From Spirochaetia bacterium (GTDB taxonomy: Bacteria; Spirochaetota; Spirochaetia; SP-2023): a DNA stretch of 64,000 nt. The number at the start of each line of letters is the position of its first letter. Within the stretch, counting starts at the first letter, position 1. The notes beneath the pieces were generated by a model. That model saw nothing but the letters and a program-made list of their open reading frames with translations, made no database searches and had not been told where the DNA came from. The position numbers were made by a program, and so were the translations under genes. The stretch covers positions 2,240,001 to 2,304,000 of the forward strand of contig OZ253665.1 of the NCBI GenBank assembly GCA_965263295.1. The letters run 5' to 3'. Positions 1 through 64,000 of the stretch are shown one piece after another.

Positions 1-41
1 AGAAGGAATATTCGCAGGATTTGCCGCATCTGGCTGTATTT

Positions 42-932
42 TCATTCTTTGATGGCCCCGACGGTCAGACCTGAAATAAAGAATCTTTGAAAGAACGGGT
101 AACTTACGAGTATCGGCACAAGGGTAAGGACGACAATGGCCATGCGCGAGCTTTCCCTGGGCAGATCGGCCATAATAGCATTCTGAGCGAATCTAATTTC
201 GGGGTTTTGCACTAGCAACTCAATATTCTGCTGGATCTTGCTGAGGAAGGTCTGCAAGGGCAAAAGATTTGGGTTGCGGATGTAGAGCAGGGCCTGAAAC
301 CAGTCATTCCAGTATGTCACGGCAGAAAAAAGGCCAATTGTCGCAATACCGGGAATCGCGATGGGCAGAATCAAGTGAAAAAAAATAGTCCATTCTCCGG
401 CGCCATCAATTCGACCTGAGTCGATAATTTCCTGCGGAATATTCTGAAGAAATGTCCGCAGCACAATGACAAAGAATGCATTGAATGCCAAAGGTAGGAT
501 CAGGGCCAGTAGGGTATCCTGCAGATGCAGAATTTTAGTCATAACCAGATAGCCGGGCACCAGGCCGCCACTGAACAACATTGTAAAGAAAATGTAGAAT
601 GTAAAAAAACGGCGGAAGGCAAAATCCTGTCGAGACAGGGCATAGCTGTACAATGACATCAGGAAGACGGCAAGTAACGTTCCGAGCACAGTGACGACGA
701 CGGATATGCCGAAGGCGCGCAGGATACTGCTGCCGTTCTCAAAAATATATTCGTAAGCATGAATGCTGAATTCGCGCGGCCAGAAATGATAGCCATTGCT
801 TATGATTGAAGCTTCGGAACTGAATGATATAGATAGAATTAACAGCAAAGGCGCGACCACCGTTAGCGCGATGACGCCCAAGACGACAGAGAGAATGGCT
901 TGATATAAAGTCGCGCGTTTTACCGATTTCAT
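42..932 (-). CDS. Carbohydrate ABC transporter permease (MalG/LplC-like)
   Basis: Multi-TM protein with FSGGLVPGY and an EAA-like loop (IPQEIIDSGRIDGAGE), ending GAIKE. Start placed at ATG 932 (MKSVKR); the ORF track extends it to 971. Confidence 0.9.
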   Translation of the reverse strand: MKSVKRATLYQAILSVVLGVIALTVVAPLLLILSISFSSEASIISNGYHFWPREFSIHAYEYIFENGSSILRAFGISVVVTVLGTLLAVFLMSLYSYALSRQDFAFRRFFTFYIFFTMLFSGGLVPGYLVMTKILHLQDTLLALILPLAFNAFFVIVLRTFLQNIPQEIIDSGRIDGAGEWTIFFHLILPIAIPGIATIGLFSAVTYWNDWFQALLYIRNPNLLPLQTFLSKIQQNIELLVQNPEIRFAQNAIMADLPRESSRMAIVVLTLVPILVSYPFFQRFFISGLTVGAIKE

Positions 933-945
933 GAACTTTACCCGC

Positions 946-1869
946 TTAAAATATGCCGCTGTTCTTATCAAATCTTTTTACAAGACTATTGCAACTGACG
1001 ATCAACAGAAACCCGACGAGGGATTGATATAGACCTGCCGCCGTGCTCATGGGAATGTCGCCCAAAGACATTAAGCTGCGATACACATAGGTATCAATTA
1101 CATCGGTTACCGGATAGAGAATGCCGTTGTCGCGGGGTATCTGGTAGAAGAGACCGAAGTCGGCGCGGAATATATTTCCGATCGCCAGCAGGGTCAAAAT
1201 AATGATCAAGCGCTTAATTTGTGGCATTGTGATATATAAAATTTCCTGGAGCATATTGGCCCCATCCATCCAGGCCGCTTCGTACAAGGACTTGTCAATA
1301 GCTAGAATGGAAGCCAGGTACAGGGATGCGCCGAAGCCAATCCCTTTCCAGTTGTTGATGATGACCAGAAGCCATGGCCATGGCTTCCAATTGCTGTACC
1401 AGTCTACCGGCTCAAAACCCATGCTAGAAAGCATTTGGTTCAATATCCCACTGCTCGGCTGTAAAAAGGCAAAACTAAAGTAACTTACGACTACCCAAGA
1501 TATGAAGTGGGGGAAGAGAATCATGGTTTGATACGCGCTGCGCAGACCCGGACTGAGCAAATAGCTTAGTGCGATGGCCAAAAGAATCGAGCTTATTGTG
1601 CCGATCAGCAGGAAGGCGCTGTTGTAGGCAATCGTGTTGCGCGTTATGACCCAGGCATCATGTGAGCCAAATAGAAAGCGGAAATTGCTTAAGCCAACCC
1701 AATCGCTAGAGATGACAGAGGAAATGAAGCCGCCGTCGAAACGCAGGTGCTTGAAGGCTAATATGACTCCGGCCATCGGGATATAAGCGAGCACAAAAAC
1801 CAGAATAAAGCCCGGCAATGCCATGGTCAGAAATGGCAGAGAACGACGAATTTTCTCTATAGAAAGCAT
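946..1869 (-). CDS. Carbohydrate ABC transporter permease (MalF/LplB-like)
   Basis: WVGLSNF, PHFISWVVV, EAA loop LYEAAWMDGA, TDVIDTYVY, AAGLYQS motifs. Confidence 0.92.
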   Translation of the reverse strand: MLSIEKIRRSLPFLTMALPGFILVFVLAYIPMAGVILAFKHLRFDGGFISSVISSDWVGLSNFRFLFGSHDAWVITRNTIAYNSAFLLIGTISSILLAIALSYLLSPGLRSAYQTMILFPHFISWVVVSYFSFAFLQPSSGILNQMLSSMGFEPVDWYSNWKPWPWLLVIINNWKGIGFGASLYLASILAIDKSLYEAAWMDGANMLQEILYITMPQIKRLIIILTLLAIGNIFRADFGLFYQIPRDNGILYPVTDVIDTYVYRSLMSLGDIPMSTAAGLYQSLVGFLLIVSCNSLVKRFDKNSGIF

Positions 1870-1921
1870 TTTTCCTTTTCCATCTAGCTAAGCTCCGCAG
1901 CTTGCGTGGATTCTACGACAG

Positions 1922-1951
1922 ATTTTATCATGCATATTTATAGTATGTCAA
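1922..1951 (-). promoter_or_regulatory. Sigma70-type promoter for the ABC permease operon
   Basis: Minus strand TTGACA (1951-1946), 18 nt spacer, TGnTAAAAT (-10 at 1927-1922). Confidence 0.6.
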
Positions 1952-1989
1952 CTATGAATTATATTTTGTTAAGTTAATTGTAGATTTAA

Positions 1990-2018
1990 TTGACAGAATG
2001 TATTTCTAATTGTAAAAT
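1990..2018 (+). promoter_or_regulatory. Sigma70-type promoter for GH130-LacI
   Basis: TTGACA (1990-1995), 17 nt spacer, TAAAAT (2013-2018); AGGAG RBS before ATG 2076. Confidence 0.65.
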
Positions 2019-2075
2019 TTTTATACATTCTGGCTGGCCGTTTAACCGACCGAATGTTTAAGGAGATGGCTACTT

Positions 2076-3062
2076 ATGAGTAGAATTATTGGAGCTCCTC
2101 TGCCTAATATTCCCTGGGAAGAAAAGCCCCAGGGATCTAAGGCCCCCCTGTGGCGCTTTGCGGGGAATCCCGTCATTCCACGGGACGCGACTCCCAATTC
2201 CAACAGTATTTTTAATAGTGCCGTCATCCCTTACCGCGGTGAGTTTGTCGGCGTTTTCCGCTGCGACGATCGCTGTCGCAGCATGAATATTTTCCTGGGA
2301 CACAGTAAAGATGGGCTCAAGTGGCAATTGGAGCTAGAACCGTTAAAGTTTGAGGGCGATTCGGAGCTTACCCGCTTTGAATATCGTTACGACCCCCGTC
2401 TGTGTAAAGTTGATGATAAGTATTACATAAGCTGGTGTAACGGATACCATGGCCCGACCATAGGCCTTGCCGAAACAGAAGACTTCACACGTTTTCGTCA
2501 ACTTGAAAATGCGTTCTTGCCATACAACCGCAATGGCGTTTTGTTTCCCCGTCGAATTAATGGCAATTTTGCCATGTACAGCCGCCCCAGTGACAATGGA
2601 CATACCGCGTTTGGCGATATTTTTTACAGTGAAAGTCCAGACATGACGTATTGGGGCAGGCATCGTTTTGTGATGGGAGCCATTCAGGGCAATACTTCCG
2701 CCTGGCAATCGACAAAAATTGGCCCTGGGCCGGTTCCTATCGAAACTTCAGAAGGCTGGTTGTTGTTTTACCACGGTGTATTGAACAGTTGTAACGGCTT
2801 TGTGTATAGTTTCGGAGTCGCTTTGATGGATCGGGAAATGCCGTGGAAAGTCTTGTGTCGAAGCCGGCCTTACTTGCTTTCCCCACAAAAAGATTATGAG
2901 TGTGTCGGCGACGTGCCGAATGTCGTTTTCCCATGTGCCGCCCTGACAGATAGCGATACCGGTCGCATGGCCATATATTACGGTTGCGCCGATACAGTCA
3001 CCGGCCTGGCTTTTGCCTACGTAGATGAGATTTTGGACTTCCTGAAAAATAATGCACTGTGA
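2076..3062 (+). CDS. GH130 beta-mannoside phosphorylase
   Basis: NSIFNSAV, YDPR, PYNRNGVLFPR, SRPSDNGHT.FGDI, VGDVPNVVFP and IYYGCADT motifs typical of GH130 phosphorylases. Confidence 0.93.
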   Translation: MSRIIGAPLPNIPWEEKPQGSKAPLWRFAGNPVIPRDATPNSNSIFNSAVIPYRGEFVGVFRCDDRCRSMNIFLGHSKDGLKWQLELEPLKFEGDSELTRFEYRYDPRLCKVDDKYYISWCNGYHGPTIGLAETEDFTRFRQLENAFLPYNRNGVLFPRRINGNFAMYSRPSDNGHTAFGDIFYSESPDMTYWGRHRFVMGAIQGNTSAWQSTKIGPGPVPIETSEGWLLFYHGVLNSCNGFVYSFGVALMDREMPWKVLCRSRPYLLSPQKDYECVGDVPNVVFPCAALTDSDTGRMAIYYGCADTVTGLAFAYVDEILDFLKNNAL

Positions 3063-3082
3063 TTTAATAAGGTTGTATTGCG

Positions 3083-4132
3083 ATGATTTCATTGCAACAG
3101 ATAGCAGACCAGTTACAGATTTCCCGAGTCACTGTCTCCAAGGTGGTCAACAATAAACCTGGGGTCGGTCTCAGAACTCGAAAAAGGATCCTAGAATGCC
3201 TTTTTAACAATGGTTACACAAAGATAGACAGCGAGCTCTTTGCTGAGTTTGGCATAGTAGAGCAAATAAGAGGAAAAGCCGCGTTGCAGACGATTGCTGT
3301 CGTCGCCACCGAACCACACTTTGCGCGATTCTGGCTGCGGATTCTCAATGGAATTTCTTCAACCCTTTCCAGTCAGGATCACCAGCTGAGTTACTATTTT
3401 TTGACGAGGGATGAGGAAAAATCCCACAAGATACCTCAGAGTCTGTTGCAGGGCAATACAGATGGCATGATCGTGCTGAATGTCTACGACAATGAAACTA
3501 TCACAGAATTGCAGAAAATTGCGATTCCCTGTGTTTTTCTCGATGCCAGCCCGCAGGCTGTACGGAAGAATTTTCAGAGTGACCTGCTCATCATCGAAGG
3601 ATACAGAACCATCTGGCAGATTGCAGAAAATTTGCTCCAACAAGGCTGCAGAGATATCGGGTTTATTGGCGATATTGAATATTCTGAAAGTATTCGCCAC
3701 CGTTGGGCTGGTTTCAGGGATGTCATGCAGCATTATTCCATAGCTTTGCGGCGGGAATTCTGTCTGCTCTCAGAGCCGTCGTCTCATTTTTATAATCAGA
3801 AAAACTTCAATGAGGCGATTTCCGCAATGCCGGGACTGCCTCGTGCGTTTATCTGCGCCAATGATTTTATTGCTTACATGCTTTTGAAGTATTTGAAGGA
3901 AAATAATTATTCCGTGCCCGGCGATGTGCTGGTTTCAGGATTTGACAATATAGGAAATCCGCTGGACGACAGCATTCCATTTTCATTGACTACTGTGGCC
4001 GTCGATGCCGAATATATCGGCTGTCGTTTAGCCGAACAGATTTTATTGCGCCTGCGGCGCCCCTCAATGCGTCTTGAGACTATTCATATTGAGCCGAATG
4101 TTATTTATGGGACTTCAACGCAGAGTTTTTAA
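3083..4132 (+). CDS. LacI-family transcriptional regulator
   Basis: N-terminal HTH (SLQQIADQLQISRVTVSKVVN) plus periplasmic-binding-like domain (AFICANDFIA, VPGDVLVSGFDN). Confidence 0.92.
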   Translation: MISLQQIADQLQISRVTVSKVVNNKPGVGLRTRKRILECLFNNGYTKIDSELFAEFGIVEQIRGKAALQTIAVVATEPHFARFWLRILNGISSTLSSQDHQLSYYFLTRDEEKSHKIPQSLLQGNTDGMIVLNVYDNETITELQKIAIPCVFLDASPQAVRKNFQSDLLIIEGYRTIWQIAENLLQQGCRDIGFIGDIEYSESIRHRWAGFRDVMQHYSIALRREFCLLSEPSSHFYNQKNFNEAISAMPGLPRAFICANDFIAYMLLKYLKENNYSVPGDVLVSGFDNIGNPLDDSIPFSLTTVAVDAEYIGCRLAEQILLRLRRPSMRLETIHIEPNVIYGTSTQSF

Positions 4133-4292
4133 AAGTGCCTATGCTTGAGCTCCCGCCCGCTAGCCGTGTCCCCACTAGCCATGCCATAACGCTGTGCGGT
4201 TGGTTTCTCATTTATTTGCTCATCTCGTTTTTCATCCCGTTTTTCATGGCTGCCGGGAGCTGTCCCCCGGCAGGGAAAGTAGCTGAGCTGAA

Positions 4293-5252
4293 CTATTCCT
4301 TTACGCCGCCTTCGGTCAGGCCGGAAGAGACCTTGCCCATGGTGGCGAGGTAGACGAGCAACACAGGAATCAGGGTCAGTACCGAAGCGGCCATGATGCG
4401 CCCCCAGATAAAGTGGGTCGAAGAGAATAGGGTTTGCAATGCAACCGGTAAAGTAAACATGGCGCGGTTTTCCTTGAGGAAAATTGAAGCAAACAAGTAC
4501 TCGTTCCAGCCGATGATAAAACAGTAGATGAATACCGATATAATCATTGGAATTGATAGGGGGATGATTATCTGGGTGATGGCGCGCAAACGTGAGCAAC
4601 CGTCGATAATGGCGGCCTCTTCTAGGGAGTATGGTATAGTGCGGAAATAATTTCCGAGCATGAAAATAGCGACGGGCAAGGTCTGCAGCACATATACCGC
4701 GCCGAGAGCCAGGGCGCGACCCACATTGCTTTGGTTGAGCCCAAACTTCACATAGATTTGGAACAGTGGGATCATCAGCAGCACGCCGTTAATCATGTAA
4801 ATCATAAGTATACTGCGTTGAATCAACTGGCGGCCCGGAAAGTTCAGGCGCGAGACGGAATAGGCCCCCATGATGGCCAAGATAATAGAGAACAAAGAAG
4901 TCAGGCCGGCAAACAGAAGGGAGTTTTTCATGTACTTTAAAAATGGGAAGATATCGCGGGTATCAATGTACTTTGCCAGGATTTTCTCGCGGGCCTCTTG
5001 CGAAAGATTAGGGCGGGCCAGGACTTTCTTGACGGAGTCTGGCAGTTTTTCCGTCTCGACATCTTGGCTCAAGCCCAACAGTTCTTTGTAGGCTTCAAAC
5101 GTGACTTCGTTGGGAATAATATTAGGTTCTTGCCATTCATTGACTGGTTTTAGCGATACTGAGAGCTGCACGATGAACGGAAACAGGCAGATAAAGATGA
5201 CCAGCAGGGCACTCAGGTAAATCGCAATATGGCGTCCGATGGAATATTTCAT
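4293..5252 (-). CDS. Carbohydrate ABC transporter permease (YcjP-like)
   Basis: EAA loop IPYSLEEAAIIDGCS, WNEYLFA, C-terminal GLTEGGVKE; hydrophilic insert after TM1. Confidence 0.9.
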   Translation of the reverse strand: MKYSIGRHIAIYLSALLVIFICLFPFIVQLSVSLKPVNEWQEPNIIPNEVTFEAYKELLGLSQDVETEKLPDSVKKVLARPNLSQEAREKILAKYIDTRDIFPFLKYMKNSLLFAGLTSLFSIILAIMGAYSVSRLNFPGRQLIQRSILMIYMINGVLLMIPLFQIYVKFGLNQSNVGRALALGAVYVLQTLPVAIFMLGNYFRTIPYSLEEAAIIDGCSRLRAITQIIIPLSIPMIISVFIYCFIIGWNEYLFASIFLKENRAMFTLPVALQTLFSSTHFIWGRIMAASVLTLIPVLLVYLATMGKVSSGLTEGGVKE

Positions 5253-5261
5253 GCCCTGCCC

Positions 5262-6119
5262 CTACCACTTTAAGATTTTTTTCACGTAGAACCATATAAA
5301 CAACGCCAAAAAAATCAGTTGGAATACTGAGATTGTCGCGGCATAGTCCTGATTGATGCTGCCGCTAAAGGCTTCGTAGTATGTATAGACGGGGACAGTC
5401 CGAACGCTGGAAGAAATCAGAAAGACGGTGTCAAAAGCGTTTAGGTTCCAGATGAAGCGCAGCAGCACAATTGTTCCGAGCACGAAGCTCACTTCTGGCA
5501 GCGTGATGTATATAAAACGCTTCCAGGGGCCGGCGCCATCAATGGCAGCAGCCTCGTAGTAGTCCTTATTAATCGACTGCAGGCGCGAGAAAATCAACAG
5601 AGTCGCGATGGCAAAGCGCTTCCAGACGTCGAAAATAATTGAAATGGCCAGGCCATACTTGGGCGCAGCCATATTGATGCGCTGATCTGTCAGGTTCCAG
5701 ATGTCGACCATGTAGTGGTTGTAGATGCCGATGACCGGGTCAAAGATAAATTTCCAGGCAAAGACGACCGAGATCACCGGCACAAAATAGGGTAGCAGAG
5801 AGACCACGCGCACGACACTGCGGCCGATGAATTTTTCATTCAGGAGTAGAGCGACGCCTAAACCGAGTAAAGTTGTGCCCGTCACGGTACCCAACAAGAA
5901 GATGGCGCTAAATCCCAGCGCCCTCCAGTAGTCCGAATCGGCAAGCAGGTGACTGTAGTTTTTTAGGCCGATGAAGGCCATGGTGCCGTCAAGGCTGACG
6001 TCAAAGAAGCTGATATAAATGTTGTACAGCAAGGGGTAGATAATCAGCAAAACGATTAAAGCCAGCGATGGCCCCATCAGGCCGAGGCCCAGCCTGGCTT
6101 CCGCGCGGTTATAGTTCAT
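5262..6119 (-). CDS. Carbohydrate ABC transporter permease (YcjO-like)
   Basis: FIGLKNY, YYEAAAIDGAGPWKRFIYITLP. Confidence 0.9.
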   Translation of the reverse strand: MNYNRAEARLGLGLMGPSLALIVLLIIYPLLYNIYISFFDVSLDGTMAFIGLKNYSHLLADSDYWRALGFSAIFLLGTVTGTTLLGLGVALLLNEKFIGRSVVRVVSLLPYFVPVISVVFAWKFIFDPVIGIYNHYMVDIWNLTDQRINMAAPKYGLAISIIFDVWKRFAIATLLIFSRLQSINKDYYEAAAIDGAGPWKRFIYITLPEVSFVLGTIVLLRFIWNLNAFDTVFLISSSVRTVPVYTYYEAFSGSINQDYAATISVFQLIFLALFIWFYVKKILKW

Positions 6120-6139
6120 GGCGAATCCTCTCTAAAAAA

Positions 6140-6188
6140 TTTAGCGCCGATTTAGCGCCAGGCGCAGAACCCCGCACTCGGCGCTAAA
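6140..6188 (-). other. Intercistronic stem-loop after the binding-protein gene
   Basis: TTTAGCGCCGA (6140-6150) and its reverse complement TCGGCGCTAAA (6178-6188). Such hairpins are common between SBP and permease genes. Confidence 0.55.
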
Positions 6189-6199
6189 ATGGACAAACC

Positions 6200-7600
6200 T
6201 CAGCGGCCCAAAATTTCGCGGGCTTTGCTGTCGGCCCACAGAATGGCATCGTCGATGGAAACGCCATCGTTGACCACCTTGCCAACCATTTGCTCTACAA
6301 CTAGCTTGGCCAAGATGCTCGCCGCGTCTGGGTAAGCCTTGCCGCCGTAGACATCAAATGCCTGAGCGTCGGCTAAACCATTGGAAATGGTGGCGAGCAT
6401 TTCGCCGCCATAGCGATTGTATAGGCCTTTAGGGTCGTCGAGAAACTCGCTGCTGGTGGCGATTTCTTTGATGGCGGGGAACATCCCGCCAATTCCCGTG
6501 TGCAGGTAGCTAATGTAGCTGTCCTTCTGCAGCATAGCCTGGACAAAGGAGCTGGCGTCGTCGCCACGTTCGGGGCCGTTATCCATGATGGTTATCCCCA
6601 GGTTCTTGCCAAAGCTGCCCTTGATACCTGAGGGTCCCTGAATTACTGGGACGAAACCGGTTTTGTTGGCCAGCTCCGGATCAAAACTGGCACCTTCGAG
6701 TTCATCAAAGTTTTCAGCTGTCAAAGAGCCCTTGGCGACATCTTCAAGGGCCAAGTCATCGAGAATATAGGTGGAGTAGAAAAACATTGCCAGGCGGTTC
6801 TGGAAGTAGTAGTCGCGGCTACGCCAGTTTTGCGGGCCAGGGGGGTTATATTGAGACAGCTTGGCATAGAATTCGAGTGTCTGACGCATTTCCGGGGTAT
6901 CAATGCCTAAGGAACCGTCGGGCTTGATCAGGTAGGCGCCGTTGGCAAGGGCGAACTGAGTAAAGACCTGGCCGGTAAAGTTAATCCCCGGATCTGTCCC
7001 GATCAAAATGCCGTATTTGTTTTCCTCTGGCTTATAAAAATACGCAGCGGCCTTTTCGATGTCATCCCAGGTTTGGGGCGGATTCAGTCCGGCCTGCTCA
7101 AACAGGTCCTTGCGGTACCAAATCCCCTGTACCCAACCGTAGTAGGGGATGGCAAAGTAGGAACCGTCGGGCAGTTGGTACTGGCTCAAAATGTCGCCGT
7201 AGCGATTCTCACCGACCTCCTCAATGGTCTTCGCGATGGCATCCTTGTTGAGCAGTTTGCTGATTGTAGAGTCCAGAAAATAAGAAAACTGGAAGCCGAC
7301 CATGTCTGGCTTGCTGTCGGCTGAGATGGCAGCGGCGAGCTTGCTCGGAAGCTCGGATTCTTCTACCGTGACCACGTTGTAATCGTTGCCGGTTTCAGCG
7401 GCCCAAACGTCACCGATCAGGGAAAGAGCCTTGATGCGCTCTGTCTCTCCGTCCGTAGTCCAGAATTCTACCTTGCTGGTGCCGCCATTTGCTCCTGTGC
7501 TGTCCGCAGATTTATTGCAGCTGGCCAATAGCAGCAAGCTCACGCCGGCAGCCAGCAGGCTGAGCCACTTGAATTTCATACTTGTTTTCATATATTTCAT
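6200..7600 (-). CDS. Sugar ABC transporter substrate-binding lipoprotein (YcjN-like)
   Basis: Lipobox LLLLAS-C; IWYRKDLFEQAGLNPPQTWDD (SBP family 1); AAGGAG RBS. Confidence 0.9.
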   Translation of the reverse strand: MKYMKTSMKFKWLSLLAAGVSLLLLASCNKSADSTGANGGTSKVEFWTTDGETERIKALSLIGDVWAAETGNDYNVVTVEESELPSKLAAAISADSKPDMVGFQFSYFLDSTISKLLNKDAIAKTIEEVGENRYGDILSQYQLPDGSYFAIPYYGWVQGIWYRKDLFEQAGLNPPQTWDDIEKAAAYFYKPEENKYGILIGTDPGINFTGQVFTQFALANGAYLIKPDGSLGIDTPEMRQTLEFYAKLSQYNPPGPQNWRSRDYYFQNRLAMFFYSTYILDDLALEDVAKGSLTAENFDELEGASFDPELANKTGFVPVIQGPSGIKGSFGKNLGITIMDNGPERGDDASSFVQAMLQKDSYISYLHTGIGGMFPAIKEIATSSEFLDDPKGLYNRYGGEMLATISNGLADAQAFDVYGGKAYPDAASILAKLVVEQMVGKVVNDGVSIDDAILWADSKAREILGR

Positions 7601-8130
7601 ATGTATATTTCTCCTTGTAAGAATAATCGTTTTTCGGATTAAAAGCTTTTCGACGTCTGGCTAATTTCAGCACGACAGTGTTTGCCCATTCAAATTTTTC
7701 TGACGTAAATGCCCAGCTAAAAATCACAAGTCATTGTAAAAAAGCTGCTGGGGCCACGCAAGCTGCCAGACGGCTTGGCATTTGCCGGCGTGGCAGAAGC
7801 CACTCCGTCTATTCAGTCTCCTCAATCACCCAATCACCTGGAGGGCAAGGCAAAAAAAAGGCGGCCAGGAATAAAGCCAAAAATAAAGCAAATAATACTG
7901 AAAATAGCTTGAATCTTTAAAAAGGTGGTGACCTGCTTTTACTAAACCCAAAAAGCATTGTCGTATACCCCTAAAAGGTAATTGCAGTTCATTGCCGGAC
8001 CGCTATCCGGCCGTCAGAGTCTGGCAAATGACCTTGTCAACCCAAACCTGGCTTCTTGTTTGTAACAAAACTTGTCCGGGCCGGCCGCACAAATTTTGTG
8101 GGAAGTGCCGATGCTTCGCGCGGACAATCT

Positions 8131-8703
8131 TTAAAACCAAAAGCGAACACCTAAGTCAATTGGGCCATCAACATGGAGCCAGAGGCGCGGCGGATTGCCC
8201 AGTCCTATGCCCAGGCCAGCAATTGGTGTGAGATTCAGGTAGATCTGGAACCATTCCCACAGCCAAAAGCTCATGCCGAGGGGCATCCGTAGGCCTGCAG
8301 ATATCCCTATGCCCTTGCGGTAGCCGTAAAACGTCCCCCCGGCACCCAGGAATATATGGAGCTCAAACCATTTTGTGGCTTGTAGAGCTTTGAGCAAAAA
8401 ATCCACATTGGCATTGATGCCGTAGCCGCCAAAGCCCAAGCCGGCAATACCCGTGCTGAATAAAAAAGACGTCTGGGGCACATGCAGAGTTATGGCTGGC
8501 AAGGCGTCCGGGAAACCGGCGACAATCCCGGTATACGGTAGGAGAGCTGCCGCGCCGACCCCACCTTTAAAACCCAGGCCCCACTTGTCGCGTTGCCGCT
8601 CAAAACTTACAGTTTGTCGGCCGACCTCTACGGCAAAGAGCTGCAGGGAGGCACTCAATACAAAACATGTAGTTAAGACAATGAAGCTGCTTCTCGTCGG
8701 CAT
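8131..8703 (-). CDS. Small outer-membrane beta-barrel protein (BAPKO_0422/DUF3996-like)
   Basis: Signal peptide, Gly-rich amphipathic strands (GLRMPLGMSF), C-terminal LGVRFWF aromatic signature. Confidence 0.65.
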   Translation of the reverse strand: MPTRSSFIVLTTCFVLSASLQLFAVEVGRQTVSFERQRDKWGLGFKGGVGAAALLPYTGIVAGFPDALPAITLHVPQTSFLFSTGIAGLGFGGYGINANVDFLLKALQATKWFELHIFLGAGGTFYGYRKGIGISAGLRMPLGMSFWLWEWFQIYLNLTPIAGLGIGLGNPPRLWLHVDGPIDLGVRFWF

Positions 8704-8819
8704 CGGCGCCCGCCTCCCAACCTATATTTACGACCTATTTTATTGTGTGAAATTGTTAGCACCTGTCAATCTGGGGCATATATTCGTCGAACTGATGCCG
8801 AAAAACTGGAAGCGAAAGA

Positions 8820-10058
8820 TCAATCCCACTGCAGGGCTCCCCCCACTTGGTATTCCGTGACACGCGTTTCAAAGAAGTTTTTTTCCTTGCTCAGGTCCAT
8901 AATCTCAGACATCCAGGGGAAGGGGTTGGGCACTCCGCTAAACTCCTCGGTCAAACCGATCTGCTGTAGGCGCCGATTGGCGATGAATTTTAAATAATCT
9001 TCCATGACGGCAGCATTCATTCCCAGCACGCCTCGCGGCATGGTGTCGCGGGCGTACTGGACCTCCAGGGCCATGCCCTGCAAAATCAGGCTGGCAGCCT
9101 GTTGCTTCATTTCTTCGTCCCAGAGATCGGGATTTTCCCGTTTGATCTGATTGATCATATCAATGCCAAAATTCAAGTGCATGGACTCGTCTCGCAAGAT
9201 GTACTGGAACTGCTCCGCGGTGCCTGTCATGCGATTGCGGCGCCCCATCGACAGGATCTGGGCAAAACCGCAATAAAAAAACATGCCTTCGAGCACACAG
9301 TAATAGGCAATCAAATTGAGCAAAAGCTTGCGGTCGTTTTCTGGCGTGCCCGTGCAGAACTGCGGGTCGGAAAGGCCGGAAGTGTAGTGCAAGCCCCAGG
9401 CGGCCTTGCGGGCGACTGACGGTATCTCGTGATACATGTTAAAGACTTCGCCCTCGTCAATTCCCAGCGATTCAATCACGTATTGGTAGGCATGTGTGTG
9501 GATGGCCTCTTCAAAACTTTGACGTAGCAGATATTGGCGGCATTCTGGGTTGGTAATATGGCGATAAACGGCCAATACAAGGTTATTGGCTACAAGGGAG
9601 TCCGCGGTAGAAAAGAAGCCCAGGTTGCGTTTGACAATGCGCTGCTCGTCTTCGCTCAGATCGCCGCTCCTCCAAAGCGCTATGTCAGCTGTCATGTTAA
9701 TTTCTTGCGGCATCCAATGGTTGGCACAAGCGTCGAGATACTTTTGCCAAGCCCAGTCATATTTAAAAGGCACCAATTGATTTAAGTCTGCGCGGCAGTT
9801 AATCATGACCTTGTCATCGACCCGGACGCGTTCAAAACTGCTGGACTCGGCCAGATCGGCACAGACGTCCAGCTCGGCGAGCAAGGCTTCTGCCTTGCTC
9901 ATGCGTTGGCCGCCTCCGTCAATCCCCCGCAGCGAGGCAAAACCGGCGGCCAGTTGCTCATTGTCGAGCAAAGGCAAAATCGCGGATTCTTCTGCGGATT
10001 TTGATTTTGTAGAGATCTCGGCATGTGCCGCGTCTTTTTCTTGATCCCATTCGGACAT
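8820..10058 (-). CDS. nrdB: Ribonucleotide reductase class Ia beta subunit
   Basis: [38 protein letters not shown] (radical Tyr), [27 protein letters not shown] before ATG 10058 (MSEWDQE). Confidence 0.96.
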
Positions 10059-10207
10059 AAGGGGAATCCTCCATATCAATTTAAAATCAGATATCTCAAG
10101 AAATCAATAATCAATATCATTATCTTGGCTCATCGTCAAAGCTTCAAAGCACGATATCAGCTGCGCTGCTCACAATCAGATGCCCTGGCCGGGGGCGACT
10201 AATTAAT

Positions 10208-10265
10208 GTGGGGTTCTGTTGTGGATTTATTTATGGCAAATATAAATAGCTTCCACAACTCCCAC
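10208..10265. other. Long imperfect hairpin upstream of nrdB
   Basis: Nested arms GTGGG/CCCAC, GTTGTGGA (10218-25)/TCCACAAC (10252-59), TATTTAT/ATAAATA. Confidence 0.55.
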
Positions 10266-10347
10266 GGTAAAAGTGGCGCAGGGCCGTTTAGATTGCTTAG
10301 ACTGCTTAGAATCCTTGGGTTGCTTGGGACAGCACCTTGCCGATTTG

Positions 10348-10497
10348 CTATTGACAAGCTTCGCAGTCCTGATCGTTTAACATGCAGTACTTGGCACCCT
10401 GTTTGTGCCCGCGTACGACCCGATCGGCAGCAGCGTCGATAAAATCGTCCGCCTGTTCCAGTTCAATCGCACTTTCATCCCAATTCAGCATACCCAT
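10348..10497 (-). CDS. 49-aa free-standing RNR alpha C-terminal cysteine-tail peptide
   Basis: MGMLNWDESAIELEQADDFIDAAADRVVRGHKQGAKYCMLNDQDCEACQ. GAGGGAG RBS 9 nt before the ATG. Ends in the C-x6-CEACQ tail characteristic of Pseudomonas/Burkholderia-type NrdA, which the adjacent NrdA lacks. Confidence 0.78.
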   Translation of the reverse strand: MGMLNWDESAIELEQADDFIDAAADRVVRGHKQGAKYCMLNDQDCEACQ

Positions 10498-10602
10498 ATT
10501 CCGTTTCTCCCTCGTACCTTTCGGTGTGTCTTTCATTTTTCGACGGTTTCGATAAAATTTGTAACTGTCTGCGCAACAATTTCCAACATTTTATTTATTC
10601 CA

Positions 10603-13032
10603 TTATTTGATAGTATTTTGCACGGCGTTAAGCCCACTGGTACTGACGGTCGATTTCTCCGTCGACGTGGCGGCCAATGCCCTCAAGTAATAGGTTGTTT
10701 TCAAGCCCCGAAGCCAAGCCATGCGATAGGTCAAATCAATTTTTTTACCGCTGGCCGCCCCCATGTAAATATTCAGCGACTGCGACTGATCAATCCATTT
10801 CTGGCGGCGTGCCGCAGCTTCGACGATCCAGCGTGGCTCCAGTTCAAAGGCACTCTGGTAACGCTGCTTCAGCTCATCTGGGATACTGGCTATGTTTTGC
10901 ACGCTGCCGTCAAAGCGCTTTAGTTCCTCAATCACGGCGGGCCGCCAAAGGCCTAACGCTTTCAGTTCATCCACCAGATAGCGATTAATTACGGTAAATT
11001 CGCCCGAAAGATTGGATTTTACATATACATTCTGAAAGGTGGGCTCAATTGACTGACTGACCCCGACAATATTTGAAATCGTGGCCGTCGGCGCAATTGT
11101 CATGACGTAGGAATTGCGCATTCCTCGGCGAACTTTTTGGCGCAAAGAATTCCAGTCCAGGCTCTGGCTGCGGTCCAAATCTAAGTAGCCTGCGCCGCGG
11201 CTTTGAGCCAGCAGCTCAATGCTGTCAATCGGCAAGATTCCCCGGTTCCACAGCGAGCCGGCAAAACTTTCATATGCCCCTCGCTCTTCGGCTAAGTTTT
11301 GCGAAGCTTCAATTGCGTAGTAGGAAATCAGCTCGGCAGAGCAGTCCGCGAACTGCACGGCCTCTTCTGAGCTGAAAGCGATGCCCATTTTGTATAGCGC
11401 GTCCTGAAAACCCATCATGCCCAGGCCGATGGGACGGTGACGCAGGTTGCTGCGGCGGGCCTTTTCGACGGCGTAATAGTTAATGTCGATGACATTATCC
11501 AGCATGCGTATCGCGGTGCGGACTGTCTGGCGCAACTTGTCGCGCTGCAGCTGGCCATTTTCGACGTGGGCCGCCAGGTTGACCGAGCCCAGATTGCAAA
11601 CCGCAATTTCCTCTTCATTGGTGTTCAATGTGATTTCGGTACAGAGGTTTGACGAGTGTACCTGGCCGACGTGTTGCTGTGGCGAGCGCAGGTTGCAAGG
11701 GTCCTTGAAAGTTATCCACGGGTGCCCGGTCTCAAACAGCATGGACAGGATTTTCCGCCAGAGGGTTACGGCTTCCAGTTTTTTGTGGCGCAGCTGGCCG
11801 CTGGCTGCCAGCTGTTCGTATTCGGCGTAGCGCTGTTCAAATTTTTGGCCATACAGGTCGTGCAGGTCTCGGACGTCGGATGGCGAGAATAGGAGCCAGG
11901 GCCCGTTTTCCTGCACGCGCTTGACCAGCAGGTCAGGCACCCAAATGGCGGTATTCATGTCGTGGGTGCGCCGGCGGTCGTCTCCCGTGTTTTTGCGCAA
12001 CTCGACAAACTCTTCGATATCCAAGTGCCAAGCTTCCAGATAAGCGCATACGGCCCCCTTGCGCTTGCCCCCCTGATTGACGGCCACCGCGGTATCATTG
12101 ACCACTTTCAAAAATGGCACCACACCTTGACTTTTGCCATTGGTACCCTTGATATGCGAGCCCATGGCCCGCACGGGAGTCCAGTCGTTGCCCAGACCCC
12201 CGGCCCATTTGGAAAGCATGGCGTTGTCGTGGATGGCATTAAAAATGCCGTCCAGGTCGTCCGGGACCGTCGTCAAATAGCAGGAAGAAAGCTGCGGGCG
12301 CAGGGTGCCGGAGTTAAACAGGGTCGGCGTGGAGCTCATGTAATCAAAGCTGGAGATCAGGCGATAAAACTCGATGGCCCGTTCGGTCGGTTGCGCCTCT
12401 TGCAAGGCCAGACCCATGGCGACGCGCATGAAAAAGATTTGCGGCAGCTCCAGGCGAACGCCCTCCCTGTGGAGAAAGTAACGGTCATACAAGGTCTGCA
12501 GGCCTAAGTATTGGAACTGTAAGTCGCGTTTGGGTTCCAGAGCGGCGGCCAGGGCCTGCAAATTGAAACGTCGGGCCAATTCAGGGCTCAGGAGTTCCAT
12601 TTCAATCCCTCTGGGAACATAGTCGAGAAAAACCTGGCGGTAAACTTCGGCGAGTTTTTCCTTGTCTGAGAGGACAAGGTGCTGAATGCCATAGGCTTTA
12701 GTCATGTCCTCGGCAAACAGCTTGTGTAGCAAAAGGCGCGCCGTGACGTAGCTGTAATTGGGTTCCTGTTCAACCAGGGTGCGGCTGCTGATCAGCAGGG
12801 CGGTGTGCAATTCTGACTCGGGTATCCCCGTGTAAAGACTGCGTAATGTCTCGCGTAGGACCTGTTGCCCATCTACCCCGGCCAGCCCCTGTAGCGCGTA
12901 GTCGACAGTGTGCTGCAGAAAATCAAAATCCAAAGGCTGTTCCTGCGAGCCAGAACCATCCGGCCGGGCTACTTTGACTAAAATTTTACTCGCAGCTTCG
13001 CGCAACTCATCGACAGGCATAATGTTCCCCAT
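10603..13032 (-). CDS. nrdA: Ribonucleotide reductase class Ia alpha subunit, lacking the C-terminal Cys tail
   Basis: STPTLFNSG, SSCYL, SSNLCTEI (thiyl Cys), VCNLGS, APTATIS, LKTTYYLR. Ends LNAVQNTIK with no C-terminal cysteines. Confidence 0.96.
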   Translation of the reverse strand: MGNIMPVDELREAASKILVKVARPDGSGSQEQPLDFDFLQHTVDYALQGLAGVDGQQVLRETLRSLYTGIPESELHTALLISSRTLVEQEPNYSYVTARLLLHKLFAEDMTKAYGIQHLVLSDKEKLAEVYRQVFLDYVPRGIEMELLSPELARRFNLQALAAALEPKRDLQFQYLGLQTLYDRYFLHREGVRLELPQIFFMRVAMGLALQEAQPTERAIEFYRLISSFDYMSSTPTLFNSGTLRPQLSSCYLTTVPDDLDGIFNAIHDNAMLSKWAGGLGNDWTPVRAMGSHIKGTNGKSQGVVPFLKVVNDTAVAVNQGGKRKGAVCAYLEAWHLDIEEFVELRKNTGDDRRRTHDMNTAIWVPDLLVKRVQENGPWLLFSPSDVRDLHDLYGQKFEQRYAEYEQLAASGQLRHKKLEAVTLWRKILSMLFETGHPWITFKDPCNLRSPQQHVGQVHSSNLCTEITLNTNEEEIAVCNLGSVNLAAHVENGQLQRDKLRQTVRTAIRMLDNVIDINYYAVEKARRSNLRHRPIGLGMMGFQDALYKMGIAFSSEEAVQFADCSAELISYYAIEASQNLAEERGAYESFAGSLWNRGILPIDSIELLAQSRGAGYLDLDRSQSLDWNSLRQKVRRGMRNSYVMTIAPTATISNIVGVSQSIEPTFQNVYVKSNLSGEFTVINRYLVDELKALGLWRPAVIEELKRFDGSVQNIASIPDELKQRYQSAFELEPRWIVEAAARRQKWIDQSQSLNIYMGAASGKKIDLTYRMAWLRGLKTTYYLRALAATSTEKSTVSTSGLNAVQNTIK

Positions 13033-13185
13033 TTATAGACCATGTATAGACCCTGTTCCCGTCCGGGACTCTATGTAAAGTAGAGGTATGGTTTTTGACT
13101 CGTAGGCCGTGCATTGGGCCGCATTGGCTATTTAACGGCTATTTAACTTTTGATGTGAAACTTAAGTATCCTTCAAAAACGTATA

Positions 13186-13243
13186 CCACAATATATTGTT
13201 ATGTTAAGTAAAAATGTGGGCCAAACAACACAATATATTGATT
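13186..13243. promoter_or_regulatory. Tandem NrdR boxes
   Basis: Palindromic CAATATATTG cores at 13189-13198 and 13231-13240, 42 bp apart, matching the NrdR-box pattern acaCwAtATaTwGtg, upstream of nrdA. Confidence 0.82.
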
Positions 13244-13673
13244 AAGCTATCATAAGTGCCTGGGCTAAACTGTCAAGTCGAAGGACGGGTGAAAGGGTCG
13301 GGAAGTGGCAGGGAAAAGATTAGAAAAAATGGTATGACAAGTAATCAAAGTATATGTGTCGTATATTTTTACAGTTAAGGGTGTGCGCCCGTTTAGATTC
13401 CAGGATGCAGGCTGAATATACCGGCCAAAGTAAAAATAATTTCCTTCAAATATATTGATAATATTCTAAATTTAAAATTTTAATTGAAAATTTAAGCAGA
13501 TTCTAAGTATTTAGCCTGGCAAAACCGTGCTCAAAAAATTGCGTATTTTGTCCCATTAGGACTGTCAAAAAGCAAAAACCGTGCTACAATGTGTCTTGCG
13601 GCCTTCTTCGGATGATTCCGAGACTTCGGAGGCAGTTTATTAAATAAGAATTTAAAAATTAAGGAAACATATA

Positions 13674-16370
13674 ATGAAAAACTACGTTTTTTGTTTTGGC
13701 GGAAAAAATACCGCTGGCAGGGCCTCTCAAAGACTCTTGCTGGGAGGCAAGGGCGCCAATCTGGCGGAAATGGCCAGAGAGGGTATTCCCGTTCCCCCCG
13801 GCTTCACCATCAGCACCGAAGCTTGTCGCTATTACTACGAAAACGAACGACAATTCCCCGCTTCCTTTCAGGAAGCTGTTTTGCAGGCTCTGGAAGAATT
13901 GGAGGATTTCACCGCCAAGGGCTTCGGAGATCGACACAATCCTTTGCTGGTCTCCGTGCGTTCAGGGAGTAGCGTGTCGATGCCGGGCATGATGGACACC
14001 ATCCTGAATCTGGGGATCAACGATGCCGTGGTCGAGGGCTTGGCGCAAAAGACCCAAAACGACTGGTTTGCCTACGATTGTTACCGGCGCTTTATTCAGA
14101 TGTATGCCGACGTGGTGCTGAACGTGAAAAAGAAGAAATTTGAGCGCATCATTGACGAGATCAAAGAGTCTCGCGGCATTACGCAGGACAATCAAATGGC
14201 CGTTGAAGATTTGCACGGTCTGATACGCCGCTTTAAAGAATGTGTTTTGGAGGCCACCGGAGCTTCTTTCCCGCAGGACCCGCGGGAGCAGCTCTGGATG
14301 GCCGTGCGGGCCGTGTTTGAGTCTTGGATGAACGAGCGGTCTGTGTTTTACCGCCAGGTCAACCATATTGACCACAAGCTGGGAACGGCGGTCAACGTGC
14401 AATCCATGGTATTTGGCAACATGGGCGACCGCTCGGCGACGGGAGTGGCCTTTACGCGCAATCCTTCGACGGGGGAAAAAAAGTATTACGGCGAGTACCT
14501 GATCAATGCCCAGGGAGAGGATGTGGTGGCGGGTATCCGAACGCCCCAGCCCATTGTGGGCGGGCCCGAGTCCTTGCAATGCAAAATGCCCAAGACGTAC
14601 GACCAGCTGCGACAGGTGTTTGAGCAGCTGGAGTACCATTACAAGGACGTTCAGGACATCGAATTTACGGTCGAAGAAGAGAAATTGTGGATACTCCAGA
14701 CGCGCAACGCCAAACGCACGGCCGCGGCGGCAGTCAAGGTGGCCTACGACATGGTGGAAGAGAAAAAAATGACGGCCGCAGAGGCCATCATGAAGATTGA
14801 TGCATCGTCGGTGAACCAGCTGCTGCATCCCCAGCTGGACCCCGCTGAGGAGAGAAAAATATTGGGGAAAGGGTTGCCCGCTTCTCCGGGAGCGGCTTCG
14901 GGGAAGGTGGCGTTTTCTTATGCCAAGGTAATGGAGTTCTCCCAGGAGCATGAGAAATCTATCTTGGTGCGTGTGGAGACCAGTCCTGAAGACGTGCAAG
15001 GCATTTACAATTCCGCGGGGATCTTAACAGCGCGCGGGGGCATGACGTCCCACGCTGCGGTGGTGGCCAGAGGCGCCGGCAAGCCCTGCGTCAGCGGCGT
15101 GCTGGCGCTGGACATACACGAAGAGAAGGGACATTGCCGGCTGGGGGAAAAAGTCTTGCGTGAAGGGGACTTCCTGACCATTGACGGCACTTTGGGAGAT
15201 GTCATTGACGGGGTACATCCCACGATTGAGGCGGTTCTTTCTAAGGAATTTGAGGCGGTTTTAAGATGGGCGGACGCCATTCGCTCGCTTGAAGTGCGCG
15301 CCAATGCCGAGACATACGTGGACGCCAAAAAAGCTTTGGATTTTGGTGCGGAGGGCATTGGCCTGTGCCGCACCGAGCACATGTTTTTTGCCGAAGATCG
15401 CATCAATTGGGTGCGGGAGATGATTTTGGCCGAGGACGCCGAACAGCGACAAAAAGCCCTGGACAAACTGCTCCCTGTACAACAGGGGGACTTTGAGAAG
15501 CTGTTTGAACTCATGGGCGATAAGCCAGTGACCATTCGTCTTCTGGATCCGCCCCTGCATGAGTTTCTTCCCCACACGAAAGAAGAAATGGAAGCCTTGG
15601 CCAAAAGTTCCGCCTACTCTGTGGAATACATTTGCCAAAGGGCGGCCGTTCTGGAGGAAAGAAACCCCATGTTGGGGCATCGGGGCTGCCGCTTGGCCAT
15701 CTCTTATCCTGAGATATATACCATGCAGATGGAAGCCATTTTCAACGCCGCCTACGAAAACTACAAGAAGACGGGCAAGGATATCCGCCTTGAGGTCATG
15801 ATTCCCCTCGTGGGCACGGTCAGCGAAGTGGATTACATCCGCCAGAGTCTGGAAACTTTGCGCAGCGGAAAGGAAGAAGAGTTTCGTTACGAGTTCAGAC
15901 ACTCGTGGGGTTCGATGATAGAGGTGCCCAGGGCCGTGATCCGCGCGCGCGAGATCGCCCAGAGCCTGGACTTTTTCAGCTTTGGCACCAACGATCTGAC
16001 CCAAATGGTTTACGGACTCTCCAGAGACGACGCCGGTTTTTTCCTAGAAGAATACATACAGAAGGATATCTACGACTTTGACCCGTTTTTCCGGTTGGAC
16101 CAAAAAGGCGTGGGCGAGTTGATCAATTTGGGCGTGCGCCGGGGACGCGAGGGCAATCCCAACTTGAAACTGGGCATTTGCGGCGAACACGGCGGGCAAC
16201 CGGATTCTATCGATTTCTTTCATCGGGCGGGTCTGGACTATGTCTCCTGCTCGCCCTATCGAATACCTGTGGCCAGAATAGCCGCCGCTCAGGCGAAGTT
16301 GAGAAGTGATGCCGCTTGTGACGGGCCAAGAGATGGCCAAGGGGCGGTCAAGGGATCTAAAGCGGGGTAA
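13674..16370 (+). CDS. ppdK: Pyruvate phosphate dikinase
   Basis: LLGGKGANLAEM, SVRSG..SMPGMMDT, GGMTSHAAVVARG (phospho-His), GIGLCRTEHMF, FSFGTNDLTQ, GICGEHGG. Confidence 0.97.
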   Translation: MKNYVFCFGGKNTAGRASQRLLLGGKGANLAEMAREGIPVPPGFTISTEACRYYYENERQFPASFQEAVLQALEELEDFTAKGFGDRHNPLLVSVRSGSSVSMPGMMDTILNLGINDAVVEGLAQKTQNDWFAYDCYRRFIQMYADVVLNVKKKKFERIIDEIKESRGITQDNQMAVEDLHGLIRRFKECVLEATGASFPQDPREQLWMAVRAVFESWMNERSVFYRQVNHIDHKLGTAVNVQSMVFGNMGDRSATGVAFTRNPSTGEKKYYGEYLINAQGEDVVAGIRTPQPIVGGPESLQCKMPKTYDQLRQVFEQLEYHYKDVQDIEFTVEEEKLWILQTRNAKRTAAAAVKVAYDMVEEKKMTAAEAIMKIDASSVNQLLHPQLDPAEERKILGKGLPASPGAASGKVAFSYAKVMEFSQEHEKSILVRVETSPEDVQGIYNSAGILTARGGMTSHAAVVARGAGKPCVSGVLALDIHEEKGHCRLGEKVLREGDFLTIDGTLGDVIDGVHPTIEAVLSKEFEAVLRWADAIRSLEVRANAETYVDAKKALDFGAEGIGLCRTEHMFFAEDRINWVREMILAEDAEQRQKALDKLLPVQQGDFEKLFELMGDKPVTIRLLDPPLHEFLPHTKEEMEALAKSSAYSVEYICQRAAVLEERNPMLGHRGCRLAISYPEIYTMQMEAIFNAAYENYKKTGKDIRLEVMIPLVGTVSEVDYIRQSLETLRSGKEEEFRYEFRHSWGSMIEVPRAVIRAREIAQSLDFFSFGTNDLTQMVYGLSRDDAGFFLEEYIQKDIYDFDPFFRLDQKGVGELINLGVRRGREGNPNLKLGICGEHGGQPDSIDFFHRAGLDYVSCSPYRIPVARIAAAQAKLRSDAACDGPRDGQGAVKGSKAG

Positions 16371-16707
16371 GGCAAGGGTTTTAAAGCTTGGCGCGAACCC
16401 TCGGTGCCATCCGTTGCACGCTTGATCTCAATCTTTACATCTTGCATGGATTCGCCCTCAAAATGGCGACATGCCTCTACTTGGGATGCGCGTCAAACCA
16501 TTGGCCGGATCTGGCGGGAAGAGCAAAATTGAGGGTTCTGTATTAACAGAAAATTGTTGTGAACGCTTGTTGATTCGCCGGCTTGACGCATGTGCTCAGA
16601 GCTAGCGGTCTATCATGTCATAGAGTTTGCCGAGGATTTTGAAGGATTTTGTAGAAAGTTCCGAGGCCATTGGTTTGCAGGTGTCTTAGGAGGGTGTCAA
16701 AGATTAA

Positions 16708-17136
16708 ATGAATAAATTGTTTGAATACCCGGAGCAATTATTGTGGGATCGGCAATTGCAAATTTTACACGAAGACGCGACCAAACAATGCATCTTAGAA
16801 GAAAACAGCGTTGATCTGATTGTCGCATCGCCTCTGTATAATCTGGGCAAGGCATACAGTGCCGAGGTAAAAACGGATTCTCTCAATTATGAAGATTATC
16901 TCGCGCTTACAAAGAAATGGCTGAGATGGCTAAGAATGAGTGGCTTGTGGGCCGAGTTGTTTAGGTCTTTGCGGCGGAGGATTTATTGCGCCTTTGAGCC
17001 TACGCAAGTGGCCATGCCTGCCATGCGAGTGGGCATGAACTACCATCCCGCACGTCAAGCGTCCGTGGAAACGATTATTGTTCTACAAAAAGAGGAATGG
17101 AAGAGGCATTACTCTCCTGTTTTTCTAGCTTCTTAA
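16708..17136 (+). pseudogene. Degenerate N6/N4 DNA methyltransferase fragment
   Basis: NSVDLIVASPLYNLGKAY (SPPY motif decayed to SPLY), YEDYL...KKWL, VETIIVLQKEEWK. Only 142 aa, no FxGxG motif, runs into the sdhB 3' end. Confidence 0.7.
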
Positions 17137-17848
17137 TACTGCGTTTCATCTGATTGATCAATTTTGTGATCGGGATACCTTGAGGGCAAACCTTTGTACA
17201 TTCAAACATATTGTCGCAGGACCAGACGCCATTAGGATGGTTGAGAGCCTCCAGTCGGGGGCTTAGCCCCTGGTCGCGGCTGTCATACACAAAGCGCGCG
17301 GCCTGGACCAGCGCCATTGGCCCCAGGAATTCGGGATTTTCTTCTACAACTGGGCAAGCGGAAATGCAGGCGCCGCAAGCGATGCAAGTTGAAGCCTTGT
17401 CTATGAGTTCAAGCTGTTCTGGTGTCTGGGAATATTCTTTCTCAACTCCATTTGAGCAGGCGTCTTCTACCTTCTCTGCAGGAATAAAGTACGGCTGCAC
17501 TTTTTTGTATTTGTCAAACATTAATTGCTGATTCACCAAAAGGTCTTTGCTGAGGGGCAGGTGCTTCAAAGGTTCAATGTCGACGGTATATTGATTGTCT
17601 TCCGTGGCGACATCTTTAAATAAGGCTTTACAGGCAAGCATTTCCACGCCATTGATGCGCATGGCGTCAGAGCCACAGACTCCGTGGATGCAACTGCGGC
17701 GAAACGCTAACGTCGGGTCGGCATTGCGCGCAATCTGTTCAAGGGAATCAATAACGCGGGAGCTGCCCTCGGTTTCCACGTGATACTCCGATATGTAATT
17801 TCCCCTTTCAGGGGAAAATCGCTTGATTTTAAGCGTAATATCCATCAT
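17075..17848 (-). CDS. sdhB: Succinate dehydrogenase/fumarate reductase Fe-S subunit
   Basis: FRRSCIHGVCGSDAMRING, CIACGACISACP, CDNMFECTKVCP; GGAG RBS before ATG 17848. Confidence 0.93.
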   Translation of the reverse strand: MMDITLKIKRFSPERGNYISEYHVETEGSSRVIDSLEQIARNADPTLAFRRSCIHGVCGSDAMRINGVEMLACKALFKDVATEDNQYTVDIEPLKHLPLSKDLLVNQQLMFDKYKKVQPYFIPAEKVEDACSNGVEKEYSQTPEQLELIDKASTCIACGACISACPVVEENPEFLGPMALVQAARFVYDSRDQGLSPRLEALNHPNGVWSCDNMFECTKVCPQGIPITKLINQMKRSIKKLEKQESNASSIPLFVEQ

Positions 17849-17875
17849 TTTTTCCTCCAATCCTTTCAGCTTAAA

Positions 17876-19657
17876 TTAATATATTCTGGGTTTAGGAGCC
17901 CATTTTTGTGTGTCAACAGGATCGTATGAAACTTGTATACGATCATTTTCATCAATATGTATCATGCTGTGCCACAGAAAGTTGGCATCGTCCCGTTCGG
18001 GATAATCCTCGCGCGAATGCGCTCCGCGGCTCTCTTTGCGGGCGCGGGCCCCGGCTGTCAGCGTCCTGGCCAGGCGGAGCATATTCCCCAGTTCAAATTT
18101 CTTAAGTGCCGCAAAGTTGTAATTGGCAGTATCATTTTGAATGTCGATATCCTGATACATTTCGTAAATTTCGATCAGATCTTTTTGACAGGAAGCAAGC
18201 CCTTCTTCAGTCCGGAACACTCCGGCCTTTTCCGACATTGTGGCTTGCAATTTAGTTTGCACCTGGCCGATAGTCCAGTTCCCGGCATGTTTTCTGTAGA
18301 CCTGATCATAGGTCTCTCTAGCCTGGGCTAAGTTTCTGTGATTCAATGAGTCCATATCGACCATATCGACATGGGCAGCACCTTCGGCGATGTACTGGCT
18401 CATATGAACAGCCGCGCGCCGGCCAAAGACCAGTAAATCAATCAGACTGTTTGATCCCAATCGGTTGGCCCCATGAACGGAGACACAGGCACATTCTCCA
18501 GCGGCGTAGAGTCCCGCGAAATTCTGCTGGGAATAGCCGACGCGGCCATCGATATCGGTGGGAATCCCCCCCATGATATAATGGGCAGTCGGATGCACGG
18601 GTATCGGTTGTACCGCCGGATCAATCTTTAAATAAGTTTGACAAAATTTCGCCACATCGGGCAGCTTAGTCTGGACTATTTTTTTGCCCAGGTGAGTTGC
18701 GTCCAAGTACACATAATCGTTTACCTTGCCGCTACCTTGAATGCCACGACCCGCCTGAAGCTCCAGGGTGATTGCCCGCGATACCATGTCGCGTGGTGCC
18801 AAGTCCAGTAGTTTGGGAGAATAGTTGCGCATGAAGGCCTCGCCGGTACCATTGCGCAAAATGCCGCCTTCACCACGGACTCCTTCGGTAATTAAGATGC
18901 CAATACCCCGTATGCCGGTGGGGTGAAACTGAATGAATTCAAAGTCTTCGACGGGAACTCCGGCGTTCAGAGCCAGAGCCACGCCATCGCCGGTGTTTTC
19001 CAGGGCGTTGGAAGTGATCTGAAAAATGCGGCCGGCGCCGCCGGTGGCCAGCAATACAGCCTTGGCATGAAATATGTGCAGGATTCCGGTGGCCAGTTCA
19101 ACCGCGGCGACTCCCGTGCAGACGTGCCGTTCCATCAGGAGCTGAATCACCTGGAATTCGTCAAAAAAGCTCATGTTATGCTTGAGGCATTGTTGGTATA
19201 ATGTGTGTAAAATCAGATGACCGATGCGGTCTGCGGCAAAACAGGTCCGCATCACTGCGCCTTCGCCGAAGTGATGCGTGTGGCCGCCAAATTTGCGCTG
19301 GGCGATTTGTCCCTCGGGAGTGCGCGAGAACGGCAGCCCGCTGTGCTCCAAGTTATAAATTATTCTGGGGGCATCTTCGGCCAGGATCAGGGCGGCCTGC
19401 TGGTCGACCAAATAGTCCCCACCCTTGACGGTATCAAAGGCATGCCATTCGTGGCAATCCTCACCCATATTTCCAAGTGACGCCGCTATACCGCCCTGGG
19501 CGGCACCCGTATGGCTGCGCAGCGGAACAAGCTTGCTCACTATGGCGATTCTGGCCTCGGGGCTACGAGCCTGGGCCTCCAAAGCGGCGTAGAGGCCAGC
19601 GCCGCCGCCGCCGACAATAATTATATCAAAGTCATGTTGTTTTATATCTTCTTTCAT
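17876..19657 (-). CDS. sdhA: Succinate dehydrogenase/fumarate reductase flavoprotein
   Basis: [16 protein letters not shown] (FAD-His), [42 protein letters not shown]. Confidence 0.95.
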
Positions 19658-20022
19658 ATTAAATAACTCAAATTAAATTTAGGATCTACAAATATCTTAA
19701 TAGCAATTATCCCCAAAATGCAAATTTTTTTTGATTTTTAAATATTTTTTTGTGTCAAGATTGAAAAGATCTGTTTTTTTTATTCTAATTTATAGCTGGT
19801 ACTATGACTTTTAATTATAGATTTATCTTACTTATTTATTTTAAATAGCAATAAAGAATATATAATTTTAAGTTGGCAAGATTATGGACTTTTTTGTCTA
19901 TCGTTAAAATTTTGGAAAATTTTTTGCAAAATTATAAATCTGTTTGTTATGATCATAAGGTAAGGAGTTGAAAGATTTAGAATTAAAAATTCAAGGATTT
20001 AAAAGTTAAGGAGTTTAAAATT

Positions 20023-21387
20023 ATGAAGTTTGATTTGATTGGTTTGTCGATGAACCAATTTGTATTACTGTTTATTGCCGTATTCATAGGCTTTTACATT
20101 GGCAAAATACTGCGGATAGGAGTTTCGGGTTGCCTTTTTTCGGGGCTGTTACTGGGATGGGCCATCACTAAATGGGCGCAAAATATTGTAGTTACGGCCG
20201 ATTTACATGTGGGTGCAGCCAATAAATTATTACAAATAAATGTTATAGATAAGATTTTTTTTACGTTTTCCATCATACTTTTTGTCACGGCCATTGGCTT
20301 TCTGGCTGCCGACAAGCTGGGATTTGTGGTTAAAAAATATGGGATAAAATTTATACTGCTCGGTTTTTTAATAACTTTTTCGGGAGCGGCAACGACTTAC
20401 CTCCTTACCGCTCTAAGCGGTAACTTCAACCCCTATGAGGTCTCTGGCGTTTACACGGGAGCCTTGACCAGTTCTCCCGGTTTGGCGGCGGCAATTGAGA
20501 CGACCAAAGATTCTGCGCGCGAACTGGCAGAGAATTATACCGATCTGAATGAACGCAAAAAGGAAGAAATTTTGACAATACTGGGCGATTATAATGCCGA
20601 GGATGCAAGTCAGAAATTAAAGCTGACGCAGGCAGAAATTGATGAATTTGTCGTAAAATCTGAAGCGGCGGTGGGCGTTGGCCATGCCATCGGTTATCCG
20701 TTTGGGGTGATTATCGTGATCTTGGCAATGCGATTCTTTCCGCTTTTGTTTAGAATGAATATTAAGGAAGAGTATGATAAATTTAATGCGGAAATGGCGC
20801 TCGCATCCGAGCGCAATGCGGAAGATCCAGGATTCATTCCCGTCTCATTTGATATTGGAGCATTTTGTTTTGCCTGCACTTTAGGTTATCTCCTGGGGAG
20901 CCTGAAAATATTTTTAGGTCCTCTGGGGTACTTCAGCCTGGGGGCGACAGGCGGTGCCTTGGTGGTTCCTCTATTATTGGGTTGCGTCGGCAAGATCGGC
21001 TTTATGAATTTCAGAATGGACAAGAAAATTCTAGGTGCCGTAAGAGAATTGGCATTGGCATTTTTCCTGGCAATCGTCGGGCTGCGCTATGGATTTGCCG
21101 TGATTGACGCACTGGTAAGTTCCGGTATTTATCTGGCATTTGTGGCATTGGTTGTCGGTTTAATTGCCATGATGCTGGGATTTGTAGTTGGAAGATACGT
21201 ATTCAAAATTAACTGGATCATGCTTTGTGGGGCTATTTGCGGTGGCATGACTTCGACTCCGGGCCTGGGGGCCGCCATAGATGCCCTCGACAATGACGAT
21301 CCGGCTGCGGGATACGGCGCGACATATCCATTCGCTTTGTTTGGAATGGTTCTGTTCACAATTATTCTTCACAGGATACCAATGTGA
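20023..21387 (+). CDS. AspT/YidE/YbjL-family dicarboxylate/amino-acid exchanger
   Basis: Duplicated motifs GALTSSPGLAAA and GGMTSTPGLGAA, GYGATYPFAL; multi-TM. Confidence 0.85.
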   Translation: MKFDLIGLSMNQFVLLFIAVFIGFYIGKILRIGVSGCLFSGLLLGWAITKWAQNIVVTADLHVGAANKLLQINVIDKIFFTFSIILFVTAIGFLAADKLGFVVKKYGIKFILLGFLITFSGAATTYLLTALSGNFNPYEVSGVYTGALTSSPGLAAAIETTKDSARELAENYTDLNERKKEEILTILGDYNAEDASQKLKLTQAEIDEFVVKSEAAVGVGHAIGYPFGVIIVILAMRFFPLLFRMNIKEEYDKFNAEMALASERNAEDPGFIPVSFDIGAFCFACTLGYLLGSLKIFLGPLGYFSLGATGGALVVPLLLGCVGKIGFMNFRMDKKILGAVRELALAFFLAIVGLRYGFAVIDALVSSGIYLAFVALVVGLIAMMLGFVVGRYVFKINWIMLCGAICGGMTSTPGLGAAIDALDNDDPAAGYGATYPFALFGMVLFTIILHRIPM

Positions 21388-21451
21388 TAGGACCTCTATT
21401 GCAGCAGATTTAGGCAAATGAAATTTAAATTACAAAAGGAAGGAAAACAAA

Positions 21452-22633
21452 ATGTCGACAGTTTACGAAAAATCCTTGAATTTACACGAAAAACATAGGG
21501 GAAAATTAGAGGTAATTTCAAAGGTAAAAGTTACAAATAAAGAAGAATTGAGCCTCGCTTATTCTCCGGGAGTGGCCGAACCGTGCAGGAAGATTGCAAA
21601 GGACAAGGAAGATGTTTACAAATATACCAATAAAGGCAATTTGGTCGCAGTTATCACGGATGGTTCGGCGGTATTGGGCCTGGGGAACATCGGTCCTGAA
21701 GCCGCTCTGCCGGTGATGGAGGGAAAATCTATCTTGCTCAAAGAGTTTGCCGGAGTGGATTCTATTCCAATATGCTTGGCGACCCAAGATACAGAAGAAA
21801 TAATCAGGACCTGCAAGTTGTTGGCTCCGGGGCTCGGTGCGATAAACCTGGAAGATATTTCTGCGCCGCGCTGTATACAGATAGAAACGGCCTTGAAAGA
21901 GCAACTCGACATCCCCGTGTTTCACGACGATCAGCATGGGACTGCAATTGTTGTAACTGCGGCCCTGATTAATGCATATAAGTTGTTAAAGAAAGACTTA
22001 GGGAAGGCCAACGTAGTCGTCTGTGGTTCGGGGGCCGCGGGCAGTTCCATTGTCAGAATGCTAGATGAACTGGGTGTCAACGACATAATAGCTGTGGATA
22101 GCAAGGGCATATTATCCAGGGATGATCAGGCGCGGGAATACGATTTTCTCTCTAGAGAAATAGCTGCCATGACTAATTCTCAAAATATACAAGGCGGATT
22201 GTCCGAGGCTGTCCGCAGCGCGGATATTTTCATAGGTGTATCGGTACCGGCAATTTTGACTCAGGAGATGGTCAAGACTATGAATGCCGACCCGCTTGTG
22301 TTTGCCATGGCCAATCCCACACCGGAAATAATGCCGGATCAGGCTCTTGCGGCAGGGGCACGGATAGTGGGAACGGGAAGATCCGATTTTCCAAATCAAA
22401 TTAATAATGTGCTGGCATTCCCTGGATTATTCCGGGGTGCACTGGATGCCCAGGCCCGAAAAATAACGGAAGAAATGAAAATGGCAAGCGCGAAGGCAAT
22501 CGCGGACGTGCTAGATGAATCAGAACTTCGAGAGGATTATATTATACCCGATCCTTTTGATAACAGAGTGGTAAAAGTTGTCGCGGAAGCCGTGGCGAGA
22601 GTGGCAAAAGAGTTGGGAATTTGTAGAAGTTGA
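21452..22633 (+). CDS. NAD(P)-dependent malic enzyme (short type)
   Basis: AYSPGVAEPC, DGSAVLGLGNIGP, MEGK, INLEDI, FHDDQHGTA, TGRSDFPNQINNVLAFPG. Confidence 0.95.
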   Translation: MSTVYEKSLNLHEKHRGKLEVISKVKVTNKEELSLAYSPGVAEPCRKIAKDKEDVYKYTNKGNLVAVITDGSAVLGLGNIGPEAALPVMEGKSILLKEFAGVDSIPICLATQDTEEIIRTCKLLAPGLGAINLEDISAPRCIQIETALKEQLDIPVFHDDQHGTAIVVTAALINAYKLLKKDLGKANVVVCGSGAAGSSIVRMLDELGVNDIIAVDSKGILSRDDQAREYDFLSREIAAMTNSQNIQGGLSEAVRSADIFIGVSVPAILTQEMVKTMNADPLVFAMANPTPEIMPDQALAAGARIVGTGRSDFPNQINNVLAFPGLFRGALDAQARKITEEMKMASAKAIADVLDESELREDYIIPDPFDNRVVKVVAEAVARVAKELGICRS

Positions 22634-22875
22634 TAAGGATAGTTGCCTGTGTGCCGGCCCGCGACAGATACTGTGCGGCAGGCGGGGGCTCGCCTTTGAC
22701 TTCCCTAGATCTTTTCTCCTGGCAAGACTCGATTGAGAAACAAAATTCCCGGCAGATTGGAAAATTTCCAAGTGCCGGAATAAAAATTTTTATGATTTTA
22801 TGAAATCCAACGAGCTGGCCCAACTAGCCTAAGAAGCTGGAAGCTGGCCTCTGATTCCCTTTGATAAAAAAAGCT

Positions 22876-22911
22876 GCCCATGCAAAGCCGCCCATGCAAA
22901 GCCGCCCATGC
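22876..22911. repeat. 14-bp tandem repeat, about 2.6 copies
   Basis: GCCCATGCAAAGCC x2 plus GCCCATGC. Confidence 0.85.
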
Positions 22912-22965
22912 GAGTTTTCCCCGTGTTTAAAGGGCAGCTTGAAACCTTTTGTGCCCTCGATTTGT

Positions 22966-24849
22966 CTATTTTTTACAAGAACTTACATATAAATAACGGG
23001 TCACTCCCAATATGACAAGCAGGGAAAGTATATTCGATATCCAACTGGCCAGTGGAATATCCAAAGTTAAATTGGAGACAATCAATATGGCCAAGAGAAT
23101 TCCGGCGATGGACTCTCCCGCAATCATACCGCTGGCCACCAAGATCCCTTTGTCATGGGCCTCCTCAATCTCGCCCCGCTTTGTCCTGTCGGCGAAGTGG
23201 CGGATTATCCCTCCAATCAGTATGGCAACCGAAAGGCTCAGGGGCAAATAAATTCCCACGGCTACAGGCATGACATGGGTTCTAAGCTTCACATCTGTCT
23301 TTTTTAGGCGTTCATTTAACACAATTAAAACAAGAGCGACAATACAACCGATAAAAAACATATTCCAGGGTATATTTCCTTCTCCGAATAGAGCCTCGGT
23401 TATGCTGGCAAACAGTGTGGCCTGAGGAGCTCGTAGCCCTTCGCCGATGCCGTAGGCGCTGTGCAATAGTGTCAGTACGGGAGCAATGGTAAATGCCGCG
23501 ATAAGAACTCCCAAAACCTGCCCGAATTGTTGATTGCGGGGAGTCGCTCCGAGCAAATACCCGGTCTTCAGGTCTTGGGAAATATCCGCCGCGGTGGCGG
23601 CGGCGCAGCAGACGACTCCCGCGACCCCCAGAGTGGCCAGAAAGGCATTTTCGCCTTTGAATCCGAATACCAACAGCAGGGCAGCCGTAAACAGTAAGGT
23701 ACAAATGGTCATTCCTGAAGCCGGATTGTTTGAGGAGCCAATAAGCCCCACAATGTAACTTGATACAGCCACAAAGAAGAACCCCGCAATAACCATGATC
23801 ACCATGGTCAAGACGGAGATACCAAAATTTTGCGTCAGAAAGCTGTAGAGAACGAGAATAATGATTACGCTCAAAGCGAAAAATCCCCCCATGGCCTGTA
23901 ATCCCATATCGCGGTCGGTTCGCTCTCCTCTATCCCGCCCGGCTCCTGTTTGGGCCTTCATAATACTCCGCAGGCCTCTAGCGACACTGGTTCTTACGGA
24001 AATAATCGACCAGATACCTCCGACAACCATGGCGCCCACGCCTATATACCGTATCTTGGTGGACCAGATTGCATAGGCAATGTCCACGGCATTGTTATCG
24101 AGGGGCATCTCTGTGGGAATTCTGAGCAGGGGAATCCCAATCAGCCAGGCGCCAAGCCCACCCAGAAACATCAGGAAGGCAATTTCCAGTTTGACAATAT
24201 ATCCCACGCCAATCAGTGCCGGAGAAATATCCATTCCGTAAAAGAAAACCCGATTGCCCATAAGCAATGAGGCGCCTTCCACGGTTCCCTTCAAGACCTG
24301 GACACCTGAAATAAAAATCTTGACCAGGCCCCCCATGAGCAGTCCTTTCATAATTGATGCGAAACCGCTCCCGCCGGATTCCCCCGCCTGCAGTACTTCC
24401 GCGCAGGCGATCCCTTCGGGGTAACTCAGCTCTTTTTCATCGACAATCAGGGCCTTGCGCAGTGGGATCATGAAGACCACGCCCAAAAGCCCCCCGGAAA
24501 TAGCGATCAAGGTGGTTGTCCAAAAATTAAAGGTTTGCCAGACCCCGATAATTACCAAGGCGGGAACGGTAAAAATAATTCCTGCCGCCAGCGTTTCTCC
24601 GGAGCTGGCAATTGTCTGAACTATATTGTTTTCTAGTAGGGTCCCCCTTTTCAGGATTCCCCTGAGGATGGCCATCGAAATGACCGCCGCCGGCACGGAG
24701 GCGGAAACGGTGATTCCCGCGTAAAGGCCAAGATAGGCGTTGGCGCCAGCCATAATGACCGACAATATCATGCCCAATATTACAGCTTTCAATGTAAACT
24801 CGGGGATTTTTTCTGCAGCTCCCGAATCTTTTTGCGTTGTGTCTTCCAT
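22966..24849 (-). CDS. OPT-family oligopeptide transporter
   Basis: ANAYLGLYAG, LENNIVQTIAS, YPEGIACAEVL, SQDLKTGYLLGATP, APQA. Confidence 0.93.
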   Translation of the reverse strand: MEDTTQKDSGAAEKIPEFTLKAVILGMILSVIMAGANAYLGLYAGITVSASVPAAVISMAILRGILKRGTLLENNIVQTIASSGETLAAGIIFTVPALVIIGVWQTFNFWTTTLIAISGGLLGVVFMIPLRKALIVDEKELSYPEGIACAEVLQAGESGGSGFASIMKGLLMGGLVKIFISGVQVLKGTVEGASLLMGNRVFFYGMDISPALIGVGYIVKLEIAFLMFLGGLGAWLIGIPLLRIPTEMPLDNNAVDIAYAIWSTKIRYIGVGAMVVGGIWSIISVRTSVARGLRSIMKAQTGAGRDRGERTDRDMGLQAMGGFFALSVIIILVLYSFLTQNFGISVLTMVIMVIAGFFFVAVSSYIVGLIGSSNNPASGMTICTLLFTAALLLVFGFKGENAFLATLGVAGVVCCAAATAADISQDLKTGYLLGATPRNQQFGQVLGVLIAAFTIAPVLTLLHSAYGIGEGLRAPQATLFASITEALFGEGNIPWNMFFIGCIVALVLIVLNERLKKTDVKLRTHVMPVAVGIYLPLSLSVAILIGGIIRHFADRTKRGEIEEAHDKGILVASGMIAGESIAGILLAILIVSNLTLDIPLASWISNILSLLVILGVTRYLYVSSCKK

Positions 24850-25381
24850 TTTGAAATCTCCTTAAATGAAATATTATTTCCAAATATTATTAAAAATTAT
24901 TATCTCCTTACAAATCATTATCCCATTGGCGAATGAACAATAATTTAAAAAAACACTCTGTATGGCATTAAGTGTGCCACGGAATCCCGAAAAAAGCAAG
25001 AAAGTACATGGTCCGCGCTTTTTTACTACGACTACCGACAAGACTCCAAAATCTTCTGAAGCCCTGCCATTTTTTCAAGCAGGAATTGCTGCTTGGGAAT
25101 ACGGCCGGGAGAGCTCTTCAAGCATTATAAACAGAAAATTTTGCAACTCTTTTGAGTGCCGTTACACTTTCCATTTTTTACCTATTCCCACGACGGTATT
25201 GGGAAGCTAGTGTTGAGTAATTGAATATAGGAAAAATATCTTGAAGATTTTGTTGAAAATTATGTGAAAGGAATGCACCTAGCTTGTGCTGCGCGCGCGA
25301 CGAGAAATTGAGTCATGGCAAAATCTCCCCTCAATTACATATGCTTGCATACGCTTCTTGCGCTTGGTTATCGCGCAGGGT

Positions 25382-26263
25382 TTATCCGTTTCGATAAGCT
25401 GCCTGATTCATGGCATTGTGGATGTATGCCAGGGACTGCTGCAGGTCTTTGACACTTTGGTCGTGGGATTGTTTTGCCCAGACTTCAATGACAAATGGAC
25501 CGCTGTAATTTAATTCTTTGAGGATTGCAAAATAATGCGCAAAATCGACCTCCCCCTGGCCGATGGCTAAGTCGCGAAATTGACCGCGGAAACCCGGCCT
25601 TACGCGCAAAGTATCTTTCAGGTGTATGGCTACAATTTCGTGTATGCCGGCCTGGAGGTTCTGGCGGATATTATTGTTCCAGGCAAATAAGTTGCCCAGA
25701 TCTGGATAGACGGCGAGAAATGGCGATGGAATCTGTCGTTTGATCTCCATATACTTCAAAATTGAATTCAGATACGGCGTATCCATGATTTCCAGAGCTA
25801 GGATCACGCCGGCTTGGCACGCCATATGACAGGCTTGCTGCAGGCCCTGCAAGAATAGTTCATGCGTCTGCTCGTCCGCATTTTCGTAGTAGACATCGTA
25901 GCCGGCCAGCTGGATGATCCGCACTCCGAGGTCGTAGGCCAGTTCAATGCCTTGCTCCATGATCTCGGCCGCCCGGCGCCGTATTTCAGGGTCTTTACTG
26001 CCGAAAGGATATTTGCGATGCCCACTCAGGCACATGGAGTGAATCGGAAAGTCGAGCGCCCATGATCGCTTGCGCAATGCATCGCGCTGCTCGCGTGTCC
26101 AATGCAGGCGCTTTAGCCGCTCATCGGATTCATCAATGGAAATTTCCCAATATTCAAATCCCAGTTCACGTGCCATTTCCATTCGGCGGCCAAAGTCCAG
26201 CTCGGCGGGCAAGGCTTTCTCGTACAAGCCGATACGTCTCTGAGCAAACAATTTATTGGCCAT
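25382..26263 (-). CDS. ulaE: L-xylulose-5-phosphate 3-epimerase (UlaE/SgbU)
   Basis: IGLYEKALP, EISIDESDERL, SMCLSGHRKYPFGS, IQLAGYDVYY. Confidence 0.93.
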   Translation of the reverse strand: MANKLFAQRRIGLYEKALPAELDFGRRMEMARELGFEYWEISIDESDERLKRLHWTREQRDALRKRSWALDFPIHSMCLSGHRKYPFGSKDPEIRRRAAEIMEQGIELAYDLGVRIIQLAGYDVYYENADEQTHELFLQGLQQACHMACQAGVILALEIMDTPYLNSILKYMEIKRQIPSPFLAVYPDLGNLFAWNNNIRQNLQAGIHEIVAIHLKDTLRVRPGFRGQFRDLAIGQGEVDFAHYFAILKELNYSGPFVIEVWAKQSHDQSVKDLQQSLAYIHNAMNQAAYRNG

Positions 26264-26942
26264 AATAGGCTCCTTTGCCGTGTTTGCGGTAGTAGTGCTT
26301 GGCCTTCAGGCTGTCTTTCAGCTCTGGGACTTCTGGGTTTAACTGTGTGGATAAAAAGGCCATGCGGGCAATTTCTTCGAGAACCACGGCGTTCTCTAGG
26401 GATTTCATGGCATTTTTGCCCCAGGTAAAAGGCCCGTGGCAGGCGACGAGAATCATTTCGATTTCAGAAGGGTTGAGGTTCTCCAGCCGCCGCACGATTT
26501 GCCGCCCCGTTTCGACTTCATAATCCCCTTCAATGGCGGCATCGTCCATCACGGCCGTACAGGGAATATTGATCGTGGTATAGTCGGCATGGGTGGTTCC
26601 GAGAATGGGAATTTCCCGTTGGGCTTGGGCCCACGAGCAGGCGTAAGTGGAGTGGGTATGGGTGATGCCCCCGATCCCGCCCAATTCGCGGTACAAGACC
26701 AAATGCGTCTGAGTATCGGAGGAGGGCTTGCAGCGTGAATCAACGATTTTGCCATCCATATCGACCAATACCATGGCCTCGGGACTCAGCTCGCCATAGG
26801 GAACCCCGCTGGGCTTTATGGCCATGATCCCGGTATTGCGATCTATTTGGCTGACGTTGCCCCAGGTCAGTTTGGCCAGTTTGTGGGACTGGATCTGCAT
26901 GTTGGCCTCATAGACTTCGCGTCGTAGTTCTTGTAACAACAT
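26253..26942 (-). CDS. araD: L-ribulose-5-phosphate 4-epimerase
   Basis: TWGNVS, IKPSGV, PSSDT.TH, THTHS, GTTHAD, HGPFTWG, RKHGKGAYYGQ. Confidence 0.94.
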   Translation of the reverse strand: MLLQELRREVYEANMQIQSHKLAKLTWGNVSQIDRNTGIMAIKPSGVPYGELSPEAMVLVDMDGKIVDSRCKPSSDTQTHLVLYRELGGIGGITHTHSTYACSWAQAQREIPILGTTHADYTTINIPCTAVMDDAAIEGDYEVETGRQIVRRLENLNPSEIEMILVACHGPFTWGKNAMKSLENAVVLEEIARMAFLSTQLNPEVPELKDSLKAKHYYRKHGKGAYYGQ

Positions 26943-27045
26943 AATGAATACCTTTGGTGATTGCGGGGGCGGGGAGTTCTACTCCCTTGTGATGTATCAG
27001 ACGGGAGGCGCTAAAAGTAAAGCTTGATTAGCGCTGCCATCTGAG

Positions 27046-28107
27046 TTACAAAATAGAGGTGTAGGGTAGATCCGTTTCAATCGTGAACACATCGTGAAAG
27101 CCGCGGTCAAACATGAACTCCATGTTGTTCTTGTCATTTGGCCAGGTGAACTTTCCCCCGACCTGCCAGATGTATGGTTTGAACTTGTATTGCAGGCGAT
27201 CTTTCTTCATCTGCCAGAGCGTGGTCACTTCCTTGGGATCCGCCATAAAATTGGTCCAAGTCTCGTGGTGAATCGGAATGACGACTTTGGCGTTCAAAGA
27301 TTCGGCCATGCGCAAAACGTCCGAGGCTCCCAGTTTATCCGTCATGCCGCGCGGGTTTTCCCCGAAGGCGGCGAGCGCGACATCAATCTGGTTTTCGTTG
27401 CCATGCTTGGCAAAGTAGTTGGAATAGTGCGAATCCCCGCTATTGTAGAGCGAACCGCCCGGTGTCTTGACCAAGTAATTTAAGGCCAGTTTATCCATGT
27501 CGGCCACAGGTTGGCCCTTCAGAATTTCACCTTGTGGGGCTGTGACCAACATAGTGCGGTCAAAGGATTCCAAAGCTAAAACTTCAGTATCCTTGATGCG
27601 GATAGTTTGCCCCGGATGCATGACGTGACAGCGCGACTCAGGGACTCCCCAGGATGTCCATAATTTGATACAAGACTCCGGCCCGACAAAAGGCACGCTG
27701 TCTGGACAGTTCTGCATGATAGCGGCAGTCACATATGGATCGATATGATCGCCATGGCTATGGCTGGCCAATACCGCGTCGACAGTGCGAATTTCAAACG
27801 GGTCGAGGACGCACGGCGCGTTGCGCAGGTTAGGTTGCAGCGCAACACAGCCCGTGGCTCTTTGGTGTTGATGCTGTTTTTTCATCTCCTTGACCTTTTT
27901 GGTGCGCTTGCCAGTTTGTGTCCAGAAGTCGATCAAGATATTGGCGTTACCTTCGGACTTGATCCATATGCCGGTACAGCCCAACCACCACATGGCAAAT
28001 GTTCCCGTTCCGACAACTTCTTCCTCTATTTCTTCGTTCAACCAAGTTCCCCATTCGGGAAAAACAGCTTTTAGCCATTTATCTTTATCCAATTCTTGAA
28101 GATTCAT
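27046..28107 (-). CDS. ulaG: L-ascorbate-6-phosphate lactonase
   Basis: [51 protein letters not shown]. Confidence 0.95.
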
Positions 28108-28272
28108 AGTTACTCCTTACTCTTTTGAGATTAAGATATGCTATTATAATAGCACAAGCGTAAAATTTTGGCAAATAAATTCGATCATTTTATGATTGAA
28201 TATGATCTGCCAAATTTTAGTTCGACAAATATTGACTGATGTTCAAAGATAGGAATGGCGTGAGGTAAGCAA

Positions 28273-29046
28273 ATGAAAGTCACAGAGAACCGACAAAATT
28301 TGATTTTAGAAAGACTGAACAGAAATGGTGTGGTACTTGTAGAGGCCCTGAGTGAAGAGCTGGGGGTTTCAGCCATTACTATTCGTAGGGATTTAAAACA
28401 AATGCATGGCAAGGCTTTGCTGGAGCGCATTCACGGGGGGGCACTGCCGCTCAAGAATCAACAAAAGGAATTGCTGTTTGAGGATCGAAGTCACATGCAG
28501 GTCAAGGAGAAGACGGCCATTGCGCAAGAGATTGCCTCAAAAATTAAAGACCATTCAATTATTTTTGTTAATAGTGGCTCGACGACCCTCGAAGTGATCC
28601 GAGCTCTAGCTTGCCGGGAGGTTCAAGTAATTACCAACAATATTGACGCTTTAAAAATTTTTACAGAGGCTAACAAGCCTTTGCCGCTTGAGCTAATCTT
28701 AATTGGGGGTCAATACCGCAAGCAGTCACATTCAATTATTGGAGATATGACGCTTTCATTTATTTCAGACATTTACAGCTCTTATACGGTTTTGGGTGTC
28801 AATGGAATACATCCTGATTATGGTGTGACGAGCTCGTTTTTGCCACATGTGAGTTTGAACAGGTTAATGATAAAAAACTGTAAAGGGAATGTAATCATTG
28901 CGGCAGATAGCTCTAAAATCAATGCCATCTCCGATTTTGTCACCGCACCGTTGGCGGAAATTGATGAGTTGGTGACAGATGCGGCTGCAGATCCGGGAAA
29001 AGTGGCACTGTTGCGACAAGATGGGCTTCATGTCACATTGATTTAA
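28273..29046 (+). CDS. DeoR/GlpR-family regulator (UlaR-like)
   Basis: VSAITIRRDL..LERIHGGA, NSGSTT, VITNN, ADSSK; divergent from ulaG. Confidence 0.92.
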   Translation: MKVTENRQNLILERLNRNGVVLVEALSEELGVSAITIRRDLKQMHGKALLERIHGGALPLKNQQKELLFEDRSHMQVKEKTAIAQEIASKIKDHSIIFVNSGSTTLEVIRALACREVQVITNNIDALKIFTEANKPLPLELILIGGQYRKQSHSIIGDMTLSFISDIYSSYTVLGVNGIHPDYGVTSSFLPHVSLNRLMIKNCKGNVIIAADSSKINAISDFVTAPLAEIDELVTDAAADPGKVALLRQDGLHVTLI

Positions 29047-29360
29047 AATTATAGTTATTCACGATTTTTTAAAAACCTTGCAAAACCAGGCGAGCTATGT
29101 TAGGATACTTTGATGATCGAAATCGGTCTATTGGGGCTTTAATCATTGATCTCTAATGACAGGGTGCTCTTGAGTAAAAGCCGGCACATTTAGTTTTGCA
29201 GACAGCGGATGTCATGGCTAAGTTTCTTCCGTTTTTTGCAGAAATTTAGCCGGTTTTTACACGGTGTTGCCCAGAGCTGTGATCCCGTTGCTTGATTTTG
29301 TTTAATTTCGCTTGGTTTCTGTAGATGCCAAAATTTAGGTAGTCATTAAGGAGTGGCAAT

Positions 29361-29468
29361 ATGAACGCTGTTGTCAGATGCGCAGCAGGTATGCGTGCGA
29401 GTCGAGAAAATATTACAAGAGGGGGGCAAACGTATGGAACGTCCTTTGCTTCAGCTTGCTCTAGATAA
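29361..29468 (+). pseudogene. Possible PTS EIIB (UlaB-like) N-terminal remnant
   Basis: AAGGAG RBS then MNAVVRCAAGMRAS, resembling the EIIB phosphorylation loop CxxGMxxS. Only 35 codons, overlapping the ulaD start. Confidence 0.4.
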
Positions 29469-30084
29469 TTTCAAAGTGAGCGATGCCCTGCGGGCTACCC
29501 GTTTATTAGAGCCGGCGCTGGATGTCATTGAAGCTGGTACCCTGCTTTGCCTGGCCGAGGGGGCCAGTGCTATTGAGGTCCTTCGCGCTTTGTACCCCGA
29601 CAAGATAATAGTCGCCGATTTGAAAATCGTGGATGCGGGCGCCGAGCTGGCGAAAATGGCCTGCCAACGCGGGGCCAACTGGGTGACCGTGATGTGTAAT
29701 GCCGCTGACGCCACCAAAGCAAAAGCGGTAGAGGCCGCAGCGGAGTATGGGGCCGAGATACAGGTGGAGCTGTTTGGCAATTGGACATACGAGCAGGCAA
29801 AAGAATGGCAAGGGATAGGCTTGAAGCAAGTTATTTATCATCAGAGTCGCGATGCCCTGCACGCAGGCGGCTCTTGGGGTGCCGCGAATATGGAGGTCGT
29901 CAAACGCTTGGCAGACATGGGTTTTGAGGTTTCTGTAACCGGTGGCTTGAGCGTCGATGTCTTGCCTCTGTTCAAGGGCATCCCGGTGAAATGTTTTATT
30001 GTCGGGCGGAACCTCCGCGATGCGCCCAATCCTTTGGAAGCCGCGCAAAGTTATCAGTCTGCGATTAATACTTTCTGGGGCTAA
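29434..30084 (+). CDS. ulaD: 3-keto-L-gulonate-6-phosphate decarboxylase
   Basis: PLLQLALD, IEAGTLLC, ADLKIVDAG, IYHQSRDA, VSVTGG; start at ATG 29434. Confidence 0.93.
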   Translation: MERPLLQLALDNFKVSDALRATRLLEPALDVIEAGTLLCLAEGASAIEVLRALYPDKIIVADLKIVDAGAELAKMACQRGANWVTVMCNAADATKAKAVEAAAEYGAEIQVELFGNWTYEQAKEWQGIGLKQVIYHQSRDALHAGGSWGAANMEVVKRLADMGFEVSVTGGLSVDVLPLFKGIPVKCFIVGRNLRDAPNPLEAAQSYQSAINTFWG

Positions 30085-30198
30085 GAGGAGAGCCGCTGGC
30101 ATTAAAGCTGGCAGAAAAATTGCTTTGCGGTTATGGTTGGCCTGATTTAGCTGAGATGCCTGACTATGCGTAAGTAGTAAAAACAACAGGGGGTCTAT

Positions 30199-30510
30199 AT
30201 GAAAATCTACCGTCCAATGGATTTCACGGGAGACCGCGCCTGGCAAGCCCTGGATATAGAGCGGTTCAACGCCGCGACGGTTCGCCTGCACTGGACCGAT
30301 CAACCCTATCGGTGGCATGTGAACGATGGACCGGAAGTCTTCGTCGTTTTACAGGGAGAGGTCCAAATGTACGTCCGTGACGCTTGCGGTGAGCATGCGC
30401 ATCATTTGTGTGCCGGAGATATCTTTCACGCCCAGAACGGCGATCAGCACGTCGCCTGTCCGGTGGCAGAGGCGCGGGTTCTGGTGATTGAGACGCCAGG
30501 TAGCGTTTGA
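30199..30510 (+). CDS. Cupin-domain protein
   Basis: WHVNDGPEVFVVLQG...GDIF...GDQH cupin motifs. Confidence 0.88.
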   Translation: MKIYRPMDFTGDRAWQALDIERFNAATVRLHWTDQPYRWHVNDGPEVFVVLQGEVQMYVRDACGEHAHHLCAGDIFHAQNGDQHVACPVAEARVLVIETPGSV

Positions 30511-30557
30511 TGGAGCCGGTCGCAACAAATGCCTGGCATTGGCTAGCCCGCTATTTG

Positions 30558-31574
30558 TCAAGGTTCTTGCGGCAGGGGCAGTTTTTGCGTCAGGCAAAAT
30601 ATTTCATAGGCGTTCAGTGCCGCGCCGCGCAGCAGTTGGTCCCCTGAGACGAAGAAATCCAGCCCAGACTTGCCGTAGATCAGACTGTGGCGCAAACGGC
30701 CGGCCTCGACATCGTAGTGGTTGGAGCTGGAGAGCGGCATTGGATAGTGCTTGGCTTGCGGTTCATCGAGCAGTTTGAGGCCGGAGGAACTGCGCCACAG
30801 CTCGCGCACGGCATCCAGCCCGGCTGCGCGCTTCAGCTTTACCGTGATGGCTGCGGCGTGGGAGCGCAGTGTGGGCACGCGCACACATGTGGCGGCGACG
30901 GGCAATTGTGGCCGGCCCAGAACCTTGCGCAACTCCCAGGTCGCTTTCATTTCTTCCTTGGTGTAGCCGTTGCCTTGGAAGGCATCGATATGTGGGACGA
31001 CGTTGTATGCCAGGTTGTGATTGAAAAATGCACTGTCGTCGTCGCTTCCGTAGGAAGTAAAGGTTTGGACTTTTTGCTGCAGCTCTGCCATGGCCGCAGC
31101 ACCGGCACCGCTGGCTGCCTGGTAGGTCGCTAGCTGTACATGCTCTAGGCCAAAGGTCTGTTCGAGCGGAGCCAAAGCCATTAAGGCAATGGCGCTGGAA
31201 CAGTTGGGGTTGGCAAGCAGCTTTTCGCCCCGGTAACTGCTGCCGTTGATTGCAGGCACGAGCAGGGGGACGTCGGCTTCGCAGCGCAGGGCGGACGAAT
31301 TGTCGATGACGATAGACCCTTGCGCAGCCAGGGCACGGGCATGTGCTTGGGAAAAATCTGCCGAAGCGCACAGAAAAACCACCGTTGCGCCATTCAGGTT
31401 TTCGCGCTGGAACTCCGCCACGCTTAGTTCCTGCCCTTTGTAGCTGCGCGTGCTGCCCGCCGAACGAGCCGAGCCGTGCAGGCTCAGCTCAATATCCTGG
31501 CGGGCATGGCGCTCAAAGAGCGCTAGCAGAGTGGTGCCCACGGCACCGCTGACTCCGACGATGGCGACTTTCAT
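30558..31574 (-). CDS. asd: Aspartate-semialdehyde dehydrogenase
   Basis: VAIVGVSGAVG, IDNSSA, ANPNCS, TYQAASGAG, TCVRVP..RSH, DQLLRGAALNA. Confidence 0.95.
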   Translation of the reverse strand: MKVAIVGVSGAVGTTLLALFERHARQDIELSLHGSARSAGSTRSYKGQELSVAEFQRENLNGATVVFLCASADFSQAHARALAAQGSIVIDNSSALRCEADVPLLVPAINGSSYRGEKLLANPNCSSAIALMALAPLEQTFGLEHVQLATYQAASGAGAAAMAELQQKVQTFTSYGSDDDSAFFNHNLAYNVVPHIDAFQGNGYTKEEMKATWELRKVLGRPQLPVAATCVRVPTLRSHAAAITVKLKRAAGLDAVRELWRSSSGLKLLDEPQAKHYPMPLSSSNHYDVEAGRLRHSLIYGKSGLDFFVSGDQLLRGAALNAYEIFCLTQKLPLPQEP

Positions 31575-31610
31575 ATGACTGCTGTCGTTTTGTTTTGTGG
31601 TGGTCTCGGC

Positions 31611-32102
31611 CTACTTCAGTGCGGCGAGAGCGGCCTCGTAGTTGGGCTCCTGAGTGATTTCGGCTACCAGCTCGGTATAAATGACTTGGGCATCTTTGAC
31701 GATGATCACGGCGCGGGCATAGAGGCCTGCCATGGGGCCGGCGGCAATTTCGACGCCATAGTCAGAACCAAAACTGCTATTGCGAAAGCCAGAAGCGGTG
31801 GCAATTTTATCAATGCCCTTTTCTTTGCAGAAGCGACTCTGGGCGAAGGGCAGGTCCTTGCTGATGCAAACAATTTGCACATCCGCGAGCGAGGCGGCTT
31901 CTTTGTTGAACCGCTCCGTGGACATGGCACAAACGCCAGTGTCAATACTGGGGTAGATATTTAGGATGATTGTACCTGTCTGCTCGGAAAGCTTCCAGTC
32001 GCCTAGGTCCCCTTTGACCATTACGAAATCCTTGGCGCCAGTGCCGACTGCGGGGAAATTGCCCTTGAGCGGAACTTCAATACCTTGAAACTTGGTGGAC
32101 AT
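31611..32102 (-). CDS. tpx: Thiol peroxidase (atypical 2-Cys peroxiredoxin)
   Basis: PSIDTGVC, SKDLPFAQSRFC, EPNYEAAL; GGAGG RBS before ATG 32102. Confidence 0.94.
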   Translation of the reverse strand: MSTKFQGIEVPLKGNFPAVGTGAKDFVMVKGDLGDWKLSEQTGTIILNIYPSIDTGVCAMSTERFNKEAASLADVQIVCISKDLPFAQSRFCKEKGIDKIATASGFRNSSFGSDYGVEIAAGPMAGLYARAVIIVKDAQVIYTELVAEITQEPNYEAALAALK

Positions 32103-32207
32103 AAGACCTCCTGATGTATTAGATTTCCTGCAAAAATACTCTACTTGATTTTGATAGTCAAGAATTTTGGCGGACAATCAGTTTAATTCCTTGAATTCGA
32201 TAGAAAA

Positions 32208-33260
32208 TTAGCTTGGAAACAATAACTCAATCATCGCTGCAGCCACTGGACGAGGCTGGCCCGTGGCAGGGTATTCGTGGAAGTACAGAACCGGATTAAA
32301 ATTGGCCTCAATGATGGCGTGTTCGCCCCGTTTTGCGGCGGAGCTGATATCCACGCTTATGACATCAACGCCGCAAACTTTTGCGCCCAAAGTGGCGGCG
32401 CACCGCTCGGCCAGCGTTTTATAGTCGGGATGGGCGGCCTCGGTCATGTCGATGCTGTCGCCACCCGTGCTGATATTGGAGTTATACCGCAGGAATATTT
32501 GCCTTCCAGGCTGCGGTACACTTTCTGGGCTCAGGCCCTGATCACGCAGCACTTCGCGTTCAGTTTGGTTTAATTCTATGGTCTCCAGTGGGCTGATGTG
32601 CCGGCCTTGCGGGCCCACGCGCCAAGGGTCGCGGTTTTTTTGCGCCACCAGTTCGGCAATATTGCGTTGGCCGTCGCCCGTCACATTTGCCGGGATGCGC
32701 TGCAGCACGGCCTGCAATTTGCCGTCGATCACCAGAAAGCGGTATTCCTTGCCGGGAATAAACTCTTCTACCAGTACATTATTGTCGTGGGAGAAGGCCA
32801 GCTCAAGTGCGCGGCGATATGCGGCCTCGCCACTGTTTTTTCTCAGGCGACTAATACCGAGGCCGTAGTTGGTTGAATTGGGTTTGACGATGCAATCTCG
32901 CCCGTTCCAGGCGCTGTAATCAGCAAGGGCCTGCTCCAGGTTGGGGTAGTCGCGGCCCGCAGGGACCCGCAGACCCGCTTCGGCCAGGAGGAGCTTGGTC
33001 ACCTTTTTTAGACCCATGATTTCCGTACAAACATAAGAGTCGGCACGGCTTTTGGTGCCCTGCACGACAATTTCACTGCGCCCGCTCGCGGGCTCTTTTA
33101 TCCGCACGGTATTGCTACTGCGATCCAGCACTTCAATGTCAAGGCCACGCGCTTGTGCGGCCTTGATTAAAGCCTGAGTGGAGAGCTCTAGGTCGCGATA
33201 TTCTTTTAAGCCAAAAGGAAATCGCGAATCAAAAGGAGATTTCTGGGGATATTGATCCAT
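32208..33260 (-). CDS. Stand-alone ATP-grasp glutathione-synthetase domain of GshF/GshAB type
   Basis: DLELSTQ, KKVTKLLL, IVKPNSTNYGLGI, EYRFLV, PANVTGDG, NSNISTGGDSIDMT, IIEANFNP; AAGGA RBS before ATG 33260. Confidence 0.85.
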   Translation of the reverse strand: MDQYPQKSPFDSRFPFGLKEYRDLELSTQALIKAAQARGLDIEVLDRSSNTVRIKEPASGRSEIVVQGTKSRADSYVCTEIMGLKKVTKLLLAEAGLRVPAGRDYPNLEQALADYSAWNGRDCIVKPNSTNYGLGISRLRKNSGEAAYRRALELAFSHDNNVLVEEFIPGKEYRFLVIDGKLQAVLQRIPANVTGDGQRNIAELVAQKNRDPWRVGPQGRHISPLETIELNQTEREVLRDQGLSPESVPQPGRQIFLRYNSNISTGGDSIDMTEAAHPDYKTLAERCAATLGAKVCGVDVISVDISSAAKRGEHAIIEANFNPVLYFHEYPATGQPRPVAAAMIELLFPS

Positions 33261-33271
33261 GGTTCTGTCCT

Positions 33272-34753
33272 TTATTTCTGCAAAGATTGCAAGAATTTCG
33301 TCCAACTCCGACTGTGGCGGAGCAGCACTGCAGGTTCTGGCGTAAACTGTTCGTGATAAATATGACCGCGAAAGTGGCGGTGCCCAAGGTCTTTTTGAGC
33401 CTGGCGGACAACCTGCGAATAAACCTGAGGGAGCCCCAGTATGGATGCCAGCTCGCCCAGTTCGTCCAACAGCATGGCAGCTTGCTCATAGAGATCGTGT
33501 GCCGGCGGCAATCTGAGCCCCTGACTGATTATATACTGCTCGCGTCTGGCACAGCGCAACAGTTCTGCAAATAGCAGGGGCGGGGAGTTGAGCAAAGTAG
33601 AATGCAGCAGCAGCAAATGGGCAAAATAGACACTCGGAAGATAAATCCCACTGTAATATTCTCGGTTAAATAGTGGGTCAATGTCTAAAATACGCAGCTC
33701 CAGGTAATCCACCAGACAGGAATGTTTGTTCCAGCATTCATTGCCGTGGGCGTGCAGCTGCTTGAGACGGAATGGGGCATACAGCTCGCGTGAGTCCTGT
33801 ATCAATCTGTCGCTATTGAGTGGAGCATGCTGGCTTAGCCGCCGAAAAAAACGGCTTTCCGTCTTGGCCATTCGTTCGACACTTTGCCAGTAGGCACAAG
33901 GGTCAGAATAGTCCAGATATTGTCGTTGCTGCTCTGGCGAGCGGTACCCGTAACCAAAGTGTGAATGCAATGAAGTCGCCCCGCGCGGCGGCGCGGCAAG
34001 GCTGTCACCGCCTTTGGCAGAGTGCTGCCCTACTTCTTGGGCGTAAAATTCAGACACATTTGGCGTACAGCCAAACAGCAGCTGAATTAACCAGTAATTG
34101 CGCCACAGGTTGCGGCCCATGTGAACGTAAGTCTCGCAGGCACAAGTGTCGACATCTTCGAACAGGCGCAAGTCCAGCGAATAGTTGTAATGCACGCCGG
34201 TCCAGCTTTGTTTTGCCTTGCCGTAGCGCAATACCAGCTGTTCGCGGTATGTTTCTTTGTATGCGGCATCGGGGTCGTCGCCGAAGTCGGCGACGCGAAT
34301 GGCCGACATATCTTTAGGGGTAAATAACGGAGGTTGCGAAAATGCCCAGAGGATTTCACCCTGCCCTTGTCGTTGTAGTTCTTCGGATACAAAACGCAGC
34401 AGCAGGGCAATATCGGCCTCGGCGCTGGCAATGTCGCCGTGCGGTACACTGACCAGTTCAATCTGCTGGTCGCTAAAATCTAGAGTCAGTGCGTGGGGCA
34501 ACAGTTCACGCAAGCGGACTTTTTCGGCTTCGCTGCCGCGCCAACGCGCGATCTGTCCAGACTGTAAGGGCTGGGCAAAAATCTGTTCGTGGCTTGTCGC
34601 CGCCGGTACGCCGCTGAGCCCATCCAGTCGGAAGGTCTCGCGCTCAAAGCCGTGCAAGCCCCGGCGCCACAATTCAGCTTTATCTGCCAAGCTTTCGCGC
34701 CAAATGCCATGGATTTTATTCTTCAAGTTCGCCTCAGAAATATACGGGGCCAA
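33272..34753 (-). CDS. gshA: Glutamate-cysteine ligase (GshA domain)
   Basis: GFERETFR, TLDFSDQQIEL, YREQLVLRYGKAKQ..TGVHYNYS, ELYAPFRLK, YLELRILDIDP. Confidence 0.85.
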   Translation of the reverse strand: MAPYISEANLKNKIHGIWRESLADKAELWRRGLHGFERETFRLDGLSGVPAATSHEQIFAQPLQSGQIARWRGSEAEKVRLRELLPHALTLDFSDQQIELVSVPHGDIASAEADIALLLRFVSEELQRQGQGEILWAFSQPPLFTPKDMSAIRVADFGDDPDAAYKETYREQLVLRYGKAKQSWTGVHYNYSLDLRLFEDVDTCACETYVHMGRNLWRNYWLIQLLFGCTPNVSEFYAQEVGQHSAKGGDSLAAPPRGATSLHSHFGYGYRSPEQQRQYLDYSDPCAYWQSVERMAKTESRFFRRLSQHAPLNSDRLIQDSRELYAPFRLKQLHAHGNECWNKHSCLVDYLELRILDIDPLFNREYYSGIYLPSVYFAHLLLLHSTLLNSPPLLFAELLRCARREQYIISQGLRLPPAHDLYEQAAMLLDELGELASILGLPQVYSQVVRQAQKDLGHRHFRGHIYHEQFTPEPAVLLRHSRSWTKFLQSLQK

Positions 34754-34914
34754 ATGTCTTGGGCGGAGGAATGGCCTGAGGGCCTCGCCGCGGGAGGATT
34801 TGCTTGGCGTTGGCCCCGGTATGACTGTGCTGCAGCACGCCGGCCAAGGGACGCAGAGGAACCCAAAGATACCAGAGGGGGCAAGGAATTTTTGTGGTCG
34901 GACTGCGCATGAGC

Positions 34915-34954
34915 TTAGTTCTTGGTTTTAGGTTTTAGTTCCTGGTTTTAGGTT
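34915..34954. repeat. 20-bp tandem duplication
   Basis: TTAGTTCTTGGTTTTAGGTT followed by TTAGTTCCTGGTTTTAGGTT. Confidence 0.8.
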
Positions 34955-34962
34955 TTGGGATT

Positions 34963-36327
34963 TTACTGGCTTTGGCGCAGACCTACGGCGTAGTAGGTAA
35001 AACCTAATTGGGCGAGGCGCTGTGTTGAGAACTGGGTGCGGCCATCAAAGAGCAGGGGCTTTTTCAGCAGCTCCTTGAGTCGCTGCCAGTCCGGACTGAG
35101 GAACTCTCGCCACTCGGTCAATAGGACGAGGGCATCGGCTCCTTTCGTCGCCTCGTAGGCCGAGGCGGCGTAGTTTAAATTGGCGCGCTGCCCGGCACTT
35201 GTGCGGCCTCTGTGTTCCAGGTAGAAATCTGTCTGTGCGCACCCCTTGGGGCAGTAAGCCGAAATCGTGGCCCCGGCCTGCAAGAGCTGCTCGATGAGCA
35301 CCAAACTGGCGGCCTCGCGCACGTCGTCGGTATCGGGCTTGAAACTCAGGCCCCAGAGGGCAAAGTGCTTGCCGCCGAGCTGGCGCGTGGCAAAGTGCTG
35401 GGTAATTCTGCCGAAGGCCCAGTTTTTCTGCTTAATATTGCGCTCTTCCACGGCTTCCAGGATGCCGGCGTTTAGACCGTGCTGCTTAAAAGTATGGCGC
35501 AGGGCGCCGACGTCCTTGGGGAAGCAACTGCCACCGTAGCCCGCCCCTGGGTAGAGGAAATTATTGCCAATGCGGCTGTCGCTGCCGATGCCCTCGCGTA
35601 TATCGTTGATGTCGGCACCGACGGCCTCGCATAACTCGGCCATTTCGTTGATAAATGAAATGCGTGTCGCCAGCATGGCATTGGCCGCGTACTTGGTCAG
35701 TTCGGCGCTGCGCAGGCTCATGCGCAACACCCGTTCTTTCGGGTTGCGATAGACCATTGGGCGATACAGTTCTGTCATGATGTCCAAGGCGTCTGGGTCA
35801 TCGCAACCCAGCACCACGCGGTCGGGGCTGGAGAAGTCGCTGATGGCCCTACCTTCTTTAAGGAATTCCGGGTTGCTGACTACGCTGAAAGGTATATCGG
35901 CCCCCCGTTTTTCCAACTCCGCGGCGATTAGTTCCCGCACCTTGTCGCCCGTGCCGACGGGCACGGTCGACTTGTTCACAACGATTAAGGGTTTGTTCAT
36001 ATCCTGGCCGATTTGCCGGGCCACGGCGTGGACCGCACTTAGGTCCGCAGCCCCGCCCTCGCCCATCGGTGTGCCTACGGCGATAAATACGATGTCTAAT
36101 TTGTCGATTACTTCTGCCAGGGCGCCGTGGAAACTTAAAGTGCCCTGGCGGGCGTTGTCGCGCAACAAGCCTTCCAGGCCGGGCTCGTAAATGGGCACAC
36201 GGCCTTTTTTTAACGCGTCAATGCGTTCTGGGCTGTGGTCGACGCAGTAAACGCGGTTGCCGATATTGGCAAAGCAGGTGGCGGATACCAGGCCGACGTA
36301 GCCGCTTCCGATCATGGCAATTTCCAT
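34963..36327 (-). CDS. ugd: UDP-glucose 6-dehydrogenase
   Basis: GSGYVGL, IAVGTP, KSTVPVGT, SNPEFLKEG, GYGGSCFPKD, GLSFKPDTDD. Confidence 0.94.
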   Translation of the reverse strand: MEIAMIGSGYVGLVSATCFANIGNRVYCVDHSPERIDALKKGRVPIYEPGLEGLLRDNARQGTLSFHGALAEVIDKLDIVFIAVGTPMGEGGAADLSAVHAVARQIGQDMNKPLIVVNKSTVPVGTGDKVRELIAAELEKRGADIPFSVVSNPEFLKEGRAISDFSSPDRVVLGCDDPDALDIMTELYRPMVYRNPKERVLRMSLRSAELTKYAANAMLATRISFINEMAELCEAVGADINDIREGIGSDSRIGNNFLYPGAGYGGSCFPKDVGALRHTFKQHGLNAGILEAVEERNIKQKNWAFGRITQHFATRQLGGKHFALWGLSFKPDTDDVREAASLVLIEQLLQAGATISAYCPKGCAQTDFYLEHRGRTSAGQRANLNYAASAYEATKGADALVLLTEWREFLSPDWQRLKELLKKPLLFDGRTQFSTQRLAQLGFTYYAVGLRQSQ

Positions 36328-36392
36328 AGGGGACCTCGGGGACCTCAGCGTTTAATTTTTGGTTAATTTTCAGTTTAGTCGAGCTAAGCTGT

Positions 36393-37502
36393 TTAGCAGT
36401 TGGCAATGATAGCGGAAATTACCTGCTCCGTGTCCGCCTCGCTCAGGTAGGCGTGCATCGGAATGGTAACGACGCTGCGGGAAATTTGTTCGGCGACGGG
36501 AAAGTCGCCCGCGCGGTAGCCGAGTTCGCTGACGGCCTGCTGGGTGTGCAGGCAGGGAAAATGCAGGCCGTAGGGGATGCGAGCTTTGTCCAGGGCGGGC
36601 AGTAGGGCTTCGCGTCGCTCGACCAAAATCGGAAAGTAGCCGTGGGCCGATTCATTTTCCGGCGAAACTTCGAGTAGCCCGACTTTGCCGCGCAATCTGC
36701 TGAAATAATGTGCGGCTATTTCCTGTTTCTTTTGCTGCTCAGCTTCCAGCAATTCCAATTTGGCCAGCAATACAGCGGCCTGAATGGTGTCGAGGCGGCT
36801 ATTGACGCCGATTTCCTTGTGCCGGTAGCGGCCGTCCTGGCCATGGTGGCAGATACGGCGGATTTTGTCGGCCAGTCCGGCATTATTTTTGCGCACAAAC
36901 ACCATGCCGCCGTCGCCGTAGCAGCCCAGGGGTTTGGCCGGGAAAAAGCTGGTCGTGGCCAGGTCGGTCAGGCTGCCGGAGCGCCGGCCGCAATGTCGAG
37001 CGCCAAAGCTTTCCGCGCCGTCTTCAAGCACGGGAATTTTATATTTTGCGGCGATGCGATTGATGGCCGTGTAGTTGGCGCACTGGCCATACAGGCTGAC
37101 AGGGAGTATCAATTGGGTCTTGGAGCTGATGGCCGCTTCCAGCTTTTGGGGGTCGAGGTTGCCGGTTGTTGCCTCGACATCGACAAAGACAAGCTTCAAG
37201 CCTAGGAGTGCGGGAACTTCTACTGTCGCCATAAAGCTGAGCGGCGTGGTGATGACTTCGGCGCCAGGTTCCAGGCCCAAGGCCATACAGGCGACTTGAA
37301 TGGCGTCGGTGCCGTTGGCGCAGCCGACGGCCCGAACGGTATCGTCGAGAAAATTTTCCAGCCGTCGTTCCAATTCGCGCACTTCTGGGCCGTCGATATA
37401 TTGGCCGTGTTGGAACACTTGTTGGATTTTTTGTTCTAATAAATCGCGGATCTGCTGCCGTTGGCTCTTCAAGTCGATAAATTCCATGGCCTGAATTGTC
37501 AA
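36393..37502 (-). CDS. DegT/DnrJ/EryC1/StrS nucleotide-sugar aminotransferase (WbpE-like)
   Basis: MEFIDLK, ANGTDA, SFFPAKPLGCYGDGG (PLP Lys), NSRLDTIQAA; start may be ATG 37487. Confidence 0.92.
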   Translation of the reverse strand: MTIQAMEFIDLKSQRQQIRDLLEQKIQQVFQHGQYIDGPEVRELERRLENFLDDTVRAVGCANGTDAIQVACMALGLEPGAEVITTPLSFMATVEVPALLGLKLVFVDVEATTGNLDPQKLEAAISSKTQLILPVSLYGQCANYTAINRIAAKYKIPVLEDGAESFGARHCGRRSGSLTDLATTSFFPAKPLGCYGDGGMVFVRKNNAGLADKIRRICHHGQDGRYRHKEIGVNSRLDTIQAAVLLAKLELLEAEQQKKQEIAAHYFSRLRGKVGLLEVSPENESAHGYFPILVERREALLPALDKARIPYGLHFPCLHTQQAVSELGYRAGDFPVAEQISRSVVTIPMHAYLSEADTEQVISAIIANC

Positions 37503-37845
37503 GGGGAAGCGGCTCTTTGTCTAGTACTCTATTTACGGGATTTGGGATGAATCTAATTCAAGGGTTTTTCAGGTATCTTTGATTCTGCTGAAATCTAAAG
37601 ATTCAAGCCATTTGTCCGTCGCCAACTTTGTGCCAGCTTGAAATATGGGGTAAAGTCGCGGCAGCTGGAGTGAAGCTCTGCGCGCCAGTGCCCGGCTATT
37701 TTGTGCGCCCGTTGTCACATCAGAATTTCTGGCGGCAAAGCCGTAAAATTGGGCATTGAGCTTTTGCAAGCAACGGGCTAAAATGCTTGCGAATTATTGG
37801 AATTATTGAAGCATAGCGACATTTATACTTCGTCCTCATGATTTT

Positions 37846-38826
37846 ATGCCCGACGCTCTATTGGCTCCCATAGTCTTATTTTGTTACAAGCGCCAGCGCC
37901 ACCTGGAAGCGACCCTGGAGTCGCTGGCCGGTGGCGCCCTGGCCGCTCAGAGCACCCTCTACATTTATGCGGATGGCCCGCGCAAGGATATCCGCGACCG
38001 CCAGCGGGAGCTGGCAGAGGTAGAGGCCGTACGCGACTTTATACGCCAACCGCGTTGGCGAGAGAGCTTTGGGCATTTGGAGCTGTTTGAGGCGGAAACC
38101 AATCGCGGCCTGGCCCCGATGGTCATCCACGGCGTGAGCGAGGTCATCCGGCGTCATGGCCGCATTATCGTTGTCGAGGACGACGTCGTGGTGGGCCCAT
38201 ATTTCCTGGAATTTATGAATGAAGCGCTGGAACTTTATCGGGATGAAGCTGGGGTCGGCTCCGTGCGCGCCCATGCATTTGACTTGCCCGACGTGCCTGA
38301 GCTATATTTTGCCCAGATGAACGGAGACTTCGCTTGGGGGACTTGGCGGCGGGTTTGGCAAAATGTCAGTTTTGACGGCGCCCTGCTTCTGGCCGAATTA
38401 AAGCGGAGCCGACGGATCGCAGCTTTTGACTATGACCGCTGCTACCCATATACACAGATGTTGCGCGACCAGATCGCCGGGCGCAATAGTTCCTGGGGGG
38501 TGCGCTTTTATGCTTCAATGTTTTTAAATGGCCAGTTGACCTTGTATCCGGGCAAATCACTGGCGTCCCACATGGGCTATGACACGGGAACGCATTTCAG
38601 CGGGGGAGTCTGGAGCCCTTTGGATGCGACGCTGTTTAAAGGGCGAGTAACCGTGCGCCGGCTCCCCGTAATGGAGTCCGCGAGCGCACGCGAGCAGATG
38701 AAGCAGCTTTGGCGGCAACAAGGCTTTGCCTCATTCCGTCTGCCCAAGCGGGTCCTCAAAAGTATTTTGCCGCATCGCTGGTTGTGCCTGTTGCAACGCC
38801 ACTACAAGCGTAGAATTGTAAAGTAA
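37846..38826 (+). CDS. Glycosyltransferase, GT-A fold
   Basis: LAPIVLFCYKR, YIYADGP, IIVVEDD, WGTW, NSSWGVR. Confidence 0.87.
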   Translation: MPDALLAPIVLFCYKRQRHLEATLESLAGGALAAQSTLYIYADGPRKDIRDRQRELAEVEAVRDFIRQPRWRESFGHLELFEAETNRGLAPMVIHGVSEVIRRHGRIIVVEDDVVVGPYFLEFMNEALELYRDEAGVGSVRAHAFDLPDVPELYFAQMNGDFAWGTWRRVWQNVSFDGALLLAELKRSRRIAAFDYDRCYPYTQMLRDQIAGRNSSWGVRFYASMFLNGQLTLYPGKSLASHMGYDTGTHFSGGVWSPLDATLFKGRVTVRRLPVMESASAREQMKQLWRQQGFASFRLPKRVLKSILPHRWLCLLQRHYKRRIVK

Positions 38827-38919
38827 TTTATTTTTAAGTAGAATATTAGGATTTTCTTCTCGCCGGCGCCGGATACCTTGTGACGCCTGAGAGAAGCCCT
38901 CTGTTCAGGAAAAAACATA

Positions 38920-40446
38920 GTGCCCAAGATTTCCTTTTTGATTCCGGCCTACAATTATGAACAGTATCTCGCCCGCTGTGTCGACAGTGTTTTAGCCCAG
39001 ACCGATCCCGACTGGGACTTGCTGCTAGTCGATGACTGCAGCACGGACGGTACTTGGGCTCTTTGCGCGCGCTATGCGGCAGCAAATCCGCGGATTCGGG
39101 CGGTGAGCTTGCAACAGAACCTGGGCCAGTATCAGATCATTAACCAATACAGCGGAAACTTGCGCGGTGAATACGCTTGTGTTTTGGATGCGGACGACTA
39201 CCTGGCGCCAGCCTATGTGGCGCAGATGTATGCCCGTGCCAAAGGGGGCGATTTTGACGTATTGATGTGCCTGCATCGCAATATTGCCGCTAACCGGAGC
39301 TTGTTTGTCTACAATTATGGGCCAATGATCCACTCGCGGGGGCAACGGGATCAACTGCTGCGCGACCTGCTCTACCTGGAGTATTTTATCATTGATTGTG
39401 GTACTTTGGTGCGGACTCGCTTGCGGCGGCAAATTTATGAGCACTTGCCCAAAATCTCTTTGTATGCCGCCACGGATGACATGCAGGCCCTGTTCCTGGC
39501 CCGGCACGCCCGCAATCTCGGTGTGCTGAAAAAACCTCTGTACTACCACAATCAGGAAAGTGCGGGAACCTGGCGCAACAAGAGCGAGAATTTCCGCCTG
39601 CGGAAAATTTCGTCGGCCCTGAGCAGCTTGCAGATGGTCTATCATCTGGCAAACAACGATGCGGAGCTGAGGGACTTGCCCCTGGATGGCCTGCCCATGG
39701 TGCAGAATATCCGTGCTAAAATTCTGGAAACCTTGGGGGGGCTAAGCCTCAGCGAGCGCGGGAACTTCTATCGCAAACTTATGGCTTTTTTGGCAAAGCA
39801 GGATTTACCTTTTCGCTTCAGTGGGCTGAGTTTCCTGGGCCTAGAGTTGCATTTGCATTCGCACTTGCACTTGCAATCGCGAATACCGGCAGCTCACAGC
39901 GAAAATGCGCCAGCAGTTGAGCGGGGCTGGACGCCTGCGGAATTGGCCAGGGCCAGGATCAAGCAATACCTGCGCACACTAAAGTATTTTTTGCCCAAAG
40001 CTTGCTTGCGTCACTGGCAGGATAAAAAAGTCGTCCAGGGTCTGTTGCCTCAAGACTTGTTTTCCGGCTCGTTCCCTCAAATGAATCTTCAAGCGGCTCT
40101 TCAAGTGGCCGGTCCGGGAGAAGAAAGTGCTGGGGCCGCAAAATCCCCTGAGACCGAATTCCCTGAGACCGATGCGGCCGGGTCCGCGCGCGATGATGCA
40201 CAGGTCGCGCAAATTGCAGAACACTGTGCCCGCCTGTTTGAGCTTTGGCTGCAGGCCGCACTGCCGCCGGAGCAGTTGGCGCAGAGCCTGGTCACCGAGT
40301 TGCTGCCGGCGGGAGAGGCCCTGTTGCTGCAGGCCGCAGAAGGGGCGGAAGACTATGGTTTCGCCCCTTCCGATCGATATTTGCTCATCGCGCTCGCCCG
40401 CGGGGCGGGGAGTTCAGGCGCCAGATATTCGCCGAAGTCTTCGTAA
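38920..40446 (+). CDS. GT2 glycosyltransferase with long C-terminal extension
   Basis: ISFLIPAYN..YLARCVDSVLAQT, VDDCSTDGT, LDADD. Confidence 0.87.
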   Translation: MPKISFLIPAYNYEQYLARCVDSVLAQTDPDWDLLLVDDCSTDGTWALCARYAAANPRIRAVSLQQNLGQYQIINQYSGNLRGEYACVLDADDYLAPAYVAQMYARAKGGDFDVLMCLHRNIAANRSLFVYNYGPMIHSRGQRDQLLRDLLYLEYFIIDCGTLVRTRLRRQIYEHLPKISLYAATDDMQALFLARHARNLGVLKKPLYYHNQESAGTWRNKSENFRLRKISSALSSLQMVYHLANNDAELRDLPLDGLPMVQNIRAKILETLGGLSLSERGNFYRKLMAFLAKQDLPFRFSGLSFLGLELHLHSHLHLQSRIPAAHSENAPAVERGWTPAELARARIKQYLRTLKYFLPKACLRHWQDKKVVQGLLPQDLFSGSFPQMNLQAALQVAGPGEESAGAAKSPETEFPETDAAGSARDDAQVAQIAEHCARLFELWLQAALPPEQLAQSLVTELLPAGEALLLQAAEGAEDYGFAPSDRYLLIALARGAGSSGARYSPKSS

Positions 40447-40549
40447 CTGAATGTATTGCTGGCGCTAATGACTCGCTCGTTCGCCCCGATAGCTGACAAA
40501 ATTTTTGCAATCTGTACAATGTCTTGCCAGACATAAGGAGTGACGCCAC

Positions 40550-41887
40550 ATGCTGGAAGCCATCGCCCAGAGCTTTGAGGGGATTACCAAGCGACTTTCG
40601 GGCAACCACAAGATTACGGATAAAAACATCAAGCAAAGCCTGGAAGATATCCAGATTGCCATGCTGGAGGCCGACGTCAACCTGCGGGTTGTGCGGCGTT
40701 TCATCAACCGGGCGCGCGAAGAGGTTCAGGGCGAGGCTGTCATGCGCTCGGTGAACCCCGGACAGCAATTTGTCAAAATTATCTATGACCGCATGGTCGA
40801 ATTGTTGGGCTCCGAAGAAGAGGGCTTGAATCTCAAGGGGCCAGATACTATTTCTAGCCTCCTGATGCTGGGCCTACAGGGGGCGGGCAAGACGACGACT
40901 AGCGCTAAGCTGGCCTACAAGCTCCAGGCCGAAGGCCGCAAAGTCTTGCTTGTTGCCTGTGACCTGCAGCGTCCGGCGGCCATTGAGCAGCTGCGGGTAC
41001 TCGCGAGCCAGATCAGAGCCGGCTTCTTTGGCGACGAGAGTGAAAAATCTCCGGCCAAAGTGGCGGAGAAGGCGATAAAACTGGCCAAGCGCGAGGGTTA
41101 CAACACTGTCATCTTCGATACGGCGGGCCGCCTGCACATTGACGATGAGCTGATGACTGAGCTGGAAACCGTGAAAAAGCTTGTCAAACCACAGGAAAGT
41201 ATTTTTGTGGCCGACTCGATGACCGGTCAAGGGGCCGTCGACTTTGCCAAGCAATTCGACGAACGCATCGGCATCAGCGGTGTGATTTTGACAAAGTTTG
41301 ACTCGGAAACGCGCGGCGGTGCAGCTCTTTCAATTCAAAGTATCGTCAAGAAACCCATTAAATACGTCGGTGTTGGCGAGAAGATTGAGGCCCTCGACGT
41401 TTTTTATCCCCAGCGAATTGCCTCGCGCATCTTGGGCATGGGCGATGTCATCTCCTTGGTGGAAAAAGCCCAGGAGTTAAGCTCCAAAGAAGACGCCGAG
41501 CGCTTGGAAAAAAAAATCCGCAACAAGGAATTCACCTTGCAGGATATGCTTGAACAAATTCAGCAAATGAAAAAAATGGGTAGCGTCGAGCAGATCTTGG
41601 AATTCATGCCCGGTATGGCGGGCAAGGCGGACATGATCAAAGACCGTCTCAGCGATCGCGACATCAAGCACAAAGAGGCCATAATCTTGTCGATGACAAG
41701 GCAAGAGAAAAGCAACCACAAGATTATTGGTCCTTCGCGGCGGCGGCGTATCGCCAAGGGGGCCGGGGTCAACGTGGCCATGGTCAATCGACTGCTAAAA
41801 GAGTTTGAGACCAACCGTAATATGATGCGTAAAATGTTAAAAAACAAGGGAATGCATGCTAGCATGATGAAGCAGATGGGCTTTTGA
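40550..41887 (+). CDS. ffh: Signal recognition particle protein
   Basis: LEADV, GLQGAGKTT, DTAGR, TKFD..RGGAA, Met-rich M domain with SRRRRIAKGAG. Confidence 0.97.
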   Translation: MLEAIAQSFEGITKRLSGNHKITDKNIKQSLEDIQIAMLEADVNLRVVRRFINRAREEVQGEAVMRSVNPGQQFVKIIYDRMVELLGSEEEGLNLKGPDTISSLLMLGLQGAGKTTTSAKLAYKLQAEGRKVLLVACDLQRPAAIEQLRVLASQIRAGFFGDESEKSPAKVAEKAIKLAKREGYNTVIFDTAGRLHIDDELMTELETVKKLVKPQESIFVADSMTGQGAVDFAKQFDERIGISGVILTKFDSETRGGAALSIQSIVKKPIKYVGVGEKIEALDVFYPQRIASRILGMGDVISLVEKAQELSSKEDAERLEKKIRNKEFTLQDMLEQIQQMKKMGSVEQILEFMPGMAGKADMIKDRLSDRDIKHKEAIILSMTRQEKSNHKIIGPSRRRRIAKGAGVNVAMVNRLLKEFETNRNMMRKMLKNKGMHASMMKQMGF

Positions 41888-41996
41888 TCAGAAGTGTGGT
41901 TTTGTTCTTGATCGCAGTCGGAGGAAGTTCTAGATGAGTTGGGTATACCAGCCGTCGTCCAGCCTGACATTTAAAAGTTTCTGCTAATCCAGCGCC

Positions 41997-42025
41997 TTGC
42001 CATGTCTCAGACCTTTGCATATAAT
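41997..42025 (+). promoter_or_regulatory. Sigma70 promoter of the rpmH operon
   Basis: TTGCCA (41997-42002), 17 nt spacer, TATAAT (42020-42025). Confidence 0.7.
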
Positions 42026-42182
42026 GGGGCGCTATCGTGTAATTGTGTGAGTTGATAGTGCCTGGCTTTTTAAGTAATTAGCTGTGCTGTTGAGATTGAG
42101 TATACAAACTAAGCTGAAATAGCGGCTCTTGTCGCCGTGTTTAGAGAATCCCCCTGTCATTCAATTGATTAAGGAGAATGTC

Positions 42183-42338
42183 GTGAAACCAACCTATAAC
42201 CCCAGCCGCGTGAAACGCAACCGTAAATTTGGTTTTCGTGCCCGTATGGCCAGTGCTGGTGGGCAGGATGTCTTGCGCCGCCGCCGCAAGAAAGGCCGCC
42301 ACAAGCTGACCGTCTCTGATGAGAAGAAGCCTTACTAG
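42183..42338 (+). CDS. rpmH: 50S ribosomal protein L34
   Basis: GTG start after [28 protein letters not shown]...[14 protein letters not shown] (51 aa). Confidence 0.97.
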
Positions 42339-43236
42339 AGCGCAAATTCTGCGCAGCAAGAACGAAATTGCCGAATTATTTGCCCATGCCAGAAAAGATC
42401 AGACAATTGGAGTCGTAGAAGCCGCAACCAGGCGTTGTGACTCTTCTGGCGGGTTTATTGGGTGTGCCGCAGATCTAGAAGATTTCCTGTTGAAGCGCTT
42501 CGCCAAGAATCCTTCCCTGTGTGGTAGCGTGCGGCGGGACGGCTTGAAGCTGGTTTTTATAGCCAGGTTTGTCGATAGCTGTTCAAGTTCCCCTGCGGGA
42601 CCTATGACGCTTGACAATGATCCATTTGCGGAGTTTCCTGCCGAGAAGATATCTTGTCCGCAGCTGGATAAATTTTTTGTCAGTCCTGTCCGGCGTCTGG
42701 GTTCTGCCGTTCAGCGCAATCGGGCCAAGCGCTTGCAGCGTGAATTATTTCGCCACACTAAAATTGTGCTGCGCTCTGTCGCCCGAAGCGCGGCGGATCA
42801 GGCGGGCCGGCAATTTGCTCAGCTGCTTGGAGCCCGCGATTCAGAACCATACCGCGCGGCATTGTCTCGTTGTGAGGGGCGTTTAAACTACCACTGGGGC
42901 TGGGTGGTTTATCAGTTCGCGGGACCCGCCGATGGCTCTTCTGATGGCTCTTCTGACGGCTTGGGTTCGTCAGGGGCCTTGTCTGGGTGCCAAACTCGCG
43001 TGACGCCGGCAGTTTCACGCGGAGTCGGTCGGCAAGTGGCCGGTTTTTGGCCTGAGAGCTGGCAGATGACTCAAGACCCTTGTTTTGTCGCTGAACTTGT
43101 TCGCTATGAGGCGGCGCTGAAGGCCCTGGAGCGTCACTTGCGCAAGCGATGGTTGCACGTCCTGGGTGAAGGGGGCTGGCGAAGGGACGGGCGAGGGTAT
43201 GGACAAAGCGGAGCTACCGAAGCGCTGGGCCAGTAA
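42319..43236 (+). CDS. rnpA: Ribonuclease P protein component, greatly expanded
   Basis: Lies between rpmH and yidD; N-terminal [20 protein letters not shown] motif [18 protein letters not shown]. Confidence 0.8.
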
Positions 43237-43247
43237 GTTGGGCGATA

Positions 43248-43628
43248 TTGAGTAGACAATTTGGACGTACTGGAAGAATATTTGTGGACGAACCGCTGAG
43301 ACATTTGCCTAGAAAGCCCTCTGTGTGGGTTCGCCTGCAGTCAGTGCCACCTCTGCGCTGGTTGCGTGGGTTCTTTGCGCGCTGTTCGTTTGTCCTGTGT
43401 TGTGCGCTGCGCTGTGCCATTAAGTTTTATTCATATTTTATATCTCCGATGTTGCCCCAAAGTTGTCGCTTTTATCCTCGTTGTTCCAGCTACTGGCTGG
43501 AGTGCCTTGAGCGCCACGGTCTGTGGCGCGGCGTCGGCCTGGGGTTGCGTCGCATACTGCGCTGTCACCCCTGGCATCCTGGGGGGTACGACCCCGTGCC
43601 TGAAAAAAAGGAAACACCTAATGAGTAG
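43248..43628 (+). CDS. yidD: Membrane protein insertion efficiency factor
   Basis: ISP....[26 protein letters not shown]; exact start uncertain. Confidence 0.9.
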
Positions 43629-45660
43629 ACAAGCTCCCGACCACGCCAAAAAAATGCAGAGAATAGGACTGGCCGTATTGACGGTTTTATTCGGTGCCTG
43701 GTTTTATTATCAGAGCCGGTCGGCATCTGAACTAGAAGAGCATACTGCGGGCGATCAAGCCGCTAGCCAAAGCCGTGTGTCTGGCGCTCAAGGTCAGGAC
43801 AAGGCTTTGGGTATGGCAGAGGTCCCCCTGCAGTTGGCGACTATGGTTGTCGATTCCATAGATCCTGTGGATTCCGTCGATTCCGGGGCGAAAGAGAACG
43901 GCAAGGATGGAAGCCCGTCTCTGTCTCCGGCAACTTTGAGTAGTACGCCGGTCATTGTCGAAACGGACGTTTACCGCGCTACGTTGAATCCGTTGGGCGG
44001 AGTAATGACGTCTCTGATTTTAAAGCGGCATCTGAATAACGGCCAGCCGCTGGAGATGGTTTGGAGTGCCGGCTCCGAGCGTTATCCTTTTACCTTTTAC
44101 CTGGGAGACTACCGCAATGGGCAAGCCGTATTGCTGCCGTCCCGCGTCGAGCAGATAGGGGAGCTGGCTTATCGTTTCACCACAGAGTTTACGGCTGGTG
44201 AGAGCGATGACGTTTTGGTTTTGGAGAAAACTCTAGAATTTGTGCGCAGCGAGTATATGGTTAAAGTTGGCGTACGCCTGCAATACAGATCGGGTGCCGT
44301 GTTGCCGCAAAACTCTCGACAGGTGATTTACAGCCTCTATTATGGTCCGCAGATCGGCCCGGAGGTGGATCATATAGGCCGTAACCGCACTGCGACAGAT
44401 ATGCGTACTTACGTTTATTACGATGGCAGGAAGAGTAAAACTATTTCGTTGAATCGGAATAGCCGCGATAAATATTTGGATAGTAGTCCGATCTGGGCTG
44501 GGGTTAGCGGTAAATATCTTGGAGTTTTTGGCTTACCTAGCCGCAACCTCGACGTCTACTGGTCGGGTGCCGATGTCGCGGGCTTAGGTCTGGATGCTAC
44601 GGGGAGCCGGTTGCCCAGCTCGCAGTTTCTGTTTGAGCGCCGCAGTGCGCGCGCCGGCGACCAGGGCGATAATCTGGTGGATGACAGCTTCTACTATTAT
44701 ATCGGTCCCTTGATCGCCGATGAGTTGGCGGTCTTCAACAAATCCAGTGACAACGAATTCGGCCTGTCCGATGCGGGCCTGAACACGATGGTTAAGTTTC
44801 GACTCGGTTTTATCGAGGAACCGGTGCGCTGGATTTTAAGTTTTCTCAATAGTTTTACGCACAACTATGGCGTGGCCATTATTATCTTTGCCTTGATAAT
44901 ACGCCTGTTACTTTTTCCTTTGACTTTAAAATCGTATAAGTCGATGTGCCGGATGCGTTTGTTGCAACCCAAAATTAAAGAGTTGCAAGATAAACACAAG
45001 GATGACCCGCGGAAACTGCAGCAGGAAATGAGCATGCTATACCGCACGGAAAAAGTTAACCCAATAGGCGGTTGTTTGCCAATTGTATTGCAAATGCCGA
45101 TTTTGATTGCCATTGCCAATCTGTTTTATCGTTACTTTGAACTGCGTGGGGCCAGCTTTATTCCAGGTTGGATCGGCGACCTTTCTTCCCCTGACTTGGT
45201 TTACAGTTTGACTTTGGGTAGCTGGAGTATCCCTTTGCGCCTGTTGCCGCCCATTTATCTGGCGTCACAGCTGCTTTCAAGTAAACTGATGCAAGCCAGC
45301 CAGCCGCCGACGCAAAACAAGATGCAGCAGCGTATTTTTACCGTATTTATGCCAGTTGTGTTCTCCTTTATTTTGTATAATATGCCTTCTGGCCTGCTCC
45401 TGTATTGGACAATTTCGAACATCCTAATGACGGTACAACAATTGCTCATGAATAAATACAGCGGGGACGACGCCATTGCGGTCAAACATGAGGCCGATGC
45501 TTTGATAGCCCGGAAGAACCGGGCTTATGTCGCCCACCAAAGTAAACGTGGCAAGATGGAAATTGTCGCCGATAAGGATAGGGGACAGGGGCCTAATAAA
45601 AAAGCTTCCCAGTCTGTAGGCAAGGGCTCTAATGTGGAGAAGGGCAAGTTAAGTAGATAA
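43621..45660 (+). CDS. yidC: Membrane protein insertase
   Basis: [44 protein letters not shown]; start placed at ATG 43621. Confidence 0.94.
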
Positions 45661-45727
45661 ATAATGAAGCAAGCAGCCCTCCCTTGCCGTTTGGGCAATT
45701 TGGGGGCAGATAAGGAGTTTGCGTAAT

Positions 45728-46477
45728 ATGTATGAATTTACGGGCAAGACCGAGCAAGAAGCGATTGAGCGTGCCAGCGAAGCTTTGGGATTGGACAGCA
45801 GTCAGTTTGACGTAGAAATCCTGGGGAATGAAGGAGGTTTCTTCCGCAGGGGCGGTGTGCGCATCCGCGTTTATCCACATCATAAGGAAGCGCCGGAATT
45901 TTTAAATGATATTGAAGGTTCCTATTCGGTGGATGAAGACGAGGACAGTTCAGAACTGGATGAACTGCTGGAGTGGGAAGAGCTGAAGGAGCCGCGTGAA
46001 TGGGAGATTAGACTGCGAGACTTTATGCAGGAGTTACTGCGCCGCATGGGCCAGGATGCCAAGATTCAGCTATATAGCCGCTCTAATCAGCGACTGCTGC
46101 TAAGCATACAGGCTTCCAGCGATCCCTCGCAGCTGATTGGCAAACACGGTAAGCATCTGGAGGCCATGCAGGTTGTGCTCAACGCTTATCTGGGACGCTT
46201 ACACGACGAAGAGAATGAAGTCCCTGCAGATTTGAGGGCGCAACTTGATGTCAGTGGCTACCGCAAGCGCCGCGAAGCCAAGCTAATTAAAATAGCCAGG
46301 GAAATAGCGGCTCAAGTTGAGAGTCACAAGAGTTCACGTCTGTTAGAGGCCATGAACCCTTTTGAGCGCCGCATTATTCACAAGGCTCTGAACGATTTGC
46401 CCAATATATCGACCTCCAGCGAAGGAGAAGGTAACTATAAGCAGATCCGCATTATGTATCGAGGCGGCCCGCTCTGA
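45728..46477 (+). CDS. jag: Jag/EloR (KhpB) RNA-binding protein
   Basis: Jag_N (GKTEQEAIE), KH (LIGKHGKHLEAMQ), R3H (MNPFERRIIH, SEGEG). Confidence 0.93.
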   Translation: MYEFTGKTEQEAIERASEALGLDSSQFDVEILGNEGGFFRRGGVRIRVYPHHKEAPEFLNDIEGSYSVDEDEDSSELDELLEWEELKEPREWEIRLRDFMQELLRRMGQDAKIQLYSRSNQRLLLSIQASSDPSQLIGKHGKHLEAMQVVLNAYLGRLHDEENEVPADLRAQLDVSGYRKRREAKLIKIAREIAAQVESHKSSRLLEAMNPFERRIIHKALNDLPNISTSSEGEGNYKQIRIMYRGGPL

Positions 46478-46561
46478 GTGTTTTGAGGCTTGATTGCCGC
46501 CAGTGCCTGAATTTTGCCGAAATAAGACTTGACCTCTGAGGATAATTTGAGGCGATCAGGG

Positions 46562-46610
46562 GGCAGAGCCGCGTTCAATTTGCTATTTCTAAATTAAACG
46601 CGGCTCTGCC
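46562..46610 (+). terminator. Strong hairpin, probable terminator of the rpmH-jag operon
   Basis: GGCAGAGCCGCGTT / AACGCGGCTCTGCC 14-bp perfect stem plus inner AATTT/AAATT; only a loose T-rich tail. Confidence 0.55.
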
Positions 46611-47276
46611 GGCTTGTGTTTTGCAGAGACATACGATTGGCGCACTTAATCCCCTATCTTCTTTCTGTATTTGTAAATAAATTCTTTTGTAAGCTTCAAT
46701 TTTTGTCCTCCAATTTCAGGAAAGACCCGGCTCAGGGTCTGACTCTGGGCTTGAAGATCGCCCAACTATGGTCCGCTTAGGGGAGAAAGTAGCCCTCAGG
46801 CAATCCAGCGCAAAAACTCTCAATAAGTTTGCGCGGATTGGCCTGTGGCATGTTCAAGGATGCAGCTTGCCTTGGACGTTACCTTGAACGCCGAAAAATA
46901 CGAAAGCTGGAAGGCTGAAAAGACAAGGGCGCAAATAATTCCCATTGCCAGGCTTAAAGGGTTTGCTAAGAAGCTAGATGAGAGTCAAGCTAAATTACAA
47001 GATTTATAACCCCAAAATAAATTATCATTCAGTTATTTTGATTTGGCGGCGTTTGTTACTTAATGCAACTATAGTAATTTTGGTCTATTTATTAATGTTA
47101 CAGATTTTGCAAAATACTTGTGAATTTTATTCATTTTCGTAAAATAAAGTTTAAATATTTTACTCAGATTTTACAGATTTCTTGAATTCCAATCATGAGA
47201 TTCTGGAAATTTTCAGTTATAGAAGTTTATCATGTTTAGCAATCGAGAATTATTGAATATAAAGGAATTTGTTCCA

Positions 47277-47558
47277 ATGAAAAAGCGAAATAATAACACG
47301 AGTAGACGAAGAATCACATTTAGTTTGTACGAAGATACTGGTTATGAAGTCTTTTTGGCTGGGGACTTTAATAACTGGAAGCCGGAGCTCATGAATTATA
47401 TAGACAAGAGCCGAAAGTTCGAGAAGGTTAAAATGCTGAAGCCGGGGCGTTATGAATATAAGTTTGTGGTCAATGGCGATTGGCGTGTGGATGCCAGCAA
47501 TGACAACTTTGCGTATAATGATCAAGGTTCCATGAATAGTATGTTGATAGTAGAATGA
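47277..47558 (+). CDS. Stand-alone glycogen-binding CBM48/AMPK-beta-like protein
   Basis: VFLAGDFNNW, LKPGRYEYKFVVNGDWRVD; AAAGGA RBS before ATG 47277. Confidence 0.88.
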   Translation: MKKRNNNTSRRRITFSLYEDTGYEVFLAGDFNNWKPELMNYIDKSRKFEKVKMLKPGRYEYKFVVNGDWRVDASNDNFAYNDQGSMNSMLIVE

Positions 47559-47663
47559 AAGCTTATTTGTAAATAGGGTCTCTTTCGGGTTTTTTTATTC
47601 CTGGAAATCACAACTGAGTTCGTCCAGATCAATTGAATATCGCTTTATTCACGAGGAGTATAT

Positions 47664-50231
47664 ATGAAGCAACCCAACTTTATACGGATTATGGTCCGAC
47701 CGAGATTGCCAGAGGCTCTTAAAATGCTTGAATTGCTGGTGAATGATACGCGCTGGAGCTGGTACCCCGGAGCGTTTGACTTGTTCCGAATGATTGATCC
47801 GGAATTGTGGTGGTCTTCAAAACACGCTCCCAAGGTATTTCTAAGTCGGATCAATTATGACCGTTTGGAAGATATCGCTCATGATACCAAGTTCATGTCG
47901 ATGTGCCAAACGGTTTGTGATCGCTACCAGAGGGAAATTGGTCCGCGCCCCGAGGTCCCTTTGGTCGATAGAGATTCCAGGCGTAATTGTGTGGCATACT
48001 TCAGCCTGGAATTTGGCATCCATGAAAGTTTGCCTTTATATTCTGGTGGCCTTGGCATTTTGGCGGGCGATCACCTGAAGTCCGCGAGCGACTTGAAGCT
48101 GCCATTGGTGGCTGTAGGGTTGTTTTATTGTCACGGGTACTTCGATCAGACTATCGATTCTAATGGCTGGCAGGTAGAAGAATATGCGAATAATGACTTT
48201 GACATGATCCCTGTCTTGCCGGTCAAGGATCGGCAAGGCAAGCAAATGCAGGTGCAAGTACCCCTGTTGGACCAAACCTTGCATGCCCAGGTTTGGGAAT
48301 TGCGCGTGGGCAATGTGTCCCTTTACCTTTTGGATGCCGATATTGTCGAGAATTCGCCGGAACTTCGGCGGGTGACTTTACAGCTTTATGGCGGAGATCG
48401 CACAATGCGCCTGCAGCAAGAACTGCTGCTTGGCATTGGGGGGTACCAGGCATTGGTGCAGATGAACTATTTGCCACATGCTTGTCACATGAATGAAGGG
48501 CATTCGGCCTTCTTGAGCATTGCTCGTATTTCAGACCTGCAGAAGCGCTACCAATTATCGTTGGATGAGGCACTGGAGTTGAACCATCAGACGAATATTT
48601 TTACCACGCATACTCCGGTGCCCGCCGGGAACGAAGCCTTCGGCGTCGATCTTGTGCGTCCATATCTCAATCGGGTACTCGCGGACAATGAATTGACTGC
48701 GGACCGAGTCATCGGTTTTGGCCAGGCCGCGGGTTATGACAGCTCCAAGCTTTCCATGACCATTCTGGGGCTGCGTTGCGCGGCATTTGCCAATGGTGTG
48801 AGCCAGCTGCACGGCGCGGTTTCGCGCGACATGTGGCAACACGTCTGGTCTGAACTCCCCGTGGCTGAGGTGCCAATTGGAGCTATCACCAATGGTGTCC
48901 ATCCCGGCTCCTGGGTTTCCACATACAATCACAACTTATTTAGTATTTATTTGGGCGTCAATTGGGAGATGAAAACCGACTGGCAGGAGGAGGAATTGGC
49001 TAACGTCGACTGCATTCCCGATTACGAGTTGCTTAGGGCCCACAGCCTGTCGAAGGGGATGCTCGTGGAACAAGCGCGAATGATTATGCAGCACCACTCG
49101 CACCAAGTGCGTAGCAGTATGTCGTCCCAAGTGCTCACTATCGGTTTTGCCCGCCGCTTTGCGACTTATAAGCGCGCGACTTTGCTGTTGCGCGATCCTG
49201 ATCGTTTGGAGCGTATTATCCGCAACTCTAATCAGCCCGTGCAGTTTATTTTTGCCGGCAAGGCCCACCCCGCGGATGAACCGGGCAAGCATCTGATTCA
49301 AAGCATCATCCGTTTTGCTCGGGACCGCAACTTGGAACACGCGTTTGTTTTTCTGGATAATTACAATATTCAAGTTGCCCGCCTCTTGGTGCAGGGTGTC
49401 GATGTCTGGCTAAACAACCCGATTCGCCCCGAGGAGGCCAGTGGCACTTCCGGCATGAAAGCCGCGATGAATGGCGTGCCTAATTTCTCTATCCTCGACG
49501 GCTGGTGGGAGGAGGGTTACCACAAGAGTTGTGGTTGGAAAATTGAAAATTCAAAGTGCCTCGAGCCAAACCAACGTGACGCGGAAGAGGCCGAAAGTTT
49601 ATATCAGACCTTGGAAAATGAAATTGTTCCGGCTTATTACTTCCGTGAAAACGAAGTACAAACTTTATGGGTGCGTTACATGAAGAATGCCATCAAGCGC
49701 AGCTTGCATGCCTTTTCGAGTCATCGCATGGTTAGCGACTATCATAAGCGGTATTACCAGCCGGCCATGAATCGTTATGAAAAGTTGACCGCGAACAATG
49801 CCGTCAGCTTGCGTGAGTTTTACCAGAAGAAGTTGCAGGTGTTGCAGGAGATGCAGCATGTTCGCATTTTCTCCCCGGTGTTGTACGCCGAGGGCAAGGA
49901 GCAGGGAGTTCATGACGATTTGGTATTTGACAGTAACGAGGTATTAGATGTGCGCGTCGCGGTGGAGCATGACAAATTGGCGGCTGAAGATTTGGTCGTC
50001 GAGCTTTACCTCGCTCCTTGTGGCTGGGTGGGTGAAGATTTCGCATTTGGCCGCATTCAGGAGCGGGGCAAGGTGTTCATTATGAAGTTGCGCGAAGGCA
50101 ATGGCAAACGTAGTAGTTTTGGTTACTTGTTAAGTTGCGCCCAGATTCGCAGCAGTGCGGTCGGTGTGCGGGTCTGTCCCAAGGAAGCGACCCTGCGGGA
50201 CATGAGCCCCGGCTATATGGTCTGGTATTAG
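47664..50231 (+). CDS. glgP: Alpha-glucan phosphorylase
   Basis: YSGGLGILAGDH, HMNEGH, FTTHTPVPAG, ARRFATYKR, EASGTSGMKA (PLP Lys). Confidence 0.95.
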   Translation: MKQPNFIRIMVRPRLPEALKMLELLVNDTRWSWYPGAFDLFRMIDPELWWSSKHAPKVFLSRINYDRLEDIAHDTKFMSMCQTVCDRYQREIGPRPEVPLVDRDSRRNCVAYFSLEFGIHESLPLYSGGLGILAGDHLKSASDLKLPLVAVGLFYCHGYFDQTIDSNGWQVEEYANNDFDMIPVLPVKDRQGKQMQVQVPLLDQTLHAQVWELRVGNVSLYLLDADIVENSPELRRVTLQLYGGDRTMRLQQELLLGIGGYQALVQMNYLPHACHMNEGHSAFLSIARISDLQKRYQLSLDEALELNHQTNIFTTHTPVPAGNEAFGVDLVRPYLNRVLADNELTADRVIGFGQAAGYDSSKLSMTILGLRCAAFANGVSQLHGAVSRDMWQHVWSELPVAEVPIGAITNGVHPGSWVSTYNHNLFSIYLGVNWEMKTDWQEEELANVDCIPDYELLRAHSLSKGMLVEQARMIMQHHSHQVRSSMSSQVLTIGFARRFATYKRATLLLRDPDRLERIIRNSNQPVQFIFAGKAHPADEPGKHLIQSIIRFARDRNLEHAFVFLDNYNIQVARLLVQGVDVWLNNPIRPEEASGTSGMKAAMNGVPNFSILDGWWEEGYHKSCGWKIENSKCLEPNQRDAEEAESLYQTLENEIVPAYYFRENEVQTLWVRYMKNAIKRSLHAFSSHRMVSDYHKRYYQPAMNRYEKLTANNAVSLREFYQKKLQVLQEMQHVRIFSPVLYAEGKEQGVHDDLVFDSNEVLDVRVAVEHDKLAAEDLVVELYLAPCGWVGEDFAFGRIQERGKVFIMKLREGNGKRSSFGYLLSCAQIRSSAVGVRVCPKEATLRDMSPGYMVWY

Positions 50232-50439
50232 GGGCTTGCCAATATTAATGGGGATCCTGAGGGCCCGGTTGCACTAATGGATTGGCCCTTTGGGGTTGCC
50301 ATTTTTGTGGGTTGGCTCTCTTCGCTTGGTTCCTTGGCTTGGCTCTCTCGGCCTGAATCGCGGCCGCGCCTTTGGTCTGGTGGAACTTGGGGACCTTTAT
50401 TTGGGATTAGGATTCTTGCAATATTTGAGGTAGTATAAA

Positions 50440-51981
50440 ATGGCCAAACTAAATCTGTCCAACCGCAAACTGCGCGTTTTGCTGGTGACCCCGGAAATCA
50501 GTTTTATACCCCGCAACATGGGCAAAATTTCGACAATCCTTCAGGTCAAGGGTGGCGGTCTAGCCGACATCAGTAGCGCCCTGGTCGAAGAGCTATTCTC
50601 GCGCAACATGGATATTCATGTTGCCATTCCTCACTACCGTCGTATTTTTAAGCGTGACCCAAGTACTATGGGTTCCAGCGATATGCATTTTTATTATCTG
50701 CATTATTCGGCCGCCGAGAAGGGAAACGAGACCCGTGTCCACTTTGCCGAAGACCGCTGTTTTTATTACCAGGACAGGGTTTATGATGAGCGCAGTGGCC
50801 CGGTATTGAATTTTTCGTTGTCGTTCCAACGCGAAACCATGAACCATATTATCCGCAGGGTGCGCCCGGATATTGTGCATTGCAATGACTGGACGACGGG
50901 TTTAATCCCCGGTTTTACGCGGCGTCTGGGCATTCGTAGTCTGCTGACTGTACACAATATTTATACCCAAAAGACAAGTTTGGCCCATATTGAGGATCGG
51001 GGCATTGACGCGCCACTTTTTTGGCAGAACCTGTTCTACATGAGACCGCCGGAGAACTACGAAGAGAGCCGGGAGCACAACCCCGTGGACTTGCTGTGTT
51101 CGGGCATATATTCCGCCACCCGCATAAATACCGTCTCGGAGGGTTTTCTGCGCGAAGTGGTCGATGGTTTTCACGATGTGCCGCAGAATATTCGTTACGA
51201 GATCCAGCAAAAATATCATCGCGGTTATGCCCACAGCATTCTAAATGCACCGGACTCCAGCTATGGGCCTGCCAGGGATGTGGCCTTGCGCGGGGCCCAT
51301 TACGACGCTGAAGATGATGTGATTGCGAAAAAGGCGGAACTGAAGTGCCAGGTTCAAAAAAAGTTTGGTTTGAAAGTAAATGCTCGCGCCCCGTTGTTTT
51401 TCTGGCCATCGCGGCTTGACCCGACGCAAAAGGGCTGTGAACTGTTGGCCGAGATTTTTTGCCATTTCATCACCGCGCACAAAGAGCAGGACCCACAGAT
51501 TTTTATCGTGGCCGACGGACCTTATTACGAAGTATTGCACGATATCATCCACTACCACAGAATGTTTGGGAATGCCGTAATTTGTCCATTTGACGATACC
51601 CTCTCGCGCCGGCTGTATGGAGCCAGTGATTTTATTTTCATGCCTTCGCGTTATGAACCTTGTGGCATGGCCCAGATGATCGCTCAGCTCTATGGTTCCT
51701 TGCCGATTGTGATGGCCACGGGAGGCCTGCGCGACACGGTGGAACACATTCAACTGGACGAAGAGTTGGGGCGGGGCAACGGTTTTTGCTTTGAAACCTA
51801 TGATAGTGGAGGGCTGTGGTGGGCCGCGGCTCAAGCGCTGCAATTTTATCGCCTGGATGCGGCACAGCGCTTGCCGGTCATCCGGCGCGTGATGCGCGAG
51901 GCGCAACAGCGCTATAATATTCAAGCTGTGGCGGATCGCTATGTGGAGCTCTACGAAGCTCTGGCCGGCACGCGGCTTTAG
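50440..51981 (+). CDS. glgA: Glycogen synthase (GT5)
   Basis: KGGGLAD, HCNDW, TVHN, SRL..QKG, MPSRYEPCG, TGGLRDTV. Confidence 0.9.
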   Translation: MAKLNLSNRKLRVLLVTPEISFIPRNMGKISTILQVKGGGLADISSALVEELFSRNMDIHVAIPHYRRIFKRDPSTMGSSDMHFYYLHYSAAEKGNETRVHFAEDRCFYYQDRVYDERSGPVLNFSLSFQRETMNHIIRRVRPDIVHCNDWTTGLIPGFTRRLGIRSLLTVHNIYTQKTSLAHIEDRGIDAPLFWQNLFYMRPPENYEESREHNPVDLLCSGIYSATRINTVSEGFLREVVDGFHDVPQNIRYEIQQKYHRGYAHSILNAPDSSYGPARDVALRGAHYDAEDDVIAKKAELKCQVQKKFGLKVNARAPLFFWPSRLDPTQKGCELLAEIFCHFITAHKEQDPQIFIVADGPYYEVLHDIIHYHRMFGNAVICPFDDTLSRRLYGASDFIFMPSRYEPCGMAQMIAQLYGSLPIVMATGGLRDTVEHIQLDEELGRGNGFCFETYDSGGLWWAAAQALQFYRLDAAQRLPVIRRVMREAQQRYNIQAVADRYVELYEALAGTRL

Positions 51982-52052
51982 TTCCTGACTTGCCGTGTGT
52001 TGTGCGAGCGGCAAGGGTGATTTGTGTGCCGGGCCGGGCAGGCTGGCGATAA

Positions 52053-54137
52053 ATGGGGGAAGGGAGGTCCTTGTCTGTGGAAAACTTGATGGACGGGCAG
52101 GAAAAATTTAAACGTTACCCCCTGATGGAACCTGTGGCATCGTTGAAAGATGATCCATATCTGGAAAACTTCAGGGCGCAGATTGCCGCCTGGCAGCGGC
52201 AGATTGACGATAAATACGCCCTGCTGTGCCAAGGCGCCGGCGCGGCGCAACTGCGCGATTTTGCCCTGGGGCATTTATTTTTTGGTTTGCACCGTCAGCC
52301 CGATGGCGGCTGGTTGCTGCGCGAGTGGGCACCCAATGCCTGCGAAATGTATTTGTTTGGCGACGCGACAGCCTGGCAGTTGCGCCCAGAATATCGCTTT
52401 GAGCGCTTGAATGCCGAAGGCGTCTGGGAACTGCGGCTGGGCGGGGAACAGTTACAGCTCCAAGAGTATTTTGCCTTGTGGCTGCGCTGGGAGTACGGCG
52501 ATCGCGGGCCAGGGGAGGGCCGTCGCCTGCCTTCGTATGCCAAACGAGTCGTGCAGGACCCCGAAACGAAGGTTTTTAGCGCGCAGGTCTGGGAAGACGA
52601 CTTCAAATTCCGCTTTAACTTTAGCCCGGCCCAGCTGCGGGCCCAGGAGCTGGAAGCGCCGATTATTTACGAGGCTCATGTCGGCATGGCGCAAGAGCAA
52701 GAAGATATCGGCAGCTACAGCCAGTTTAGGGAGCAGATTCTGCCCTACATTGCCCGGCTCGGCTACAATACCGTGCAGTTGATGGCAATCCAGGAACACC
52801 CTTACTATGGCTCTTTTGGCTACCATGTCGCCAATCCCTTTGCGGTGTCCTCGCGCTTTGGCCGCCCAGAGGAGTTCAAGGCGCTGGTGGACGAAGCCCA
52901 CCGCTTGGGCTTGCGCGTCATCATTGATCTGGTGCACTCACACCACGTGCGCAACGAGGACGAGGGCCTGGCGTACTTTGCCGGGCGGCGCGACCAGTAC
53001 TTGTATCCCGGAGATCGAGGCGAGCACCGCCAGTGGGACAGCTACGTCTATGACTACGGCAAGAATGAAGTGCTGCACTACCTGCTGTCCAATTTGCAGT
53101 TTTGGCTTTGCGAGTACAACATTGATGGTTTCCGCTTTGACGGCGTGACCAGCATGCTTTACGAGCACCGCGGCATGGGCACGGCTTTTACTGGCTACGA
53201 TGACTATTTTAATGGCTCGGTGGACGCCAATGCCCTGTGCTATCTGGCTCTGGCCAATCGCCTGATCCGCGAAATCCGCCCGCGCGCCATTACTGTGGCG
53301 GAGGATGTCAGCGGTTTTCCCGGCCTGGCAGCGCGCGAGTTGTTGGGCTTTGACTACCGCCTGGCCATGGGGGGGGCTGATTATTGGTTCAAGTTGCTCG
53401 ACATCGCGGACGAGGACTGGAACATGTTCGCCGTTTGGCACGAGATGTCGCAGGGCCGGCGCGATGAACGCACGATCAGCTATGTCGAGAGTCACGACCA
53501 GGCCCTCGTCGGCGGCAAGAGCTTTATTTTTACCATTATTGACAGCGACATGTATTGGCACATGGACCCCGAACACCGCACATTGCGCGTGGATCGAGGG
53601 CTGGCCCTGCACAAGATGGCCCGCCTGTTGACGCTGGCCAGCGCCCGCCACGGCTACCTGAATTTCATGGGGAATGAGTTCGGGCACCCCGAATGGATTG
53701 ATTTTCCGCGCGAAGGCAACAAGTGGAGCTACCACCATTCGCGCCGCATGTGGAGCCTGGCTTTCCGCGAGGATCTCTTGTTTGCCGGCCTGCGATTGTT
53801 TGAAGAGGACATGCAGGCCTTGCTGCGCAACGAAGGGACGCTGCGTCACGCGATCGACTGGTTGCACTTGTACGACCATGATAAAGTGATTTGCTTTCGC
53901 CGCGGAAGTTTGCTGTTCGTGTTCAACTTTCACCCGACGCAAGCCCTAAAGGACTACCGGGTGCCCGCGCCGCTGGCCGAGTATGAAATTGCTTTGTGCA
54001 GTGACGCCGCGCGTTACAGCGGTTTTGGCCTGCTCGATTTATCCCACCGTTACCACAGCCAGCGGAACGCGGATGGCGCTAGCTTTGTGCCGGTCTATTT
54101 GCCACCGCGGCAGGTCTTGGCCTTGAGGGCCCTGTAG
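52053..54137 (+). CDS. glgB: 1,4-alpha-glucan branching enzyme, eukaryote/Bacteroidetes-like type
   Basis: REWAPNA, IYEAHVGM, EHPYYGSFGYHV, GFRFDGVTSMLY, AEDVSG, YVESHDQALVG, NFMGNEFGHPEWIDFPR. Confidence 0.93.
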   Translation: MGEGRSLSVENLMDGQEKFKRYPLMEPVASLKDDPYLENFRAQIAAWQRQIDDKYALLCQGAGAAQLRDFALGHLFFGLHRQPDGGWLLREWAPNACEMYLFGDATAWQLRPEYRFERLNAEGVWELRLGGEQLQLQEYFALWLRWEYGDRGPGEGRRLPSYAKRVVQDPETKVFSAQVWEDDFKFRFNFSPAQLRAQELEAPIIYEAHVGMAQEQEDIGSYSQFREQILPYIARLGYNTVQLMAIQEHPYYGSFGYHVANPFAVSSRFGRPEEFKALVDEAHRLGLRVIIDLVHSHHVRNEDEGLAYFAGRRDQYLYPGDRGEHRQWDSYVYDYGKNEVLHYLLSNLQFWLCEYNIDGFRFDGVTSMLYEHRGMGTAFTGYDDYFNGSVDANALCYLALANRLIREIRPRAITVAEDVSGFPGLAARELLGFDYRLAMGGADYWFKLLDIADEDWNMFAVWHEMSQGRRDERTISYVESHDQALVGGKSFIFTIIDSDMYWHMDPEHRTLRVDRGLALHKMARLLTLASARHGYLNFMGNEFGHPEWIDFPREGNKWSYHHSRRMWSLAFREDLLFAGLRLFEEDMQALLRNEGTLRHAIDWLHLYDHDKVICFRRGSLLFVFNFHPTQALKDYRVPAPLAEYEIALCSDAARYSGFGLLDLSHRYHSQRNADGASFVPVYLPPRQVLALRAL

Positions 54138-54354
54138 CCAGTATACAAAATATGACAAATGGGCTGGACAAACGCCAAAAAAAGACTTACAATTTAAATA
54201 TATTAGTCAGCAAATTAATTAAGCATTAGAATTAATCAAACAATAAGAATTAATACGGGCCGCAATTGGCCGCGCCAGAAATTATTACATGCCATAATTA
54301 CATAACAAAAAAATATTTATATTGTCAAAGCTCCAATTATCGGGGGTTGGACCC

Positions 54355-57300
54355 ATGTTCCAGCGAATAGTGGAAAACATAGCCGCAAAAATATTGCAAA
54401 GAGTGGCAGGCGGGCGCTTGGCATTTTGGCGTTGGCCAAATGTTTCGGGGTTTTTTAGTGCCTTGAGCTTTCTCGCCGTGCTTGGCCTCGGCGCCTGTAA
54501 CGACTTGTCAATGCCCGATCCCAGTGACGGCGTAGCCGCCGGCCAAGCCTACATCGTGGTTAAAAATACCACTGCTGAGGAGCTGCTCATTGGCCTGGAT
54601 GAAAATGCCGACGACCAGGGCGCGCTCAACGATGAGCGCAGAACATTGTCTGTGGGTGCAGAGGAAGAGTTTGAAGTCGAAATTCCCGGCGACTCCCGTA
54701 AGGTCTGGTTGAAGCTGCCGGGCTATGCCGCCAAAGAAATTACGCTCAGGTCGAAAGAATTTAAAAAAATTACCGCGGATAGAGTCTACAGCTGCGTCAA
54801 TATGGAATTTAGCAGTTACACCACGAGCGGTAAAGGGATAAAAATTGTCCCCGACGACCCCGAAAAAATTGCCGGCAGCTCTGTGGTCTATCCAGATGAG
54901 GAGGGTGGTTGCCCGGCATTTGCGCAAAATCTTATCACAAGCACCGCAAACGCAGCCGGGGAGAACGAATTTAGCATAGAAGATGGGACGCGGGGTCAGG
55001 AAATAATAAAAGAATTTTCGATTGTGATTAGAGCAGACTACGAAGCGAAAGTGCGTTTTGAAAAGTTGGATGACTTGATCGGATTCGGCTACCAGAGCGA
55101 CAAGTCCCTGGTTGACCTGACCAAGGACGGCGAAGCGTTGGAATTGCAAATGACAGAGGATCCTCATGAATTTGTGCAGGAAAATAAGTTGCCAGAGCTT
55201 AATTTTGTGGACGGCACGGCGGCGGAAATATCTTTTGATGACAAGGAGAAATGGATTCCGCTCCATGACATTGATACACCGACATCACAAAAGTTTGAGG
55301 TGGAGTATTCGGACGCAGACGGCGATGAGCTGGGCTACTTCTTGATGGCCAATGTCGAGGCTTGGGAGAATGGCTCTCTTTTGCCCAAGACAGAAGAAAT
55401 TGTCGAGGAGAATGATTATAAAGAAGATCCGTCTAGAACTCATGAATTGAAATTGTATTCGCCGGTAAAGGGTAAGTCAGAGATTGCAAATATGAGCCGC
55501 GATCAGCGCCACAGGGTGGAAGTCACGGCGAGGGTGGACGATGGCATGAAGGATGGCCGGGGAAAAGCTGAGGTGACACGGACGCTGTACGTCAACGTGG
55601 CGCCAGAGATTGAGGCGCTGCAGTTTGGGGATGGCACGGATGTAAGTGACATTGTTGAGACTGAAAAGGATAATTGGCTGCAGCTGGATTCAGGCGATAA
55701 AACGAGTTTCTCGGTGGCGGCTAGGGACGCAGACGACGGCGCTGACTTGACTTACAGCTGGAAGGTCAACAACGAGAAACAGCAGGATAAAAAGACGGCG
55801 ACTGTGGAGCTGGACCTGGGCTCGACAGGCGCTCACGAGGTCGAGGTTGCGGTGACGGTGAGCGATGGTGCGGAAGAAAAAGATTCCCAAGCGCGAACGC
55901 TGTACGTGAATGTGAAGCCGACGCAGCCGACGGGGATAGAAGTCAAAGAACGGGGCCAACTGGTACCGGGCGAATCGGCACGGAATTACACGCTTGAGCT
56001 GGTCGGAGGCATGGATCCGGACGGCGATCAATTGGAATATGAGTGGGAGTACGTTGGTCCTACTACGGACAATATCGTTTTCAATCCAAGAGATTTGGTA
56101 AAGTCACTAGAATATTCTAAGATAGTGACCGTGAAGTTGCCATTGGGCCCGCATAAGATTCGCGCCCGGTTGAAAGATAAATACGGCGGCAAGGGCGAAT
56201 GGTTTGAGGAGGAAATTACGGTTGGGAACCATGCGCCGACGATTACTGAACTGAAGTTTGCGGATGACAAACTTGTAAAAAACATTGATGAGAATAACAA
56301 GGATGATTGGCTGCAGCTGGATTCAGGCGAGAAAACGAGTTTGACTGTGGAGGCCGCAGACCTAGATGGCGATGATTTGACTTACAGCTGGACGGTCAAT
56401 GGCGGGGACAAGAAAGTCACAACAGACCCGCGAGCGACGCTGGACCTGGGTTCGTTGGCTGAAAATCACAAGGTGGTGGTTGCGGTGACGGTGAGCGATG
56501 GCGTGGTAGACAGTAAGCCCTTCATGCGGACACTGTACGTGAATGTGGCGCCGAAGATTGACGAGATTAAAATCAAGAAAGATAACACGCAAGAAGTCCT
56601 GAAAAAGGATCAGGATATTTATACCAAAGATAAGCCACTGCAGCTGGATTCAGGCGAGAAGACGAGTTTCTCGGTGGCGGCTACGGACGCAGACGACGGC
56701 GCTGACTTGAGCTACACCTGGACGGTCAATGGCGAGGAACAGCAGGATAAAAAGACGGCGACTTTGGTGCTGGACCTGGGTTCGTTGGCCAAAGATCACA
56801 AAGTGGTGGTTGCGGTGACGGCGAGCGATGGCAATGGCGATAAAGGGAAAGATACAATCGAGCGAACGCTGTACGTCAACGTGGCGCCAGAGATTAAGAC
56901 GTTGAAGTTTGGGAATGGCACGGATGTAAGCGACATTGGTGAGAATAACAAGGATGATTGGCTGCAGCTGAATTCAGGCGATAAAACGAGTTTCTCGGTG
57001 GTGGCTACGGATGCAGACGATGGCGATGACTTGACTTACAGCTGGACGGTCAATGGCAAGGCTCCGCAGGAGAAAGATATGCAGGTGACGAAGACGTCAA
57101 CCGGCGAGACTGTGGAGCTGGACCTGGGTTCGTTGGCTGAAAATCACAAGGTGGTGGTTGCGGTTTCGGTGAGCGATGGCGTGACAGAAGTTCCCAAAAC
57201 GCGGACGCTGTACGTGAATGTGGCGCCGAAGATTGACGAGATTAAAATCAAGAAAGATAACACGCAAGAAGTCCTGAAAAAGGGTCAGGATATTTATACC

Positions 57301-59661
57301 AAAGATAATCCGCTGCAGCTGGATTCAGGCGAGAAAACGAGTTTCTCGGTGGCGGCTACGGACGCAGACGACGGCGCTGACTTGACTTACAGCTGGAAGG
57401 TCAACAACGAGGAACAGCAGGATAAAAAGACGGCGACTGTGGAGCTGGACCTGAGTTCGACCGGAGATCACAAGGTGGTGGTTGCGGTGACGGTGAGCGA
57501 TGGTGCGGAAGAAAAAGATTCCCAAGCGCGAACGCTGTACGTGAATGTGGCGCCGACGCCGACGGAGATAAAAGCCACGCCGGGCAAACTGGTAGAGAAA
57601 AATCCTGGCTCATTGGCACGGAAGTACACGCTTGCGCTGGTCGGGGGCACGGATCCGGACGGCGATCAATTGGAATACGAGTGGGAGTACGTTGGTCCTA
57701 CTACGGACAAGATCGTTTTCACGCCAGAGAATTCCCGTAACGTGACCGTGATTCTGCCATTGAACCAAACGCATATAATTCGCGCCCGGTTGAAAGATGA
57801 ACACGGCGCCGAGGGCGAATGGTTTGAGGAGAAAATTACGGTTGAGAACCATGCGCCGAGGATTATTGACGAGAATATTAAATACAGAAAAGGTGGATAT
57901 CGATATGAAGTCTTGGGAGATGATAAATACACCCAGGCTAGTCCGCTGCGGCTGACGGAAGAACAGAAGTGGAAGGTGGAGTTATTTGTGGCGCCTACTG
58001 ACGACGATGGAGATGACTTGAGCTACAGCTGGACGGTCAATGGCAAGGCTCCGCAGGAGCAAGGTATGCAGGTGAGAAAGGAGAGAAGCAGCGAGATTTT
58101 GGAGATGGACCTGGGTTCGTTGGCTGGAAAGCACGAAGTGGTGGTTGAGGTTTCGGTGAGCGACGGCGTGTTAGACAGTAAGCCCTTCATGCGGACACTG
58201 TACGTGGATGTGGAGCCAGTGATTACGTATCTTTCGGGTGAAGACAGCAAATGGGCCGATGAGGCTAACGATTATAAAAGCTGGATTCAGTTTCCTGCTT
58301 CACACATGGATGAAGTGGATAGCGGTGTGGCAAAGGAATTTACTGTGGAGGCTCGTGACCTAGATGGCGATGCCTTGGACTTCATCTTGATGATCAATAT
58401 GAAGGCTTCGGAGAAAAAGGGTAAGCCTATTGTTGTCCGGGACTCGCCTATGAATGAAAGAGAGTCCATCTACAAGGATAAAGAGACTATTGTCCTGTAC
58501 TCGCCTATGAATGAAAGAAAGTCCATCAGAACCAACTACAAGGATGAATATGAGGAGGATGAAGAAAAGAAACGCCACAAGTTGGTGGTTACGGCGGTGG
58601 CGAGGGATGGGACACTGGTAAAACACAAAAGTCGAACGCTGTACGTCAATGTGGCGCCGACGCAACCAACGGAGATAAAAGCCACAGCGGACAAACTGGT
58701 ATCGGGCGAATCGGAGTGGAAGTACACGCTTGAGCTGGTCGGAGGCATGGATCCGGACGGCGATCAATTGGAATATGAGTGGGAGTACGTTGGTCCTACT
58801 ACGGACAATATCGTTTTTAATCCAAGATATTTGATGAAGTCACTAGGAGATTCTAGGATAGTGACCGTGAATTTGCCATCGGGCAAGCATACAATTCGTG
58901 CCCGGTTGAAAGATGAATACGGCGGCAAGGGCAAATGGTTTGAGGAGGAAATTACGGTTGGGAACCATGCGCCGACGATTACGAGTCTTTCGGGCGAAGA
59001 CAGCGTCTGGGACGATGAGGCTAACAATTATAAAAGCTGGATTCAGTTGGATGCATTGGATAGCCCAGAGACAGAGAAATTCGCTGTGGTGGCCGAAGAC
59101 CTAGACGGAGATAATTTGACCTACACCTGGACGGTCAACGGCGAGACTCCGCAGACGAAAGATATCCAGGTGACGAAGAAGCTAACCGGCGAGACTGTGA
59201 AGCTGCAGCTGTACTCGCCCGTAAAGGACAAGACAGAAGATCAGATTAAAAATATGAGCGCTGAAGAGCGCCACAAGGTGGAGGTTGCGGTGACGGTGAG
59301 CGATGGCGTGACCAGTATTACTTCCAAACCGCGAACGCTGTACGTGAATGTGAAGCCGACGAAGCCAGAGATACAATTTGAGGAGCCGAGGAATCCAGGG
59401 GAGAAGTACAGTTTTAAGTTAGTTTCGGGAAGTGATCCGGATGATGATGACGTAAAATACGATTGGGATTTAGGCAATTTAGCTTTAGAAGAGTCTGAAG
59501 TTTTTGATATCGAGCTTCAGTCAGAGAAGTCTCTAGAGCAGTCCAGCGAAGTGACCGCGCCTTGGGAATTAGGTGGTTATGAGTGGATAATTCAGGCCCG
59601 GCTGATAGACCCGTACGGAGGCAAGGGTGACTATTCGGATTTTAACGGAGCAGGCTTTTAA
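54355..59661 (+). CDS. Very large surface lipoprotein with tandem Ig/cadherin-like repeats (putative adhesin)
   Basis: Hydrophobic stretch ending VLGLGA-C. About 12 modules of ~110 aa bounded by TLYVNVAP/NHAP, with DxDGD and LTYSW.VN motifs. Start ATG 54355 (track: 54322). Confidence 0.85.
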   Translation: MFQRIVENIAAKILQRVAGGRLAFWRWPNVSGFFSALSFLAVLGLGACNDLSMPDPSDGVAAGQAYIVVKNTTAEELLIGLDENADDQGALNDERRTLSVGAEEEFEVEIPGDSRKVWLKLPGYAAKEITLRSKEFKKITADRVYSCVNMEFSSYTTSGKGIKIVPDDPEKIAGSSVVYPDEEGGCPAFAQNLITSTANAAGENEFSIEDGTRGQEIIKEFSIVIRADYEAKVRFEKLDDLIGFGYQSDKSLVDLTKDGEALELQMTEDPHEFVQENKLPELNFVDGTAAEISFDDKEKWIPLHDIDTPTSQKFEVEYSDADGDELGYFLMANVEAWENGSLLPKTEEIVEENDYKEDPSRTHELKLYSPVKGKSEIANMSRDQRHRVEVTARVDDGMKDGRGKAEVTRTLYVNVAPEIEALQFGDGTDVSDIVETEKDNWLQLDSGDKTSFSVAARDADDGADLTYSWKVNNEKQQDKKTATVELDLGSTGAHEVEVAVTVSDGAEEKDSQARTLYVNVKPTQPTGIEVKERGQLVPGESARNYTLELVGGMDPDGDQLEYEWEYVGPTTDNIVFNPRDLVKSLEYSKIVTVKLPLGPHKIRARLKDKYGGKGEWFEEEITVGNHAPTITELKFADDKLVKNIDENNKDDWLQLDSGEKTSLTVEAADLDGDDLTYSWTVNGGDKKVTTDPRATLDLGSLAENHKVVVAVTVSDGVVDSKPFMRTLYVNVAPKIDEIKIKKDNTQEVLKKDQDIYTKDKPLQLDSGEKTSFSVAATDADDGADLSYTWTVNGEEQQDKKTATLVLDLGSLAKDHKVVVAVTASDGNGDKGKDTIERTLYVNVAPEIKTLKFGNGTDVSDIGENNKDDWLQLNSGDKTSFSVVATDADDGDDLTYSWTVNGKAPQEKDMQVTKTSTGETVELDLGSLAENHKVVVAVSVSDGVTEVPKTRTLYVNVAPKIDEIKIKKDNTQEVLKKGQDIYTKDNPLQLDSGEKTSFSVAATDADDGADLTYSWKVNNEEQQDKKTATVELDLSSTGDHKVVVAVTVSDGAEEKDSQARTLYVNVAPTPTEIKATPGKLVEKNPGSLARKYTLALVGGTDPDGDQLEYEWEYVGPTTDKIVFTPENSRNVTVILPLNQTHIIRARLKDEHGAEGEWFEEKITVENHAPRIIDENIKYRKGGYRYEVLGDDKYTQASPLRLTEEQKWKVELFVAPTDDDGDDLSYSWTVNGKAPQEQGMQVRKERSSEILEMDLGSLAGKHEVVVEVSVSDGVLDSKPFMRTLYVDVEPVITYLSGEDSKWADEANDYKSWIQFPASHMDEVDSGVAKEFTVEARDLDGDALDFILMINMKASEKKGKPIVVRDSPMNERESIYKDKETIVLYSPMNERKSIRTNYKDEYEEDEEKKRHKLVVTAVARDGTLVKHKSRTLYVNVAPTQPTEIKATADKLVSGESEWKYTLELVGGMDPDGDQLEYEWEYVGPTTDNIVFNPRYLMKSLGDSRIVTVNLPSGKHTIRARLKDEYGGKGKWFEEEITVGNHAPTITSLSGEDSVWDDEANNYKSWIQLDALDSPETEKFAVVAEDLDGDNLTYTWTVNGETPQTKDIQVTKKLTGETVKLQLYSPVKDKTEDQIKNMSAEERHKVEVAVTVSDGVTSITSKPRTLYVNVKPTKPEIQFEEPRNPGEKYSFKLVSGSDPDDDDVKYDWDLGNLALEESEVFDIELQSEKSLEQSSEVTAPWELGGYEWIIQARLIDPYGGKGDYSDFNGAGF
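55585..59360 (+). repeat. Intragenic near-identical modular DNA repeats
   Basis: About 56533-56710 vs 57208-57385, 55681-55912 vs 57316-57547, and 55988-56090 vs 58724-58826 are nearly identical. Confidence 0.9.
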
Positions 59662-59726
59662 TCTGAGCATTCCGATTGGCACAGATAAACACCTTGTGCG
59701 GGTGGCGGGGGAACTTTAAAGGGAAT

Positions 59727-59984
59727 CACGAAAGGGCACGAAAATTAGCGAAAGGTCACGAAAGTTAGGTTGGGGAGCCGCGGGTGGCACGATGGGGAGC
59801 TGCGGGTGACAGGGAAAAAGTTAAAAAAGGGGACGGCAGCCAAGAAGGGCGTCCAGGCAGCAGGCGCGGTGTTTTAGAATTTTTCGTGTTGTTTTGTATT
59901 TTTTGGTGTATTTCGTGGTTACTTGGCCAGAAACTCTGAGAGGGAGCCACGAAAGTACACGAAAGGTTGCGAAAAGTCACGAAA
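59727..59984 (+). repeat. Two arrays of four 10-bp-phased CACGAAA boxes
   Basis: Boxes at 59727/37/47/57 and 59948/58/68/78; inverted TTTCGTG at 59882 and 59911. Confidence 0.85.
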
Positions 59985-59986
59985 TA

Positions 59987-60016
59987 TAGACAGGCGAGCC
60001 GCAGGTGGGATATAAT
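59987..60016 (+). promoter_or_regulatory. Probable argJ promoter
   Basis: TAGACA (59987-92), 18 nt spacer, TATAAT (60011-16). Confidence 0.55.
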
Positions 60017-60053
60017 AGGCCGGAGCCGCTCAAACCCGGCCGCCACAAGCCCC

Positions 60054-61358
60054 ATGTCCTCGAATTTGAACCCGCCTCCTATTTTGCCCCCTGATTTGAC
60101 CTCGCGTTTGCCCGTGTCTCTGCCCGTGCCTCTGCCTGGCGGGCACATTTGCAGTCCCCGTGGCTTTTGGGCGGATGGCCGCGCCGCCGGCTTCCGGGCG
60201 CAAAATCCGCAGCGCCTGGACCTGGCGCTGCTGTATTCCGAAAAATTATGTAGTGCGGCCGGCGTGTTTACGCAGAATCTGTTCTGCGCCGCGCCGGTTG
60301 TCGTGACCCGCGATTCCCTCAAGCGCGACAATCGCTTGCAGGCCCTGCTGTGCAACAGCGGGCAAGCCAATGCCGGAACGGGCGCACAGGGTTTGGAAAT
60401 AGCGCGCTGGAAGCAGGAGTTGCTGCACCAGAAACTGGGCCTGGCGCAGCGGGACCACGCCGCTGTCATGTCGACGGGGGTCATTGGCGTGCTCCCCTGC
60501 CGCGAGAAGATTGCCCGCGGCCTGAGTCAGATGGAACTGGCACGTGATGCCGTCGCCGCCGCGCGTTTCAGCCAGGCCATTCTGACCACGGACAGCCGCA
60601 CCAAGACCGGCGCCTACCAATTGGAAATTGACGGCCAGACGGTGACCCTCGCGGGCAGCGCCAAAGGTTCGGGTATGATCCACCCCGACATGGCGACGAT
60701 GCTGGGCTTTATCACCACCGATGCCACGGTGGAACCCGGTTTTCTGCAAGAGCTGTTGCGCGGCAGCGTCGAACGCTCCTTCAATCGCATTAGCGTTGAC
60801 GGCGATACTTCGACGAACGACACCGTGTTGATTTTCGCCAACGGCCTGGCCGGCAACGCGCCGATTCAGCGGCGCCACCCGCAGTGGCCGGAATTCCGGC
60901 AAGCCTTGGAACTCCTGTGCCAGGACCTGGCCCAGGCCATCGTGCGCGACGGCGAGGGCGCGACCAAGTTCATCGAAGTCGAAGTCGTCGGCGCGCCCAC
61001 GGAGCGGGCCGCGGCCCTCTGCGCCCGCCACGTGGTCTCCTCAAACCTGTTTAAGGCGGCCATGTATGGGGAAGACATCAACTGGGGACGGATTGCCTGT
61101 GCGGTGGGCAACAGCGGCGCCAGGATCTCGACCACGCGGCTGAGTATCACGGTGGGCCGGCCCGACAATCCGGCCGCCATTTGCGTCCTGGACTCCAATT
61201 GCCCGCAGCCTTTCAGTGAAGAGCAAGCCGCGCGCCTGCTTTCGCGGCCAGAAATTTACATTTGCGTCGACCTGCACCAAGGGCTCAGCCGCGCCACCGC
61301 CTGGGGCAGCGATTTATCCGTCGCTTACGTTGAAATCAACGCGCACAAGCGCTCGTGA
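60054..61358 (+). CDS. argJ: Ornithine acetyltransferase/N-acetylglutamate synthase
   Basis: NSGQANAGTG, STGVIG, ILTTD, AKGSGMIHPDMATML, DGDTSTND, DGEGATK, NWGR; start placed at ATG 60054. Confidence 0.95.
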   Translation: MSSNLNPPPILPPDLTSRLPVSLPVPLPGGHICSPRGFWADGRAAGFRAQNPQRLDLALLYSEKLCSAAGVFTQNLFCAAPVVVTRDSLKRDNRLQALLCNSGQANAGTGAQGLEIARWKQELLHQKLGLAQRDHAAVMSTGVIGVLPCREKIARGLSQMELARDAVAAARFSQAILTTDSRTKTGAYQLEIDGQTVTLAGSAKGSGMIHPDMATMLGFITTDATVEPGFLQELLRGSVERSFNRISVDGDTSTNDTVLIFANGLAGNAPIQRRHPQWPEFRQALELLCQDLAQAIVRDGEGATKFIEVEVVGAPTERAAALCARHVVSSNLFKAAMYGEDINWGRIACAVGNSGARISTTRLSITVGRPDNPAAICVLDSNCPQPFSEEQAARLLSRPEIYICVDLHQGLSRATAWGSDLSVAYVEINAHKRS

Positions 61359-61637
61359 ATGGCCGCAGGAATGTTGCGCTGTAATTTTGCGCCGTAATTT
61401 TTCGTTGGTCGAGCTTTACAAATTAAAATTTATTATTATACTCTGATGCCAATTCAAGGATAATATTTCAAAATAGCATTTTTGGCGAAAAAGCAGAATC
61501 CATAATCCGCAACGGATCCCTTGCGGCACTTTGCTCCCTGAATATCTATTTTGGAGTTTAGGCCTTGCCTGGAAATATCCTGCCGGGAAAATATATTGCC
61601 GGCATTGAAGGGATAAAATTTAGGTACAGGAGTGCAT

Positions 61638-62441
61638 ATGGAAGAAGTATTGGAGATGCCCGGCAAAGATTGCCCGATAGAAAAAATGCCGGGGCACTGG
61701 CTATTGGCCAGACTGGGCAAAAAGGTCCTGCGGCCCGGCGGCAAGGCCCTGACGAAAGAAATGCTGCAGGCCCTGCAAATTAATTCTCGCGACAGGGTGG
61801 TCGAGTTCGCTCCCGGCCTGGGCTTTACGGCCAAGCTATGCCTGCAACAGGGCCCGCAAAAATATACCGCCATTGAACAGAATAAAGAGGCGGCTCGCCT
61901 CGTCAATTCTTACTTGAATGGCGAAGATCAGACTTGCAAGATTGCCAATGCCCAAGATACCGGCCTGGAAGCTGCCGGCACCGATGTCGTCTATTGCGAG
62001 GCGATGTTGACCATGCAGTCGGATCATCAAAAAGCCGCGATCATTGCCGAGGCGGCCAGGATTCTCGGCGAAAAAGGTCGTTACGGTGTGCACGAGCTCT
62101 GCATTGTGCCCAATGACATTGATGAAAATAAGATGCGGGAGATTCAGAAGGCTGTTGTGCAGGCCATACAGTCGCCGTCAACACCCCTGACGCCCGCGGC
62201 GTGGAAGGAAAAATTCAGGGACGGCGGCTTTTCCGTGGTTTATGAGAAGCTGGCGCCGATGCACCTGCTGGAACTCAGGCGCATGATTGATGACGAAGGG
62301 ATCGCCGGCGTGTTGAAAATTGCCAAAAATCTGCTGCGCAGCCCCAAGTCGAGAATCAGGTTGCTGGGCATGTACAGAGTATTTAGGAAATACCGGGATA
62401 ACCTGGCCGCCATTGCGCTGGTTTCGAACCGGCAAGGATGA
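61638..62441 (+). CDS. Class I SAM-dependent methyltransferase
   Basis: GHWLLARLGKKVLRPGG, VEFAPGLG (motif I), EAMLTMQ; AGGAG RBS. Confidence 0.88.
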   Translation: MEEVLEMPGKDCPIEKMPGHWLLARLGKKVLRPGGKALTKEMLQALQINSRDRVVEFAPGLGFTAKLCLQQGPQKYTAIEQNKEAARLVNSYLNGEDQTCKIANAQDTGLEAAGTDVVYCEAMLTMQSDHQKAAIIAEAARILGEKGRYGVHELCIVPNDIDENKMREIQKAVVQAIQSPSTPLTPAAWKEKFRDGGFSVVYEKLAPMHLLELRRMIDDEGIAGVLKIAKNLLRSPKSRIRLLGMYRVFRKYRDNLAAIALVSNRQG

Positions 62442-62574
62442 TATCGGTCGGCATTAAATACTGCCCAAATGCCTCGTCATGTTTTCGAGCCATTCTTGGT
62501 AGTCTGACGAGGCCCGCCGTCCCCTCTCGCCGTCTGGGACAAAAAGTCTATTTTTGCGTTTTCGCGATTGCCGG

Positions 62575-62686
62575 TGGCCCGGAAATGATTCGGGCGCAGC
62601 CTGCTGTCATATTTTTTGCCAGCAAAGCATCCTCATTTTGTACCGGGGTCAATCTGCTTGTCGATGGAGGCTTAGTTTGCCACTAA
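62575..62686 (+). pseudogene. C-terminal remnant of a short-chain dehydrogenase
   Basis: PAVIFFASKASSFCTGVNLLVDGG matches the SDR C-terminal motif; no Rossmann N-terminus upstream. Confidence 0.65.
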
Positions 62687-62833
62687 AACCCTGAATCAAG
62701 GGCTTCGTTTCACTGGCGGAAAATCTTTGTGCCACAAGCGCTATATTCAATTGTATAGAATCAAAAAACACTTTTGTGAACCGCGCGGCGCTAAAACCGA
62801 CGTATAAAATATTCCGGGTGGTTTCGATTTTTA

Positions 62834-62862
62834 TTGATAAAAACTCCTTTCGGTTTTACAAT
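62834..62862 (+). promoter_or_regulatory. Sigma70-type promoter
   Basis: TTGATA (62834-39), 17 nt spacer, TACAAT (62857-62). Confidence 0.55.
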
Positions 62863-62931
62863 ATTCTGAGGTCTAGAACTTATTTTTATTCATTGGCTGT
62901 TTCCAGCTATTTGTAATCAGAGGAATGTATT

Positions 62932-64000
62932 ATGAAATCAAAATCTATAATCTCTTGGCTAGCTTTGGCTTGCGCCTTGCTGGCATTCGCCTGCAACAAA
63001 AGCAGCGATGGCGCCGCGGAAGGTTCCGCACAAAAAAAGAGTATTGTGATCTACCAGAACAAGGTGGAAATCCACGAGGCCCTAAGTGATTTTGCCGCAG
63101 CCTACACAGGCGAAACGGGCGTGGAAGTCATCGTTAAGACTTCTGGTGGGGGTATGGACTACGCTGGAATGTTGAAGGCGGAATTTCAGTCCGACCGTCA
63201 ACCGGATGTATTTTGTATTGAAGGTATGGGTCATTATGAGACCTGGAAGGATCAGCTGGAACCTTTCAGCGACCAGGAATGGATGGACCATACTAATTTG
63301 GCTTTTCAAGCGGATGGCCAGACTTGGGGCTTCCCCGTGTCCATTGAGGGCTGGGGTCTCGCTTATAACGAGGCCATGCTGGACACAGCGGGCATCGGCC
63401 CCGCGACCCTGACGTCACAGGAGGCGTTCGCCGCCGCCTTCGCCAAGTTGGACTCCATGAAGGACGAGCTGGGAATTGACTCCGTCGTGGCCATGGCCGC
63501 CGGCCCGGAAATGACTTGGGTAACGGGTAACCACAACTTTAACGGTTATCTCTTGGCCGGCCTGCCCTACGGTGACCACACGGTCATCGACCAGCTCAAC
63601 AACGGCGAGGTGGACTCCGCCCGTCTGGCCGAATACGCCGACTGGGTGGAACTGCTCTTCAACTACGCCGACAGGCGCGTCTTGCTGACGGGCAATTATG
63701 ACGCTCAGGTCGCTCAGTTCGCCACCCAGAAGTCGGTATTTATCCACCAGGGCAACTGGATTGACCCCTGGCTCGTGGAAAACGGCGTCGACTTTGAAAT
63801 GGGTTTTGCTCCCCACGCGTCAGTTTCAGGCGAACACAACGCCATCTTCATCGGGGCTCCTTCGTTCTACGTCGTCAACAAGGGCAGCCCATCCAAGCAG
63901 GAAGTCAACGACTTTCTCAATTATTTGGCCACCGACCCCAAGGGCTGGGACTACATGGTGGAGCAGGCCAAAATGGTGCCGGCCTTCACCAACATAGACC
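62932..64000 (+). CDS. Sugar ABC transporter substrate-binding lipoprotein, partial (runs off the window; not in ORF track)
   Basis: GAGG RBS; MKSKSIISWLALACALLAFA-CNKS lipobox; YQNKVEI, GFPVSIEGWGLAYN, FIHQGNW. Confidence 0.9.
   Translation, partial: MKSKSIISWLALACALLAFACNKSSDGAAEGSAQKKSIVIYQNKVEIHEALSDFAAAYTGETGVEVIVKTSGGGMDYAGMLKAEFQSDRQPDVFCIEGMGHYETWKDQLEPFSDQEWMDHTNLAFQADGQTWGFPVSIEGWGLAYNEAMLDTAGIGPATLTSQEAFAAAFAKLDSMKDELGIDSVVAMAAGPEMTWVTGNHNFNGYLLAGLPYGDHTVIDQLNNGEVDSARLAEYADWVELLFNYADRRVLLTGNYDAQVAQFATQKSVFIHQGNWIDPWLVENGVDFEMGFAPHASVSGEHNAIFIGAPSFYVVNKGSPSKQEVNDFLNYLATDPKGWDYMVEQAKMVPAFTNID

What the first reader, a model, noticed from the sequence alone, without database searches (positions are those of the whole stretch)
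10348..10680. Split class Ia ribonucleotide reductase: the alpha subunit's redox-cysteine tail is a separate 49-aa gene
Seen: NrdA keeps all catalytic motifs but ends ...TYYLRALAATSTEKSTVSTSGLNAVQNTIK* with no C-terminal Cys. After two in-frame TAA stops and an AT-rich gap, a GAGGGAG RBS precedes a 49-aa ORF ending KYCMLNDQDCEACQ*. Known: class I alpha subunits need a C-terminal Cys pair on a flexible tail to re-reduce the active-site disulfide via thioredoxin/glutaredoxin. Pseudomonas/Burkholderia-type NrdA continues from this same LNAV motif through a linker to C-x6-CEACQ. Partial precedents are the split class II NrdJa/NrdJb of P. aeruginosa and inter-subunit action of the yeast Rnr1 CxxC tail. 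Inference: the tail has become a free-standing peptide acting in trans, giving a three-gene nrdA-peptide-nrdB enzyme. I know no description of this for class I, and gene callers would easily miss so small an ORF.
Basis: partly seen in the sequence, partly recalled or inferred. Interest (0 to 1): 0.92.

Follow-up and report, generated by a model that had tools for sequence, protein, structure and literature searches.

The report
Detached redox tail of ribonucleotide reductase
In this spirochaete and its closest relatives, the cysteine tail that recharges the DNA-precursor enzyme ribonucleotide reductase after each reaction is made as a separate peptide of about 45 residues instead of being the end of the large subunit.

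Summary
nrdA (10603..13032, minus strand) keeps its catalytic residues but ends at ...LNAVQNTIK with no cysteine. A 49-codon ORF (10348..10497) follows 105 nt later, behind a GAGGGAG ribosome-binding site, and ends C-x6-C-x2-C-Q.

- **Sequence accuracy:** contigs of 4 public runs (3 samples, 2 studies) match this stretch exactly.
- **Conservation:** all 3 congeneric genomes have the same arrangement. Their spacers are unalignable (79-133 nt) and the peptide sits in different frames relative to nrdA, so recoding is unlikely.
- **Protein relatives:** the 10 closest NrdA proteins (74-100% identity) lack the tail. The next 110 (71% or less, Pseudomonadales type) all carry it.
- **Sole RNR:** in the 3 congeners this tail-less NrdA is the only RNR catalytic subunit found.

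Most likely the peptide re-reduces the active site in trans. That step is inferred and was not tested here.

Free forms share an invariant Trp motif (L-N/D-W-D) that is absent from all 110 fused tails and resembles the NrdB C-terminus. Tail-like peptides also occur in a Mu-like prophage, in a phage contig with no RNR, and in a second spirochaete genus.

Four literature searches found no class I description. The scan has noted this kind of split before on other DNA.

The parts
10603..13032 (-). nrdA, class Ia RNR alpha subunit. It lacks both the C-terminal Cys tail and the N-terminal ATP-cone. Coordinates include the TAA stop.
   Evidence: Pfam PF02867 at 8.9e-193 and PF00317 at 1.5e-23, with no PF03477. 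Residues 19-805 align to residues 148-928 of the 963-aa chain 5im3_A. Columns C251, N462, C464, E466, C479, Y781 and Y782 are invariant across 59 sequences.
10498..10602 (-). 105-nt spacer, 37% G+C, with a second in-frame TAA at 10591..10593.
   Evidence: Its nucleotide identity to the congeners' spacers is at shuffle level in 6 of 6 pairs. No Rfam family matched. The fold z-score is 0.28.
10507..10513 (-). Shine-Dalgarno-like GAGGGAG, 9 nt upstream of the peptide's ATG.
   Evidence: Purine-rich equivalents (AGAGGGA, AGGAG, GAGGGG) sit at similar distances in G002, G001 and G003.
10348..10497 (-). Tail peptide gene, 49 aa plus TAG. It has an N-terminal M-x-M-L-N-W-D motif, an acidic D-D-F-I stretch, and a C-terminal C-x6-C-x2-C-Q.
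   Evidence: Its nucleotide identity to the congeners exceeds every shuffle in 6 of 6 pairs. No Pfam or PHROG family matched.
8820..10079 (-). nrdB, the beta subunit. It has Asp and Tyr at the ligand and radical positions and ends ...GGALQWD. The start codon is uncertain.
   Evidence: PF00268 at 1.7e-89. The best solved chain is 6y2n_A.

Best explanation
The class Ia ribonucleotide reductase of this spirochaete genus has a naturally split alpha subunit. NrdA carries the whole catalytic machinery and stops just after the LNAV motif. The redox tail (C-x6-C-x2-C-Q) is translated from its own start codon as a free peptide of 43-49 residues.

Proposed mechanism, by step:
1. After each turnover the active-site cysteines of NrdA are oxidised (established class I chemistry).
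2. The reduced peptide docks on NrdA through its conserved N-terminal L-N/D-W-D plus acidic D/E-F module (inferred). It inserts its Cys end into the active site and reduces the disulfide (inferred by homology to fused tails).
3. Thioredoxin or glutaredoxin, both encoded elsewhere in the genome, re-reduce the oxidised peptide (inferred).

The split arose once, in the ancestor of a clade whose NrdA came from a Pseudomonadales-like donor and also lost the functional ATP-cone.
For: **Sequence accuracy.** Four runs give identical contigs over the region.

**Conservation across species.**
- 3 of 3 congeners (G001-G003; NrdA 80-84% identical) have a tail-less nrdA followed by a 43-48 aa ORF with its own SD.
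- Spacers are 105, 111, 133 and 79 nt. The peptide frame relative to nrdA is 0, 0, +1 and +1.
- The ORF is conserved above shuffles in 6 of 6 pairs. The spacer and the downstream DNA are not.
- The nrdA-peptide link survives where nrdB has moved away (G002, G003).

**Tail status tracks relatedness.** Of the 120 best NrdA relatives listed (8000 were scored), the 10 closest lack a terminal CxxC and the other 110 have one. A further tail-less NrdA (P0010) and a peptide (P0127) both sit on a 7009-base Spirochaetota MAG contig. P0012 and P0004 both sit on a 24709-base contig. I infer each pair is on one contig from the matching lengths.

**Outgroups are fused.** In the sister family, G004 is fused (978-aa frame). 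G005 has an open frame running to the contig end, and the tail lies on another contig's start.

**The enzyme must work.** G001-G003 each have exactly 1 PF02867 match and 0 PF13597 matches, so the tail-less NrdA is the only RNR catalytic subunit found there.

**Free forms carry an extra module.** 12 of 12 aligned free peptides have an invariant Trp. 0 of 110 fused tails contain any Trp after LNxV.

**Reductants exist.** G000 has thioredoxin (2 matches) and glutaredoxin (2 matches).

**Complex prediction gives weak support only.**
- Score 0.52 against a best of 3 controls of 0.02.
- The mark was reached by 116 of 157 solved complexes and 2 of 215 mismatched pairs.
- At 0.60 or under, only 18 of those 157 solved complexes passed, as did both mismatches that passed.
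- The runs agree in at least 45% of contacts, and the partner's pLDDT is at least 44.
- No interface was given.
Against: - There is no biochemical, proteomic or RNA evidence that the peptide is made or binds NrdA.
- The complex prediction is only weak, and where the peptide docks is unknown.
- G000 also has a class III nrdD, so NrdAB need not be essential in this genome.
- In another spirochaete genus, free tail-like peptides coexist with a tailed NrdA: the peptide is in 4 of 5 genomes and a fused NrdA in 5 of 5. They also occur in phage DNA without any RNR. Such peptides may therefore do something other than replace a missing tail.
- The congeners are 89-94% complete, so a missed second RNR is not excluded.
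Confidence: 0.75

Rival explanations
1. The peptide is a real gene but is not the electron shuttle. NrdA would be reduced directly by a glutaredoxin, thioredoxin or small thiol. The peptide would act as a regulator, for example by competing with the NrdB C-terminus for its cleft on NrdA or by titrating thioredoxin.
For: The peptide N-terminus (L-N/D-W-D) resembles the NrdB C-terminus (L-Q/D/K-W-D, then stop) in 6 of 6 NrdB proteins examined. Free peptides coexist with a tailed NrdA in genus g74. They also occur in a 97%-complete phage contig without PF02867. Passages of the Burnim et al. preprint suggest that cysteine-less class II termini may use small-molecule reductants.
Against: The three tail cysteines and the spacing of fused tails are invariant in 12 of 12 peptides. 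Loss of the tail from NrdA and presence of the adjacent peptide go together in every case for which I had DNA (4 of 4 genomes). A pure regulator would not need the exact C-x6-C-x2-C-Q end.
Confidence: 0.15
2. Translational recoding makes a fused, tailed NrdA. The route would be read-through of the two TAA codons, or a frameshift out of and back into frame.
For: In G000 and G002 the peptide is in the nrdA frame.
Against: - Two TAA stops would have to be read through.
- In G001 and G003 the peptide is in another frame, and the spacers are unalignable.
- Every peptide has its own SD and ATG.
- The spacer has no Rfam match and no unusual fold, z 0.28.
Confidence: 0.03
3. It is an assembly or sequencing artefact, or a recent pseudogene, produced by two compensating indels in A-runs.
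Against: Contigs of 4 runs from 2 studies are identical. The same architecture, with different spacers, is found in 3 other species and is implied by 10 tail-less NrdA proteins. The intermediate frame is not conserved.
Confidence: 0.02
4. The RNR is decaying and non-functional in a host-associated lineage. The small ORF would be a remnant.
For: In G000 nrdD also appears broken or split, into 589 aa plus 57 aa. G002 is named as a Candidatus taxon.
Against: NrdA is 80-84% identical among congeners with all catalytic columns invariant. It is the only RNR catalytic subunit found in 3 congeners. The peptide ORF is conserved while its flanks are not.
Confidence: 0.03

Closest known systems
Pseudomonas aeruginosa class Ia NrdA (solved chain 5im3_A) and other Pseudomonadales/Cellvibrionales NrdA
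   Same: NrdA is 66-71% identical over the whole catalytic body. It has the same ...EKST..LNAV motif, and the peptide carries the same terminal C-x6-C-x2-C-Q.
   Different: In those proteins the tail is fused through a Trp-free linker of 10-51 residues (median 21), and an N-terminal ATP-cone (PF03477) is present. Here the tail is a separate gene with a new Trp/acidic N-terminal module, and the first about 147 residues of the solved chain are missing.
Split class II RNR NrdJa/NrdJb of P. aeruginosa (Crona et al. 2015, PMC4520616; I read passages)
   Same: The catalytic chain has no redox tail. A separate downstream gene product carries the C-terminal cysteines and mediates thiol-disulfide exchange. 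The ancestor was presumably a single chain.
   Different: That enzyme is class II (B12-dependent, no NrdB). Burnim et al. [quoted passage not shown] Here the enzyme is class I with NrdB, and the peptide is a 43-49 aa, probably unfolded chain with three Cys and no Pfam match.
Aeromonas phage Aeh1 NrdA-a/NrdA-b (Crona et al., PMC3045599; I saw only the search listing and the start of the abstract)
   Same: It is a class I nrdA expressed as two polypeptides that must reassemble.
   Different: In Aeh1 a mobile genetic element fragments the gene. Here only the flexible tail is detached, and no endonuclease gene lies in the 105-nt spacer.
Yeast Rnr1 CX2C tail acting on the neighbouring alpha subunit, and glutaredoxin fused to NrdB in Facklamia (both recalled, not read here)
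   Same: Both show that the re-reduction module of class I RNR need not be tethered in cis to the active site it serves.
   Different: In both cases the module is still covalently part of an RNR subunit.

Membership tests
Class Ia RNR alpha subunit (NrdA) | Ribonuc_red_lgC barrel plus the all-alpha domain | tested here: met
   PF02867 at 8.9e-193 and PF00317 at 1.5e-23.
Class Ia RNR alpha subunit (NrdA) | Radical Cys in N-x-C-x-E, the active-site redox Cys pair, and the YY radical-transfer pair | tested here: met
   SSNLCTEI, LSSCYL, AVCNLGS and TTYYLR align to 5im3_A. Columns C251, N462, C464, E466, C479, Y781 and Y782 are invariant in 59 sequences. The assignment of roles is recalled from E. 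coli NrdA.
Class Ia RNR alpha subunit (NrdA) | C-terminal redox Cys pair on the same polypeptide | tested here: not met
   There is no Cys after TTYYLR, and the chain stops after LNAVQNTIK.
Class Ia RNR alpha subunit (NrdA) | Partner beta subunit with an Asp ligand and a radical Tyr (class Ia rather than Ic) | tested here: met
   FFSTADS and EAIHTHAY are present in G000-G003. The same-order and g74 relatives have Glu and Phe at these positions. Which positions these are is recalled from E. coli and Chlamydia R2.
Split RNR with a separate redox subunit (NrdJa/NrdJb kind) | The catalytic chain lacks tail cysteines, and a nearby separate gene supplies them | tested here: met
Split RNR with a separate redox subunit (NrdJa/NrdJb kind) | [quoted passage not shown] | tested here: not met
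   nrdB is present and the alpha subunit is NrdA-type. The peptide is 49 aa with 3 Cys and no Pfam family.
Split RNR with a separate redox subunit (NrdJa/NrdJb kind) | The redox subunit binds the catalytic subunit and is needed for physiological turnover | not testable with these tools
   Only a weak complex prediction is available: 0.52 against 0.02 for the best control. This needs enzymology.
Pseudomonadales-type NrdA redox tail | C-x6-C-x2-C-Q at the extreme C-terminus, homologous to the fused tails | tested here: met
   The peptide profile matches up to its last position in 16 open frames of 506-1179 aa. The 8 of these that I translated are NrdA C-termini. Alignment.

The most novel reading that the evidence does not exclude
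Free-standing RNR tail peptides are a mobile functional module rather than a one-off gene break. They would be short redox shuttles that dock on NrdA through an N-terminal L-x-W-D motif copying the NrdB C-terminus, taking turns with beta at the same cleft during the re-reduction half-cycle. Phages (a Mu-like prophage here, and a phage contig with no RNR) would spread them to plug into or take over the host's dNTP supply. The spirochaete split could then have arisen when such a phage-type peptide gene recombined into the 3' end of nrdA.
Probability: 0.2. Interest if true: 0.85.

Novelty: new variant of a known kind. Interest (0 to 1): 0.7.

Why it matters
Re-reduction is the least understood half of the class I RNR cycle, because the alpha tail is disordered and tethered. 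A natural enzyme whose tail is a free peptide of about 45 residues makes that step separable.

- The peptide can be titrated, mutated, labelled or cross-linked. Its docking site, affinity and reductant preference then become directly measurable.
- RNR alpha sequences that surveys score as lacking C-terminal cysteines should be checked for a neighbouring mini-ORF before alternative reductants are invoked.
- Tail-like peptides in phages without any RNR hint at a very small auxiliary or hijacking gene aimed at host dNTP synthesis.

Tried and rejected
- **AlphaFold2 of the stop-read-through product.** I read TAA as X, aligned it and folded it. Mean pLDDT was 65, parts of the barrel and residues 749-894 were under 50, so it says nothing about docking.
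- **ESM Atlas look-up of the peptide.** It returned three unnamed clusters at 0.91 with recognition below the useful level, so it was not used.
- **tblastn of the peptide against plasmids and phages.** No match.
- **Metagenome scan with the peptide profile.** It gave 2 loci (L074, L075) that match only tail residues 35-49. I did not examine them.
- **Notes of this scan.** Nothing by place or by sequence.
- **RNA evidence.** No RNA holder is listed, so expression is untested.
- **G384 (L019).** A 46-aa frame ending CEACQ lies upstream of an nrdB fragment, 136 nt from a contig end, in a 74%-complete MAG. It cannot be called split or frameshifted.
- **Promoter and terminator scan of 9900..10800.** Counts were at shuffle level, so it gives no evidence on transcription units.
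- **dN/dS.** Not attempted, because the ORF has 43-49 codons at about 50% identity.
- **P0129.** This 1202-aa hit was not inspected. It matches only profile positions 12-40.
- **Origin from an already split donor.** I considered that the split came with the transfer from a Pseudomonadales-type donor. The 110 nearest non-clade NrdA are all fused. Plasmid-borne forms noted earlier by the scan were not compared.
Full report
**1. The observation**

On the minus strand, nrdA (10603..13032) encodes 809 aa with the RNR barrel (PF02867, 8.9e-193) and the all-alpha domain (PF00317), but no ATP-cone. It ends ...TTYYLRALAATSTEKSTVSTSGLNAVQNTIK, then TAA. A second in-frame TAA follows four codons later.

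After a 105-nt spacer of 37% G+C, GAGGGAG (10513..10507) lies 9 nt before an ATG at 10497. The ORF 10497..10348 encodes MGMLNWDESAIELEQADDFIDAAADRVVRGHKQGAKYCMLNDQDCEACQ.

nrdB (PF00268, 1.7e-89) follows at 10079..8820. The 62-aa version from the ATG at 10536 is not conserved: in G002 the matching ATG meets a stop after 8 codons.

**2. Not an artefact and not recoding**

- Contigs of four public runs (3 samples, 2 studies; word depths 66, 67, 3.1 and 157) cover 10250..10750 with no differing letter and no gap. One or more of these runs may be the assembly's source.
- All three other genomes of the genus (G001-G003) have the same architecture. Each has a tail-less nrdA (ending ...LNAVQVFDPD...LNAVRAEAEH or ...EKSISIGGN), then a 79-133 nt spacer, a purine-rich SD and a 43-48 aa ORF ending C-x-L-x-D-P-D-C-E-A-C-Q.
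- The peptide frame relative to nrdA is 0, 0, +1 and +1 in the four genomes. Spacer and downstream DNA are no more alike than shuffles in 6 of 6 pairs each. The peptide ORF exceeds every shuffle in 6 of 6 pairs.
- The spacer has no Rfam match and no unusual fold.
- The nrdA-peptide link holds even where nrdB is not adjacent (G002, G003).

**3. Phylogenetic setting**

The G002 peptide is letter for letter a protein that NCBI names as a hypothetical protein of Candidatus Haliotispira prima, in class Spirochaetia.

Among the 120 best NrdA relatives listed (8000 were scored), tail status follows relatedness:
- The 10 closest (74-100% identity, 774-870 aa, no PF03477) all lack a terminal CxxC.
- The other 110 (71% or less, mostly Pseudomonas and Cellvibrionaceae names, with PF03477) all have it. 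In these the tail is reached from LNxV through a linker of 10-51 residues (median 21).

The best solved chain is 5im3_A; query residues 19-805 align to its residues 148-928 of 963.

Relatives from the same order carry a different RNR. Their NrdA is only 53-57% identical and is fused: G004 has a 978-aa frame. G005 has a frame open to the contig end, with the tail on another contig's start. Their NrdB has Glu and Phe where the genus has Asp and Tyr.

My reading is that the genus acquired a Pseudomonadales-like class Ia operon, lost the first ATP-cone, and split off the tail once. This is an inference.

**4. Is the split enzyme in use?**

G001-G003 each have one PF02867 match and no PF13597 match, so the tail-less NrdA is the only RNR catalytic subunit found there (genome completeness 89-94%). 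G000 additionally has a class III nrdD.

All catalytic columns of NrdA are invariant across 59 sequences. G000 encodes thioredoxin and glutaredoxin elsewhere in the genome.

**5. The peptide family**

A profile of free peptides, searched against 1.84 billion representatives, found 15 proteins at E of 1e-3 or better.
- 13 are 36-54 aa.
- One is an 88-aa NrdA C-terminal fragment.
- One is a 1202-aa protein that I did not inspect.

P0127, P0128, P0130 and P0135 share the pattern [F/L/P]-[N/D]-W-[D/N] ... [D/E]-[D/E]-F-[I/L/V] ... C-x-L-x3-[D/E]-C-[E/D]-[A/T]-C-Q. P0127 lies on a 7009-base contig, the same length and source as the contig of tail-less NrdA P0010. P0004 and P0012 likewise share a contig length of 24709. 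I infer co-location from these matches.

In the 12-sequence alignment, W6 and the three Cys are invariant. None of the 110 fused tails has a Trp after LNxV. The free forms have therefore gained an N-terminal module that the tethered linkers lack. I read it as a docking element (inference).

The module resembles the NrdB C-terminus, which ends L-[Q/D/K]-W-D in all 6 NrdB proteins examined (also 6y2n_A). In class I RNR the beta C-terminus is the part that binds a cleft on alpha (passages of PMC11903788). Whether the peptide uses that cleft is untested.

The one complex prediction gave weak support. The score was 0.52 against a best of 3 controls of 0.02. The mark was reached by 116 of 157 solved complexes and 2 of 215 mismatches. 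At 0.60 or under it was reached by only 18 of those 157 and by both passing mismatches. The runs agree in at least 45% of contacts, the partner's pLDDT is at least 44, and no interface was reported.

**6. Free tail-like peptides elsewhere**

- **Prophage.** G001 carries two identical 41-aa copies (MLNWESEE...CPLGDPDCEACQ) directly after a Mu Gam-like gene (phrog_491, 4.8e-32) and beside a portal gene. It also carries two 19-codon remnants.
- **Second genus.** In spirochaete genus g74, 4 of 5 genomes have a peptide of about 47 aa (...WEDWD...CLIEDPDCEACQ) in a non-nrd context. All 5 also have a fused NrdA.
- **Phage without RNR.** A 35-kb viral contig rated 97% complete, with no PF02867 match, encodes a 35-aa peptide ending KACKINDPDCEACS next to terminase genes.

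These cases show that free tail peptides are not confined to genomes with a tail-less NrdA. That keeps a regulatory or hijacking role open.

**7. Comparison with what is known**

The closest functional precedent is the split class II NrdJa/NrdJb. There the small subunit provides thiol-disulfide exchange, binds at 1:1 and is needed in vivo (PMC4520616, passages). [quoted passage not shown]

Four full-text searches and one search for the genus name found no description of a detached class I tail. Subscription-only papers are outside that library.

This scan's own earlier notes report the same kind of split in other places:
- Microbacteriaceae.
- A Pontimonas-like bacterium and about half of its family.
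- Phages with soil actinobacteria, and Rhodococcus-type phages with Nocardioides-type genomes.
- Saccharibacteria.
- Giant Pseudomonas plasmids.
- One RNR-less phage peptide.

I did not test those notes. By sequence look-up none overlaps this peptide.

**8. Verdict**

This is a real, conserved split of the class Ia alpha subunit in a spirochaete clade, most likely working with the tail peptide in trans.
- It is a new variant of a known kind: the redox module sits on a separate chain, as in class II.
- It appears to be a new lineage for a phenomenon this scan keeps meeting.
- The Trp/acidic module of the free forms and the phage-borne copies are the parts most worth testing at the bench.

Noticed in passing
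Outside the window: G000:C1:1983914-1985859 (L076 315..2084 and 2087..2260): The class III nrdD of the same genome is also in two pieces. A 589-aa ORF ends inside the C-terminal Cys cluster (...FCPKCDAELL...). A 57-aa ORF in another frame, 2 nt later, carries CRCE and the glycyl-radical-like RVMGY motif. No nrdD was found in G001-G003, and G165 has a single 786-aa frame. It could be a frameshift, a pseudogene or a real split.
   Followed up: partly
L038 2038..2163 and L039 (G001:C4 about 24.6 kb and 895 kb): Two identical 41-aa tail-like peptide genes (MLNWESEE...CPLGDPDCEACQ) sit directly after a Mu Gam-like gene and next to a phage portal gene. P0131 is a second peptide of this type, from another source.
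   Followed up: partly
L017 1432..1575 (G165) and L026 1411..1554 (G110): A 47-aa free peptide ending CLIEDPDCEACQ, with a WEDWD motif, lies in a conserved context away from nrd genes. It is present in 4 of 5 genomes of genus g74, all 5 of which also have a tailed NrdA.
   Followed up: partly
L054 3001..3108 (viral contig, 35 kb): A 35-aa ORF ends KACKINDPDCEACS, and its stop overlaps the next gene's ATG, just upstream of terminase-like genes. The contig is rated 97% complete and has no PF02867 match.
   Followed up: partly
L036 (G165), reverse strand nt about 1599-1646; L035 1513..1569 and L007 (G001): Short tail remnants are present. One...RRQDPSCEACQ, lies about 48 nt after the stop of a fused nrdA. 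Two copies of HQQDAKSCLLSDPDCEACQ lie behind a TAG, overlapping the start of a 470-aa ORF on the opposite strand that I did not identify. These suggest the tail-coding segment is duplicated or exchanged.
   Followed up: no
window 10603..13032 and 8820..10079: The genus's RNR looks horizontally acquired. NrdA is 66-71% identical to Pseudomonadales/Cellvibrionales NrdA but only 53-57% to same-order spirochaetes. NrdB has Asp/Tyr where those relatives have Glu/Phe (class Ic-like). The functional ATP-cone is missing.
   Followed up: partly
L050 (G003:C5): G003's nrdB is only 48% identical to G000's and lies on another contig, although its nrdA is 80% identical. It still has Asp/Tyr and ends LKWD.
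   Followed up: no
L004 about 1470..1520 (G001 spacer): A unit of about 15 nt (AAAGCACAAAAGGGG-like) is repeated three times just upstream of the peptide's SD. It makes a misleading 100-aa ORF that overlaps the nrdA end.
   Followed up: no
window 10345..10368 and 10714..10750, run X1 record 2: A second contig at depth 3.35 in the same sample matches the tail end and the nrdA 3' end, with 276 letters between them instead of 345. It is probably a related species with a shorter version of the same split.
   Followed up: no
window 9830..10079: NrdB has about 80 extra N-terminal residues relative to solved R2 chains: query residues 83-419 align to residues 4-341 of 6y2n_A. The true start codon is uncertain.
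   Followed up: no
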